Shown here: positions 1 to 64,000 of the stretch, in pieces
Layout: every line of letters starts with the position of its first letter
How positions within the stretch are numbered: position 1 is the first letter of the stretch
NCBI RefSeq assembly: GCF_000006765.1
Contig: NC_002516.2
DNA length: 64,000 nt
Direction: 5' to 3' (one strand)
Source: Pseudomonas aeruginosa PAO1
Lineage (GTDB): Bacteria > Pseudomonadota > Gammaproteobacteria > Pseudomonadales > Pseudomonadaceae
Made by a program: the position numbers and the translations under genes
Notes under the pieces: generated by a model
Database searches by the model: none
What the model was told of the DNA's origin: nothing
What the model saw: the letters and a program-made list of their open reading frames with translations, nothing else

Positions 1-480
1 TGGGTAGTGGAAAGCGCCGAGCAGATGCTGCGGCCGCTGGCCTATCCGGATGCCGACCTGACCTGGGTGAGCCACTGCGTACCGGGTACGCCGGGTTTCG
101 AGCTGCTCGACGAACTGCCGCGGCCGATCGACTACGACTTCTTCGTCTGGAAGGGCGTGGAGCCGGACCTGCATCCCTACGGCGCCTGCTACCACGATCT
201 GGCGGAACGCCGCAGCACCGGGGTCATCGAATACCTGAGGCAGAATGGCGTGAGCCATGTGCTGGTGGGTGGCCTGGCGCTGGACTACTGCGTGAAGAAC
301 ACCGCCCTGCAACTGCGCCGCGCCGGTTTCGAGGTGCTGCTCTACCTGCCCGCCTGCCGGGCCATCGCCGAGGACACCGCGCAGCGGGCCTGCGACGAGA
401 TGCGCGACGCCGGGGTGATCCTCTGCGCCGACCTGGAACGACTGGATAGCGCCCTCGCCGGCGCCGACAAGGAGAAGTGA
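1..480 (+). CDS. pncA: Nicotinamidase/pyrazinamidase (isochorismatase family), 5'-truncated by the window edge
   Basis: Frame 1 is open from base 1. Has FVWKG and GLALDYCV (catalytic Cys) motifs and lies directly upstream of pncB1-nadE. Confidence 0.85.
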
Positions 481-482
481 AC

Positions 483-1682
483 ATGGCCGAAAGCGTCTTT
501 GCCGAGCGCATTGTGCAGAACCTGCTCGATACCGATTTCTACAAGCTGACCATGATGCAGGCGGTGCTGCACAACTACCCCAACGCCGAAGTGGAGTGGG
601 AATTCCGCTGCCGCAACGCCGAGGACCTGCGTCCGTACCTGGCGGAGATCCGCTACCAGATCGAGCGCCTCGCCGAAGTCGAGGTAACCGCCGACCAGCT
701 CGCCTTCCTCGAACGCATCCCGTTCATGAAGCCGGACTTCATCCGCTTCCTCAGCCTGTTCCGCTTCAACCTGCGCTACGTGCACACCGGCATCGAGGAT
801 GGCCAACTGGCAATCCGCCTGCGCGGCCCATGGCTGCACGTGATCCTCTTCGAGGTGCCGCTGCTGGCCATCGTCAGCGAGGTGCGCAACCGTTATCGCT
901 ACCGCGAGGTGGTCCTGGAACAGGTCGGCGAGCAGCTCTATCGCAAGCTCGACTGGCTCTCCGCCCAGGCCAGCAGCGAGGAACTCGCGGAATTCCAGGT
1001 CGCCGACTTCGGCACCCGCCGGCGCTTCTCCTACCGCACCCAGGAGGAAGTGGTGCATATCCTCAAGCGCGACTTCCCCGGGCGCTTCGTCGGCACCAGC
1101 AACGTGCACCTGGCCCGCGAGTACGACCTCAAGCCGATCGGCACCATGGCCCACGAATGGCTGATGGCCCACCAGCAACTCGGCCCGCGGCTGGTCGACA
1201 GCCAGCAAGCGGCGCTGGACTGCTGGGTCCGCGAGTACCGCGGACAGCTCGGCATAGCCCTGACCGACTGCATTACCATGGATGCCTTCCTCGACGACTT
1301 CGACCTGTACTTCGCCAAGCTCTTCGACGGCCTGCGCCACGATTCGGGCGACCCGCTGGCCTGGGCGGAGAAAGCCATCGCCCACTACCGCCGCCTGGGT
1401 ATCGACCCGCTGAGCAAGACCCTGGTGTTCTCCGACGGGCTGGACATGCCCAAGGCGTTGCAGCTGTTCCGCGCGCTACGTGGCAAGATCAACGTCAGCT
1501 TCGGCATCGGCACCAACCTGACCTGCGACATCCCGGGGGTCGAGCCGATGAACATCGTCCTGAAGATGACGGCCTGCAACGGCCATCCGGTGGCGAAGAT
1601 ATCCGACGCCCCGGGCAAGACCCAATGCCGCGACGAGAACTTCGTCGCCTACCTCCGCCACGTCTTCAACGTGCCGGCCTAA
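483..1682 (+). CDS. pncB1: Nicotinate phosphoribosyltransferase
   Basis: [31 protein letters not shown] motifs. ATG 483 chosen because AAGGAG is at 469-474. Confidence 0.95.
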
Positions 1683-1710
1683 TCCTTTCGCACCTAACGG
1701 GAGCCCGAAC

Positions 1711-2538
1711 ATGCAACAGATCCAACGCGACATCGCCCAAGCCCTGCAGGTCCAGCCGCCGTTCCAGTCGGAGGCCGACGTGCAGGCGCAGATCGCCCGG
1801 CGCATCGCCTTCATCCAGCAGTGCCTGAAGGATTCCGGGCTGAAGACCCTGGTGCTGGGGATCAGCGGCGGCGTCGACTCGCTCACCGCCGGCCTGCTGG
1901 CCCAGCGCGCCGTCGAGCAACTGCGCGAGCAGACCGGCGACCAGGCCTACCGCTTCATCGCCGTGCGCCTGCCCTACCAGGTGCAGCAGGACGAGGCCGA
2001 TGCCCAGGCCTCGCTGGCGACCATCCGCGCCGACGAAGAGCAGACCGTCAACATCGGTCCGTCGGTGAAAGCCCTGGCGGAACAGCTGGAAGCCCTGGAA
2101 GGACTCGAGCCGGCGAAGAGCGACTTCGTCATCGGCAATATCAAGGCGCGCATCCGCATGGTCGCCCAGTACGCCATCGCCGGCGCCCGCGGCGGCCTGG
2201 TGATCGGCACCGACCATGCTGCCGAGGCGGTCATGGGGTTCTTCACCAAGTTCGGCGACGGCGCCTGCGACCTGGCTCCGCTCAGCGGCCTGGCCAAGCA
2301 TCAGGTACGCGCCCTCGCCCGCGCCCTCGGCGCTCCGGAGAACCTGGTGGAGAAGATCCCCACCGCCGACCTCGAGGACCTGCGCCCCGGCCATCCGGAC
2401 GAGGCTTCCCACGGCGTCACCTATGCCGAGATCGACGCCTTCCTGCACGGCCAGCCGCTGCGCGAGGAAGCTGCGCGGGTGATCGTCGACACCTACCACA
2501 AGACCCAGCACAAGCGCGAACTGCCGAAGGCGCCCTGA
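1711..2538 (+). CDS. nadE: NH3-dependent NAD+ synthetase
   Basis: [11 protein letters not shown]-loop, [31 protein letters not shown]. Confidence 0.97.
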
Positions 2539-2557
2539 GCCTCCCGGTCCGTGCGGC

Positions 2558-2582
2558 AGGCCCGTCGTCGACGGGCCTTTGT
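2558..2582 (+). terminator. Probable intrinsic terminator after nadE
   Basis: AGGCCCGTC-gtc-GACGGGCCT stem followed by TTGT. The U-tract is short. Confidence 0.55.
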
Positions 2583-2671
2583 CGCGGGCGGGAATGTGCC
2601 TGTCGCAACCAGGTCTTCAAGTCCGCGCGGCGGCGCGCTAGAAGGAAGCTGTATCCCTGCGAAGGCCAGCC

Positions 2672-3595
2672 ATGCGCACCCGTCTCCCCGCTCTGCTCCT
2701 CGGTGTCCTGCTGGCCGGCCAGGCCTGCGGACACACATCCCCGCTGCTCGCGCCGGTACGGCAGATCCACGCCTTCGGCGACAGCTATTCGGACAACGGC
2801 GAAAGCCAGCGACTGACCCGCGAGATGCTCGCCAAGGGCATCGCCGGCGCCCAGGCATTGCCCGGCGAAGTCTACTGGCAGGGCCGCTGGAGCAACGGCC
2901 CGACCGCCGTCGAGGTGCTCGCCCGCCAGCTTGGTGCGCAACTGGCCGACCATGCGGTGGGCGGCGCCAAGAGCGGAGCGGACAACTACTACGGCTGGAT
3001 GAGCGCCTACCGCCATACCGGCCTCGCCGGCCAGGTCGACGCCTACCTCGCCACGCTGGACGGCAAGCCGGTCGATGGCCAGGCGCTGCACTTCATCTTC
3101 GTCTCCGCCAACGATTTCTTCGAGCACGAGGATTTCGCCGGCGAGCAGCCCCTGGAACAACTGGCCGGCAGCAGCGTGGCGAACATCCGCGCCGCGGTGC
3201 AGCGTCTCGGAGAGGCCGGCGCACGACGCTTCCTGGTGGTCAGTTCGACCGACCTGAGCGTGGTCCCGGCGGTGGTCGCCGGTAACCGGGTCGAGCGGGC
3301 GCAGCGCTACCTGCAGGCAGTCAACGCCAGCCTGCCGATCCAGCTCGCCGCCCTGCGCAAGACCCGCGGCCTGGAGCTGAGCTGGTTCGACCATCTCACC
3401 TTCAGCCGCCACTTGCGGCGCAACCCGGCGCGCTATGGCCTGGTGGAGCTGGACGCGCCCTGCCAGCCGACCCAGCCCAGCGTCCGCCCGGCCTGCGCCA
3501 ACCCGGACCAGTACTACTTCTGGGACGAGTGGCATCCGACCCGGCGCGTGCACCAACTGGCCGGCGAGGCGATGGCGGCACGCTACGCGCGCTGA
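2672..3595 (+). CDS. choE: Secreted SGNH/GDSL hydrolase, cholinesterase ChoE
   Basis: Signal peptide, FGDSYSD (Ser nucleophile), RWSNG, ANDFF, FWDEWHPT (Asp-His). Confidence 0.9.
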   Translation: MRTRLPALLLGVLLAGQACGHTSPLLAPVRQIHAFGDSYSDNGESQRLTREMLAKGIAGAQALPGEVYWQGRWSNGPTAVEVLARQLGAQLADHAVGGAKSGADNYYGWMSAYRHTGLAGQVDAYLATLDGKPVDGQALHFIFVSANDFFEHEDFAGEQPLEQLAGSSVANIRAAVQRLGEAGARRFLVVSSTDLSVVPAVVAGNRVERAQRYLQAVNASLPIQLAALRKTRGLELSWFDHLTFSRHLRRNPARYGLVELDAPCQPTQPSVRPACANPDQYYFWDEWHPTRRVHQLAGEAMAARYAR

Positions 3596-3610
3596 GCCCG
3601 GCGCGCGCCC

Positions 3611-3644
3611 ATGAAAAAGCCCGGCAGCGGCCGGGCTTTTTCAT
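3611..3644. terminator. Bidirectional intrinsic terminator between choE and azu
   Basis: Perfect 14-bp inverted repeat ATGAAAAAGCCCGG-cagcgg-CCGGGCTTTTTCAT with A/T tracts on both sides. Confidence 0.9.
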
Positions 3645-3663
3645 GCAGCGGATCGCTCGCGCA

Positions 3664-4110
3664 TCACTTCAGGGTCAGGGTGCCCTTCATCAGCGCGGAG
3701 TGGCCCGGGAAGGTGCAGAAGAACATGTACTGCTCGCCTTCCTTCAGCTTGGAGACGTCGAAGGTCACCGAGTCCTTCTCGCCCGAGCCGATCAGCTTGG
3801 TGTGGGCGATGACACGGCTGTCGTCGGGCTTCAGGTAATCCTTGTCCAGGCCGGAAGCCATGCCGTCGGTGACCACGCCCTGCATGTCGGCGGCGGTGCT
3901 CAGTACCCAGTTGTGGCCCATGACGTTCTTCGGCAGGTTGCCGGGGTGGGACAGGTTGACGGTGAACTGCTTGCAGCTCTTGTCGACGGTGATGGCATTG
4001 GTGTTGAACTGCATCTGGTCGTTACCCTGGATGTCCACCGAGCACTCGGCAGCCAGCAGTGGCGCACTGAGCAGGGACAGCAGGGATACCGCAGCGAGTT
4101 TACGTAGCAT
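3664..4110 (-). CDS. azu: Azurin precursor (blue copper protein)
   Basis: Signal [20 protein letters not shown], mature [15 protein letters not shown], Cu ligands in MGHNW and [18 protein letters not shown] upstream. Confidence 0.99.
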
Positions 4111-4148
4111 GGAGCAGCCTCCTAGGCAGGTTGGGCGATGAATCCTGA

Positions 4149-4973
<825 letters not shown>

Positions 4974-4985
4974 TCCGCTCCTCTC

Positions 4986-5681
4986 TCAGGACGGCGGCAG
5001 CAGGCTCAGCGGGTCGAGCGGCCGGCCGTTCTGGCGGATCTCGAAGTACAGCTGCACCCGGTCGGCATCCGAGGAACCGGCCTCGGCGATCTTCTGGCCC
5101 TTGCCGACCATCTGCCCCTCCTTCACCAGCAAGCGGCTGTTGTGCGCGTAGGTGCTGGTGTACGAGGTACCGTGCTGGATGATCACCAGGTTGCCGTAGC
5201 CACGCATGTTGTTCACCGCGAACACCACCTTGCCGGCCAGCGAGGCCTGCACCGGCTGGCCCAGGGTGCCGGCGATGCGGATGCCCTTGTTGAGCTTGTC
5301 GGAACTGGAGAAGCGGCGGATCACCGGCCCCTTCATCGGCCACTGCCAGCCGCGCAGGGTCACCGACGGCGGCGGAGGCGGCGGCTTGCGCGCACGGGTG
5401 TTAGACGAGGAGCGGCTGCTGGCGACGTAGGTCGACTTGCGCCCGTCGAAGCGCACCACCTGGCCGACCTTGACCGCGTAGGGCGGGCGGATGCCGTTGG
5501 CGCGCGCCAGGTCCTTGTAGTTCCAGCCGTGCCGGGTGGCGATCGAATAGAGGGTGTCGCCGCGCTTGACGCGATACTCGCCGCGCACGACCTTCGGCAC
5601 CGACGCCCCCGGGCCGGGAGCCTTGGAGCTGCACGCGGATACCGCCAGCAGGACGGCGATCAAGAGCAATCTGAAGAACAC
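4986..5681 (-). CDS. nlpCS: Lipoprotein with LysM and degenerate M23/LytM domain (amidase activator, NlpD-like)
   Basis: Lipobox AVSAC, LysM YRVKRGDTLYSIA, Pro linker, WQWPMKG...GYGNLVIIQH...YAHN...LYFEIR. Confidence 0.75.
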   Translation of the reverse strand: MFFRLLLIAVLLAVSACSSKAPGPGASVPKVVRGEYRVKRGDTLYSIATRHGWNYKDLARANGIRPPYAVKVGQVVRFDGRKSTYVASSRSSSNTRARKPPPPPPSVTLRGWQWPMKGPVIRRFSSSDKLNKGIRIAGTLGQPVQASLAGKVVFAVNNMRGYGNLVIIQHGTSYTSTYAHNSRLLVKEGQMVGKGQKIAEAGSSDADRVQLYFEIRQNGRPLDPLSLLPPS

Positions 5682-5867
5682 ACGGAATCCTTTTCCCGAT
5701 GAAACCCGGCCGGCTGCGGCGACGGTTGCAGGCCCGCACTATACCTTGTTCGCCGGGGTGCCCGTTGGACTCGCCGATGGCCCGTTTTCTCCGCGCGGCC
5801 CGCCACCCGGTCCGCGCACAAACGCCAACGCCCCGCAGGACGGGGCGTCGGTGCCGAGCGGGAAACG

Positions 5868-6719
5868 TCAGGCGCCGGCGGACTGCTGCACGATCACCGT
5901 CTGCGCCGGCATCGGTGCCGGGAAGTCGGCGCCGAGGGCGTCCTTGATCACCTTGTTGGTATCGAAATAGACCTGCCAGTAATGGTCGTTGTGGCAATAC
6001 GGGCGCACCGCCAGCACCGGCCCGACCAGGTTGAACTCGAGGATCTCCACGTCCACCGGCGGCTCGCCGAGCACGTTGGGAATCGCCGCGACGCGCTGCT
6101 TGAGCAGGGCGATGGCCGCCTGGTAGTCGGCGGCACCGGAAAGCTGCGCCTTCAACTCGACCCGGCGGAACGGGTTGTGGGTGAAGTTCTGGATGTTGTC
6201 GCCGAATATCTTGTTGTTGCCGACCATGGTCAGCACGTTGTCCGGAGTGTTGATCGCCGTGGTGAACAGGCCGATCTCCTTGACCGTGCCGGTCACTCCG
6301 CCGGCGCAGATGAAGTCGCCGACCTTGAACGGCCGCAGGACGATGATGAAGCCGCCGGCCGCCAGGTTCGCCAGCAATCCCGACCAGGCCATGCCGATGG
6401 CCAGGCCGACCGCCGCGATCAGCGCCGCCAGGCTGGTGGTCTGGATGCCGAAGAAACCGAGGATGCCCACCACCAGCAGCACGTTCAGGGTCACCGTGAT
6501 GAACGAACCCACGTAGCGCAGCACGGTGGGATCGACCTTTTGCCGCTCGAGGGATTTCTGCACCATGCCGACGGCGAAGCCGATCAGCCAGCGGCCGATC
6601 ACCCAGAAGGCGATGGCCGCGAGAATCTTGATGCCGAAGGCGAAGGCGTACTGGGACACCGTCGCCCAGAGCGCGTTGATCTTCTCGGTACCTACGTTGA
6701 CGATCGTCGTGTCATCCAT
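5868..6719 (-). CDS. Small-conductance mechanosensitive channel (MscS family)
   Basis: Three TM helices, GLAIGMAWSGLLANLAAG, RPFKVGDFI, GTVKEIGLFTT. Start placed at MDDTT (6719). Confidence 0.9.
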   Translation of the reverse strand: MDDTTIVNVGTEKINALWATVSQYAFAFGIKILAAIAFWVIGRWLIGFAVGMVQKSLERQKVDPTVLRYVGSFITVTLNVLLVVGILGFFGIQTTSLAALIAAVGLAIGMAWSGLLANLAAGGFIIVLRPFKVGDFICAGGVTGTVKEIGLFTTAINTPDNVLTMVGNNKIFGDNIQNFTHNPFRRVELKAQLSGAADYQAAIALLKQRVAAIPNVLGEPPVDVEILEFNLVGPVLAVRPYCHNDHYWQVYFDTNKVIKDALGADFPAPMPAQTVIVQQSAGA

Positions 6720-6969
6720 ATCGCTCACCGTGCGCAAGGAAGGAGTCTGGCTCCGTACGAGAACCGCCCCTGGCACCGGAAAGGCAGGCTCCGGCCCTTG
6801 GCCCGACAACGTCCGTAGCGGATTCTGGAAAAGCTAGCACGGCGCCGCGAATTTGCCGGAGCACCGCTTCGTTGTCCCCAAACGGCGTGGGCGAGGCTGT
6901 GGACAACCTGGGTGAAAAGGTCCGGGAGTCCCGGGCGGCAGGGCCTCCGCGAGACCGATCACTTTTTGA

Positions 6970-7905
6970 TCAGCCGGCTGTTTCCTGTAGCGGCAGCACC
7001 GTCACCCGCACCTCCGGGTCATGGCTACCGCCACCGAGGATCACCCCGCGCAACGGCGACACATCGGAAAAATCCCGCCCCCAGGCCAAGGTGATGTGCT
7101 CCAGGTCGGGCAACAGGTCGTTGGTCGGGTCGAAATCCACCCAGCCGTTCTCCGGGCAATACAGCGAGACCCAGGCATGCGAGGCGTCGGCACCGATCAG
7201 TCGCGCCTGTCCGGGCGGCGGGCGGGTCAGCAGGTAGCCGCTGACGTAGCGCGCCGCCAGTCCGCGCGCGCGCAGGCAGGCGAGCATCAGGTGGGCGAAG
7301 TCCTGGCAGACCCCGCGACGGCGCTCCAGCACTTCGTCCAGCGGCGTCGCCACCTGGGTGGCCTGCGCATCGAAGGCGAACTCGCGGAAGATCTTCTCCA
7401 TCAGTGCCGCCGCCGCCACCAGCAACGGCCGTCCGGGCGGGAAGCAGTCGGCGGCGAACTCGGCGAATCGCCGCTGGATGCGCACATAGGGCGACTCGAC
7501 GCGATAGCGGCAGGCTTCCAGCTCGGCGGCGGACAGCGCCCGCCCGGAAAATGCCAGCCCGGCGGCGACGGTTTCCCATGCCGGCGACGCGGTCAGTTGC
7601 GCCGGCGCATGGGCGAACACTTCGACCTGCAGTCGCGCGCTGACCCGCAGCGCCTCGTGGGGACGCTCGAAGGCCAGCCGGCTCAGCGGATTGCCGAATG
7701 CGTCGTGGCCATCCTCGCGCCGGCTCGGCCCCGGCTCGATCAGCAGTGCCCGCTCATGACAGGCCTGCCAGGCGCATTCGCGTGGCCAGAGATGCGCCAG
7801 TTGCCGCGACAGCGAGACCGGCATCGCATAGCGGTAATGGGTGTCGTGCAGCACCTGGTAGCGGGCGCCCTGGAGCGGAACGGAGCGAAGCGCGGGTGCG
7901 GACAT
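6970..7905 (-). CDS. Transglutaminase-like protein (bacterial N-terminal domain plus TGase core)
   Basis: HDTHYRY N-terminus. Triad motifs GVCQDFAH (Cys), SHAW (His), FDPTN (Asp). Confidence 0.9.
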   Translation of the reverse strand: MSAPALRSVPLQGARYQVLHDTHYRYAMPVSLSRQLAHLWPRECAWQACHERALLIEPGPSRREDGHDAFGNPLSRLAFERPHEALRVSARLQVEVFAHAPAQLTASPAWETVAAGLAFSGRALSAAELEACRYRVESPYVRIQRRFAEFAADCFPPGRPLLVAAAALMEKIFREFAFDAQATQVATPLDEVLERRRGVCQDFAHLMLACLRARGLAARYVSGYLLTRPPPGQARLIGADASHAWVSLYCPENGWVDFDPTNDLLPDLEHITLAWGRDFSDVSPLRGVILGGGSHDPEVRVTVLPLQETAG

Positions 7906-10397
7906 CAGGTGGATACCGTTCTCTGGCTGACATCGTCGACATGGGCGAAATAGCGCAAGCCTAGCCGATCGGAGACCTGTCCGGCGCAGGCGGCGATGTC
8001 GCGCAGCAGTCGCGCCAGCCCGACGAGCACCTCGTCGAGTCCTGCCGCGCCGAACAGCGGGCTTTCCAGGGCCGCCAGATCGAAGCTGCGCAGGCGTTCG
8101 CCCAGGGTCCTGAGTTCCCGCTCGCGTGGCGCGCCGAACTCCTCGTGCAGGCGCTCCAGCGAACGCTCCAGGGCCTGCAACTGGAAGCGCAGCGAGTGCG
8201 GGTTCTGCTCGTGCAACAGGAGCAGGTCGAGCACCGGGACCAGCTGCGGCGACGCCAGGTAGCGCGAGCGGTAGGTGATGCCGCTGTTACCCAGCTCCAG
8301 CAGCCACTCCAGCGCGCCGGCGTCCCAGGCGCTACCGAGGAAGGCGGCGATGCTCTCGGCGAAGAAGCGCACGCGCTCGATGCGCCGGCCGATCATCAGG
8401 AAACGCCAGCCGTCGTCGCGGGTCATGTCGTCGAGGGCGAAACCGGACAACGCGGCCAGGGACATCACTAGCCGGTTGAGGAAGTCCAGCGCTTCGCCGA
8501 GGTCGGTGCGTGCCGGATCGAGCGCCTGCATGTCGCGTTGCAGCTCCAGCAAGGCCAGCCAGTTCTCCCCGGACAAGCGCCCGCGCACCTGCGCCGCCGC
8601 CCAGTGCAGGCGCCGCAGGTTGGCGCACAGGCTCGCCGGCCAGTGCTCGTCGAGCAACGCCCGCAACAGGCACCTTTCCAACGGCTCGCCATCCCCGGGC
8701 AGCAGGCCGATGCCGCCGGCCAGGGCCAGGGCGCTGCGCAACGCCTCTTCGTCGCCATCGGCATCCACGTAGCGCGACAGCACCACCCGCAACAGGCGCG
8801 CATGGTCGTCGCAACGCTCGGCATAGCGGCCGTACCAGAACAGGTTCTCCACCACCCGCGACGGCAGGTAGGGGTCTTCGCGGACCAGGTCGCGCACGCC
8901 GAGCCGGCGCGGTCGCAACGGCTCGCCGCCGACTGCTCGCTCGGCCAGCACCCAGGTGTCCTTGCTCGCCCCGCCGCGCTGCATCGACACCACTTCGGCG
9001 TCCGCCGCCGAGGCTACGCGGGTCAGGCCGCCGGGCATCACCCAGTAGCGGCCGTCGCTGGCGGCGACGGCGAATACGCGCATGCCGATGGCCCGCGACT
9101 GCAGGCCGACGCCGGCCTTGCCGTCGCGCCAGACCGGTGCCTGGGACAACTGCGCCAGGCGTTGCGCCACGTAGGCCTGCGGGCGCTCGCGCAAGCGCTC
9201 GCCGAGGGATGCCAGGCCGGCACTGTCGAGGGCGTGGCCGAACAGAGGTTCGCAGCGCTGGCCGGGAAAGGCCGGCTTGATCACCAGGTCGGGCAGTGCC
9301 GCGAGTATCGCCTCGAGGGCTTGCGGCTCGCCGCACCAGCGGGTGTCAAGCGAGGGCAGCGCCAGTTCCTCGCCAAGCAGGCGGCGACAGGCCTGCGGCA
9401 GGAAGCCGAGCAGGCCGGGCGACTCCAGCACTCCGCTGCCCAGTGCGTTGGCCACCAGCACGCGTCCCTGGCGTACCGCCTCGAGCAGGCCGGGAATGCC
9501 CAGCGCCGAGTCGGTACGTAATTCCAGTGGGTCGCAGAAATCGTCATCGAGGCGCCGCAATACCGCGTGCACCCGTTTCAGGCCGCCGAGGGTCTTGAGA
9601 TAGAGGGTGGCGTCGCGCACCGTCAGGTCGTGCCCCTCGACCAGCGGAAAACCGAGCTGGCGCGCCAGGTAGAGATGCTCGAAGTAGGTTTCGTTGAAAC
9701 GTCCGGGAGTCAGCAGCACCACCAGCGGCGTCTCGCCGTCGCCGGCGGCCTGGCTGGCGAGGGTCTCCTGCAGGGTGCGGAAATACCCGGCGAGATGCTG
9801 CACGCGCAGGTCGCGATAGAGTTCCGGCAAGGCCCGCGAGACGATCTGCCGGTTCTCCAGCGCATAGCCCGCGCCGGACGGAGCCTGGGTGCGGTCGGCA
9901 AGGACCTGCCAGCGTCCGTCGGCATCGCGCGCCAGGTCCACGGCATAGCTGTGCAGGAAAATCCCGCCGGGCGGCCGGATGCCGAGCGCCGGCCAGAGGA
10001 AGTTCGGATGGCCGAAGACCAGTTCGCTGGGCAGCAGCCCTTCGGCGAGCAGACGCTGGTCGCCGTACAGGTCGGCCAGCAGCGCATTGAGCAGCCGAGC
10101 ACGCTGCGCCACACCAGCGGCGATCGGCTGCCACTCGGCGGCGGACAGCAGGTTCGGCAGAAGGTCCAGCGCCCAGGGGCGGTCGGTGCCCTTGGGATCG
10201 GCGTAAACGTTGTAGGTGACGCCGTTCTCCTGGATCTGCCGTTCCACCAGGGCCTGGCGCTGGCGCAGTTGCTCAGGGCTGCTGCGCTCCAGTTGGCGGA
10301 ACAGCCGCTGCCAATGGGGACGCACGCCGCCCTGGCGATCGAGCAACTCGTGGTAGGCCGTATCGGTGAACGGATAGTGGGCAAGCAGCTCGGGCAT
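7905..10397 (-). CDS. Circularly permuted type 2 ATP-grasp fused to alpha-E (DUF403-like) domain
   Basis: QENGVTYNVY, DRTQAPSGAGYALENR, ANALGSGVLE, PGGLTRV, SMQRGGASKDTW, and two ER motifs (GRYAER, GRRIER) in the helical C-terminus. Confidence 0.85.
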   Translation of the reverse strand: MPELLAHYPFTDTAYHELLDRQGGVRPHWQRLFRQLERSSPEQLRQRQALVERQIQENGVTYNVYADPKGTDRPWALDLLPNLLSAAEWQPIAAGVAQRARLLNALLADLYGDQRLLAEGLLPSELVFGHPNFLWPALGIRPPGGIFLHSYAVDLARDADGRWQVLADRTQAPSGAGYALENRQIVSRALPELYRDLRVQHLAGYFRTLQETLASQAAGDGETPLVVLLTPGRFNETYFEHLYLARQLGFPLVEGHDLTVRDATLYLKTLGGLKRVHAVLRRLDDDFCDPLELRTDSALGIPGLLEAVRQGRVLVANALGSGVLESPGLLGFLPQACRRLLGEELALPSLDTRWCGEPQALEAILAALPDLVIKPAFPGQRCEPLFGHALDSAGLASLGERLRERPQAYVAQRLAQLSQAPVWRDGKAGVGLQSRAIGMRVFAVAASDGRYWVMPGGLTRVASAADAEVVSMQRGGASKDTWVLAERAVGGEPLRPRRLGVRDLVREDPYLPSRVVENLFWYGRYAERCDDHARLLRVVLSRYVDADGDEEALRSALALAGGIGLLPGDGEPLERCLLRALLDEHWPASLCANLRRLHWAAAQVRGRLSGENWLALLELQRDMQALDPARTDLGEALDFLNRLVMSLAALSGFALDDMTRDDGWRFLMIGRRIERVRFFAESIAAFLGSAWDAGALEWLLELGNSGITYRSRYLASPQLVPVLDLLLLHEQNPHSLRFQLQALERSLERLHEEFGAPRERELRTLGERLRSFDLAALESPLFGAAGLDEVLVGLARLLRDIAACAGQVSDRLGLRYFAHVDDVSQRTVST

Positions 10398-10426
10398 CGA
10401 AGGCTCGCGGGGCTGGGGTTGCGGTC

Positions 10427-10433
10427 ACTGTAG
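10427..10433 (-). promoter_or_regulatory. Possible RpoS/sigma70-type -10 element for the ATP-grasp operon
   Basis: Minus strand CTACAGT, 30 nt upstream of the ATG. No clear -35. Confidence 0.3.
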
Positions 10434-10658
10434 CGGAGTCGGCGGCGCGACGCCGGAGCGAAGCGACGAGGCGTTGCCGGGTCCGCCACGACGGTTCTTC
10501 GTGAAGACCGGGATGCCCCGGAAGCGCAAGACTTGTGCCAGCGCCGTCAGGCCCGGGCGGCCAGGAGGTCGTGCCGCGGCAATGCACTGCGACGGTGCGC
10601 GACCGCAGGCAAGGTTGCAGCCGCGCACGCTTTGCGGGCGGCAGGGCCGCCCCGGCGA

Positions 10659-12902
<2,244 letters not shown>

Positions 12903-12957
12903 CACGGGCACCAGGGGGTATCTCTAGGAATGGGAGGGCGCGAAAACGCGGGCGCGG

Positions 12958-12966
12958 AATATAGCA
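12958..12966 (-). promoter_or_regulatory. Extended -10 promoter for ygiQ with GC-rich discriminator
   Basis: Minus strand TGC-TATATT followed by CCGCGCCC. Confidence 0.45.
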
Positions 12967-13053
12967 CAAAAAATGAGCAATTCCGACGTTTTCACTGGGT
13001 ATTGCCTATCGTCGGCTGGCCTCGCAAATTGCCATCATTTCGCCACCTTCTTT

Positions 13054-13060
13054 CTATACT
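13054..13060 (+). promoter_or_regulatory. RpoS-type -10 element upstream of the likely nicD start
   Basis: Exact CTATACT, 53 nt upstream of GTG 13114. Confidence 0.45.
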
Positions 13061-13113
13061 CCATCCATCGTCATCTCACCCGGCCTCCACCAGAGGCCCC
13101 CGGGAGATTCATC

Positions 13114-15015
13114 GTGCGCCATCCTCTTGCCCTGCTCGCGGTCATCTTCCTGCTACTGGCCAGCGCCGTTTCGCGCGCCGCGCCGGAGTTTCCGGCGCCT
13201 CCGGCCAGCGGCGCCTGGTTGAACGGCTCGCTGGACCTGCTCGAAGACCCCGATGGCAACCTGGCGGTGGAGGACCTCGAACAAGCGGAGCAGGCCGGCC
13301 GCTTCGTCGCCGCCGCCGGCCGCACCAGCGTCGGCCTCAGCCGCAGCGCCTGGTGGCTGCGCCTCGACCTGCCGAGACGCGAGGCGGTATCCGGCGGCTG
13401 GTGGCTGGAAGTCGCCAGCGCCAGCCTGCACGACCTGCGCCTGTACCTCCCCGACGAGCGCGGCGGGTTCCGTGAACATCGCAGCGGCGAAGCGGTGCCC
13501 TTCGCCGAGGGCCGCGACCACGCCTATCGTCATCCGCTGTTCCGGATCCCTCCCGGCGATGGGCCGTTGCGCGTCTACCTGCGCAGCTACGATCCCGGCG
13601 GCAACGCCTTTCCGCTGAGGCTCTGGAGCCACGACGAACTGCTGGAATACCGCAGCCAGGGCAACCTGCTGTTCGGCATGGCCTACGGGCTGATCCTCGC
13701 CCTGCTGCTGTACAACCTGTTCCTCTTCACCAGCCTGCGCGATCGCGCCTATTTCTGGTACGTGCTGACCGCTGCCAGCGCGCTGGTGCTGACCCTGAGC
13801 ATCAGCGGCCATGGTTTCGAGTATTTCTGGCCCGAGCGGGCGGTGCCCTGGTGGCTTGACCGCCTGGCGCTGCTGGCGATCTGGGGCATCTGCGTGATCC
13901 GCTTCAGCCAGAACCTGCTGCAAAGCCGGCAGCACGCACGCTGGGCCCATCACCTGCTGAACGCCTGTTGCCTGCTGTTCCTTGCCTGCCTGGCGTTCAA
14001 CGCCGCCGGCTGGCGCTGGCAGGCGGCCGGCGTGCTGGCGCTGACCCTGCTGGCCAACCTGCCGATCGCCATCGGCCTGGCAGTGCAGCGCTGGCGCCAG
14101 GGTTCGGCCACGGCGCGCCTGTACCTGGTCGGCTTCGGCCTGGTGCTCGGCAGCGTCAGCCTTGGCGTGATGCGCGCCACCGCGCTGGTCCAGCCGACCT
14201 CGGCCAACGCCATGGTCTTCCCGCTGGCGCTGACCCTGGAGGCCCTGCTGTTCTCCCTGGCGCTCGCCTCGCGCATCCAGGATCTGAAGCAGGAAAGGGC
14301 CCTGGCCCTGGACCAGGCCGACCAGGAAAAGAACGCGCGCCTGGCCCTGCTGCACAGCGCCCAGCGCGACCTGGCACGCGCCGTGGAAGTCCGTACCAAC
14401 GAGTTGAGCGAGGCCAATCGCCAGTTGCAGATGCGCGAAGCGCAACTGCAGTACGCCGCCCATCACGACCCGCTGACCGGGCTTGGCAACCGCAGGCACC
14501 TGATGGAGTTCGCCGAAAGCGCCCTGGACGACGCGCGCCGCCACGGCAACAGCATGGCGCTGCTGCTGATCGACCTGGATCACTTCAAGCCGATCAACGA
14601 TACCCATGGCCACGATGCCGGCGACTTCGTCCTGCAGAACGTGGCCCAGCGGCTGCGCCATTGCGTGCGCACCGAGGATTGCGTGGCGCGCCTCGGCGGC
14701 GACGAATTCGCCGTGCTGGTCGGCGGGTCGAATGCCGAGCAGCATGCCCGCGACATCGCCGAACGCCTGCTGCGAGAACTGGCGAAACCGGTGGAGTTCG
14801 CCAAGCAGTGGCTGGTGATCACACCGAGCATCGGCGTCGCCCTGTTTCCCGGCGACGCCCTGCAGTTCGGCAAACTCTACAAGGCCGCCGACCAGGCGCT
14901 GTACCGGGTCAAGGGCGCCGGGCGCGCCGGCTATGCGATGGCTGCCGACGATGAACGCGAGACCGCGCCGGCGCTCCCCTGGCCGACCGCCCTGGCACCG
15001 GAGCGTATCTCCTGA
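13114..15015 (+). CDS. nicD: 7TM-DISMED2 sensory diguanylate cyclase NicD (longest ORF starts at 12973; GTG 13114 preferred)
   Basis: Signal-like N-terminus, DISMED2 (SRSAWWLRL), 7 TM helices, coiled coil, HDPLTGLGNRR, I-site RTED, intact GGDEF. Confidence 0.85.
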   Translation: MRHPLALLAVIFLLLASAVSRAAPEFPAPPASGAWLNGSLDLLEDPDGNLAVEDLEQAEQAGRFVAAAGRTSVGLSRSAWWLRLDLPRREAVSGGWWLEVASASLHDLRLYLPDERGGFREHRSGEAVPFAEGRDHAYRHPLFRIPPGDGPLRVYLRSYDPGGNAFPLRLWSHDELLEYRSQGNLLFGMAYGLILALLLYNLFLFTSLRDRAYFWYVLTAASALVLTLSISGHGFEYFWPERAVPWWLDRLALLAIWGICVIRFSQNLLQSRQHARWAHHLLNACCLLFLACLAFNAAGWRWQAAGVLALTLLANLPIAIGLAVQRWRQGSATARLYLVGFGLVLGSVSLGVMRATALVQPTSANAMVFPLALTLEALLFSLALASRIQDLKQERALALDQADQEKNARLALLHSAQRDLARAVEVRTNELSEANRQLQMREAQLQYAAHHDPLTGLGNRRHLMEFAESALDDARRHGNSMALLLIDLDHFKPINDTHGHDAGDFVLQNVAQRLRHCVRTEDCVARLGGDEFAVLVGGSNAEQHARDIAERLLRELAKPVEFAKQWLVITPSIGVALFPGDALQFGKLYKAADQALYRVKGAGRAGYAMAADDERETAPALPWPTALAPERIS

Positions 15016-15016
15016 A

Positions 15017-16093
15017 TCAGTGGCTGTAGCGTCGCGGAACCCGAGCCGTGACCTTGCTCAGAAGCTCGTAGCCAAGGGTGCCGCAGGCACGGGCGACCTC
15101 GTCCACCGACAACCCGGCGCCCCACAACTCCACCGGGTCGCCAACGCGAGCCTCCGGCAGGTCGGAGAGGTCGACCGCCAGCATGTCCATCGAGACCCGC
15201 CCGGCCAGGATCGCGCGGCGTCCCCCGACCAGTACCGGAGTCCCGGCTGGCGCGGTACGCGGATAGCCGTCGGCGTAGCCGCAACTGACCGTGCCGATCC
15301 GCGCCGGCCGCTCGGCGATCCAGGTGGCGCCGTAGCCGACGCTCTCACCCACGGCCACCTCGCGCAGTGAAATCAACTGCGCGCCCAGGCTCATGGCCGG
15401 CTTCAGGCCCAGTTCGGCAGCACTGAGGTCGGCCAGCGGGGTCGACCCGTAGAGCATGATTCCCGGCCGCAGCCAGTCCATGTGGGCGGCCGGGATAGTC
15501 AGCACCGCCGCCGAATTGGCCAGGCTGCGCTGGTCGAAGTCCAGGTCGAGCAGGCCGAGGAAACTCTCCAGCTGCTGTTCGGTGAGCGGATGGTTGCGTT
15601 CGTCGGCGCAGGCGAAATGGCTGATCAGGTTCAGCTCGCGCACACCGGGATGGCTGCGCAGGCGCGCATGCCAGGCGCGCAGCGCGGCAGGATCGAAGCC
15701 CAGGCGGTGCATGCCGGAGTCGAGCTTGAGCCAGACGTTGAGTGGAATATCCAGGCCGGCGGCGAGGAACGCCTCGCCCTGTTCCGCGCCCTGGATCACC
15801 AGGTCCAGGCGCAATTGCCCGGCGAGGGCGTATTCGCTCGCCTCGAAGCAGCCTTCCAGCAACAGGATGCGCGCGCTGGCGTGCAAGGCGCGGACTTCCG
15901 CGGCCTCCTCCAGGCAGGCCACGGCGAAGCCATCGGCATCGTCGTGCAACGCGGTAACCACTTCGCGCGCACCGTGGCCATAGGCGTTCGCCTTGACCAC
16001 CGCGAACGCCTGGCGCTGCGGCGCGCAGCGCTTGGCCAGGGCATAGTTGTGGCGAATGGCGGAAAGGTCGACGGTGGCAACGAGGGGACGCAT
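15017..16093 (-). CDS. alr: Biosynthetic alanine racemase
   Basis: AVVKANAYGHG (PLP Lys), KLDSGMHRLG, GYADGY, GRVSMDM. Confidence 0.97.
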   Translation of the reverse strand: MRPLVATVDLSAIRHNYALAKRCAPQRQAFAVVKANAYGHGAREVVTALHDDADGFAVACLEEAAEVRALHASARILLLEGCFEASEYALAGQLRLDLVIQGAEQGEAFLAAGLDIPLNVWLKLDSGMHRLGFDPAALRAWHARLRSHPGVRELNLISHFACADERNHPLTEQQLESFLGLLDLDFDQRSLANSAAVLTIPAAHMDWLRPGIMLYGSTPLADLSAAELGLKPAMSLGAQLISLREVAVGESVGYGATWIAERPARIGTVSCGYADGYPRTAPAGTPVLVGGRRAILAGRVSMDMLAVDLSDLPEARVGDPVELWGAGLSVDEVARACGTLGYELLSKVTARVPRRYSH

Positions 16094-16161
16094 GGCATCG
16101 GGTCCTGCAACTGAAACGGGTGCCTATGGTAAGGCGCCCGCCGGGCAAGACCCAAGCCGGG

Positions 16162-17556
16162 TCATTCGTCCTCGAAGTTGTACATGCCGGCGGCAAGGTT
16201 CTCGAAGCGCGTGTATTTGCCGATGAAGGCCAGGCGCACCGTACCGATCGGACCGTTACGCTGCTTGCCGATGATGATTTCGGCGACGCCCTTGAACTCG
16301 GTCTCCGGGTGGTACACCTCGTCGCGGTAGACGAACATGATCACGTCGGCGTCCTGCTCGATCGCCCCGGATTCGCGCAAGTCGGAGTTCACCGGGCGCT
16401 TGTTGGGTCGCTGCTCCAGGGAGCGGTTGAGCTGCGACAGGGCAATCACCGGGCAGTTGAATTCCTTCGCCAGGGCCTTCAGCGAGCGGGAAATCTCGGA
16501 AATCTCGTTGGTCCGGTTGTCGCCGCTGGAGCCGGGTATCTGCATCAGTTGCAGGTAGTCGATCATGATCAGCGCCAGGTCGCCGTGCTCGCGCACCAGG
16601 CGACGGGTCCGCGCGCGCATTTCCGAGGGACTGATGCCAGCGGTATCGTCGATGAACAGCTTCTTGTCGTTGAGCAGGTTGATCGCCGAAGTCAGGCGCG
16701 GCCAGTCCTCGTCGTCGAGCTTGCCGGAACGCACCTTGGTCTGGTCGATACGCCCGAGCGACGAGAGCATACGCATCACGATCGAGTCGGAGGGCATCTC
16801 CAGGGAGTACACCAACACGGCCTTGTCGGTGCGCATCACCGCGTTCTCGACCAGGTTCATGGCGAAGGTGGTCTTACCCATCGACGGACGCCCGGCGACG
16901 ATGATCAGGTCGGCCGGCTGCAGGCCGCTGGTCTTCTCGTCGAGGTCGGTGAAACCGGTGGACACCCCGGTCAGCGCCTCGGTGGTGTTGAACAGGTAGT
17001 CGATGCGGTCGATGGTCTTGACCAGGATATCGCTGATCCCTACCGGCCCGCCGGTCTTCGGTCGCGCTTCGGCGACCTCGAAGATCTTCCGCTCGGCCTC
17101 GTCGAGGATCTCGTTGGCGCCGCGCCCTTCCGGGTGGAAGGCGCTGTCGGCGATCTCGTTGCTGATGCCGATCAGTTGGCGCAGGGTGGCGCGCTCGCGG
17201 ATGATCTGCGCGTAGGCCTTGATGTTGGCGACCGAGGGAATGTTCTTCGCCAGTTCGCCGAGATAGGCCAGGCCGCCGACCTGGGCCAGTTGTCCTTCCT
17301 TCTCCAACTGCTCGGAGAGGGTCACCACGTCGATCGGCTGGTTGGCCTCGGCCAGCTTGTAGATGGCGCGGAAGATCAGGCGATGGTCATGGCGGTAGAA
17401 ATCGCCGTCGGACACCGAATCCGACACACGCTCCCAGGCGTTGTTGTCCAGCATCAGGCCACCCAGCACGGCCTGCTCGGCCTCGATCGAGTGCGGCGGC
17501 ACCTTCAGGGCTGTGGTTTCCAGGTCGTATTGCTCGGGGCTGGTGATCTCGTTCAT
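16162..17556 (-). CDS. dnaB: Replicative DNA helicase
   Basis: PPHSIEAEQAVLG, AGRPSMGKT Walker A, IDYLQL, SDLRESGAIEQDAD, KQRNGP. No intein. Confidence 0.98.
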   Translation of the reverse strand: MNEITSPEQYDLETTALKVPPHSIEAEQAVLGGLMLDNNAWERVSDSVSDGDFYRHDHRLIFRAIYKLAEANQPIDVVTLSEQLEKEGQLAQVGGLAYLGELAKNIPSVANIKAYAQIIRERATLRQLIGISNEIADSAFHPEGRGANEILDEAERKIFEVAEARPKTGGPVGISDILVKTIDRIDYLFNTTEALTGVSTGFTDLDEKTSGLQPADLIIVAGRPSMGKTTFAMNLVENAVMRTDKAVLVYSLEMPSDSIVMRMLSSLGRIDQTKVRSGKLDDEDWPRLTSAINLLNDKKLFIDDTAGISPSEMRARTRRLVREHGDLALIMIDYLQLMQIPGSSGDNRTNEISEISRSLKALAKEFNCPVIALSQLNRSLEQRPNKRPVNSDLRESGAIEQDADVIMFVYRDEVYHPETEFKGVAEIIIGKQRNGPIGTVRLAFIGKYTRFENLAAGMYNFEDE

Positions 17557-17585
17557 AGACTCGACGCAAGAAAAAGGAACAGCGG

Positions 17586-17626
17586 AAAAAACAACGGGCA
17601 CGGTGCCGTTGCCGGTACCGTGCCCG
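17586..17626 (-). terminator. Intrinsic terminator of the rpsF-rpsR-rplI operon
   Basis: CGGGCACGGT...ACCGTGCCCG stem followed by TTGTTTTTT on the minus strand. Confidence 0.8.
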
Positions 17627-17684
17627 ATGTTAGCGGACTGCCGCGGACACGCATATGCCCGCCCAGCCCTACCGATCGGATCGC

Positions 17685-18131
17685 TTACTCAGCGACGATG
17701 ATCAGCTTCAGAGTGGTTTCCACGTCGGTGTGCAGGTGCACGGCGACGTCGAACTCACCGGTGTTGCGCAGCGCGCCGTTGGGCAGGCGAACTTCGGCTT
17801 TTTCCAGCGGGTAACCGGCAGCGGAAACGGCTTCGGCGATGTCGCGGGTGCCGATCGAACCGAACAGCTTGCCTTCGTCGCCAGCGTGGGCGCCGAGGGT
17901 TACCACCAGCTCGGAGAGCTGGGCAGCACGGGCTTCGGCAGCGGCCTTCTTCTCGGCGGCAGCCTTTTCCAGCTCGGCGCGGCGTGCTTCGAACGCAGCG
18001 ACGTTCTCGGCGGTGGCGACGGTGGCCTTGCCCTGCGGCAGCAGGAAGTTACGGGCGTAACCGCCCTTGATGTTCACCTTGTCGCCCAGGTTGCCCAGGT
18101 TGGCGACTTTTTCCAGCAGGATGACTTCCAT
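17685..18131 (-). CDS. rplI: 50S ribosomal protein L9
   Basis: [30 protein letters not shown]. Confidence 0.99.
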
Positions 18132-18152
18132 TTGAGTCTTACCTCTTAACTT

Positions 18153-19022
18153 TTAACCTTCACCGTTCGTGGAACCCTGGCGCCGGGCCAGGCGTCCACG
18201 AAAATCAAACAGACTGTCGACAACCGCCAAAAGACAGATCAGGTTCCCCAGCAGCAATACAGCCAGGTACAGGCCCACCAGCCAACCACCCGCGAGGCGC
18301 TTCAGGGCGATCAGGCCATGCCCGAGCGCCACGCCGGCGATGATCAGCGGCACGCTGCACAACGGACCGAGCACCGCGGCCTGCACTTCCAGCGCCGGGA
18401 CCACGACGGCCCCCAGCAGCAGGATCACGGCAACCGCCGGCGCCAGCCGCAAACTCCGGAATTCGCGGCCGAAGCCGCCCGGGTTGTACAGCGAAGCCTG
18501 CCAGTACCGCGCGAGCATCAGGCAGAGCAGGCAGGTCACCTGCAGCGAGGAAGCCATGACCCCGGTCAGGGTCGGCACCAGCGCCACCTGCAACTTGTCC
18601 AGCTCTTCGCCCGACAGCTGGGACTCCCCGCGAAGCTGGGTCAGGACCTTGGTGACTTCCGTCGCCAGGGCGCCGATCAGCTCGCTGGAGGTATGCCCCA
18701 GCACCAGCGCGAATACCACGCCAACTGCAACACTGCCCAGCAGCACATGGCTCCAGGACGTGCTGGCGCGCAGGATCTGCGCCAGCGTCAGGGTACCGAG
18801 CAGGACCAGAAGGATGCTCGGATCGCCCAGGTACCACCAGAACATCGCCGGTAGCACCGCCCAGGCCAGGACGCCGAAGGCGTCGCCGAATCCGCGCCGC
18901 AGCAGCACCAGGCTACCGGCGGCGGCACTCAGCCAGAACAACAGTGGAACAACCGCGGAGCCTGCCACGGCGAGCGTGGCCTGCATGCGGCCGCGCATGG
19001 TGAACTCAGCCAGTGCGCGCAT
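18153..19022 (-). CDS. Conserved multi-pass membrane protein (YybS/DUF2232-like)
   Basis: About 8-9 hydrophobic segments, ARYWQASLYNPGGF, C-terminal DSLFDFR. Embedded in the ribosomal protein operon. Confidence 0.75.
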   Translation of the reverse strand: MRALAEFTMRGRMQATLAVAGSAVVPLLFWLSAAAGSLVLLRRGFGDAFGVLAWAVLPAMFWWYLGDPSILLVLLGTLTLAQILRASTSWSHVLLGSVAVGVVFALVLGHTSSELIGALATEVTKVLTQLRGESQLSGEELDKLQVALVPTLTGVMASSLQVTCLLCLMLARYWQASLYNPGGFGREFRSLRLAPAVAVILLLGAVVVPALEVQAAVLGPLCSVPLIIAGVALGHGLIALKRLAGGWLVGLYLAVLLLGNLICLLAVVDSLFDFRGRLARRQGSTNGEG

Positions 19023-19058
19023 GCGATCTATCCCTTACCAGCGTTCGACTGCCCGATC

Positions 19059-19289
19059 TCAACGGCCGTGGCTGTCGGTGTAAGGAAGCAGGGCCAGGTA
19101 GCGGGCGCGCTTGATAGCGGTCGCCAGCTGACGCTGGTACTTGGCCTTGGTGCCGGTGATACGGCTCGGAACGATCTTGCCGGTTTCGGAAACGTAGGCC
19201 TTCAGGGTGTTGAGATCCTTGTAATCGATCTCTTTCACGCCTTCGGCGGTGAAGCGGCAGAACTTACGACGACGGAAGAAACGTGCCAT
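19059..19289 (-). CDS. rpsR: 30S ribosomal protein S18
   Basis: [28 protein letters not shown]. Confidence 0.99.
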
Positions 19290-19318
19290 GTGATTGGCTC
19301 CTCAATACTGGTCCGGAA

Positions 19319-19738
19319 TTACTCGTCAGCGTTATCGCTATCGCTGTTGTCGTCGCCATCGGCGCCTTCAGCGTTATCGTTCGGACGCTCACGACGCTCG
19401 CGACGCTCGTTGCGGCTTTCTTCAGCCTTGAGCATCTCGGACTGCTCGGTGACAGCTTCGTCGCGACGCATGACCAGGTTACGGATCACGGCATCGTTGT
19501 AACGGAAGTTGTCTTCCAGCTCAGCCAGGGCCTTGGCGCTGCACTCGACGTTCATCAGAACGTAGTGGGCCTTGTGCACGTTGTTGATGGCGTAGGCCAG
19601 CTGACGACGGCCCCAGTCTTCCAGACGGTGGATCTTGCCGCCGTCTTCTTCGATGGCCTTGGTGTAACGCTCGACCATGCCACCGACTTGTTCGCTCTGG
19701 TCCGGGTGAACCAGGAACACGATTTCGTAATGACGCAT
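19319..19738 (-). CDS. rpsF: 30S ribosomal protein S6
   Basis: [23 protein letters not shown], acidic C-terminus. Confidence 0.99.
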
Positions 19739-19743
19739 AAATG

Positions 19744-19787
19744 CTCCTTACGGGTTGCAGCCTGCCGCAGAACGGTCAGGCAAGGAG
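19744..19787 (-). promoter_or_regulatory. S6:S18 ribosomal protein leader (autogenous control RNA)
   Basis: Minus strand CUCCUU-GCCUG-ACCGUUCUGCGG-CAGGC-UGCAACCCGU-AAGGAG. Anti-SD pairs with SD, inner stem present, unpaired CCG. Confidence 0.7.
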
Positions 19788-19853
19788 TGAATGTTTTCTT
19801 GGCTTGCCTGGTGGAGAGGCGAACGAACGCCTGCCCACGCGGCAAGGGGCGAC

Positions 19854-19882
19854 ATTCTAGAGAAGGGCAACCGGCGAAGCAA
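19854..19882 (-). promoter_or_regulatory. Sigma70 promoter of rpsF operon
   Basis: TTGCTT-17 nt-TAGAAT followed by GC-rich GTCGCCCC. Confidence 0.7.
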
Positions 19883-19920
19883 GGAAGATTGGCGAATATT
19901 TGTACAGCGGATGGAATGGC

Positions 19921-19946
19921 GCGGGGCCGCGCCGCGGCGGCCCCGC
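19921..19946. repeat. GC-rich hairpin just downstream of rlmB
   Basis: GCGGGGCCGC-gccgcg-GCGGCCCCGC, 10-bp stem, no U-tract. Confidence 0.5.
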
Positions 19947-19952
19947 ACGCGC

Positions 19953-20699
19953 TCACTCCAGCGGGGTGCGCTGGCGGAGGATCTCGAACAGGCAGACGCC
20001 GGTGGCGACCGAGACGTTCAGGCTGCTGACGCTGCCGGCCATCGGCAACCTGGCGAGGAAGTCGCAGTGCTCGCGGGTCAGCCGGCGCATGCCCTTGCCT
20101 TCCGCGCCCATCACCAGCACGGTCGGCCCCTTGAGGTCGAGCTGGTAGAGGGTCTTGTCCGCCTCGCCAGCGGTGCCGACCACCCACAGGCCGCGCTGCT
20201 GGAGCTTTTCCAGGGTGCGCGCGAGGTTGGTCACCGCCACCAGCGGGATCACCTCGGCGGCGCCGCAAGCGACCTTGCGCACGGTGGCGTTGAGGGTCGC
20301 GGACTTGTCCTTGGGCACGATCACCGCCTGCACCCCCGCCGCATCGGCGGTACGCAGGCAGGCGCCGAGGTTGTGCGGATCGGTGACGCCATCCAGGGCC
20401 AGCAGCAGCGGCACGCCCTCGCTCCGCTCGAGCAGTTCCTCGAGCATGTTTTCGCCCCAGACCTGGCTGGGGCTGACTTCCGCGACCACGCCCTGGTGGA
20501 CGCCTTCCGCCCACTCGTCGAGTTCGCGCCGATCGCGCTGCCCTACCGGAATACGGAACCCGGCGGCCAGCTCGGTGAGCACCTGGACCCGCGGATCATG
20601 CCGCCCCTCGGCCAGCCACAACTGCTTGACCCGCTTCGGGTGATGACGCAACAACGCTTCCACGGCATGCACGCCGTAGACCTTTTCCCACTGACTCAT
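19953..20699 (-). CDS. rlmB: 23S rRNA Gm2251 2'-O-methyltransferase
   Basis: YGVHAVEA, HQGV, DPHNLGACLRTA, VMGAEGKG, SLNVSVA. ATGA overlap with rnr. Confidence 0.97.
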   Translation of the reverse strand: MSQWEKVYGVHAVEALLRHHPKRVKQLWLAEGRHDPRVQVLTELAAGFRIPVGQRDRRELDEWAEGVHQGVVAEVSPSQVWGENMLEELLERSEGVPLLLALDGVTDPHNLGACLRTADAAGVQAVIVPKDKSATLNATVRKVACGAAEVIPLVAVTNLARTLEKLQQRGLWVVGTAGEADKTLYQLDLKGPTVLVMGAEGKGMRRLTREHCDFLARLPMAGSVSSLNVSVATGVCLFEILRQRTPLE

Positions 20700-23410
20700 G
20701 ACTTGGCCTTACGTTTGCGCGCCCCGGTGGCGGCCGGAGCGTTGTCGGCCTTCGGCTTGGAAGGCCCCTTGCGATGCTTGGTCGGCTTGCCCGGCTTGGC
20801 GGCAGCGGCGGGCTTGCCGTCCTTGGCCTTGCCCTTCGCGCTCTTGCCCGCAGGAACGACCTTGCCCTTCTTCCCGCCCTTGTCCTTGCCGCCGACACGC
20901 GCCTCGGCGAGCAGCGCCTGCTTCACCTCGCGACTCTTGCGCACGTCGGTGTTGCCGAGCATCTCCGCGGCCTGCGCCAGCAGCTCCGGCGCGACCGGCG
21001 GCAGCGCCTGCACCTTGCCGGCCTTGCGCCGCGGCACCACCGCGGCGTCGGGACTGGCCAGCGCCGGCTCCAGGTCGACCTCGGGCACGGATGCGCCCTT
21101 GCGCCCCTTCGGCGCCTTGCCGGCGTTCGCCGACTTGTCGCCGTTGCGCTTCTTGCGTCCGATCGGCGCGCTCAGCACGTTTCCGGCCAGCTCGAAATCG
21201 ATCTTCCGCTCGTCCAGGTCGACCCGCGCCACTACCACTTCCGTGGTGTCGCCGAGACGGAAGCTGCGCCCGGTGCGTTCGCCGCTGAGGCGATGGTGCA
21301 CGGCGTCGAAATGATAGTAGTCGCCGGGCAGCGCGGTCACATGGACCAGGCCTTCGACGAAGATGTCGGTCAGCTCGACGAACAGACCGAAACCGGTGAC
21401 CGCAGTGATTACGCCAGGGAAGGTCTCGCCGACCCGCTCGCGCATGTATTCGCACTTCAGCCAGTTGGTCACGTCGCGGGTGGCCTCGTCGGCACGCCGC
21501 TCGGTCATCGAGCACTGCTCGCCCAACTGGTCCAGGCGCAATTCGTCGTACGGATAGATACGCGCCTTGGGCATGCTCGCCGCGCCGGCCCGCTGCACGT
21601 GCGGAGTCTCCGCCTTGGAGCGGATCACACTGCGGATCGCACGATGCACCAGCAGGTCCGGGTAGCGCCGGATCGGCGAGGTGAAGTGGGTGTAGGCGTC
21701 GTAGTTGAGGCCGAAGTGGCCATTGTTGTCCGGGCTGTACACCGCCTGGCTGAGCGAACGCAGCATGACCGTCTGGATCAGGCGGAAGTCGGCGCGGTCG
21801 TGGATCTTCTCCAGCAACTCCTGGTAGTCGCCCGGGGTCGGCGCGGCCTTGCCGCGGCCGAGGCTCAACCCCAGCTCGCCGAGGAACTGGCGCAGGTTGT
21901 TGAGTTTCTCCTGCGGCGGGCCGTCATGCACCCGGTACAACGCCGGGATGGCGTGCTTCTGCAGGAAGCGTGCGGTCGCCACGTTGGCGCAGAGCATGCA
22001 CTCTTCGATCAGGCGGTGCGCATCGTTGCGCTGGGTCGGGCGGATTTCCGAGATCTTCCGGTCGGCGCCGAAGACGATGCGGGTTTCCTGGGTCTCGAAA
22101 TCGATCGCGCCGCGGACATGGCGGCCGGCCAGCAGCGCTTTATACAACGCATACAGCTGCTGCAGGTGCGGCACCACGCCGGGCAACTGCTGGCGCAGGT
22201 TCTCGGCCTCGACGCTGTCGGGATGCTCGAGCAACTGGCTGACCTTGGTGTAGGTCAGGCGGGCATGGGAGTGGATCACCGCTTCGTAGAACTGGTAGCC
22301 GGTCAGCTTGCCAGCCTTGGACAGGGTCATCTCGCAGACCATGGCCAGCCGGTCGACCAGCGGATTCAGCGAGCAGAGACCATTGGACAGCACCTCCGGC
22401 AGCATCGGGATCACCCGCTCGGGGAAATACACCGAGTTGCCGCGCCTGGCCGCCTCTTCGTCCAGCGCCGAACCGACCTTCACGTAGTGCGAGACATCGG
22501 CGATCGCCACGAACAGGCGCCAGCCGCCGCCGCGCTTGGCCTCGGCGTACACCGCGTCGTCGAAGTCGCGGGCATCCTCGCCGTCGATGGTGACGAAGGG
22601 CACCTGGCGCAGGTCGACACGCTTTTCCTTGTCCTTCTCCGCCACTTCCGGCTTGAGCTTGGCCGCTTCCTTCTCCACCGCGGCCGGCCAGACGTGGGGG
22701 ATATCGTAGCTGCGCAGGGCGACTTCGATCTCCATCCCCGGCGCCATGTAGTCACCGAGCACCTCGACGATCTCGCCCTGGGCCTGGCGGTGGATGCTCG
22801 GCCATTGCTCGATGCGCACCTGGACGAACTGGTTGTGCCTGGCCTTGCCGGCCTTGCCCGGCGGGATCAGGACTTCCTGCTGGATCTTCGGGTTGTCCGC
22901 GACCACCACGCCGATGCCGCTTTCCTCGAAGTAGCGGCCGACCACGATCTCGTGGGCCCGCTCGATCACCTCGACCAGCTGGCCTTCGCGGCGTCCGCGC
23001 CGGTCATGGCCGGACACCCGGGCCAGGGCGCGGTCGCCGTCGAACACCAGGCGCATCTGGGTGGGACTGAGGAACAGGTCGTCGCTGCCATCGTCGGGGA
23101 TCAGGAAGCCGAAGCCGTCGCGGTGCCCGCTGATGCGGCCGCGGATCAGGTCCAGCTTGTCCACCGGCGCATAGGCGCCACGACGCGTATAGATAAGCTG
23201 CCCGTCGCGCTCCATGGCGCGCAGGCGACGACGCAAGGCCTCTTCCGGCTCCTCGCCGGCGAGCCCGAACTCGTCGAGCAACTGGGAGCGAGTCGCCGGA
23301 GCGCCCCGCTCGGATAGGTGAGCCAGGATCAGTTCCCGGCTGGGGATGGGGTTTTCGTACTTTTCCGCTTCGCGAGCGGCCTCGGGATCGAGGTTTTGCC
23401 AATCGGCCAT
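20696..23410 (-). CDS. rnr: Ribonuclease R
   Basis: GHRDGFGF, TIDGEDARDFDDA, HFTSPIRRYPDL, S1 domain, Lys/Ala-rich tail. Confidence 0.98.
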   Translation of the reverse strand: MADWQNLDPEAAREAEKYENPIPSRELILAHLSERGAPATRSQLLDEFGLAGEEPEEALRRRLRAMERDGQLIYTRRGAYAPVDKLDLIRGRISGHRDGFGFLIPDDGSDDLFLSPTQMRLVFDGDRALARVSGHDRRGRREGQLVEVIERAHEIVVGRYFEESGIGVVVADNPKIQQEVLIPPGKAGKARHNQFVQVRIEQWPSIHRQAQGEIVEVLGDYMAPGMEIEVALRSYDIPHVWPAAVEKEAAKLKPEVAEKDKEKRVDLRQVPFVTIDGEDARDFDDAVYAEAKRGGGWRLFVAIADVSHYVKVGSALDEEAARRGNSVYFPERVIPMLPEVLSNGLCSLNPLVDRLAMVCEMTLSKAGKLTGYQFYEAVIHSHARLTYTKVSQLLEHPDSVEAENLRQQLPGVVPHLQQLYALYKALLAGRHVRGAIDFETQETRIVFGADRKISEIRPTQRNDAHRLIEECMLCANVATARFLQKHAIPALYRVHDGPPQEKLNNLRQFLGELGLSLGRGKAAPTPGDYQELLEKIHDRADFRLIQTVMLRSLSQAVYSPDNNGHFGLNYDAYTHFTSPIRRYPDLLVHRAIRSVIRSKAETPHVQRAGAASMPKARIYPYDELRLDQLGEQCSMTERRADEATRDVTNWLKCEYMRERVGETFPGVITAVTGFGLFVELTDIFVEGLVHVTALPGDYYHFDAVHHRLSGERTGRSFRLGDTTEVVVARVDLDERKIDFELAGNVLSAPIGRKKRNGDKSANAGKAPKGRKGASVPEVDLEPALASPDAAVVPRRKAGKVQALPPVAPELLAQAAEMLGNTDVRKSREVKQALLAEARVGGKDKGGKKGKVVPAGKSAKGKAKDGKPAAAAKPGKPTKHRKGPSKPKADNAPAATGARKRKAKS

Positions 23411-23522
23411 TAGAGGTAGGTCACCTTTTCTTCTTTAGCGTTTGCTGCCATTGCTCTATTGAAGCGCGAAAACGCTTCGTCGGTCAGCTTCGGCAACAGA
23501 ATAATTTTTATCGCATCAGGGG

Positions 23523-23551
23523 TTTACAAGCAGAATACGTACTCGTATAGT
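23523..23551 (+). promoter_or_regulatory. Sigma70 stable-RNA promoter of the tRNA-Leu pair
   Basis: TTTACA-17 nt-TATAGT, then TCGCGCCC discriminator. AT-rich UP-like tract at about 23500-23512. Confidence 0.8.
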
Positions 23552-23614
23552 TCGCGCCCACAACGTTGCTGAGACGTTGTAACACGGAAACGATGAGCGA
23601 TCATCGACTCCAGT

Positions 23615-23701
23615 GCCCAGGTGGCGGAATTGGTAGACGCACTAGGTTCAGGTCCTAGCGGTGGCAACACCGTGGAAGTTCGAGTCTTCTCCTGGGCACC
23701 A
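23615..23701 (+). tRNA. tRNA-Leu (anticodon CAG), copy 1
   Basis: 87 nt, acceptor GCCCAGG/CCTGGGC-ACCA, anticodon arm CTAGG-TTCAGGT-CCTAG, long variable arm, GTTCGAG T-loop. Confidence 0.98.
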
Positions 23702-23711
23702 TATTTCAGAC

Positions 23712-23739
23712 AAAGCCGGTCATTAGACCGTTTTTGTTT
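23712..23739 (+). terminator. Weak terminator-like hairpin between the two tRNAs
   Basis: CGGTC-ATTA-GACCG followed by TTTTTGTTT. Confidence 0.45.
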
Positions 23740-23830
23740 CAGCAGTTCAGCCACTACCAGGCATTGAAACTGCGACAAGGTTTGCAACACCCAAGTCGAT
23801 GAGCGATCATCGCACAATGCTGAAAAGCAT

Positions 23831-23917
23831 GCCCAGGTGGCGGAATTGGTAGACGCACTAGGTTCAGGTCCTAGCGGTGGCAACACCGTGGAAGTTCGAG
23901 TCTTCTCCTGGGCACCA
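23831..23917 (+). tRNA. tRNA-Leu (anticodon CAG), copy 2
   Basis: Identical 87-nt sequence to copy 1, encoded CCA. Confidence 0.98.
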
Positions 23918-23931
23918 TCTTCAAGACAAAC

Positions 23932-23956
23932 AGCCGAGCATCGCTCGGCTTTTTGT
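23932..23956 (+). terminator. Intrinsic terminator after tRNA-Leu copy 2
   Basis: AGCCGAGC-atc-GCTCGGCT then TTTTGTT. Confidence 0.85.
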
Positions 23957-24020
23957 TGTCCGCGATTTTCCCTTCGAGCCACGCCACCCTCCCCCGCTCA
24001 CCGCGGCGCCGACCCCGGAA

Positions 24021-24049
24021 ATGAAAACGGGCCGCATGCGCAGCCCGTT
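24021..24049 (-). terminator. Probable purA terminator
   Basis: Minus strand AACGGGC-tgcgcatgcg-GCCCGTT-TTCAT. Confidence 0.6.
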
Positions 24050-24072
24050 CCGTCATCGCCCCGCTATCCGCC

Positions 24073-25416
<1,344 letters not shown>

Positions 25417-26601
25417 TCAGGACGCCAGCGGCGCCACCTGCCAATTGCCATCGCGCAGCGCCAGCTGCCGGTCGCAGCCTGCCTCGCGCGCAGAAGCCGC
25501 ATCCTGCCCGGGCAGAGCCTGGACGACACGCTGCCCGTCGCGGCGCAGTCGTTGCACCGCCTGCCAGAGCCCGGCCCCTTCGGCCGGCGCCCAGATACCC
25601 GATACAGCCTGGTCCAACCGGGCCTGGCCGAGAGTGACCAGGCTTTTCAGATCGGTGGAGAAACCGGTGGCCGGGCGGGCGCGCCCGAAATCGGCACCGA
25701 TATCATCATAGCGACCGCCCTGGGCGATGGACTGGCCAACGCCGGGCACGAAGGCCGCAAACACCACGCCGGTATGATAGTGATAGCCACGCAGCTCGCC
25801 GAGGTCGAAATACAGCGGCAAGCCGGGGAAACGTCCAGCCAGCGAATCGGCGATCTCGATCAGCTCGTTCAGCGCCACCTGGACATCGGCCGGCGCCGCC
25901 GCCAGACGGGCACGGCCCTGCTCCAGCGCATCGCGGCCGCCGCATAGCTCGGCCAGCGCACGCAACATGCCGCGCAGCTCGGCAGGCAGGTCTGCAGTCA
26001 GCGCCTCGACCTCGTCCACCGCCTTGCGCTGCAAGGCATCGAACAACTGCTGCTCGACTTCGCCGGACAGCCCTGCCGCGCGCGCTAGGCCGCGGTAGAT
26101 ACCGACATGGCCGAGGTCCATGTGCACGTCCGGCACTTCCGCCATCTCGAGCATTTCCAGCATCAGGCTGATCACCTCGACATCGCTGGCAGGGCTCGGA
26201 TCGCCGTACAGCTCGGCGCCCAGCTGGATCGGACTACGCGAAGTGGACAGCGCGCGCGGCTGCGCATGCAGCACACTGCCGGCATAGCACAGGCGGCTCG
26301 GTCCCTCGCGGCGCAGGCTGTGCGCATCCATCCGCGCCACTTGCGGCGTAATGTCGGCACGGAAACCCATGAGCCGGCCGGACGCCGGGTCGGTCACCTT
26401 GAAGGTGCGCAGGTCAAGATCCTGTCCCGCGCCGGTGAGCAGCGACTCCAGGTATTCGATATGCGGGGTCACGACGAACTCGTAACCCCAGCGGTGGAAC
26501 AGATCCAGCACCTGACGGCGGGCTGCTTCGATGCGCGCCGCCTCCGGGGGCAGCACCTCTTCGATCCCATCTGGCAGCAGCCAGCGGTCTACCGTTGCCA
26601 T
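25417..26601 (-). CDS. hisZ: ATP phosphoribosyltransferase regulatory subunit
   Basis: [47 protein letters not shown]. Confidence 0.95.
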
Positions 26602-26635
26602 TTCGCCTCTCCCCTTTCAGCCGGGCGGCACATCA

Positions 26636-26821
26636 TCAGTGAATCCAGTAAAGAAGCAGGGTGCCGAGCAGCATGCTGCCCAGCCCCACGAGACGCAGGT
26701 GACGGTCGCTCAGCCGGCCGATGCCGGTGACCGCCTCGCGCCATTGTCGCGGACACAGGAACGGCAGGATGCCTTCCAGCACCAGCACGAGACAAAAAGC
26801 GATGCCGAATTCCTGCCACAT
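26636..26821 (-). CDS. DUF2065 small membrane protein (YjeT-like)
   Basis: LVLVLEGILPFL.P..WR...LRLVGL, 61 aa, conserved position after hflC. The alternative ATG at 26869 is possible. Confidence 0.8.
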   Translation of the reverse strand: MWQEFGIAFCLVLVLEGILPFLCPRQWREAVTGIGRLSDRHLRLVGLGSMLLGTLLLYWIH

Positions 26822-26836
26822 GATTCTCGCGGACGC

Positions 26837-26859
26837 AAAAAAGCCGGGATTTCCCGGCT
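26837..26859 (-). terminator. Terminator-like hairpin downstream of hflC
   Basis: Minus strand AGCCGGGA-AA-TCCCGGCT followed by TTTTT. Confidence 0.65.
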
Positions 26860-26877
26860 GGCTCATCATAACACGAT

Positions 26878-26909
26878 TTCTCCGGCGGGCGCTGCCGCCC
26901 GCCGGAGAA
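26878..26909. repeat. 14-bp perfect inverted repeat right after the hflC stop
   Basis: TTCTCCGGCGGGCG-ctgc-CGCCCGCCGGAGAA. Confidence 0.8.
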
Positions 26910-26916
26910 CCGAGTA

Positions 26917-27786
26917 TTACTTGTTGGCCTTGTTCAGATAGCGGAAGAATTCGCTGCTCGGATCGAGCACCAGTACGTCGCGCTTCTCGGCGAAGCTTTC
27001 GCGATACGCCTTCAGGCTACGGTAGAAGGAATAGAACTCCGGATCCTGGTTGTAGGCCTTGGCGTAGATCGCGGCAGCCTTGGAGTCGCCGTCACCGCGG
27101 GTCTCTTCCGACTCGCGGTAGGCTTCGGCAACGATTACCCGGCGCTGGCGATCGGCGTCGGCACGAATGCCTTCGGCCAGTTCGCGACCCTTGGCGCGGT
27201 GCTCGCGGGCCTCGCGCTCACGCTCGGTGCTCATCCGCTCGAAGACGCTGCGGTTGACTTCCTTCGGCAGGTCGATGGCCTTGACCCGCACGTCGATCAC
27301 CTCGATACCCAGCTCCTTCTGCGCCATGCGGTTCAGCGAAGCGGTGATGTCGCCCATCAGCGCGTCGCGCTCGCCCGATACCACTTCATGCAGGGTACGC
27401 TTGCCGAACTGGTCGCGCAGACCCGCTTCGAGACGCCGCGACAGGCGTTCGTCGGCGATCTGCTTGAGGCCCGAGGTAGCGGTGTAGAAGCGCTCGGCAT
27501 CCGCCACCCGCCACTTGGCATAGGCATCCACCATCACCGCTTTCTTTTCCAGGGTCAGGAAGCGCTGGGTCGGGGCATCCAGGGTCAGCAGGCGAGCGTC
27601 GAACTTGCGCACCTGGTTGACGTACGGGATCTTGAAGTGCAGGCCCGGCTTGACGTCGGACTCGACCACCCGGCCGAAGCGCAACATGACCGCGCGCTCG
27701 GTCTGCTGGACTACGTAGACGCTGTTCCACAGGACGATGGCGGCGACGACACCGACGATCAGAGCGATCAAAGACTTGTTGCCCAT
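26917..27786 (-). CDS. hflC: FtsH modulator HflC
   Basis: SPFH domain, GLHFKIPY, VFERMSTERE, FYSFYRSL. Confidence 0.97.
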   Translation of the reverse strand: MGNKSLIALIVGVVAAIVLWNSVYVVQQTERAVMLRFGRVVESDVKPGLHFKIPYVNQVRKFDARLLTLDAPTQRFLTLEKKAVMVDAYAKWRVADAERFYTATSGLKQIADERLSRRLEAGLRDQFGKRTLHEVVSGERDALMGDITASLNRMAQKELGIEVIDVRVKAIDLPKEVNRSVFERMSTEREREAREHRAKGRELAEGIRADADRQRRVIVAEAYRESEETRGDGDSKAAAIYAKAYNQDPEFYSFYRSLKAYRESFAEKRDVLVLDPSSEFFRYLNKANK

Positions 27787-28988
27787 CAGCGGCTCTCCCT
27801 CGTACGCGCGTCTTGCTGGCGCAGATCGTTGACGATCCGCGACCCCAGGTCGGAAGCGCTGGCGCTGCCACCACCGGCGGAAGCACCGGCCCCCGTAGCG
27901 GGCGCGGCGTTACGACCATCGATCATCTTGTCCAGCGGCAGGTAGAGCAGGTTGTTCTGCCCCTGCTGACCGGTCACCAGCACCTTGCTGGTCTGGCTGA
28001 AGACTTCCTGCATGGTGTCCAGGTACAGACGCTCGCGCGTCACTTCCGGAGCCTTGCGATATTCCACCAGCAGCTTGGAGAAGCGATCCGCCTCGCCCTG
28101 GGCGCGCGAAATCACCTCGTCGCGGTAACCGTTGGCTTCTTCGATGATGCGCTGGGCCTGGCCACGTGCCTCCGGCACCACGCCGTTGGCATAGGCTTCG
28201 GCCTGGTTCTTCTCGCGCTGCTCGTCCTCGCGGGCCCGGATCACGTCGTCGAACGCTTCCTGCACCTCACGCGGTGCCTGGGCGCTCTGGATGTTCACCT
28301 GGGTCACGGTGATACCGGTCCTGTAGGTATCCAGGAAGCGTTGCAGGCGCTCGCGCACCTCGGTCGCCATCTGCTCGCGGCCTTCGGTGAGGATCCGGTC
28401 CATGGTGGTGGAGCCGGCGACATGCCGCAGCGCGCTCTCGGTCGCCTGCTGCAGGCTGACCTCGGGCTGGTCGACGTTGAGCACGAAGTCCTGCAGGTTG
28501 CTGATCTTGTACTGCACGGTCAGCGGCACTTCGACGATGTTCTCGTCCTCGGTGAGCATCTGCCCCTGCTTGCTGTACGCACGCTCGCGGGTGACGTTCT
28601 CCTGGAAGCGCTTGTCGATCGGCGGGAAGTAGAAGTTCAGGCCGGGACCGACCGTCTCGTAATACTTGCCGAAGCGCAGGATGACCGCCTGCTCCTGCTC
28701 GTCCACCACATAGATGGCGTTGTACAGCCAGAGCACGGCGAGGATCGCCAGGCCGATGCCGAACAGGCCCAGGCCACCGCCCTTGCCGCCGGAACCGGAG
28801 CCGGAACCGTTGCCACTGCGTTTTTTTCCACCGAACAGCCCGTTCAGGCTGTCCTGAAGCTTGCGGAAAGCCTCATCCAGGTCGGGCGGCCCCTTGCGGT
28901 CACCACCGCCGCCACCACCACCGCGGCGGCCTCCCCACGGGTCTCGATCGTTGTTGTTCGAGTTGTCACCCGGCTCGTTCCAAGCCAT
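27786..28988 (-). CDS. hflK: FtsH modulator HflK
   Basis: MAWNEPG...DPWG...GPPDLDE, MLTEDENIV, AFDDVIRARED. Gly-rich N-terminus. Confidence 0.97.
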   Translation of the reverse strand: MAWNEPGDNSNNNDRDPWGGRRGGGGGGGDRKGPPDLDEAFRKLQDSLNGLFGGKKRSGNGSGSGSGGKGGGLGLFGIGLAILAVLWLYNAIYVVDEQEQAVILRFGKYYETVGPGLNFYFPPIDKRFQENVTRERAYSKQGQMLTEDENIVEVPLTVQYKISNLQDFVLNVDQPEVSLQQATESALRHVAGSTTMDRILTEGREQMATEVRERLQRFLDTYRTGITVTQVNIQSAQAPREVQEAFDDVIRAREDEQREKNQAEAYANGVVPEARGQAQRIIEEANGYRDEVISRAQGEADRFSKLLVEYRKAPEVTRERLYLDTMQEVFSQTSKVLVTGQQGQNNLLYLPLDKMIDGRNAAPATGAGASAGGGSASASDLGSRIVNDLRQQDARTRESR

Positions 28989-29082
28989 AGCGCTCTCCAT
29001 CTAGTAACGCGAAACGCGCCTGCGGCGCGGCCACCCATGCTACCGAATGCCCTGCCCGCTGCCAAAAGCAGCGATACGGGCT

Positions 29083-30384
29083 TTATTGCAAAGTGTGTTG
29101 CGCAACGAACTCCGCCGGCTGCCAGCCAGCGCGGCTCGCCAGGCGGTTCAACTCGGCCCGCGGCAGGCGCACCTGCAGCAGGGTACAACCCTCCTCATCG
29201 TGCGCCTCGGACTGCACCGCGCCCAGTTCGAACAACTGGGCGCGCAGGCGCCCGAGCCGCTGGGGCAGGCGCAAGGTTCCGACGAACAGGTCCTCGCCAA
29301 GCAGCTCGGCGATGGCCTGGCGCAACAGGTCGAGGCCTTCGCCGGTCTGCGCCGACAGCCAGACGCGCACCGGCTTGCCGGAGTCGTCGCGCTGGATGTG
29401 CGGCTCGACCGAGGGTAGCAGGTCAACCTTGTTATAGACCTCGAGCATCGGCAATTCGTTGGCGCCGATCTCGCCGAGCACCGCCAGCACCTGCTCGACC
29501 TGCGCATCCCGTTCGGGCTCGTAGGCGTCGATCACGTGCAGCAGGAGGTCGGCGTTGCTCGACTCTTCCAGCGTAGCGCGGAAGGCCTCCACCAGCTTGT
29601 GCGGCAGGTGGCGGATGAAGCCCACCGTGTCGGCCAGCACCACCGGCCCGAGATCGTCCAGTTGCAGGCGACGCAGGGTGGGGTCGAGGGTGGCGAACAA
29701 CTGGTTGGCGGCATACACCTCGGAGGCGGTGAGCGAATTGAACAGGGTCGATTTGCCGGCGTTGGTATAGCCGACCAGGGAGACCGCCGGGATATCCGCG
29801 CGCTTGCGCCCGCGTCGAGCCTGCTCGCGCTGGCTGCGGACCTTCTCCAGGCGCTGCTTGATCTGGCGGATGCGCACGCGCAGCAGGCGTCGGTCGGTTT
29901 CCAGCTGGGTCTCGCCCGGACCGCGCAGACCGATACCGCCTTTCTGCCGTTCGAGGTGGGTCCAGCCGCGTACCAGCCGCGTGCTCATGTGCTCCAGTTG
30001 CGCCAGTTCCACCTGCAACTTGCCTTCGTGGGTACGTGCGCGCTGGGCGAAGATGTCGAGGATCAGCCCGGTCCGGTCGAGTACGCGGCACTCGAACGCA
30101 CGCTCGAGGTTGCGCTCCTGGCTGGGCGTCAAGGTGTGGTTGAAAATCACCAGCTCGACGTTTTCGGCCTTGACCAGGTCGTGCAACTCCTCGACCTTGC
30201 CACTGCCGATAAGATATTTGGCGCTCGGCTGGTGGCGGGAGACGCTGACGAATGCCACCGTTTCCGCGCCGGCCGAACGCACCAGCTCCTGGAACTCCTG
30301 CGGGTCTTCACGCGCCTCGGGGTTCTGCCCTTCCAGATGCACCAGAACAGCCTGTTCCCCACCACCTGGGCGCTCAAAGAACAA
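29083..30384 (-). CDS. hflX: Ribosome-splitting GTPase HflX (TTG start)
   Basis: GPGETQLE, GYTNAGKS, LFATLDPT, DTVGFI, YNKVD. Confidence 0.97.
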   Translation of the reverse strand: MFFERPGGGEQAVLVHLEGQNPEAREDPQEFQELVRSAGAETVAFVSVSRHQPSAKYLIGSGKVEELHDLVKAENVELVIFNHTLTPSQERNLERAFECRVLDRTGLILDIFAQRARTHEGKLQVELAQLEHMSTRLVRGWTHLERQKGGIGLRGPGETQLETDRRLLRVRIRQIKQRLEKVRSQREQARRGRKRADIPAVSLVGYTNAGKSTLFNSLTASEVYAANQLFATLDPTLRRLQLDDLGPVVLADTVGFIRHLPHKLVEAFRATLEESSNADLLLHVIDAYEPERDAQVEQVLAVLGEIGANELPMLEVYNKVDLLPSVEPHIQRDDSGKPVRVWLSAQTGEGLDLLRQAIAELLGEDLFVGTLRLPQRLGRLRAQLFELGAVQSEAHDEEGCTLLQVRLPRAELNRLASRAGWQPAEFVAQHTLQ

Positions 30385-30396
30385 AGCGGACTCCCG

Positions 30397-30750
<354 letters not shown>

Positions 30751-31722
30751 TCAGGCCAATATGGAGACCGTTTTCAGGTATTTCAAGGCACGCGGCAGAT
30801 TGTCACCTGCTAGGCTGTCCATCCAGTGTAGATGGCTCCAGCTTCGCAGCCAGGTGAACTGGCGCTTGGCCAACTGGCGGGTAGCGATGATGCCGCGCTC
30901 GGTCATTTCAGCGTAGGACAGCTTGCCATCCAGGTAATCCCACACCTGACGGTAACCCACGGCTCTAATAGACGGTAATCCTGCATGCAAGTCACTTCTG
31001 GCATGCAGTGCTTCGACCTCGGCGATGAAACCCTGTTCCAGCATCTGGCGAAAACGCTGCGCAATCCGCGCGTGCAACACCTGGCGCTGCTCGGGAGCAA
31101 TCGCCAGCTGAGCGACAGTATACGGCAATTGATTCCTGCCTGACGCGTCAAAATCCGCCTTTTCAGCGCTTTGCCGGCGACGCAGGTCGCTCATCGACAC
31201 CCCGCCGAGGCGATACACCTCGAGCGCCCGCATCAGTCGCTGCGGGTCGTTGGGGTGGATACGCGCAGCCGATTCCGGGTCGACCTCGGCGAGTTGCCGG
31301 TGCAGCGCCTCCCAACCTTCGGCCTGGGCCTCGGCCTCGATCGCCGCGCGCACCTCGGGATCGGCGCCGGGCATGTCGGCCAGGCCCTCGAGCAACGCCT
31401 TGTAATAGAGCATGGTGCCCCCCACCAGCAGGGGAATCCTGCCGCGCGCGGTGGCCTTGGCCATCGCCGCCAGGGCGTCGGCGCGAAATTCCGCGGCCGA
31501 ATAGCTCTCCGCCGGGTCGCGGATATCGATCAGGCGGTGCGGATAGCGCGCCAGCAGCTCCCGGGAAGGCTTGGCCGTACCGATATCCATACCGCGGTAG
31601 ATCAGCGCCGAGTCGACGCTGATCAGCTCGCAGGGCAGCGCATCGGCCAGCGCCATCGCCAGGTCGGTCTTGCCGGCGGCGGTCGGCCCCATGAGAAAGA
31701 TGGCGGGAGGCAGGGAAGACAT
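30751..31722 (-). CDS. miaA: tRNA dimethylallyltransferase
   Basis: [47 protein letters not shown]. Confidence 0.97.
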
Positions 31723-31779
31723 CGGAACGCTCTTGGACAAAGCGCATAGCTTCGGGCTTTGCGCCCGAAGCTGCAAGGC

Positions 31780-33681
31780 TCAGCGTCCGCGCAGGAAGAG
31801 CTTGTCCAGCTCGTCCAGGCCCAACTGGGTCCAGGTCGGACGCCCATGGTTGCACTGGCCGCTGCGTTCGGTGATTTCCATGTCGCGCAACAGGGCGTTC
31901 ATTTCCGGCAAGGTCAGGCGCCGGTTGGCGCGCACCGCGCCATGGCAGGCCATGGTGCCGAGCAGCTCGTTCAGGTGCGCCTGGATACGGTCACTGGTGC
32001 CGTATTCCAGCAGGTCGGCGATGACATCGCGCACCAACTGGGTCGCCTCCGCCTGCTTGAGCAGCGCAGGGATCTGCCGGATCGCCAGGCTTTCCGGCCC
32101 CAGGCGCTGCAGCTCGAAGCCCAGGCGCTGGAACCAGCTGGAATGCTCTTCCGCGCAATCCGCCTCGCGCTCGCTGACCGCGATCGACTCCGGCACCAGC
32201 AACGGCTGCCCACGCAAGCCTTCGCTGGCCATCGCCACCTTGAGGCGCTCGTAGGTGATCCGCTCGTGGGCCGCGTGCATGTCCACCAGCACCAGGCCGT
32301 GGGCGTTCTCGGCGAGAATGTAGATGCCCTTGAGCTGCGCCAGGGCGTAACCCAGCGGCGGGATGTCCTGGGCACTCTCGGGCAACGCGGCTGGCGCCTC
32401 GCCCGCGGGTAACGGCGCGAAGTAGGCCTTGTAGGCGCCACCGGCCTCGGCCAGAGAGGGCGGCGCCTCCGGCCGGGTATAGGCGGAATAGCCGGAGGAG
32501 CCGCCGGAGGCCGATGAGCCGCCACTCCAGCCCACCCGTGCCGCCGGACTCTCCAGCACGCTCTCGGCCAGGCGCATCTCGCCCTGCGGGCCGAACTCGC
32601 CGGCGGCAGCGCCGGTCGGACGCGGCTCGGTCAGGCTGGTCGCCCCGGGCGGCGCGAGCTGGTCGTCGGGACGGACCTCGCCCAGCGCACGATGCAGGGT
32701 GCCATAGAGGAAGTCATGGACCATCCGGCTGTCACGGAAGCGAACTTCGTGCTTGGTCGGGTGCACGTTGACGTCCACCACCGCCGGATCGACTTCGAAG
32801 AACAGCACGAAGGTCGGATGCCGGCCGTTGTACAGCACGTCGCGATAAGCCTGGCGCACCGCGTGGGCGACCAGCTTGTCGCGCACCATGCGCCCGTTCA
32901 CATAGAAGTACTGCAGGTCCGGCTGGCTGCGGGAGAAGGTCGGCAAGCCGACCCAGCCCCACAGGTGCAGGCCGTTGCGCTCGACCTCGATCGGCAGCGC
33001 CTGCTCGAGGAATGCCTGGCCGCACACCGCGCCGACCCGGCGCGCGCGGGCCAGCTCGTCTCGCGCCTCGTGCAGGGCGAAGATGGTCTTGCCGTTGTGG
33101 CGCAGGTGGAAAGCCACGTCGAAGCGGGCCAGCGCCAGGCGCTTGATGACCTCCTGCAGATGGTCGAACTCGGTCTTCTCGGCACGCAGGAACTTGCGCC
33201 GCGCCGGGGTGTTGAAGAACAGGTCGCGAACCTCGACGCTGGTCCCCACCGGGTGCGCCGCCGGCTGTACCCGCGGCTGCATGTCGCGGCCCTCGGTTTC
33301 CACCTGCCAGGCTTCGCCGGCGTCGGCGGTACGCGAGGTCATGGTCAGGCGCGCTACCGAGCTGATCGAGGCCAGCGCCTCGCCACGGAATCCGAGGCTC
33401 ATCACCCGCTCCAGGTCTTCCAGCTCGCGGATCTTGCTGGTGGCGTGGCGAGCCAGGGCCAGCGGCAGGTCGTCGGCGGGGATGCCGCGACCGTCGTCGC
33501 GCACTCGCAGCAACTTGATGCCGCCCTGCTCGACCTCCACATCAATGCGCCGGGAACCGGCGTCAAGGCTGTTTTCCAGGAGTTCCTTGGCCACCGAGGC
33601 GGGACGCTCGACCACCTCACCGGCGGCGATCTGGTTCGCCAGCCGCGGACTCAGCAGCTGGATACGCGGTGCTTCACTCAT
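31780..33681 (-). CDS. mutL: DNA mismatch repair protein MutL
   Basis: [54 protein letters not shown]. Uninterrupted. Confidence 0.98.
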
Positions 33682-35108
33682 CACTGGGCCGCCAGGGCGG
33701 TGCTCGGGATGGACAGGGCCTGGCCGACTTTCAGGTTGTCGCTGGACAGGCTGTTGCTGCTACGCAGCGCGGCCATGCTCACTTCATAGCGCTGGGCGAT
33801 CATCGCCAGGGTCTCTCCGGGCCGCACCACGTGCTCGCGCGGCCCCATGGAGAGCTTGCCCTGGGCGCGCAAAGAGGCGATGTAGGTGCCGGGCGGCGGG
33901 CTCTGCTGGAAATACTGGCGGATGCCGCTGGTGATCGAACGCGCCAAAGCCTGCTGATGGCTGGCGCTAGCCAGCTTGCGCGACTCGTTGACGTTCGAGA
34001 TGAAGCCGGTTTCCACCAGGATCGATGGGATGTCCGGCGACTTCAGCACCATGAACCCGGCCTGCTCGACACGACGCTTGTGCAGCGAAGTGATGCGGCC
34101 GACATTGGTCAGTACCTTGTGGCCGACATCCAGGCTCGACGAGAGGGTGGCGGTCATCGACAGGTCGAGCAGCACGCCGGCGAGCATCTGGTCCTTGTCG
34201 CCGAGGCTGACGCTGCCATCGCCGCCGATCAGGTCGGAACGGTTCTCGCTGTCGGCCAGCCAGCGCGCGGTTTCCGAAGTGGCGCCGCGGTCGGACAGGG
34301 CGAACACCGAGGCACCGAAGGCGCTGCGGCTCGGCGCGGCGTCGGCATGGATCGAGACGAACAGGTCGGCGCCCTTCTTGCGGGCGATCTCGGTGCGCTT
34401 GCGCAGCGGGATGAAATAGTCGCCGGTACGGGTCAGCTCGGCCCGGTAACCGCGCACCTGGTTGATCTGGCGTTGCAGCTCGCGAGCGATCGACAGGGTG
34501 ATGTTCTTCTCGTGCAACCCGCCCGGGCCAAGGGCGCCAGGGTCTTCACCGCCGTGGCCGGCGTCGATGGCGATGACGATATCGCGGGTGCCGCCCTTGG
34601 TTGGCAGCGGCAGCTTGGCCACCGGCTGGGTCGGCGTCACCGGGGTGACCGGCACGCTCGGGGTCGGCGTCGCGGGCACGTCCGGGGTCAGGTCGGCGCC
34701 CTGGTCGTAGAGATCGACCACCAGGCGGTTGCCGTATTGCTGGTTGGGCGGCAGGACGAAGCTTTTCGGGGTGACCTGCGCCGACAGGTCGAGGACCATG
34801 CGCAGGTCGTTGGGCGTGCGCTGGGCGGAGCGCACCGCGGTGATCGGAGTGTTGCCGAGCTTGAGACCGTTGAGCTGGGTCGCCAGTTGGGCGCCGCTGA
34901 CGTCGATGACGATACGGTTGGGAGCGGCCAGGGTGAACAGGCTGTGCTGCACCGGACCGGAGAGATCGAAGACCAGACGGGTGTTGTCCGGAGCGCGCCA
35001 GATCCGCACGCTCTTGATTTGCGCGGCGGCCAGAACCTCGCCGACCTGGCAGGCCAGCAGAATCATCACCCCAGTCAACAACGTCCGCAGACGCAAGCCC
35101 CAACCCAT
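33681..35108 (-). CDS. amiB: N-acetylmuramoyl-L-alanine amidase AmiB (AMIN + amidase_3 + LysM)
   Basis: Signal peptide, [29 protein letters not shown]-terminal LysM. Alternative ATG at 35120. Confidence 0.93.
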
Positions 35109-35116
35109 CGTTTTTC

Positions 35117-35584
35117 TCATGCTCCCATGGTCAGGGTGGCACACCAGGCTTCGCCCCGCGCACCGTGCGGTACCAGGCGCAGTGTCCGTCCACCCGCTTG
35201 GGCAGTAATGGTAATGTCCAGATCGGCGGTTGGCAAAACGCCCGCACCGCGCTCGGGCCACTCGATCAGACAGAGTGCGCTGCCGTCGAAATAGTCGCGG
35301 ATGCCGAAGAACTCCAATTCCTCCGCATCGGCGAGCCGGTACAGGTCGAAATGGTAGGCGCGCAGCTCGCCGATTTCGTAAGGCTCGACCAGGGTAAAGG
35401 TCGGGCTTTTCACCGAGCCGGCATGGCCGAGGCCGCGCAGGATGCCGCGCGAGAGGGTGGTCTTGCCGGCGCCGAGGTCGCCATGCAGGTAGATCACCCC
35501 CTGCCCCCCGCTGGCCCGGGCGATGCGCCCGCCCAGTTCGAGCATCGCGTCTTCCCCTTCGGCGGACAGGATCACTTCAGACAC
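35117..35584 (-). CDS. tsaE: tRNA t6A biosynthesis ATPase TsaE (GTG start)
   Basis: [33 protein letters not shown]. Confidence 0.95.
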
Positions 35585-37080
35585 GGACTGCACTCCTCGA
35601 GCAACTGACGAACGGTAGGTATGAGATCGGTCGCCGCCAGCCCACGACCCTGGGCGCCGAGCCGCTCACCGGCGGCGGCATGCAGCCAGACCGCCAGGCA
35701 GGCCGCCTCGAACGCCTCCACGCGCTGGGCCAGCAAGGCACCGGTGATGCCCGACAGCACGTCACCCAGGCCGGCACCAGCCATCGCCGGATGCCCCTGG
35801 GAACAGACGGCAAGTCGTCCGTCGGGCGCGGCGACCAGGCTGCCGGCGCCCTTCAGCACCACCACCGCCTGGTAGCGACGCGCCAGTTCCAGCGCCGCCG
35901 CCGGGCGATCCGCCTGCACCTCGGCGGTCGAGCGACCCAACAGGCGCGCGGCCTCGCCGGGATGCGGCGTCAGAATCCATGTCCGCGGCCCTGCTCCGAC
36001 CGGTTCCAGGGCCAGCAGGTTCAACGCGTCGGCATCCCAGACCTGCGGCAACGGTCGCGACCGGACAGCGCTCAGCAGGCTACGCCCCCAGGCGCGCTGG
36101 CCAAGACCGGGACCGAGCACCAGCACGCTGGCGCGTTCGGCAAGGGCCAGCAGTTGGTTCGCCGACGCCACGCCATGGGCCATGACCTCGGGACAACGGC
36201 TCAGCAACGCCGGCACATGTTCGACGCGGGTCGCCGCCGAGACCAGCCCGGCGCCGCAGCGCAGGGCGCTTTCCGCGGCCAGTAGCACGGCCCCGCCCAT
36301 GCCGGTGTCGCCGCCGACCACCAGCAGGTGGCCGAACAGCCCCTTGTGCGCGGTCCGCGGCCGCGCTGCCAGACTCGGCAGGGCATTTCGTGCCAAACGG
36401 TGGGCCCGGGGCTGGAGCCCTTGCAACACGACGGCGTCGCTGCCGAGTTCGTCGAACACCAGCTCGCCGACCCGTGCCGGCGCCTCGCCAGTGAACAGCC
36501 CGATCTTCAGGCCGATGAAAGTCACTGTCAGATCCGCCCTGATCGCTTCCCCCAATACCGCACCGGTGTCGGCGCTCAAGCCGGAAGGAATATCCACCGC
36601 CAGCACCGGCAGGTCGGCGGCGTTGGCCAGGCGGATGGCCTGCGCAAAGGGCTCGCGCACGGCACCTGCCAGGCCGGTGCCGAGCAATGCATCCACTACT
36701 ACGCCCTCGAGCACGGCGCACTCGCTCCAGGGCTCCACCACGACCCCGGTCGCCAGCGCGGCGGCATGCGCCTGCGCCGCGTCGCCGGCAAGCCGCTGCG
36801 GCGCCGCGACCGCCAGCACCCGCACTCGCCAACCCGCACGTTGCGCCAGCGCCGCGATCAGGTAGCCGTCGCCGGCATTGTTGCCGTGCCCGGCGAGCAC
36901 CGTCAGCGCCGCGGCCTCCGGCCAACGGCGGCGCAAGGCACGCCAGGCGGCGTGGGCGGCGCGCTGCATGAGTTCGAAGCCCGGCGTGCCGGCGGCGATC
37001 AGGCGCGCATCGAGGTCGCGCACCTGGGCGGCGGAATAGAGGGCGAGTGGCAGGTCGTCGTGCTGGAAGGTCATGGTCAT
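35572..37080 (-). CDS. nnr: Bifunctional NAD(P)HX epimerase/dehydratase
   Basis: [51 protein letters not shown]. Confidence 0.95.
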
Positions 37081-37161
37081 CGGATCGATTCGGCGTCAGG
37101 CGCGCAGTCTGGCAGAATTATACCTATCCCATTTCGCTTTCCCTCGTCTTCGTTGCCTCCC

Positions 37162-38247
37162 ATGACTCCCCAGCCTCTGGCCGACAACCTTTCCCCGCCG
37201 GACCCCGCCCGCCTCGCCCAGTCCATCAAGGACTGGGGCCGCGAGCTGGGGTTCCAGCAGGTCGGTATCAGCGACGTCGAGCTGGGCGAGCACGAAGCGC
37301 ACCTGCAGCGCTGGCTGGAGGCCGGCTACCACGGCGAGATGGACTACATGGCGGCGCACGGCAGCAAGCGCTCGCGACCTGCCGAGCTGGTTCCCGGCAC
37401 GCTGCGGGTGATCTCTCTGCGCATGGATTACCTGCCCGGCGACACGCGCATGGCGCAGGTCCTCGCGACGCCGGAAAAAGCCTACGTCTCGCGCTACGCC
37501 CTCGGCCGCGACTACCACAAGCTGATCCGCAAGCGTCTGCAACAACTGGCCGAGCGCATCCAGGCCGAAGTCGGCCCGTTCGGTTTCCGCGCCTTCGTTG
37601 ACAGCGCGCCGGTGCTGGAAAAGGCCATCGCCGAACAGGCCGGCCTCGGCTGGATCGGCAAGAACACGCTGGTGCTCAACCGCAAGGCCGGCAGCTACTT
37701 CTTCCTCGGCGAGCTGTTCGTCGACATGCCGCTACCCGTCGACCCGGCGATGGACAGCGAGCATTGCGGACGCTGCTCGGCCTGCCTGGACATCTGCCCG
37801 ACCGCGGCCTTCGTCGGCCCCTACCGGCTGGACGCGCGACGCTGCATCTCCTACCTGACCATCGAGTACAAGGGCGCGATTCCGCTGGAGCTGCGACCAC
37901 TGATCGGCAACCGGGTATTCGGCTGCGACGACTGCCAGATCGTCTGCCCATGGAATCGCTTCGCCCGCCCCACCGGGCAGGGCGACTTCCAGCCGCGCCA
38001 CAGCCTGGACAACGCCGAACTCGCCGAACTGTTCCTCTGGAGCGAGGAGGAGTTCCTCGGCCGCACCGAGGGTTCGCCGCTGCGCCGCGCCGGCTACGAG
38101 CGCTGGTTGCGCAACCTGGCGGTGGGGCTGGGCAACGCGCCCTCGACCATCCCGGTGCTGGAGGCGCTGAAGGCGCGCCGCGGGTTCCCTTCGGAGCTGG
38201 TCCGCGAGCACGTGGAATGGGCCCTGCGGCGCCACGGGGAAACCTAG
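37162..38247 (+). CDS. queG: Epoxyqueuosine reductase
   Basis: YALGRDYH, VDSAPVLEK, GWIGKN, CGRCSACLDICP, GCDDCQIVCPW. Confidence 0.96.
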   Translation: MTPQPLADNLSPPDPARLAQSIKDWGRELGFQQVGISDVELGEHEAHLQRWLEAGYHGEMDYMAAHGSKRSRPAELVPGTLRVISLRMDYLPGDTRMAQVLATPEKAYVSRYALGRDYHKLIRKRLQQLAERIQAEVGPFGFRAFVDSAPVLEKAIAEQAGLGWIGKNTLVLNRKAGSYFFLGELFVDMPLPVDPAMDSEHCGRCSACLDICPTAAFVGPYRLDARRCISYLTIEYKGAIPLELRPLIGNRVFGCDDCQIVCPWNRFARPTGQGDFQPRHSLDNAELAELFLWSEEEFLGRTEGSPLRRAGYERWLRNLAVGLGNAPSTIPVLEALKARRGFPSELVREHVEWALRRHGET

Positions 38248-38280
38248 CCCGGCCGGCGCCTGCCGCCCGGTCCGGACGGA

Positions 38281-38823
38281 TCAGAGCTTGATGAAGTGGT
38301 CGCGGTAGTGGCGCAGCTCGGCGATCGACTCGCGGATATCGTCCAGCGCCAGGTGGGTGTTGCCCTTCTTGAAGCTCTCGCGGACCTGCGGCGCCCAGCG
38401 CGCGGCCAGCTCCTTGAGGGTGGAGACGTCGAGGTTGCGGTAGTGGAAGTAGCCTTCCAGCCTGGGCATGTGCCTATAGAGGAAGCGGCGGTCCTGGCAG
38501 ATGCTGTTGCCGCAGATCGGAGAGCTGCGCTTGGGCACCCACTGCTCGAGGAAGGCCAGGGTCTGCGCCTCGGCCTCGGCCATGCTCACGGTACTTTCCC
38601 GAACCCTCTGGGTCAGGCCGGACTGGCCGTGCTGGCGGGTATTCCACTCGTCCATGCCGGCGAGGATTTCCTCTGGCTGGTGGATGGCGATCACCGGTCC
38701 TTCGGCCAGGGTGTTGAGGTCACTGTCGGTGACGATGGTGGCCATCTCGATGATGACGTCCCGGTCCGGATCGAGGCCGGTCATCTCCAGGTCGATCCAG
38801 ATAAGGTTCTGCGGGTTCTGCAT
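38281..38823 (-). CDS. orn: Oligoribonuclease (degrades pGpG)
   Basis: [31 protein letters not shown]. Confidence 0.98.
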
Positions 38824-38897
38824 GGGGAGTTGCTCCAGTCGCTATGCCGTGCATTCTAGCGTGGAACGCCGCCGCGCGAATGATGGCGGCGCGCCCA

Positions 38898-38906
38898 TGT
38901 TAAACT
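38898..38906 (+). promoter_or_regulatory. Extended -10 promoter candidate for rsgA
   Basis: TGT-TAAACT, 28 nt upstream of the ATG. Confidence 0.45.
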
Positions 38907-38934
38907 CGCCGCCGATTTTTCATGCGGACGCATC

Positions 38935-39954
38935 ATGGCCAAACGCCACTTGACCCGCCGGCAGAGCTGGCGCATCGAAAAGATCCAGGAAGAACGCGCG
39001 GCCCGGGCGGCCCGTCGCGAGTCGCGTGCCGTGGAAGAGCTGGAGGGCGGCGACCTGGGACCGGAGCAGACCGGCCAGGTGATCGCTCATTTCGGGGTTC
39101 AGGTAGAGGTCGAGTCCGCCGACGGCCAGGTTTCCCGCTGTCACCTGCGCGCCAACCTGCCGGCACTGGTGACTGGCGACCAGGTGGTCTGGCGCGCCGG
39201 CAACCAGGGCATCGGCGTGATCGTCGCGCAATTGCCGCGCCGCTCCGAGCTGTGCCGCCCGGACATGCGCGGGCTGCTCAAGCCGGTGGCGGCCAACGTC
39301 GACCGCATCGTCATCGTCTTCGCCCCGCGTCCCGAACCGCACGCCAACCTGATCGACCGCTACCTGATCGCCGCCGAACATGCCGGCATCCAGCCGCTGC
39401 TGCTGCTGAACAAGGCCGACCTGGTCGACGAGAGCAATGCCGAAGGCATCGATGCGCTGCTGAATGTCTACCGCACCCTGGGTTACCCGCTGATCGAGGT
39501 GTCGGCCTTCAATGGCCTGGCGATGGACGAACTGCGCGGCGCGCTGGACGGTCACGTGAGCGTCTTCGTCGGGCAGTCCGGGGTGGGCAAGTCGTCGCTG
39601 GTGAATGCCTTGTTGCCAGGTGTCGACACACGTGTCGGCGACCTCTCCACGGTGACCGGCAAGGGCACCCATACCACCACCACCGCGCGACTGTTCCATT
39701 TTCCCGGCGGCGGCGACCTGATCGACTCGCCCGGCATCCGTGAGTTCGGCCTGGGGCACGTGTCGCGAGACGATGTCGAGGCCGGTTTCATCGAGTTCCG
39801 CGACCTGCTCGGACATTGCCGCTTCCGCGACTGCAAGCACGACCGTGAACCAGGTTGCGCCCTGCTCCAGGCTTTGGAGGACGGGCGCATCATGCCGCAA
39901 CGCATGGCCAGCTACCGGCACATTCTGGCAAGCATGCCGGAAACGGACTACTGA
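38935..39954 (+). CDS. rsgA: Small-subunit biogenesis GTPase RsgA
   Basis: [42 protein letters not shown] zinc finger. Confidence 0.97.
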
Positions 39955-39957
39955 ACC

Positions 39958-41001
39958 TCAGTCGCCCTTGATCTGCTCCAGCTTCAGGCTGCCGCCGTCG
40001 TCGAACAGGTTGAGCTTCTTCTGCACCTCGTCCGCCGGTAGCGAAGGTTGCGCGCCCGCCGCCGGTGCCTCGGCAGCCGGCTTCGGCTGCTCGCCCGGGG
40101 CAGCCGCGGGGGCGCTGGCTTCGGGAGCGCCGGTCTCGCCTTCGATGGCCTTCTGCGCCTTGCGGGTCAGGACCACGATGTCGATCCGCCGGTTCACCGG
40201 GTTCAGCGGGTCCTTGTCGTCGAACAGGCGTGCCGAGGCATAGCCGACAACCTGGGCGATCTGCCCTTCCGGATAGCCGCCGGCGACCAGTGCTCGGCGC
40301 GCGGCGTTGGCGCGATTGGCCGATAGCTCCCAGTTGCCGAAGTCGCCGTTGCCGGCATAGGGCTTGGCGTCGGTGTGGCCGCTGATGCTGATCTTGTTCG
40401 GCACCTGGCGGATGGTCTCGGCCATGGCCAGCAGGATGTCCTCGAAATACGGCTGCAGGCGCGCGCTGCCGAGGTCGAACATCGGCCGGTTGGCGGCGTC
40501 GACGATCTGGATGCGCAGGCCGTCGCGGGTGATCTCGAAGTGGATCTGGTCCTTGAAGTCCTTGAGCATCGGATTTTCGTCGACCTTGTTCTGCAACTCC
40601 TGCAGCAGCAGCGCCAGACGCTCTCGCTCAACCTGCTCGGCGAGGTTCTCGGCCTGATCGGCGTTGACCTGGTGGTCCTGCTCGGGGCTGATCCGGCTTT
40701 CGTTGGAGTCCGGCTGGGCCTGAACCTGCGGATTGAGGGTCTTGTCCGGCGCCGGCGTCGGCGTGCCGCCGAGGTCGATGACGTAGGGGCTGGCGCTTTC
40801 GCTGAAACCGATGGGGTCCTGGAAGTATCCGGAAATCGCCTTCTTCTGCTCCGGGGTGGCCGAAGACAGCAGCCAGAGCACCAGGAAGAACGCCATCATC
40901 GCCGTGGCGAAGTCGGCGAAGGCGATCTTCCACGAGCCGCCGTGGTGGCCGGCGGCATAGCGCTTGACGCGCTTGACGATGATCGGCTGGTTATTGTCCA
41001 T
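39958..41001 (-). CDS. motB: Flagellar stator protein MotB
   Basis: HHGGSWKIAFADFATAMMAFFLVLWL, OmpA-like SGHTDA, NWELSANRA, NRRIDI. Confidence 0.97.
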   Translation of the reverse strand: MDNNQPIIVKRVKRYAAGHHGGSWKIAFADFATAMMAFFLVLWLLSSATPEQKKAISGYFQDPIGFSESASPYVIDLGGTPTPAPDKTLNPQVQAQPDSNESRISPEQDHQVNADQAENLAEQVERERLALLLQELQNKVDENPMLKDFKDQIHFEITRDGLRIQIVDAANRPMFDLGSARLQPYFEDILLAMAETIRQVPNKISISGHTDAKPYAGNGDFGNWELSANRANAARRALVAGGYPEGQIAQVVGYASARLFDDKDPLNPVNRRIDIVVLTRKAQKAIEGETGAPEASAPAAAPGEQPKPAAEAPAAGAQPSLPADEVQKKLNLFDDGGSLKLEQIKGD

Positions 41002-41020
41002 CTATCGACAGTACCTCCAC

Positions 41021-41872
41021 TCAGCGGCCGCGCACGGCCTGCTCGAGCTCGGCGAAGGTCGGCCGATGGGCGGGCAGCAGCACCTTGCGGCCGAACTCGA
41101 CGGCCAGCGAAGGCGGCATGCCGGAAGCGGAAGCGACCAGGCAGGCCTTGATCGCCTCGAACAGGTTCAACTCTTCCTTGGCATCGTGCTCCAGGGCGCC
41201 CGCCAGCGGGCCGACGAAGCCGTAGGCGGCGAGAATCCCGAGGAAGGTGCCCACCAGGGCGGCGGCGACGTGGTGGCCGATCTCCGCCTGGCTGCCTTCG
41301 CCAAGCAACGCCATGGTGATGACGATGCCGAGTACCGCGGCGACGATACCGAAGCCCGGCAGGGCGTCGGCGACCTTGGTCACCGCGTGGGACGGATGCT
41401 CCAGGTCCTCCTTGAGACTGGACAGCTCCATGTCGAACAGGCCTTCCAGCTCGTGCGGCGCCATGTTGCCGGAGGACATGATGCGCAGGTAGTCGCAGAC
41501 ATAGGCGGTCATCCGCTCATCCTTCAGCACACCGGGGTACTTGCTGAAGATGGGGCTGGCCGCGGGGTCTTCGATGTCCGCCTCGATCGCCATCATCCCT
41601 TCGCGCCGGCTCTTGTTGAGGATCTCGTAGAGCATGCCCAGCACCTCGAGGTAGTAGGTCTGGGTGAAGCGGTTGCTGAACATCTTCGGCGCTTTCTTCA
41701 GCACCACCATGAACGTGCTGCCCGGGTTGGACTGGAGGAACGCCCCCAGTGCCGCGCCACCGATGATCAGGACCTCGAAGGGCTGGATGATGGCGCCGAT
41801 CTTGCCGCCGGAGAGCAGGAAGCCCCCGAGGACACTGGCGAAAACGACGATGATGCCGATGATTTTTGACAT
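41021..41872 (-). CDS. motA: Flagellar stator protein MotA
   Basis: QPFEVLIIGGAA, RREGMMAIE, LPGFGIVAAVLG, ALVGTFLG, EFGRK. Confidence 0.97.
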   Translation of the reverse strand: MSKIIGIIVVFASVLGGFLLSGGKIGAIIQPFEVLIIGGAALGAFLQSNPGSTFMVVLKKAPKMFSNRFTQTYYLEVLGMLYEILNKSRREGMMAIEADIEDPAASPIFSKYPGVLKDERMTAYVCDYLRIMSSGNMAPHELEGLFDMELSSLKEDLEHPSHAVTKVADALPGFGIVAAVLGIVITMALLGEGSQAEIGHHVAAALVGTFLGILAAYGFVGPLAGALEHDAKEELNLFEAIKACLVASASGMPPSLAVEFGRKVLLPAHRPTFAELEQAVRGR

Positions 41873-41930
41873 GAGGACCGGACGTGCGAAATGAACAGGA
41901 TAAGGAGGGGGACTGCTAGGCTCCCTCTTG

Positions 41931-41957
41931 TTATCGGTTGCTAGCCGCAAGACTATA
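41931..41957 (-). promoter_or_regulatory. Sigma28 (FliA) promoter for motAB
   Basis: Minus strand TATAGTCT-N11-ACCGATAA against consensus TAAAGTTT-N11-GCCGATAA (6/8 and 7/8). Confidence 0.65.
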
Positions 41958-42012
41958 GTCCGAATACTCGAAAAGCCAGTTCGCCGCCTCGCCGACACCG
42001 AGCCCGACACCC

Positions 42013-43524
42013 ATGACAGACCGCCTCGCCGCCTGGCTCGAAGAGCTCGACCGGCAACCCCTGCCGATCCCCGCCAGCCACTATGCCGGCCTGCACGCCG
42101 CGCTGAGCGACAGCCGTCGCTCGCTGCGCGAGATCGCCGACCAGTTGCAGGGCAGCCCGACGCTGGCGTTGTCCATCCTGCGCGAGGCCAATCGCGCCGA
42201 GAGCGCCCGCGACAACCCCGCGGAAAGCCTGGAGGTGGCCCTCAGCCGCCTCGGCCTGGGACGCGCGAGCCAACTTCTGAAGACCCTGCCGAGCATCCAG
42301 GATGCGGAGATGCCCAGGGTCCTCGGGCAGATGCTGCTGATCAGCCAGCACGCCATGCAGCAGGCCAGCGGCCTGTTCGGCGCGCGCCTGGCCAGGCTCT
42401 GGCAGGAAATCCACTGGGGCAGCCTGCTGACCATGGCTCCGGTCTGGGCGCTGGCCAACGCCCGCCCGCAGCTACTGGAGCAATGGCAGCAACGCGTGCT
42501 GGTACAGGGCGAACCGACCCTGCGAGTGGAGCGCGAACTGCTCGGCATGCGCCTGCTGCCGATCTGCCTGGCGCTGGCCGAACGCTGGCGGCTACCGCAG
42601 TGGGTCATCCAGGGCTATCGCCTGCTCGCCTGCGACCGTCGCTTGCTGGTTCGAGCCCTGCGTATCGCCCGCGACCATCAGTCGCCCCTGCTCCAGCAAC
42701 AGCAACTCGATGCCCAGCCCGATCTCGCCCGCTGGCTGACCCAGCCGGCCAACTGCACTCTCCTCGCCAATGGCCTGGCCATCGCCGCGCACCAGAGCTG
42801 GGACGGGCCGCACATGCTGCGCTGGCAGCGCCTGACCGGCCTGTACCTGGGCCAGCCGCTGACCGAAGTCCAGCAGCAGGTGCACATGCTCGCCGCGCAA
42901 AGCGCGCGCCTGCACGCCCGGCCGCCGCTGTGGCATCCGGCGGTGGCCTTGATCTGGCCCTGGCAGGCCAGCCGCTGGCGTGCCGAAGCGGCACCCCCGC
43001 CGCCGCCCTCGGCGGAAGCCCTGGCCGAGTGGCGGCAGCATTGCGCCGAGTTGCTCCGCGAGCCCAGCCCGTTCAGCAACGTGGTGCAGCTCACCGCCTG
43101 TGCCCGCGATGCGCTGCGCGCCTGCGGCCTGCAAAGGATGCTGCTGCTGGTGGCCGATCGCACCCAGGTACACGTGCTGGCGCAGCAGAGCGCCGGACTC
43201 GAACCGGGCCAGGAGAAATTGCAACTGGAGATTGCCAGCAGCCCGCTGCTGAAGAAACTGTTCCAGCAACCCGCCCTGCTGCGCATCGGCCCGAACAACC
43301 AGGACCAGTTGCTGCCGGCCCTCGGCGAACCCTTGCGCCAACTGTTCCCCGGGCCTCACCTGCTGCTGCGCTCGCTGGGCAACGGCTCGCGGGTGGTGAT
43401 GCTGGTCCTGGCCGACCTCGGCGGCCAGCCGTTCAGCGACCTGCATGCCCAGGCCTTCGCCAAGACCGCCCAGTGCACCGAGCGCGCGATCCAGCAGTTC
43501 GGCCGCCAGCGCCGCACGGAATGA
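42013..43524 (+). CDS. HDOD domain protein with C-terminal GAF-like domain
   Basis: HDOD features (PTLALSILREAN, ESLEVALSRLG, AERWRLP). C-terminal LLRSL..GSRVVMLVLAD...FS pattern. Confidence 0.7.
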   Translation: MTDRLAAWLEELDRQPLPIPASHYAGLHAALSDSRRSLREIADQLQGSPTLALSILREANRAESARDNPAESLEVALSRLGLGRASQLLKTLPSIQDAEMPRVLGQMLLISQHAMQQASGLFGARLARLWQEIHWGSLLTMAPVWALANARPQLLEQWQQRVLVQGEPTLRVERELLGMRLLPICLALAERWRLPQWVIQGYRLLACDRRLLVRALRIARDHQSPLLQQQQLDAQPDLARWLTQPANCTLLANGLAIAAHQSWDGPHMLRWQRLTGLYLGQPLTEVQQQVHMLAAQSARLHARPPLWHPAVALIWPWQASRWRAEAAPPPPPSAEALAEWRQHCAELLREPSPFSNVVQLTACARDALRACGLQRMLLLVADRTQVHVLAQQSAGLEPGQEKLQLEIASSPLLKKLFQQPALLRIGPNNQDQLLPALGEPLRQLFPGPHLLLRSLGNGSRVVMLVLADLGGQPFSDLHAQAFAKTAQCTERAIQQFGRQRRTE

Positions 43525-43598
43525 GGGACATGCCCGGCACACTGGTCGGGCGCGCTTTCCGTTAAACTGCTGCCCTTCTTCAACCCGGGGGTACTCGC

Positions 43599-44414
43599 AT
43601 GTCCGTTTTCTCCGACCTGCCATTGGTGATCGAGCCCAGCGACCTCGCGCCGCGCCTGGGCGCGCCCGAGCTGATCCTGGTCGACCTGACCAGTGCCGCC
43701 CGCTACGCCGAAGGGCATATCCCCGGCGCGCGTTTCGTCGACCCCAAACGCACCCAGTGGGGACAACCCCCGGCACCCGGCCTGCTACCGGCGAAGGCCG
43801 ACCTGGAAGCCCTGTTCGGCGAGCTGGGCCACCGCCCGGAGGCGACCTACGTGGTCTACGACGACGAAGGCGGCGGCTGGGCGGGCCGCTTCATCTGGCT
43901 GCTGGACGTGATCGGCCACCACCACTACCACTATCTCAACGGCGGCCTGCCGGCCTGGATCGCCGACGCCCAGGCGCTCGACCGCGAGGTCCCGGCGCCT
44001 GTCGGCGGCCCGCTGCCGCTGACGTTGCACGACGAGCCCAGTGCGACCCGCGAATACCTGCAAAGCCGCCTCGGCGCCGCCGACCTGGCGGTATGGGATG
44101 CGCGCAACCCCAGCGAATACGCCGGTACCAAGGTGCTCGCCGCGAAGGCCGGGCATGTGCCCGGCGCGATCAATTTCGAATGGACCGCCGGCATGGACCC
44201 GGCTCGCGCCCTGCGCATCCGCGCGGATATCGCCGAAGTCCTGGAGGACCTCGGCATCACGCCGGACAAGGAAGTGATCACCCACTGCCAGACCCACCAT
44301 CGCTCCGGCTTCACCTACCTGGTGGCCAAGGCGCTGGGCTACCCGCGGGTCAAAGGCTACGCCGGCTCCTGGTCGGAATGGGGCAACCACCCCGATACCC
44401 CTGTAGAGGTTTGA
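43599..44414 (+). CDS. rhdA: Rhodanese (thiosulfate:cyanide sulfurtransferase)
   Basis: Tandem rhodanese domains, GHIPGA, active loop HCQTHHRS, YAGSWSEW. Confidence 0.95.
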   Translation: MSVFSDLPLVIEPSDLAPRLGAPELILVDLTSAARYAEGHIPGARFVDPKRTQWGQPPAPGLLPAKADLEALFGELGHRPEATYVVYDDEGGGWAGRFIWLLDVIGHHHYHYLNGGLPAWIADAQALDREVPAPVGGPLPLTLHDEPSATREYLQSRLGAADLAVWDARNPSEYAGTKVLAAKAGHVPGAINFEWTAGMDPARALRIRADIAEVLEDLGITPDKEVITHCQTHHRSGFTYLVAKALGYPRVKGYAGSWSEWGNHPDTPVEV

Positions 44415-44417
44415 GGA

Positions 44418-45287
44418 ATGTCGTTCAAAGATCGTCTGTTCATCTGCAGCCAGTACCTGCTGCCGCACCACCTGCTGTCCCGGCTGATCGGCTTCGCCGC
44501 CGACTGCCGGGCGACCTGGTTCAAGGACCGCCTGATCGCCTGGTTCGCCCGGCGCTACCAGGTCGATATGCGCGAAGCGCAGGTCGAGGACCTGCAGGCC
44601 TTTGAACATTTCAATGCCTTCTTCACCCGCGCCCTGAAGGATGGCGCCCGCCCGCTGGCCCAGGAGCCCGGCGCGGTGCTCTGCCCGGCCGATGGCGCGA
44701 TCAGCCAGCTCGGCCCGATCGAGCACGGGCGGATCTTCCAGGCCAAAGGCCACAGCTACAGCCTGGCCGAACTGCTCGGCGGCGACGCCGAACTGGCCGC
44801 GCCCTTCATGGGCGGCGACTTCGCCACCGTCTACCTGTCCCCCCGGGACTACCACCGCGTGCACATGCCGCTGGCCGGCACCCTGCGCGAGATGGTCTAC
44901 GTTCCCGGCCGGCTGTTCTCGGTGAACCAGACCACCGCGGAAAACGTTCCCGAGCTGTTCGCCCGCAACGAGCGGGTGGTCTGCCTGTTCGACACCGAGC
45001 GCGGTCCGATGGCCGTGGTGCTGGTAGGCGCGATGATCGTAGCCTCCATCGAAACCGTCTGGGCCGGCCTGGTTACGCCGCCGAAGCGCGAACTGAAGAC
45101 CTTCCGCTACGACGAAGCCGCCCGTGCGCCGATCCGCCTGGAAAAAGGCGCCGAGCTCGGTCGCTTCAAGCTGGGCTCCACCGCCATCGTCCTGTTCGGC
45201 CCGCAGCAGGTCGCGTTCAACGACGGCCTCGGGGCAGCGAGCCCGGTGCGCATGGGCGAATGCCTGGCCCTGCCGAAACAGTCCTGA
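44418..45287 (+). CDS. psd: Phosphatidylserine decarboxylase proenzyme
   Basis: [36 protein letters not shown] cleavage motif. Confidence 0.97.
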
Positions 45288-45393
45288 CCTCGCCGGGACG
45301 GAGCGCCCCGAGCGTCTCCGTCCCATCTCTCCCCGCCGCCGGGACCTCCCGGCGGGATCGTGGCGTCCGAAGGCTGCGGGTCCATTTCGATGC

Positions 45394-45402
45394 TGCTAGA
45401 GT
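45394..45402 (+). promoter_or_regulatory. Extended -10 candidate upstream of fimW
   Basis: TGC-TAGAGT about 200 nt before the ATG. Confidence 0.35.
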
Positions 45403-45604
45403 TCGGAAAGGTCCTATCGAGCCTGTGCCGACCCCTCGGTCAGGAAAGCGGACTGCCGCACAGTTCCTGTCCTAGCCACGACGATGAACCCGCCTCCCGT
45501 GTTAAGAAAGAGGAGGCGCAGCCGCGGCGATCGGAAGTCCGGCACCTCTCCGGGGCTTCATCCCCCCGTAGAGCCTTTTCAGTAGCGGAGCCGTCTAACC
45601 CCCC

Positions 45605-47428
45605 ATGGAAAACCAGAGCCCCCACCTCTCGTTGCGCGTCCCCACTCCGACGCAGCAGAACCTGAGCTTCTGCGACGCCACCCCGAAGGACATCAAGTAC
45701 TGGCTGGCGCACCTGCCCAAGGCCAACCTCGGGGAAACCGCGCGCCAGCTCTACCAGGGCCTGATCGAACTCAACCAGTTGGTGCTGCCCGTCGAGGCCC
45801 GCCTGCAACTGCTCGAACTGTTCCGTCCAGAGGTGCATTTCGTCTGCGCCCACCTGGAACGGCACTTCCTCAACCAGGCCATCGTCCTCGACGAACGGCC
45901 GCGCAAGATCGCCAACCTCTGCCAGGCCCTGCAGAACCACCTGGCCATCGGCTACAAGCTGATCGTGGTCCAGGAAGCGCCGCGCAACAGCCGCGACCGC
46001 GCGCAGCTGTTCGCGGTCGGCATCCAGCGGGCGATCCGCAGCCTGTGCGGGCCGCTGATCCGCGCCAGCCAGTTGTACTGCCCGGTCCCCGAGGGGCTTT
46101 GGCTGGAACTCCACCAGCTCTACCAGTTGGCCAGCCAGCGCGGCGTGCATCGTCTCGCGGTGCGCGACGAACTGGCCAAGCACACCCCCGGCCTGAGCGT
46201 CGAGCAGGCCTACCTGATTCCGCTGCTGCTCGGCTGCGCGCGCTGCAACCAGATGCGCCAGAACAACATTGCACGGCTCGCCGAGGTGCTCGAACCCTGG
46301 AGCCAGCTGCTGTCGATACAGAGCGCGACGCTGCCCGGCTCGCTGTTCATCGCCGTGCCGCAGATCGACGGCCCGCCGCGCTACCGTTCGCTGTACCCGG
46401 AGACCCAACTGGCCAGTGCCCTGGGCATCGACACCCAGCCGCTGGTCGAGCTGATCCGCGAATACCTGCTGCAGCCCGAGGCCGAACGCGCGAAAGCACG
46501 CCTGCCGCTGATCGAAGGGGTGACCCTGGACCTGCTGCAACATCTCTCCTCGGCCTGGGGTGACATCGCCGAACGTACCTTCCAGCGCACCCAGGGCCAG
46601 GGCCAGTTGACCCTGTGCATCGGCATGAGCGCCCTGCACTACTTCCTCGCCGGGCGCCGCCCGTTCAACGAGGTCCTGCAGATCCAGGAAGCGCCCGAGG
46701 CGCCTCGCTTCAAGGCCGACGTCCAGGACGCCTGGGCCGGCGCCTTCGATGCACAGAAGGTCACCGACTGGCAGCCCGGCATGCCGCTGGAGGAAATCGA
46801 GTACCGCCCGCACCAGTCGCCCCGCAGTGTGCAACCCGGGCACCCGCAGGCCCACGCACAGGCTGACGCCACCGAGGACTACCCGACCTACGCCCTGCCC
46901 ATCGTCAACCACAGCCCCGGCGGCTATTGCCTGAGCTGGCCGAAGGAGGTGCCCGCCCAACTGCAGGCGGGCGAACTGGTCGGCCTGCAGGACCTTCCAG
47001 GCCAGGCGTGGAGCATCGCGGTGGTGCGCTGGATCCGCCAGGTACGCAATGGCGGCACGCAGATGGGCATCGAGATGATCGCCCCGGCGGCACAGCCCTG
47101 CGGCCTGCAACTGCTGCGCAAGACCGAGCAGAGCAGCCACTACCTGCGCGCCCTGCTGCTGCCGGCGATCGCCGCGATCTCGCGGCCGGCGACGGTGATC
47201 ACCCCGCGCCTGCCGTTCCAGGAGGGCAGCCGGGTGCAGATCAACCTGCACGGCGAGGAGCGGCGCGCGGTGCTGAATCGCCGGCAGGCCTCGACCGGCA
47301 GCTTCAGCCAGTTCGAATACCGCTCGGCGGAACCGGTGAACACCCCGAGCGATAAGCCGGTCACAGCGCCAGTGGCCCGGCCGCCTGCGGGGGAGGAAGA
47401 TTTTGACTCGCTCTGGAAGTCTCTGTAG
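45605..47428 (+). CDS. fimW: c-di-GMP receptor FimW (type IV pilus surface sensing)
   Basis: WLAHLPKANLGETARQLY N-terminus, PilZ-like NHSPGGYCL...WIRQ region, DFDSLW C-terminus, immediately upstream of fimX. Confidence 0.75.
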   Translation: MENQSPHLSLRVPTPTQQNLSFCDATPKDIKYWLAHLPKANLGETARQLYQGLIELNQLVLPVEARLQLLELFRPEVHFVCAHLERHFLNQAIVLDERPRKIANLCQALQNHLAIGYKLIVVQEAPRNSRDRAQLFAVGIQRAIRSLCGPLIRASQLYCPVPEGLWLELHQLYQLASQRGVHRLAVRDELAKHTPGLSVEQAYLIPLLLGCARCNQMRQNNIARLAEVLEPWSQLLSIQSATLPGSLFIAVPQIDGPPRYRSLYPETQLASALGIDTQPLVELIREYLLQPEAERAKARLPLIEGVTLDLLQHLSSAWGDIAERTFQRTQGQGQLTLCIGMSALHYFLAGRRPFNEVLQIQEAPEAPRFKADVQDAWAGAFDAQKVTDWQPGMPLEEIEYRPHQSPRSVQPGHPQAHAQADATEDYPTYALPIVNHSPGGYCLSWPKEVPAQLQAGELVGLQDLPGQAWSIAVVRWIRQVRNGGTQMGIEMIAPAAQPCGLQLLRKTEQSSHYLRALLLPAIAAISRPATVITPRLPFQEGSRVQINLHGEERRAVLNRRQASTGSFSQFEYRSAEPVNTPSDKPVTAPVARPPAGEEDFDSLWKSL

Positions 47429-47492
47429 ATTGCCCCGACACCTCCATTCGCCGTCTTTTCGCGCCCGCCCGGACGCGGACTGAGCCCTTTCC

Positions 47493-49568
47493 ATGGCCAT
47501 CGAAAAGAAAACCATCCGCCTGCTGATTCTGGAAGACTCGCAGAACGAAGCCGAACGCCTGGTCAGTCTGTTCCGCAATGCCGGCCACGCGACCCGCGTA
47601 CATCGACTGACCTCTCCCGAGGACCTCGCCGAAACCCTCCAGCAAAGCTGGGACCTGCTGATCGCCGCGCCGACCAGCGAGTGTCTCGAGCCCGGCGAGG
47701 CGCTCGCCACCTTGCGCCGCCAGTCGCGCGACATCCCGTTCATCCAGCTGGTGGCCGACAACAGCTCCGACGCCATCACCGACGCCTTGATGCTCGGCGC
47801 CCAGGACGCCCTGCCTCAAGGCGAGGACGAGCGCCTGGTGCTGGTCGCCAACCGCGAGCTGGCCGGCCTCGCCGAACGCCGCGCGCGCCGCGCCGCCGAA
47901 CTCGCCCTGCGCGAGGCGGAAAAACGCTGCCAGTTGCTGCTCGACAGCTCGGTCGACGCCATCACCTACGTCCACGACGGCATGCACATCTACGCCAACC
48001 GCTCCTACATGGCGCTGTTCGGCTACGAGGACGCCGAGGAACTGGAAGGCCTGCCGGTCATCGACCTGATCGCCTCCTGCGACCAGGGCGCCTTCAAGGA
48101 TTTCCTCAAGGGCTACCAGAACGACCAGCGCCAGACCGAACTGGTTTGCACCGGGGTCAAGCTCGACGGCCAGGAATTCAAGGCGCGCATCAGCCTCTCC
48201 GCCGCCACGTACGACGGCGAACCCTGCATCCAGGTGGTGATCCGCGGCGAGGTCGACAACGCCGAGCTGGAAGAAAAGCTCCGCGAAGTCAGCAGCCAGG
48301 ACCCGGTCACCGGTCTCTACAACCGCAGCCACTTCCTCGACCTGATGGATGCCGCCGTGCAGCAGGCGGTGACCGCCCGCAAGCCGTCGACCCTGGCCTA
48401 TATCCATCTCAACGGCTACCCCTCGCTCCAGGCCGACCACGGGCTTTCCGGGATCGACCTGCTGCTCGGCCAGTTGGCCGGACTGATGCGTGAACAGTTC
48501 GGCGAGGAAGCCGACCTGGCGCGTTTCGGCGATTCGATCTTCGCCGCCCTGTTCAAGGGCAAGACTCCCGAGCAGGCGCAAGCGGCGCTGCAACGACTGC
48601 TGAAGAAAGTCGAGAACCACCTTTTCGAGCTGAACGGCCGCAGCGCCCAGGCCACCCTCAGCATCGGCGTCGCCGGTCTCGACGAGAAGACCGCCAAGGC
48701 CCAGGACGTGATGAACCGTGCGCATCGCTGCGCCGATGACGCGGCACGCAAGGGCGGGTCGCAGATCAAGCAGTACAACCCGGCGGAAGAGCTTGCCGCC
48801 GCCGCCCAGCGCGGCGACGTCATCGCGATCCTCCAGCAGGCGCTGGAGACCAACAGCTTCCGCCTGCTGTTCCAGCCAGTCATCAGCCTGCGCGGCGACA
48901 GCCACGAGAACTACGAGGTGCTCCTGCGCCTGCTCAATCCGCAGGGCCAGGAAGTGCCGCCGGCGGAGTTCCTGCATGCCGCCAAGGAAGCCGGGCTGGC
49001 GGAGAAGATCGACCGCTGGGTGATCCTCAATTCGATCAAGCTGCTCGCCGAGCATCGCGCCAAGGGGCACCAGACCAAGCTGTTCGTCCACCTGTCCAGC
49101 GCGAGCCTGCAAGACCCCGGCCTGCTGCCCTGGCTCGGGGTGGCGCTGAAGGCCGCGCGCCTGCCGCCGGAGTCGCTGGTGTTCCAGATCAGCGAAGCCG
49201 ACGCCACCAGCTATCTGAAGCAGGCCAAGCAACTGACCCAGGGCCTGGCCACCCTGCATTGCCAGGCGGCGATCAGCCAGTTCGGCTGCTCGCTGAACCC
49301 GTTCAACGCGCTGAAGCACCTGACCGTGCAGTTCATCAAGATCGATGGCTCCTTCGTCCAGGACCTCAACCAGGTGGAAAACCAGGAGATCCTCAAGGGC
49401 CTGATCGCCGAACTGCACGAACAGCAGAAGCTCAGCATCGTCCCCTTCGTCGAGAGCGCCAGCGTCCTCGCCACCCTGTGGCAAGCCGGCGCCACCTACA
49501 TCCAGGGCTACTACCTGCAGGGGCCGAGCCAGGCGATGGACTACGACTTCTCCTCGGGAGACGAATGA
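47493..49568 (+). CDS. fimX: FimX (REC-PAS-degenerate GGDEF-degenerate EAL)
   Basis: REC N-terminus, PAS, DPVTGLYNR, GDSIF in place of GGDEF, EVL in place of EAL, QGYYL. Confidence 0.95.
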   Translation: MAIEKKTIRLLILEDSQNEAERLVSLFRNAGHATRVHRLTSPEDLAETLQQSWDLLIAAPTSECLEPGEALATLRRQSRDIPFIQLVADNSSDAITDALMLGAQDALPQGEDERLVLVANRELAGLAERRARRAAELALREAEKRCQLLLDSSVDAITYVHDGMHIYANRSYMALFGYEDAEELEGLPVIDLIASCDQGAFKDFLKGYQNDQRQTELVCTGVKLDGQEFKARISLSAATYDGEPCIQVVIRGEVDNAELEEKLREVSSQDPVTGLYNRSHFLDLMDAAVQQAVTARKPSTLAYIHLNGYPSLQADHGLSGIDLLLGQLAGLMREQFGEEADLARFGDSIFAALFKGKTPEQAQAALQRLLKKVENHLFELNGRSAQATLSIGVAGLDEKTAKAQDVMNRAHRCADDAARKGGSQIKQYNPAEELAAAAQRGDVIAILQQALETNSFRLLFQPVISLRGDSHENYEVLLRLLNPQGQEVPPAEFLHAAKEAGLAEKIDRWVILNSIKLLAEHRAKGHQTKLFVHLSSASLQDPGLLPWLGVALKAARLPPESLVFQISEADATSYLKQAKQLTQGLATLHCQAAISQFGCSLNPFNALKHLTVQFIKIDGSFVQDLNQVENQEILKGLIAELHEQQKLSIVPFVESASVLATLWQAGATYIQGYYLQGPSQAMDYDFSSGDE

Positions 49569-49570
49569 AG

Positions 49571-49600
49571 AACGGGCGCCCTGGGCGCCCGTTGCTTTTC
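49571..49600. terminator. Terminator-like hairpin between fimX and serB
   Basis: AACGGGCGCC-ctg-GGCGCCCGTT followed by GCTTTT. Confidence 0.65.
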
Positions 49601-49654
49601 CGCTCTACCGACCTGGTTCGTGGCTGCCGGGCCGGCAAGAGACGCCCGCCGGCC

Positions 49655-50869
49655 TCAGGCTCGTCCTTCGCGGTCGCGGTAGCCGAGCAGGTAGAGGATG
49701 CCGTCCAGGCCCAGGGTCGAGATCGCCTGCTTGGCCGACTGCTTGACCAGCGGCTTGGCGCGGAACGCCACGCCCAGGCCGGCCAGGCCGAGCATCGGCA
49801 GGTCGTTGGCGCCGTCGCCGACGGCGATGGTCTGCTCCAGGCTCAGGCCTTCCTTCGCCGCCAGTTCGCGCAGCAGGTCGGCCTTGCGCTGGGCATCGAC
49901 GATCGGCTCGACCGCCACCCCGGTGACCTTGCCGTCGACGATCTGCAACTCGTTGGCGAACACGTAGTCGATCCCCAGCTTCGCCTGCAATTGACGGGCG
50001 AAATAGGTGAAGCCGCCGGACAGGATGGCGGTCTTGTAACCCAGGCGCTTGAGTTCGGCGAACAGGGTTTCCGCACCCTCGGTCAGACGCAGCGAGGCGC
50101 CGATCTCCTCCAGCACGTCTTCCGACAGCCCCTGCAGCAGCGCCAGGCGCTCCTTGAAGCTGGCGCGGAAGTCCAGTTCACCGCGCATCGCCCGCTCGGT
50201 GATCGCGGCGACCTTCTCGCCGACGCCGGCGGCTTTGGCCAGTTCGTCGATGACTTCCGCCTCGATCAGCGTCGAATCCATGTCGAACACCGCCAGCCGG
50301 CGGTTGCGGCGGAACACGCTGTCCTGCTGGAAAGCGATGTCGACGTTCAATTCCTGGGCGACGCTGAGGAATTCCGCACGCAGCGCCGCCGGATCGGCCG
50401 GTTCGCCGCGTACCGAGAACTCGATGCAGCCCTTGCCCTGGTCGGCGGGCATGTCCAGCGGCATACGCCCGGAGAGACGGTCGATGTGGTCGATGTTCAG
50501 CGCGTACTTGGCGGTGATCGAGCTGACCCTCTGCAGTTGCTCGGCAGTCACCCGGCGGGTGAGCAGGGTCACGATGTGCCGCGCCTTGCCCTGGCCGTCG
50601 ACCCATTGCCGGTAGTCCTCTTCCGAGACCGGGGTGAAGCGCACCTGCTGGTCCAGCTTGTAGGCGGTGAACAGCACGTCCTTGAGGACCGAGGAACCGG
50701 CCTCGGTATCCGGGATTTCCACCAGGATGCCGAACGACAGGGTGTCGTGGATCACCGCCTGGCCGATGTCGAGGATGTTCACCCCGCCCTGGGCCAGTAC
50801 GCCGGTGATGGCAGCGGTGAGACCGGGGCGGTCTTCCCCGGTGATGTTGATCAGGACAATTTCGCGCAA
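49655..50869 (-). CDS. serB: Phosphoserine phosphatase with N-terminal ACT domains (TTG 50869 preferred; longest ORF starts at 50944)
   Basis: GEDRPGL ACT motif, FDMDSTLI HAD motif I, SGGF, GDGANDL. GGAG SD and TAGAAT (50899-50904) precede the TTG. Confidence 0.93.
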   Translation of the reverse strand: MREIVLINITGEDRPGLTAAITGVLAQGGVNILDIGQAVIHDTLSFGILVEIPDTEAGSSVLKDVLFTAYKLDQQVRFTPVSEEDYRQWVDGQGKARHIVTLLTRRVTAEQLQRVSSITAKYALNIDHIDRLSGRMPLDMPADQGKGCIEFSVRGEPADPAALRAEFLSVAQELNVDIAFQQDSVFRRNRRLAVFDMDSTLIEAEVIDELAKAAGVGEKVAAITERAMRGELDFRASFKERLALLQGLSEDVLEEIGASLRLTEGAETLFAELKRLGYKTAILSGGFTYFARQLQAKLGIDYVFANELQIVDGKVTGVAVEPIVDAQRKADLLRELAAKEGLSLEQTIAVGDGANDLPMLGLAGLGVAFRAKPLVKQSAKQAISTLGLDGILYLLGYRDREGRA

Positions 50870-51026
50870 GGCGTAAGCTCCGCCAGGTAAAAGACGCCAT
50901 TCTACCCGCTTTCCCGCACACCCGAGAGACGCAGAGCCGGGCATTTGCCATCACCACCGGTCGGAACCGACCGGGAAAACCCGCGAAACCGCCGCGCGGC
51001 GGCCTGGAAAGCGCGTCAACGGCCCT

Positions 51027-51054
51027 TTGCCCCTCGGGGGGCGCTGGTTATACT
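51027..51054 (+). promoter_or_regulatory. Sigma70-type promoter for the YtjB-family gene
   Basis: TTGCCC-16 nt-TATACT, 35 nt upstream of GTG 51090. Confidence 0.5.
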
Positions 51055-51089
51055 GCGCGATACCTCTATTTCAGAAGACCGAGCCCCCT

Positions 51090-52628
51090 GTGACCCGGCC
51101 CACGTCCGTCAAGCCCGACAATTTCTTCCTCCTGCTGTTTCGTGCCTTGCGCCAGCGCCGCGTCCCGATCGCCCTGCGGCTCGCCAGCCATAGCCTGATC
51201 CTGGTGGCCCTGGCCCTGCTGATCTACGCCTGGGTCATGGGCATGCAGTTTCGCCAGGCCATGCAACAGCAGGCCGATGCCCTGGGCCAGAGCCTGATCA
51301 CCCAGACCGCCGCGTCCGCCACCGAGTTGCTGGTGTCCAACGACATCCTCAGCCTCAACGTGCTGCTGAACAACCTGGTGAAGAACCCGCTGGTGGCCCA
51401 TGCGGCGATCTACAGCGTCGACCAGCGCATCCTCGCCGAGGCCGGCAGCCGTCCGAAGCAGAGCCTGCTCGGCGCCACCGAAGGCCTGTACTCGACGCCG
51501 ATCACCTTCCAGGAAGTGATCGCCGGGCACCTGCGCATCAGCCTGGACATGCAGCAGTTCCAGCAGCCGATGATGATCAGCCTGCAGAGCATGGGCCTGA
51601 TCAGCCTGATCCTGCTGATCCTCGCCCTGTATTTCAGCCTGCGCCTGGGGCGGCAGATTTCCACACCCTTGTTGCAATTGCGTGTCTGGTTGCGCGATCC
51701 GGACAATCCGGCCCCCGGCGCCGAACTGCAGAACGAGCTGGGCGACCTGGCGCGCGACCTGGAAGAGCGCCTGGTGCCGGAGAAGCCGCCGGCGCCGGAG
51801 CCGGAAGAAGCACCGCTGCCGCAGAACTTCGACGACATCCTGCTGGAAGACGACGAAGCCGACCTGCGCAGCCGCAAGGTCGAGGCCTCGGCCTTCGAGG
51901 AAGACGACATTCCGCTGGGCGACGCCCTGCTGGACGAGACCAAGCCGGTGGAATTCACCTCCATCGACGAAGACCCGCTGGACCAGGACGCCTTCGACGA
52001 GAACGGAGCCGAAGCCGGGGAACAGCCCGCAGCGCCCGCCGCTGCGCGCGAACCGCAACACAGTGCGGTGCTGGCGATCCAGCTCGGCGCCCAGGAACAG
52101 TTGCGCCGGTTGCCGCGCAGCCGCCTGGTGGATCTCCTGCAACGCTATCGCGACTGCCTGGAACAGGCCGCCCGCCAGTACAAGGGCAGCCTGCACACGC
52201 TCAGCGACGGCGGCAGCCTGATTCTCTTCCACAGCCGCGACAACCGCGCCGACTACCTGACCAACGCGCTCTGCTGCGGTGAACTGATGCGTGCGCTCGG
52301 CCATGCCCTGCAGATCGAGGTCGCCGACAGCGGCATCACCTTGCAACTGCAACTGGGCCTGAGCCTCGGCGAAGACCTCAGCGAACAGACCCAGGCCGAC
52401 CTGCTGCTCAACGAAACCGTGCAGAACGCCCTCGCCCTCAACCAGCACAGCCGCAACCTGCTGCTGGTCGAACGCAGCATCGCCGACGACGCGGTGGTCC
52501 GCGAGCGCGCCCGTATCCGCGCCATCGCCAGTCCGGAAGGAGCCTGCTGCGTCGAGCGTCTGCTGGAGCCGTATCCGTCGATGCTCGAGCGCCAACTGGC
52601 GCGCATGCACGACCGCGCCCGCCCGTGA
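51090..52628 (+). CDS. AhpA/YtjB-family inner membrane protein with HAMP, acidic linker and cyclase-like C-terminal domain
   Basis: Two TM segments flanking a periplasmic region, ISTPLLQL...NELGDLAR HAMP, D/E-rich linker. Divergent from serB, like E. coli ytjB(smp). Confidence 0.7.
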   Translation: MTRPTSVKPDNFFLLLFRALRQRRVPIALRLASHSLILVALALLIYAWVMGMQFRQAMQQQADALGQSLITQTAASATELLVSNDILSLNVLLNNLVKNPLVAHAAIYSVDQRILAEAGSRPKQSLLGATEGLYSTPITFQEVIAGHLRISLDMQQFQQPMMISLQSMGLISLILLILALYFSLRLGRQISTPLLQLRVWLRDPDNPAPGAELQNELGDLARDLEERLVPEKPPAPEPEEAPLPQNFDDILLEDDEADLRSRKVEASAFEEDDIPLGDALLDETKPVEFTSIDEDPLDQDAFDENGAEAGEQPAAPAAAREPQHSAVLAIQLGAQEQLRRLPRSRLVDLLQRYRDCLEQAARQYKGSLHTLSDGGSLILFHSRDNRADYLTNALCCGELMRALGHALQIEVADSGITLQLQLGLSLGEDLSEQTQADLLLNETVQNALALNQHSRNLLLVERSIADDAVVRERARIRAIASPEGACCVERLLEPYPSMLERQLARMHDRARP

Positions 52629-53161
52629 CCACCCTGATCACCCACCCGCTGCCGGTCCTGGCGGTGGGACTGGCCCTTGGCAGCCGGGTGATCCCGCCAC
52701 ACCTGCTGCTGGCAGGCATGCTCGCCGCCTGCCTGCCGGACTTCGACGTAGTCGCCTTCAAGCTCGGCATCGCCTATCACGATGCCTTCGGCCATCGCGG
52801 CTTCAGCCATTCGCTATTGTTCGCCTCGATCCTCGGCGCGCTCGCCGCCCTCGCCTGCCGGCCGCTGCATAGCGGACCGCTGAAAGCCGGGCTGTGGGTG
52901 GCGCTGGCCACCGCCTCGCACAGCCTGCTGGACGCGATGACCAATGGCGGGCTGGGCGTCGCCTGGTTCTGGCCCTGGAGCGACGCCCGCTACTTCATGC
53001 CGTTCCATCCGATCGCCGTGTCGCCGATCGGTCTGTCGCGCTTCCTCAGCGAACGCGGATTGCTGGTGCTGCAATCGGAGGCGCGCTGGGTCTGGCTGCC
53101 CTGCCTGCTGCTGGCGCTCGCCGGCATGGCCCTGCGCTTCCTGTTGCGCCGCTCACGCTGA
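52625..53161 (+). CDS. Inner-membrane metal-dependent hydrolase (YdjM-like)
   Basis: ITH, LPDFD, HRGFSHSL, SHSLLD motifs plus TM segments. GTGA overlap with the upstream gene. Confidence 0.8.
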   Translation: MTTLITHPLPVLAVGLALGSRVIPPHLLLAGMLAACLPDFDVVAFKLGIAYHDAFGHRGFSHSLLFASILGALAALACRPLHSGPLKAGLWVALATASHSLLDAMTNGGLGVAWFWPWSDARYFMPFHPIAVSPIGLSRFLSERGLLVLQSEARWVWLPCLLLALAGMALRFLLRRSR

Positions 53162-53170
53162 CGCCGAAAC

Positions 53171-53198
53171 GAAAAAGCCCCGCTTCGGCGGGGCTTTC
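53171..53198. terminator. Bidirectional intrinsic terminator
   Basis: AAAGCCCCGC-TTCG-GCGGGGCTTT with a UUCG tetraloop between convergent genes. Confidence 0.9.
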
Positions 53199-53218
53199 TC
53201 CTAGTCGGCTATCGACAA

Positions 53219-53929
53219 TCAGAACCGATAGACCTCGGCGTCGGTGCGAATCGGCACCACCAGTGGCATTTTCGGACCTTCCTCTTCCTTGACCTTCGGC
53301 TTGGCCACCGGCTTGCGCGCGGTCGCCGGCGGCGGCGCCTCGGCCGCCACGGCGATCGGCTTGACGTCCTTGGCCAACTGCGCCGCCAGGCGCTTGAGCA
53401 GGTCGCTCTGGGCACGGATCTGGTCGCCGATGCTGCCCTGATGCTGTTCTTCCTCGTGGAACACCCGGCTGTCCTTCAGGTCGCCCTTCTGGTCCAACAG
53501 GCGCCAGCGCGCCTCGATCACTGCCGGCTGCTTGGGGCCGGAGTCGAGGCGACTGATGGTCAGCATCACCTGGACCTGGGGGGTGAAACCGGGTTTTTCC
53601 GGGAACAGCGCCAGGCGGCTGCTGCCCAGCTCGCTGGACATCTGCCGCAGCAGTTGCTGGCTGACATTGGTCTCCAGGTTGCCGGCCCAGCGCGCGTCGG
53701 TGGACAGGCTGAGAATACCGTCGGCCTGCCGCTGCACCATCACATCGCGCTTGAGATAGTCGGCCAGTTGTACCGGGCCGAGCAGGACGGCCGCACCGCC
53801 ATCCTTTTTCGGTACTGCGGCGGCACCGACGTCCAACTGGTAGAGCTGGGCCGGCGGATGGACCGCACAACCCGTCAGCCCGAGCAGGCTGACGAGGGAA
53901 AGACATGCGAAGACGCGCCACGCGCTCAT
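53219..53929 (-). CDS. PqiC-like ABC-type transport auxiliary lipoprotein
   Basis: Lipobox LTGC, YQL, GPVQLADYL.R, RWAGNL, IEARWRL. ATG 53929 preferred over 53962. Confidence 0.75.
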   Translation of the reverse strand: MSAWRVFACLSLVSLLGLTGCAVHPPAQLYQLDVGAAAVPKKDGGAAVLLGPVQLADYLKRDVMVQRQADGILSLSTDARWAGNLETNVSQQLLRQMSSELGSSRLALFPEKPGFTPQVQVMLTISRLDSGPKQPAVIEARWRLLDQKGDLKDSRVFHEEEQHQGSIGDQIRAQSDLLKRLAAQLAKDVKPIAVAAEAPPPATARKPVAKPKVKEEEGPKMPLVVPIRTDAEVYRF

Positions 53930-54068
53930 CGAGAACCACCGTATTTCGCCGAAGATCGGCACTACTGATGCAAGACTTGAATTCTACTGGCCACCCGCCA
54001 TCGGAAACGGCGGCCGAAGGGGCGTATCATCCCCTAACCAGCGCCATAGCTCCAGAGGCAGAGCGTAT

Positions 54069-54086
54069 TCCGAAACCGGTTTCGGA
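54069..54086. promoter_or_regulatory. Perfect 18-bp palindrome, LacI-family operator-like
   Basis: TCCGAAACCGGTTTCGGA equals its own reverse complement. Confidence 0.55.
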
Positions 54087-54142
54087 CCACCTGCGTCAGG
54101 GGAAAACCCGGCGGAACCCGCCAGGGAGACGACATTCCCCCG

Positions 54143-54171
54143 GAAAGCCGGCCTCGGAAGAGGCCGCTTTC
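54143..54171. repeat. Hairpin downstream of parC
   Basis: GAAAG-c-CGGCCTC-GGAA-GAGGCCG-CTTTC. Possibly a weak parC terminator. Confidence 0.5.
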
Positions 54172-54221
54172 GCCATTCCCTTGCGGATATGCGAGAGATC
54201 GGAGACCGGTAACGGCTCATT

Positions 54222-56486
54222 TCAATCCTGTGGCGGAATATCCACCAGCAGGCTGTCGACGCGCTGGAAACCGCGCGGCAGCTTGTTGCCTCGCCGGCCT
54301 CGCTCCCCCTTGTAGTGTTCCAGGTCGTCGCCCTTGAGCGACAGGGTACGCTTTCCGGCCTGCAGGACCAACGTCGCCCCGGCTGGCAGAACAGCCAGGT
54401 CGGTGAGGTATTCCTCGCGGCTGGCCACGCGTTCGCCGGGGATGCCGATGATCTTGTTGCCCTTGCCCTTGCCGAGCTGCGGCAGGTCGGAGACCTTGAA
54501 CAATAGCAGACGGCCCTCGGTCGTCACGGCCGCCAGCCAATCCTGCTCCACATCGCGCACCGGGCGCGGCGCCACCACGGCGGAGCCGTTGGGCAGGCTG
54601 AGCAGGGCCTTGCCGGCCTTGTTCTTGGCCTGCAGGTCCTCGCCCTTGACCACGAAACCATAGCCGGCGTCGGAAGCGATCACGAACAGCGCATCGTCGT
54701 CCGGCAGCAGCACGCATTCGAAGCTGGCCCCCGGCGGCGGCGTCAGCCGGCCGCTGAGTGGCTCGCCCTGGCCTCGCGCGGACGGCAGGCTGTGGGCCGG
54801 CAGCGAGTAGCTGCGCCCGGTGGAGTCGATGAACACCGCATACTGGTTCGAGCGTCCCGGCGCGGCGGCCTTGAAGCCGTCGCCGGCCTTGTAGGAGAGG
54901 CCGGCGGCGTCGATGTCGTGGCCCTTGGCGCAACGCACCCAGCCTTTTTCCGAGAGCACCACGGTCACCGGTTCGGTGGGCATCAGCTCGGTTTCCGACA
55001 GCGCGCGGGCCTCGGCGCGGGCGACGATCGGCGAACGGCGGTCGTCGCCGTAGGTCTCGGCGTCCTTGATCAGCTCCTCGCGCACCAGCTTCTTCAGCTT
55101 GGCCTCGCTGCCGAGCAGGGTCTGCAGGCGCTTCTGCTCCTTCAGCAACTCTTCCTGCTCGCCGCGGATCTTCATCTCTTCCAGGCGTGCCAACTGGCGC
55201 AGGCGGGTGTCGAGGATGTAGTCGGCCTGCACCTCGCTGAGTTCGAAGCGCTCCATCAGCACCGCCTTGGGCTGGTCCTCGGTGCGGATGATGTGGATCA
55301 CCTCGTCGAGGTTGAGGAAGGCGATCAGCAAGCCATCCAGCAGATGCAGGCGGCGCTCGACCTTGTCCAGGCGGAACTGCAGGCGTCGACGCACGGTGCC
55401 GATGCGGAACTGCAGCCACTCCGAGAGCAACTGGCGCAGGTCCTTGACCTGCGGCTTGCCGTCGAGGCCGATGATGTTCAGGTTGACCCGGTAGCTGGTC
55501 TCCAGGTCGGTGGTGGCGAACAGATGGGTCATCAGCTCTTCGACATCGACCCGGTTCGAACGCGGGATGATGACGATGCGGGTCGGGTTCTCGTGGTCCG
55601 ACTCGTCGCGCAGGTCGGCCACCATCGGCAGCTTCTTGGCCTGCATCTGCCCGGCGATCTGTTCCAGCACCTTGGAACCGGACACCTGGTGCGGCAGGGC
55701 GTGGATGACGATATCGCCGTCCTCGACGCGGTACACCGCGCGCATGCGCACCGAACCGCGGCCGGTCTCGTAGACCTTCTGCAGGTCGGCGCGCGGGGTG
55801 ATGATCTCGGCTTCGGTGGGGAAGTCCGGGCCCGGCACGTGTTCGCACAATTCGGCGACCGTCGCGCCCGGCTGGTCGAGCAGGCGCACGCAGGCCGACG
55901 CGACTTCCCGCAGGTTGTGCGGCGGCACGTCGGTGGCCATGCCCACCGCGATGCCGGTGGTGCCGTTGAGCAGCAGGTTGGGCAGGCGGGCCGGCAGCAC
56001 GGCCGGCTCGTCGAGGGTGCCGTCGAAGTTCGGTACCCAGTCCACGGTACCCTGGCCCAGTTCGCTGAGCAGCACCTCGGAATAGCGCGACAGGCGCGCC
56101 TCGGTATAACGCATGGCGGCGAAGGACTTGGGATCGTCCGGAGCCCCCCAGTTGCCCTGGCCGTCCACCAGCGGATAGCGATAGGAGAACGGCTGCGCCA
56201 TCAGCACCATGGCCTCGTAGCAGGCCGAGTCGCCGTGCGGGTGGAACTTGCCGAGCACGTCGCCGACGGTGCGCGCCGACTTCTTGTGCTTGGAATCGGC
56301 ATCCAGCCCCAGTTCGCTCATGGCGTAGACGATGCGTCGCTGCACCGGTTTCAGGCCGTCGCCGATATGCGGCAGGGCGCGGTCCATGATCACGTACATG
56401 GAATAGTTCAGATAGGCCTGCTCGGTGAACTCGGCCAACGACCGGCGTTCGACCCCTTCCAGGCTCAGATCGAGGGATTCGCTCAT
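54222..56486 (-). CDS. parC: DNA topoisomerase IV subunit A
   Basis: [25 protein letters not shown] (catalytic Tyr). Confidence 0.99.
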
Positions 56487-56493
56487 GCGTACC

Positions 56494-57018
56494 TCACGGA
56501 GAAGTGTTTTGGCGCAGCACCAGGGTGCCGTCGCGCTGGGTGAATTCGAGTTGTTTCAGGGCGCTCATGCCGAGTAGCACCTCATCGCCGTCCATGCCCG
56601 GCGCAATCAGCGCCGCGACCCCGGACAGGCGGATATCGCCGAGTTGCAGCTGGTCCAGCCGCGTGCGCCAGCCCGTGGCGCGGCCGTTGGCCGTGCTCAG
56701 GGTGATCGGCGCGCCGCGCTCCAGCGCGAGTCTTGCCGCCAGGGCTTCCGGCACCGCCACCTGGGTCGCCCCGGTATCGAGCAGGAAGGTCACGCCCTGG
56801 CCGTTGATCTGCCCGTTCAGCAGGTAATGGCCCTGCCGGCTGCTGGCCAGGCGCAACTCGACGTAGCCGTCGCCATGGATCGATTGCGGCGCCTGGTTCG
56901 GGTTGCGCTGTCGATCTTCCCAGACGCCGAAATAGCGCGTCGCCAGCGCCAGCCCGGCGATCCAGGCCAGCACCAGCATGATCCGTCCCAGCCGCTGACC
57001 GGGCGCCCGTTGCGTCAC
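56494..57018 (-). CDS. Membrane-anchored retropepsin-like (clan AA) aspartic protease
   Basis: N-terminal TM helix, [23 protein letters not shown]. Confidence 0.85.
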
Positions 57019-58028
57019 TTGTCCCCCAACCAGCCGCCGGCGGGCGCGGCGAAGCGCAGGACGAAGGGCCGCACGTCGCCATCGGCGCGCGCATGGTCGC
57101 CATTGTCGATGCCCAGCCAGGCGCCCTTGTCGTCCAGCGACAGGGCTTCCGCGACGCCATAAGGCAGCTCGTAGCGACGCTCCGGCGCCAGGACCGCCGA
57201 GGCGAACGACCAGCAGCGCTCGACCTTGGCCTGGGCCAGGTCGCGGCGACAGATCTGATGCGCCAGGCGCTCCAGGGTGAACAGCTTGCCGCGGTAGAAG
57301 GCGAGGTCGGAGAAATCCTTCGGCAGCTTGCGCGCGCTGCCCAGTTCCGGCGGCGGCTCGATCTTGCCGCCCTCGGCGAGCAGTACGCAGCTGCCCTCGC
57401 AGCGCCAGGCACTGTTGTCGCGGTGGGCCACCAGCAGGCCGCGGCGCTCGCGCTCGGCAGCCAGCCAGAGGCGCTTGCCCTCGGGGTCGACGGCGATCCC
57501 TTCGAACAGCGCGTTGAAATTCATCAGCATGCCGCTGGCCCGCGCTTGCGGCAGCAGGCCGGGCGGCAGGCGCAGCCAGTTCGGCGCGCCGCTCACCGGC
57601 AGTTGCAGGACCGCCGCGTGCGCCTCGCTGACCAGGTAGCGATTGCCGGCGGCATCGCAGGCGATGCCTTCGAAGTCGAGGTTGCCGCCGCGCACCAGGC
57701 CACTGAGCCAGACCCGCGTGCTCATGCCCCAGGGCAACCCGCTGTCCGGCGGGGTCGGAGCGATGAAACTCTCGGCCTCGGCCTGCCAGGGCTGGTCGGA
57801 GCCTTCGGCCGAGGGTTGCAGGCGATACAGGCGGTCATCGTCGCGGTCGGAAACCGTCCACAGCGCGCCACCACACCAGGCCAGCCCGGAGAGGTTGCCG
57901 CCGCGCATGCCCTCCACCGCATGTTCGGAGATGAAGCTCAAGGCTGCCGGAACCGGTGGCTCTGGCGGCGCCTCGGCCGCCTGGACCAGGCCCCCGAACA
58001 GGCCGAGGATGGCCAGCAGGCGGCGCAT
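57015..58028 (-). CDS. Exported beta-propeller protein (phytase-like/SdiA-regulated-like)
   Basis: Signal peptide. Repeated blade starts LSGLAW, FEGIAC, FEGIAV, FSDLAF, AEALSL. Confidence 0.65.
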   Translation of the reverse strand: MRRLLAILGLFGGLVQAAEAPPEPPVPAALSFISEHAVEGMRGGNLSGLAWCGGALWTVSDRDDDRLYRLQPSAEGSDQPWQAEAESFIAPTPPDSGLPWGMSTRVWLSGLVRGGNLDFEGIACDAAGNRYLVSEAHAAVLQLPVSGAPNWLRLPPGLLPQARASGMLMNFNALFEGIAVDPEGKRLWLAAERERRGLLVAHRDNSAWRCEGSCVLLAEGGKIEPPPELGSARKLPKDFSDLAFYRGKLFTLERLAHQICRRDLAQAKVERCWSFASAVLAPERRYELPYGVAEALSLDDKGAWLGIDNGDHARADGDVRPFVLRFAAPAGGWLGDK

Positions 58029-59917
58029 CAGACCAGCACCTCGGCCAGGTTGCCCTTGCTTTCCAGCCAGGACTTGCGGTCACCGGCGCGCTTCTTGGCC
58101 AGCAGCATGTCCATGATCTCCAGGGTACCGGTGGCGTCCTCCAGGGTGAGCTGGACCAGCCGCCGGGTATTCGGATCCATGGTGGTCTCGCGCAGTTGCA
58201 ACGGATTCATTTCGCCAAGGCCCTTGAAGCGGGTGACCTGCGGCTTGCCGCGCTTCTTCTCTGCGGCCAGGCGCTCGAGGATGCCGTCGCGCTCGGCTTC
58301 GTCGAGGGCGTAGTAGATGTCCTTGCCGAGGTCGATGCGGTACAGCGGCGGCATCGCCACGTAGACGTGGCCGGCTTCCACCAGCGGGCGGAAATGGCGG
58401 ACGAACAGCGCGCAGAGCAGCGTGGCGATGTGCAGCCCGTCGGAGTCGGCATCCGCGAGGATACAGATCTTGCCGTAGCGCAGCTGGGCCAGGTCACTGG
58501 CACCCGGATCGACGCCGATGGCCACCGCGATGTCGTGGACCTCCTGGCTGGCGAGCACCTCGCCGCCGTCCACTTCCCAGGTGTTCAGGATCTTTCCGCG
58601 CAGCGGCATGATCGCCTGGAATTCCTTGTCCCGCGCCTGCTTCGCCGAGCCGCCGGCGGAGTCGCCCTCGACCAGGAACAGTTCCGCGCGCATCGGTTCC
58701 TGTCCGGCGCAGTCGGCCAGTTTGCCGGGCAGCGCCGGCCCCTGGGTGATCTTCTTGCGCTCGACCTTCTTGCCCGCCTTGAGGCGACGCCCGGCGTTGC
58801 TGATCGCCAGTTCCGCCAGTTGCAGGCCGATTTCGGCGTGCTCGTTGAGCCACAGGCTGAAGGCGTCCTTCACCACGCCCGAGACGAACGCCGCCGCCTC
58901 GCGGGACGACAGGCGCTCCTTGGTCTGCCCGGAGAACTGCGGCTCCTGCATCTTCATCGAGAGGACGAAGGCGATCCGCTCCCAGACGTCCTCGGGCGCC
59001 AGCTTGACGCCGCGCGGCAACAGGTTGCGGAACTCGCAGAACTCGCGCATGGCGTCGAGCAGGCCCTGGCGCAGGCCGTTCACATGGGTGCCGCCCTGGG
59101 CCGTGGGAATCAGGTTGACGTAGCTTTCCTGCACCGACTCACCGCCCTCGGGCAGCCACAGCAGGGCCCAGCTCACCGCTTCCTTGGAACCTTCGAGGTT
59201 GCCGCAGAAGGGTTCATCGGGCAGGCGCGGCAGCTCGGCGACCGCGTCGGTCAGGTAGGAGCGCAGGCCGTCCTCGAAGTGCCACTCGACGCGCTCGCCG
59301 GTGTTCTTGTCCTCGAACACCACGCTCAGGCCCGGGCACAGCACCGCCTTGGCCTTGAGCACATGCTTGAGGCGGCTGACCGAGAACTTCGCCGAATCGA
59401 AATACTTCGGATCCGGCCAGAAATGCACGCTGGTACCGGTATTGCGCTTGCCGACCGTGCCGATGACTTCCAGATCGCTGTCCTTGAAGCCGTCGGCGAA
59501 GGTCATCCGGTACTCGTTGGCGTCGCGCTTGACGCGTACCTCGACCCGGGTCGAGAGCGCGTTCACCACCGAGATGCCGACCCCGTGCAAGCCGCCGGAG
59601 AACTGGTAGTTCTTGTTCGAGAACTTGCCGCCGGCATGCAGCTTGGTAAGGATCAGCTCGACGCCCGGCACGCCCTCTTCCGGGTGGATGTCCACCGGCA
59701 TGCCGCGGCCATCGTCGATGACTTCCAGCGAGTTGTCCTGGTGCAGGATCACCTGCACGCTCTTCGCATGGCCGGCCAGGGCTTCGTCGACGCTGTTGTC
59801 GATGACTTCCTGGGCCAGATGGTTGGGGCGGGTGGTGTCGGTGTACATCCCCGGGCGCTTGCGCACCGGGTCGAGGCCGGAAAGGACTTCGATGGCGTCT
59901 GCGTTGTAAGTAGCCAT
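58028..59917 (-). CDS. parE: DNA topoisomerase IV subunit B
   Basis: VRKRPGMY, EVIDNSVDE, GLHGVG, VEGDSAGGS, PLRGKILN, DADSDG, RFKGLGEM. Confidence 0.99.
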   Translation of the reverse strand: MATYNADAIEVLSGLDPVRKRPGMYTDTTRPNHLAQEVIDNSVDEALAGHAKSVQVILHQDNSLEVIDDGRGMPVDIHPEEGVPGVELILTKLHAGGKFSNKNYQFSGGLHGVGISVVNALSTRVEVRVKRDANEYRMTFADGFKDSDLEVIGTVGKRNTGTSVHFWPDPKYFDSAKFSVSRLKHVLKAKAVLCPGLSVVFEDKNTGERVEWHFEDGLRSYLTDAVAELPRLPDEPFCGNLEGSKEAVSWALLWLPEGGESVQESYVNLIPTAQGGTHVNGLRQGLLDAMREFCEFRNLLPRGVKLAPEDVWERIAFVLSMKMQEPQFSGQTKERLSSREAAAFVSGVVKDAFSLWLNEHAEIGLQLAELAISNAGRRLKAGKKVERKKITQGPALPGKLADCAGQEPMRAELFLVEGDSAGGSAKQARDKEFQAIMPLRGKILNTWEVDGGEVLASQEVHDIAVAIGVDPGASDLAQLRYGKICILADADSDGLHIATLLCALFVRHFRPLVEAGHVYVAMPPLYRIDLGKDIYYALDEAERDGILERLAAEKKRGKPQVTRFKGLGEMNPLQLRETTMDPNTRRLVQLTLEDATGTLEIMDMLLAKKRAGDRKSWLESKGNLAEVLV

Positions 59918-59928
59918 GGGGTCTCTAT

Positions 59929-60549
59929 TCAGTCAAAAGTCGAAAAGTCGGTGTCGCGCCACAGCGCCGACGGGTAGCCGGCGAACGCCAGCAGCGCCGG
60001 CAGGTGCCGGGCGAAGCCCTGGAAACCGTGGTCGCCGCCGGCCTGGATACGTAGCGCGCAGGCTCGGTAGAAGGCCTGCGCGACGCGATAATCGAGGGTT
60101 TCGTCGGCGGTCTGCAGCCATACCTGGTAGCGTTCGGGACGTTGCAGGTGCGCGACTTCCAGTTCGGCCAACGCCGCCACGTGGTCCTCGGTGAGTTCCC
60201 AGGTCTCGCCGCTGTAGTGGTTGGTCTGCGCGCCCAGGTAGCCGTCGAAGGAGCGATGCGGGGCGACCGCCGGATTGACCAGGATCGCCGCCAGGCCATG
60301 GCGCTCCGCCAAATGGGTCGCATAGTAGCCACCCAGGGAGCTGCCGACCAGCACCGGTCGCCCGAGCTCGGCAATGGCCCGCTCCAACTGGGCGATAGCC
60401 TGCCGTGGGTGATGGTGCAGGGCCGGGACGCGCAGGCCTTCGGCCAGGCCCAAGTGGCCGAAGGCCGCCTGCAGCTGACGCGCCTTGTGCGATTCGGGCG
60501 AACTGTTGAAGCCGTGGATATACAGCAGGGATGGGCTGGTCGCGGTCAT
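59929..60549 (-). CDS. yqiA: YqiA/YcfP family alpha/beta esterase
   Basis: YIHGFNSSP, GSSLGG (GxSxG), DETLDY, GGDHGF. Confidence 0.9.
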   Translation of the reverse strand: MTATSPSLLYIHGFNSSPESHKARQLQAAFGHLGLAEGLRVPALHHHPRQAIAQLERAIAELGRPVLVGSSLGGYYATHLAERHGLAAILVNPAVAPHRSFDGYLGAQTNHYSGETWELTEDHVAALAELEVAHLQRPERYQVWLQTADETLDYRVAQAFYRACALRIQAGGDHGFQGFARHLPALLAFAGYPSALWRDTDFSTFD

Positions 60550-60680
60550 CGGGAACGGGCTAATGGGCTTCAACTCGGTAGGGAAAGCCGAACGGTAACA
60601 GCTTCCAGGCTTCATCTTCCAGCCTGCGCGCCGATCGGCAACGACGCACGTGGCCGCGGTATCCCGCGACCGGGGGCATG

Positions 60681-61499
60681 TCAGTATCCGGCGGTGTCGT
60701 AGTCCACTTCGAAGACGACGTCGTCGACCCGCGAGATCCCCGTTTCCAGGCGCCCGTCGTCGTGCAGGCGCAACCAGCGGTAGCCCGGCGCCAGGCGGTC
60801 GAGGGTGAAGTCGCTGCTGCCGGGAGCGAACTGTACGCAGGTGGACGGCGAAGCCAGCAGGCGCAGCGGGCCGCGCTGGCGGTCGAACTCCTGGTGAATG
60901 TGCCCCCACAGCAGGCAGCGTACCTGCGGATAGGGCGCCAGCAGGTCGAACAGCGCCTGCGGGTTGCGCAGGCCGATGGGATCCATCCAGTCGCTGCCGA
61001 TCGGCACCGGGTGGTGATGGAAGGAAACCAGCAGGAAGCGTTCGCCGGCGCTGTCGATGGCGCGCCGCAGCAGCTCCAGCTGATCCTCCTCGAGATAGCC
61101 CGGCACCGCGCCGGGAATGCTCGAGTCGAGCAACACCACGCGCCAGTTGCCGACGTCGACGACCTGCTCCAACAGGTCGCTGCCCTCGGTCGCCCGTTGC
61201 ATCGGCTCGCGTTCGTCGTGGTTACCGGCGAACCAGCGCAACGGCGCGTCCAGGGGGGCGCTCAACCTGCGGAAGCGTGTGTAGGAATCGAGGCTGCCGT
61301 CCTGGGAGACGTCGCCGGTGGCGAGAATCAGGTCGATCCGCGGCTGCTCCCGGGCGACCCGCTCGACCACCTTCTCCAGGCTATGGGCGGTATCCATGCC
61401 AAGCAGGCGCGCGCCATCCTCGGCGAACAGGTGGCTGTCCGAGAGCTGCACCAGCAGTACGGAGGCGTCGGTGGCGGGAGTGTTCGAATGGCGTGACAA
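60681..61499 (-). CDS. cpdA: cAMP phosphodiesterase CpdA (TTG start)
   Basis: SDSH, TGDVSQD, GNHD, HHHP, GHIHQ metallophosphoesterase motifs. AGGAG SD before TTG 61499, 272 aa. Confidence 0.96.
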   Translation of the reverse strand: MSRHSNTPATDASVLLVQLSDSHLFAEDGARLLGMDTAHSLEKVVERVAREQPRIDLILATGDVSQDGSLDSYTRFRRLSAPLDAPLRWFAGNHDEREPMQRATEGSDLLEQVVDVGNWRVVLLDSSIPGAVPGYLEEDQLELLRRAIDSAGERFLLVSFHHHPVPIGSDWMDPIGLRNPQALFDLLAPYPQVRCLLWGHIHQEFDRQRGPLRLLASPSTCVQFAPGSSDFTLDRLAPGYRWLRLHDDGRLETGISRVDDVVFEVDYDTAGY

Positions 61500-61577
61500 G
61501 GGGCCGTCTCCTGAAGGCGAGGCGTCCGCGGTGAAAGGGATGATTATGGTGACCGACGAAAGTGGCGGCAAACCCGG

Positions 61578-61597
61578 AAAGCGGAACAGATCACAGT
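61578..61597. promoter_or_regulatory. Probable Vfr (CRP-like) site upstream of cpdA
   Basis: AGCGG-AACAGA-TCACA, with a perfect TCACA half-site and AGA before it. Left half is degenerate. Confidence 0.55.
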
Positions 61598-61652
61598 TGC
61601 GAGGACTACTTTTGGCTTGATGTCATTCAACTGGCCTTTTGCCTGCAACCGC

Positions 61653-62111
61653 TCAGCGCTGGGCCACCGGCTCCATTTCGTGGCCGCAGGCCAGGCAATG
61701 GGCGAGCCACTCGCCGAGGAACAGGTTGAGCTGGTTCTTCTCGTCGGGCTGGTGCATCGCCTGGTTCGGGTAGGGATAGATCGCCATCAGCCGCCGCGCC
61801 TGTTCGGCGCCGATCACCTCGGCCATCCGCGCATCGTGGTAGACCCGCACTTCCAGCCGCGGCGCCGGCAACCAGGGCAGGCCCAGTTCCTGGCGCACCT
61901 GAAGGGTGGTGGTGTAGGGGCAGGCCTCGGTCACTTCCAGCGCAAGTACGCCGAGCAGCCGCTCCCCTTCGCTCAGCGCGACCCGGCGCGAGGCCTGCGC
62001 CTCGCGCATGTCCGGGAGCAGGCGCATGAGCCGCGCGTAGTTCGCTTCGCAGGTCGCCTGCAGGCTGGCCAGGTCGACCCGGTAGCGCTCGCGCAGCAGG
62101 TTCAGGCCCAT
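61653..62111 (-). CDS. yqiB: DUF1249 protein (YqiB-like)
   Basis: CEANYARL, PYTTTL, VYHDARMAEV, YPNQAMHQPDEK.QLN.FL.EWL. Confidence 0.88.
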   Translation of the reverse strand: MGLNLLRERYRVDLASLQATCEANYARLMRLLPDMREAQASRRVALSEGERLLGVLALEVTEACPYTTTLQVRQELGLPWLPAPRLEVRVYHDARMAEVIGAEQARRLMAIYPYPNQAMHQPDEKNQLNLFLGEWLAHCLACGHEMEPVAQR

Positions 62112-62719
62112 AGCCCACGCACCTCGGCCCGGTTCAGGGCCAGCCACTGCAGGGCGATGATGCTCGCCGCGTTGTTGATCCGCCCGTCGCGCACGGCCTG
62201 CAGCGCATCTTCCAACGGCCAGACGTGGACGCGGATGTCCTCGCCCTCCTCCGGCAAGCCATGCACGCCGCCGACGCCTTCGCTGTCGCAACGGCCGACG
62301 AACAGGTGCACCACTTCGTCGGTGCCGCCCGGCGACGGCAGGTACTGGGTTATCGGCCAGAGCGCACCGAGAGTCAGCCCGGCCTCCTCCATCGCCTCGC
62401 GATGGGCCACTTCCTCCGGTTGCTCGTCCTTGTCGATCAGGCCGGCGACCAGCTCCAGCAGCCAGGGGTTGGCGAGCTTCTGCATCGCCCCGACGCGGAA
62501 TTGCTCGATGAGCACCACGCAATCGCGCTGCGGGTCGTAGGGCAGCACGCAGACCGCGTCATGGCGGACGAACAGTTCCCGACTGATTTCCCGGCCCATG
62601 CTGCCGTCGAACTGGCGATGCCGCAGGCGCAGGCGATCGAGACGATAGAAGCCACGGAAGCATTCCTCGCGCTGCACGAGTTCGACGTCACCGGGGGCGG
62701 GTTTGAAGGTTTCGGACAT
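62102..62719 (-). CDS. aspP: ADP-ribose pyrophosphatase (Nudix, NudF/AspP)
   Basis: EQFRVG, Nudix box GLIDKDEQPEEVAHREAMEEAG, SPGGTDE, EGEDI. Confidence 0.92.
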   Translation of the reverse strand: MSETFKPAPGDVELVQREECFRGFYRLDRLRLRHRQFDGSMGREISRELFVRHDAVCVLPYDPQRDCVVLIEQFRVGAMQKLANPWLLELVAGLIDKDEQPEEVAHREAMEEAGLTLGALWPITQYLPSPGGTDEVVHLFVGRCDSEGVGGVHGLPEEGEDIRVHVWPLEDALQAVRDGRINNAASIIALQWLALNRAEVRGLWA

Positions 62720-62961
62720 CCTCGACTCACTTCACTCGGGTATGTGGGTTTCGCGCCATCCTATCGCGGCCCGGCGCAGGGCGCAGCCACTTTCAGGACA
62801 GCTCGGGAAAACTTCGTGGCGCTCGCCGCACGGGCGTGTTTCCCGGCCACGGCTAGGCCATACTTGGGGTTTGCGCGGGCCGAACTCAAGCGCGACGCCA
62901 GGGTCGAAACGGACTGGTCGACGCTTCGAGCCCGCCCATCCACCGTCGCAAAAGGAATCCC

Positions 62962-63708
62962 ATGCGCCTTCTGAAATTCGCCGCCCTCGGCAGCCTGGTC
63001 GTTCTGCTGAGCGCCTGCCAGAGCCTCTTCAAGCCCGGCCTCGACGACCCGCTGCCCACCGAGCGCCTCGCCAGCGAGCACCTGAAGCCCGGCTGTCAGG
63101 GCGAACAGTGTCCCTTGGTAAACATCGACACCTTGAAGTTCCCCGACGAACCGCAGTTGGACCCGATCGTCGAGCGCGCCCTGCTGGAAATGACCCGGGA
63201 AAACAACGAAACGCCCCTGCCGGCATCGCTGGCGGCCTACGAGCGGCAGTTCCTGGACAGCGCCGAGCCGGGCTGGAGCAGCTACCTGCAAGCCAAGGTG
63301 CGCGAACAACATGACGGTCTGGTGATCATCGAGCTTTCCAGCTACCTGTTCACCGGCGGCGCCCACGGCATGCCCGGTCGCGGCTTCATCAACTACGACC
63401 GCAGGCAGCACAAGGTGCTGAGCCTGCAGGACATGCTGGTTCCCGGCCAGGAAGAAGCCTTCTGGAAACAGGCCGAGCTGGCGCACAAGGCCTGGCTGCT
63501 GGCCAACAAGCTCGACCAGGACGCCGATTTCCAGAAGACCTGGCCGTTCCAGCGCACCCCGCACGTGGCATTGACCTTCGGCGCGGTGACGCTGAAGTAC
63601 GACGCCTACTCCATCGCGCCGTATTCCTATGCCCACCCCGAACTGAAGATCCCGTATCCGCGCCTGAACGGCATCGTCAAGCCGAACCTGTTCCCCGGCC
63701 GCGGCTGA
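62962..63708 (+). CDS. Lipoprotein of DUF3298/RsiV-PdaC-like family
   Basis: Lipobox LLSAC, YLFTGGAHG, VLSLQDML, YSIAPYS motifs. Confidence 0.7.
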   Translation: MRLLKFAALGSLVVLLSACQSLFKPGLDDPLPTERLASEHLKPGCQGEQCPLVNIDTLKFPDEPQLDPIVERALLEMTRENNETPLPASLAAYERQFLDSAEPGWSSYLQAKVREQHDGLVIIELSSYLFTGGAHGMPGRGFINYDRRQHKVLSLQDMLVPGQEEAFWKQAELAHKAWLLANKLDQDADFQKTWPFQRTPHVALTFGAVTLKYDAYSIAPYSYAHPELKIPYPRLNGIVKPNLFPGRG

Positions 63709-63726
63709 CGCTTCCGACGCTCCGCA

Positions 63727-63748
63727 GCCCCTCGTCACGGCGAGGGGC
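63727..63748. terminator. Hairpin between convergent lipoprotein gene and thiC
   Basis: GCCCCTCG-tcacgg-CGAGGGGC, no clear U-tract. Confidence 0.45.
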
Positions 63749-63761
63749 CCCGTGGCGCGGC

Positions 63762-64000
<239 letters not shown>

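Follow-up and report, generated by a model that had tools for sequence, protein, structure and literature searches.

The PA4961-type gene of Pseudomonas aeruginosa PAO1 encodes a 512-residue member of the AhpA/YtjB family that carries a cyclase-like extension at its C-terminus, and we consider it probable, by analogy, that this protein is the Pseudomonas counterpart of AdvA, with a tethered dead cyclase fold that would act as a non-enzymatic regulator of the envelope or of cell division. The gene lies at positions 51090 to 52628 on the plus strand of the window, by which we mean the whole 64,000-nucleotide stretch of DNA analyzed. Its product is ordered as a first transmembrane segment (TM1), a periplasmic PAS-like domain of the YtjB/SMP_2 type, a second transmembrane segment (TM2), a HAMP-like segment, an acidic linker, and a conserved C-terminal domain of 190 residues. 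The cyclase-like, non-catalytic nature of this domain is already known, as a 2026 preprint names residues 324–512 of PA4961 as an AdvA-like, non-catalytic cyclase-like domain (10.64898/2026.04.03.716176). The first-pass annotation, made from the sequence letters, had recognized the fold by eye and offered it as part of an undescribed system; because the fold had been described for this very protein, that call was right in substance and mistaken as to novelty.

All amino acid strings quoted in support of that call are found in the translation of 51090–52628, with H324 and S325 starting at 52059 and 52062. An alignment with 25 orthologues starts at residue 1, and a P. aeruginosa database protein (P0001) is 100% identical to PA4961 over the queried region, residues 320–511. 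Upstream, a sigma-70-like promoter match (TTGCCC-16-TATACT, plus strand, 51027–51054; a consensus match only) lies in the intergenic region between the divergent genes serB and PA4961, 36 bp 5′ of the GTG start; one such match was observed where shuffled sequences gave an expectation of 0.1. Scans of the locus with Rfam returned no match, and a repeat scan returned only echoes of codon bias.

The N-terminal half forms a recognizable membrane module. A basic cytoplasmic N-terminus (net charge +5) and TM1 occupy residues 1–50 (51090–51239, plus strand), with a hydropathy peak at about residues 25–55 and a continuous helix at 27–82 in the predicted model. The periplasmic domain that follows (residues 51–160; 51240–51569, plus strand) is PAS/PDC-like and is modeled as two helices and four strands. 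Pfam SMP_2 (YtjB, PF10144) matches residues 28–158 (E = 1.5e-8; 34.9 bits, above the cut-off of 28.9), bearing out the YtjB identity first read from the letters, and it also matches 26 of the 35 family representatives. A published listing places a PAS domain at residues 53–166 (PMC8694187), and the PA4961 family profile matches the periplasmic domain of GacS (5O7J) with an E-value of 6.3e-4. Homology to E. coli YtjB (Smp)/AhpA, itself an SMP_2 protein, covers this N-terminal transmembrane and periplasmic module (24% identity, E = 1e-5 by BLASTP), and the E. coli gene is likewise divergent from serB. As the first-pass annotation had stated, the E. coli protein is short: at 214 residues it ends soon past its second hydrophobic segment and, unlike PA4961, it has no HAMP-like part, no linker and no cyclase-like domain.

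TM2 comprises residues 161–186 (51570–51647, plus strand), with a hydropathy peak at about 159–188 and a model helix at 154–202. The next segment, residues 187–228 (51648–51773, plus strand), is probably a HAMP domain of the helix-connector-helix kind, although the evidence for this identity is weak. PA4961 itself has no Pfam HAMP match (PF00672); HAMP is matched by 4 of 35 relatives (best E = 1.1e-4), and the family profile matches the Af1503 HAMP structure in the PDB weakly (E = 0.06–0.16). The geometry of the model, in which helix 154–202 is followed by a 13-residue connector and a helix at 216–228, fits HAMP, and P193, W200, E216, G218 and L220 are invariant among Pseudomonas orthologues. 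Thus, of the topology proposed at first pass, the two hydrophobic segments stand and the HAMP domain is retained as a weakly supported assignment.

Database records for PA4961-type proteins are frequently named "histidine kinase", a reading to which we give almost no credence. The membrane module does resemble that of GacS (5O7J), LetS, YfiN and WalK in its order of transmembrane segment, PAS, transmembrane segment and HAMP, but PA4961 has no HisKA or HATPase_c match in Pfam at E ≤ 1. With the C-terminal fold being that of the cyclase-homology class, histidine kinase identity is refuted, and the widespread label is wrong, a correction that is modestly new here.

Between the HAMP-like segment and the C-terminal domain lies a disordered acidic linker (residues 229–322; 51774–52055, plus strand) that varies in length and sequence. 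It is 94 residues long with 30 acidic (D/E) and 6 basic (K/R) residues, for a net charge of −24, in agreement with the acidic stretch of about 90 residues originally noted. Model confidence falls below a pLDDT of 50 across residues 243–313, and the linker columns of the orthologue alignment are gappy and without conservation. Since a disordered tether of this length follows HAMP, there is no rigid signal path to the cyclase-like domain.

The C-terminal domain occurs in 2144 proteins found by sequence search and shows roughly 80% identity among Pseudomonas species, the linker being variable; as judged from these alignments, its conservation exceeds chance by far. Its cyclase-homology-like core spans residues 323–494 (52056–52571, plus strand). 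A PDB search with the single PA4961 sequence gave nothing relevant, and Pfam PF00211 (Guanylate_cyc) did not match PA4961 at E ≤ 1. Nor did it match, in a relaxed scan at E ≤ 10, the domain sequence of any of 34 family members; apart from single chance-level matches, that scan turned up no cyclase or GGDEF family. A profile of the domain family, searched against PDB sequences, found class III cyclases only: CyaB (3R5G, E = 1.2e-3), Cya2 (2W01, E = 3.2e-3) and 6FHT (E = 0.018). This similarity is weak but specific and spans beta1 to beta4, where the alignments end. That the family retains profile-level similarity to true cyclases, as these sequence comparisons indicate, is modestly new here.

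Structure prediction agrees. The AlphaFold (AF2) model of the domain is confident (pLDDT 96.5, pTM 0.92), and the best 50 Foldseek matches to it are all adenylate or guanylate cyclase (AC/GC) enzymes, led by CyaB (E = 3.8e-9, TM 0.65, 15% identity). The core beta-alpha-alpha-beta-beta-alpha-beta arrangement of the cyclase-homology fold is present in the model; neither a GGDEF-like nor an unrelated fold emerged from this check, which the first-pass annotation had itself proposed. On the predicted structure, then, the C-terminal domain of PA4961 is a class III cyclase-homology fold.

The catalytic metal site of such an enzyme is missing. The first metal-binding Asp of CyaB, already recorded as lost at first pass, aligns to Q331, and Asp occurs in that column in none of 34 family representatives. 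The second aligns to G374, with Asp in 2 of 34, while D373, one position away at the beta2-beta3 hairpin, is kept in 25 of 34. At the positions given by the earlier manual alignment for the transition-state Asn/Arg pair, the N446 column holds Asn in 8 of 34 sequences and the L450 column Arg in 1 of 34. Nor do two independent models contain a dimerization arm, the beta-hairpin beyond beta4 through which cyclases build their shared active site: by secondary structure, six residues lead from strand 420–428 to helix 435–440, the position where AC/GC enzymes carry the arm (10.64898/2026.04.03.716176). The same preprint describes the canonical residues and the arm as absent from PA4961. By contrast with class III cyclases, the domain also ends in an additional C-terminal helix (residues 495–510; 52572–52619, plus strand; helix 178–193 of the domain model), predicted with pLDDT above 90. 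Its region is conserved, with P494 and L499 kept in 30 of 34 representatives and Q502 and L503 in 26 of 34.

What the family conserves strongly instead is a set of polar and Cys residues of its own, namely C395, C396, E398, R401, Q408, S454, R455, N456, C487 and E489, which differ from the interface and active-site residues of cyclases. With its Cys, Arg and Asn residues, this signature may denote a site for a ligand. Such conservation, together with the retention of D373, would suit a small-molecule sensor, whether of a metal, a redox signal or a ligand related to nucleotides, or else a cryptic enzyme, in either case modulating the membrane part; the preprint's authors leave ligand binding open (10.64898/2026.04.03.716176). 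We regard this reading as possible but unlikely, given on the other side the universal loss of the first metal-binding Asp and the finding that the purified AdvA domain turns over no ATP, GTP, CTP or UTP (10.64898/2026.04.03.716176).

PA4961 has its core fold in common with the catalytic domain of class III cyclases such as CyaB (3R5G; TM about 0.65), and its order of parts (sensor, transmembrane segments, HAMP-like segment, cyclase fold) with class III cyclases in which a membrane sensor and HAMP precede the catalytic domain, an architecture typified by mycobacterial HAMP-cyclases. Class III cyclases act as dimers, and heterodimers of an inactive with an active partner exist. This dimeric action, CyaB's standing as the single best match by both sequence and structure, and the position of fimX two genes upstream of PA4961 all speak for the proposal made at first pass, that the pseudo-cyclase binds nucleotide or heterodimerizes with CyaB and so tunes cAMP/Vfr. 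We nevertheless find it improbable. CyaB, with 15% identity, is a remote match, no arm is modeled for dimerization, the 94-residue tether replaces the rigid coupling helix of the cyclases, and the conserved residues are not those of the cyclase interface or active site. Moreover, the cytoplasmic domain of AdvA does not interact with itself, and AdvA has no AC, GC or NTPase activity, leaves cAMP and cGMP unaffected, and binds ZipA (10.64898/2026.04.03.716176).

The counterpart that we favor is AdvA. AdvA of A. baumannii (ACX60_00475; 7SUA) drives divisome assembly in Acinetobacter, which links the fold to cell division, and it binds ZipA through a basic tip and its helix alpha6 (10.64898/2026.04.03.716176). 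Like PA4961, it has a periplasmic PAS-like domain between two transmembrane segments, and a linker that varies leads to a cyclase-like fold at the C-terminus, which has neither catalytic residues nor an arm and ends in an extra helix; its gene is divergent from serB, and the preprint names PA4961 as a distant homologue. In the model, helix 495–510 is the counterpart of AdvA helix alpha6, a feature that the preprint describes as well. Foldseek aligns the PA4961 domain to 7SUA with an E-value of 8.8e-6 (probability 1.00, TMt 0.65, rmsd 5.0, 12% identity), figures that agree with those of the preprint. Because 7SUA stands at rank 46 in that search, below many canonical cyclases, the link to AdvA rests on these shared special features and on synteny. 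Neither phmmer nor the PA4961 family profiles match 7SUA at E ≤ 10, and P0185 and P0186, which diverge most within the family, gave no match when used as a sequence bridge. PA4961 differs from AdvA in its Pfam-detectable YtjB domain, its HAMP-like segment and its much longer acidic linker, and in that its family profile still finds canonical cyclases. Furthermore, taxa with close AdvA orthologues do not have FtsEX, whereas P. aeruginosa does (10.64898/2026.04.03.716176), so the role of PA4961 may differ from that of AdvA.

Gene order bears on both the AdvA link and the suggested downstream partner. The divergent neighbor serB, which encodes an ACT-ACT-HAD phosphoserine phosphatase, lies at 49655–50944 on the minus strand. 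Among 80 related loci, all from the Pseudomonas group and retrieved with a narrower full-length alignment, serB is divergent from the PA4961-type gene in every one, and a convergent parC was detected downstream in 63. The order serB, PA4961-type gene, parC holds in both distant members examined as well. The arrangement is thus kept across the family, a point that is modestly new here.

Directly downstream in the window is a gene for a YdjM-family inner-membrane protein (PA4962-type; 52625–53161, plus strand), whose product matches Pfam YdjM (PF04307) over residues 1–168 of 178 (E = 1.4e-33; 116.3 bits, above the cut-off of 29), as the first reading had suggested. The word "hydrolase" attached to such proteins is a database label for a putative activity. 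The PA4961 frame does end within the first codons of the YdjM frame, its stop overlapping the GTG start in GTGA at 52625–52628, from which the first-pass annotation drew a two-protein unit. On this reading, the receptor would control a membrane hydrolase encoded by the translationally coupled gene. In keeping with such a pair, YdjM, where present, directly follows the PA4961-type gene on its strand in every case, and a few assemblies call the two genes as a single fused ORF. Yet it is present in only 14 of the 80 loci, with the 4-base overlap in 5 of these, gaps of about 23–52 bp in 7 and undetermined spacing in 2; it is missing from the other 66 and from both distant members, and the gene map of the preprint shows no partner of this kind for AdvA (10.64898/2026.04.03.716176). 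Where YdjM is missing, a PqiC-like gene or parC follows directly. A functional pair therefore seems to us a poor prospect; YdjM is a lineage-specific accessory gene, not a conserved partner, which is modestly new here. The E. coli ydjM gene is under SOS control; a scan with a LexA-box-like pattern gave nothing near 52625 and, in total, fewer matches than expected by chance. Beyond the YdjM gene, a GC-rich hairpin between an A-run and a T-run (53172–53199, no strand assigned), recognized by sequence and reported in part by the scanner, is likely a bidirectional terminator common to the convergent lipoprotein gene.

With the AdvA counterpart as the favored reading, PA4961 would be an inner-membrane protein with a dimeric, membrane-embedded sensor part at its N-terminus, and its cyclase-like domain would make neither cAMP nor cGMP and would serve, on its tether, to bind proteins or to regulate. 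Through the terminal helix and the surface conserved within the family, this domain may contact cytoplasmic components of the divisome or envelope, ZipA being the candidate by analogy, and at the P. aeruginosa locus the YdjM gene would be co-transcribed with PA4961. A more speculative extension, which we hold only tentatively, is that the family is a sequence-detectable intermediate on the path from sensor-HAMP-cyclase receptors to AdvA; in Pseudomonadales that contain FtsEX, the Cys/Arg/Asn-rich site would then read a cytoplasmic ligand or redox state and couple a periplasmic signal to the divisome or envelope, unlike AdvA, whose role substitutes for FtsEX.

A fitness defect and aminoglycoside susceptibility have been reported in the literature for loss of PA4961, and the preprint cites work on filamentation and on susceptibility to ciprofloxacin (10.64898/2026.04.03.716176); loss of the proposed module would be expected to lead to these phenotypes. 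As far as those accounts extend, PA4961 is linked to fitness, to aminoglycoside and fluoroquinolone susceptibility, and to cell length in P. aeruginosa, and its family may show how the fold of a signaling enzyme is re-used as a non-catalytic regulator of division or the envelope.

PA4961, the 512-residue product of the open reading frame at 51090–52628 (+), carries two membrane segments by hydropathy (residues 25–55 and 159–188). Its best database match, named P. aeruginosa, is 100% identical over the queried C-terminal region. A Pfam SMP_2 (YtjB) match above cut-off covers residues 28–158, and the N-terminal part shares 24% identity (E=1e-5) with E. coli YtjB, which is indeed short (214 amino acids) and encoded divergently from serB. 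The first-pass annotation had described a YtjB-HAMP membrane part; the membrane segments and the YtjB domain bear this out, while a HAMP domain is plausible but weakly indicated: Pfam HAMP finds no match in PA4961 itself, 4 of 35 relatives have one, and profile matches to Af1503 HAMP structures are sub-threshold. For the periplasmic YtjB domain (51240–51569, residues 51–160), the family profile matches the periplasmic detector domain of the GacS histidine kinase (5O7J, E=6.3e-4), with weak NCBIfam matches to the N-termini of LetS and DgcN/YfiN; judged from sequence, the YtjB module appears to be a shared type of sensor.

In the full-length AlphaFold model, a helix runs through the first membrane segment into a periplasmic PAS-like domain of two helices and four strands, and a long helix returns via the second to residue 202, followed by a 13-residue connector, a short helix (216–228), a stretch reaching residue 313 with pLDDT below 50, and a confident fold at 324–510. 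The linker (residues 229–322; 30 acidic vs 6 basic residues) is the sole poorly conserved part among 26 Pseudomonas orthologues, whose C-terminal domains are about 80% identical. Because this 94-residue tether is disordered, rigid signalling from a HAMP to the C-terminal domain, as in true HAMP-cyclases, seems unlikely. Many records name the family ‘histidine kinase’. Pfam finds no kinase domain in PA4961, so we reject the label and consider a kinase identity refuted; the name is an annotation error that has spread through Pseudomonas genomes.

No Pfam or NCBIfam model covers the C-terminal domain, which the first-pass annotation had aligned by eye to class III nucleotidyl cyclases, quoting peptide strings that are all present in the translation. 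A domain-only scan of 1.84 billion representative proteins returned just 73 clusters, in which the full-length proteins are 400–630 amino acids long and end in this domain. We ran a profile of 34 family domains against every PDB sequence (E<=10), and exactly three entries matched: CyaB of P. aeruginosa (E=1.2e-3), Cya2 of Synechocystis (E=3.2e-3), and a Cya2 chimera, each a class III cyclase aligned over beta1 to beta4. AlphaFold models the domain with very high confidence (pLDDT 96.5, pTM 0.92), and the model was compared with the PDB by Foldseek; the 50 best matches are all adenylate or guanylate cyclases, headed by CyaB (E=3.8e-9, TM 0.65), and none is a GGDEF protein. Since profile and structural matches are all cyclases, the manual fold assignment was correct.

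The fold is catalytically degenerate. The first metal-binding Asp of CyaB, already noted as lost, aligns with Q331, a column occupied by Arg, Gln, Glu, His, or Lys and by Asp in none of the 34 representatives; the second aligns with G374, next to a D373 kept in 25 of 34. The beta-hairpin arm builds the dimeric active site of cyclases. Here strand 420–428 is separated from the next helix by six residues only in the AlphaFold models, leaving no room for the arm. An additional helix with conserved positions (495–510) follows the last strand. PA4961 is thus a membrane protein in which a flexible acidic tether links a PAS-like domain in the periplasm to a catalytically degenerate cyclase fold with an extra conserved helix. 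What the family conserves across the 34 representatives is a different signature, C395-C396-G-E-L-x-R401, Q408, S454-R455-N456, and C487-x-E489-R490, in which the cytoplasmic cysteines are widely conserved (C395 in 30/34, C396 in 29/34, C487 in 27/34). These Cys, Arg, and Asn positions would suit a small-molecule or redox sensor, a reading we hold as a minor possibility. The proposal that the domain heterodimerises with CyaB to tune cAMP/Vfr does not hold; we rate it highly improbable.

PA4961 lies divergent from serB (49655–50944, −), beyond which is a FimX-type GGDEF-EAL gene (47493–49568, +). Among 80 related loci, all from the Pseudomonas group, serB is the divergent upstream neighbour in every one, with the GGDEF-EAL gene upstream of serB in 43 and parC (54222–56486, −, in the window) in 63. 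The order GGDEF/EAL gene, serB, target, parC(-parE) is kept in two very distant members, one metagenomic and one from Balneatrix; the fimX-serB-target-parC block is much older than the genus. In a very distant member (L081, 1–3404) a FimW-like gene precedes the FimX-type gene. An orphan PqiC-like/ABC_trans_aux lipoprotein gene (53219–53962, −), wedged between the target operon and parC, is found in 69 of the 80 loci and missing from the two distant members. Just upstream of parC, a 174-residue ORF (56494–57018, −) with an N-terminal hydrophobic segment and a D-T-G-A motif looks, by eye, like a membrane-anchored retropepsin-type aspartic protease. Elsewhere in the window, two 84-nt tRNA genes (23615–23698 and 23831–23914, +; 216 bp apart, 52 bits each in Rfam) have a length that suggests a long variable arm.

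The 4-base GTGA start/stop overlap with the downstream YdjM-family ORF (52625–53161, +) is real and had been taken to indicate a two-protein unit. A promoter-like site ahead of PA4961 and a hairpin terminator after YdjM make co-transcription probable here, and a scan with a LexA-box-like pattern found no such site ahead of YdjM. A functional pair is nevertheless very unlikely, as YdjM follows the target in only 14 of 80 related loci. Where present it is always immediately downstream (4-base overlap in 5, gap of about 23–52 bp in 7, unresolved in 2), and it is not at the locus in the metagenomic and Balneatrix members. Some lineages carry YdjM as an accessory gene; it does not belong to a conserved two-protein system. 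In four proteins from a few P. aeruginosa assemblies (P0006, P0007, P0008, P0105), target and YdjM are called as one fused ORF of 630–690 amino acids, through either a true change of frame or faulty assembly; the YdjM portion of P0006 begins at residue 511 and matches the YdjM of the window at 98% identity.

The system had been put forward as undescribed, and PA4961 is already covered, with the Acinetobacter baumannii division protein AdvA, in a preprint (Farinha et al., 10.64898/2026.04.03.716176; April 2026, revised October 2026). The C-terminal domain of AdvA has a cyclase-like fold from which most catalytic residues and the arm are missing and to which a further terminal helix is added; several assays detected neither adenylate/guanylate-cyclase nor NTPase activity (10.64898/2026.04.03.716176). 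AdvA binds ZipA via a basic tip and the terminal helix and is needed for divisome assembly (10.64898/2026.04.03.716176). An AlphaFold DB search with its structure singled out PA4961 residues 324–512: identity is 12%, the topology is shared, and both genes lie divergent from serB (10.64898/2026.04.03.716176). Fold, degeneracy, and AdvA link have thus been reported for PA4961 itself, so the finding is already known. In our Foldseek search with the full-length model, the AdvA cytoplasmic domain (7SUA; E=8.8e-6, TMt 0.65, rmsd 5.0, 12% identity) ranks 46th, no better than true cyclases, and PDB sequence and profile searches, including those with the two most divergent family members, never found it; the relationship therefore rests on unusual features, architecture, and synteny, not on score. 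Our small additions are the Pseudomonas family's profile-level sequence similarity to CyaB/Cya2 (absent in AdvA), the family's size, taxonomic spread, and signature, the conserved serB/parC synteny, the non-conservation of YdjM, and the erroneous kinase annotations. Beyond Pseudomonas, named members come from taxa such as Halopseudomonas, Kistimonas, and Balneatrix, which, like Moraxellaceae, are in or near Pseudomonadales; such a distribution is consistent with vertical divergence from one shared long YtjB form.

The preprint also cites screens that connect PA4961 with fitness, antibiotic susceptibility, and filamentation (10.64898/2026.04.03.716176); one of the cited sources directly confirms a fitness defect and antibiotic susceptibility. 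From these phenotypes and the AdvA analogy, we propose as the most likely reading that the cyclase-like domain, on its tether, would be a module that binds or regulates cytoplasmic divisome or envelope proteins, ZipA being the first candidate partner, while the N-terminal part would dimerise and sense in the envelope. Because P. aeruginosa has FtsEX, which is absent from taxa with close AdvA orthologues (10.64898/2026.04.03.716176), the role in Pseudomonas may differ from that of AdvA.
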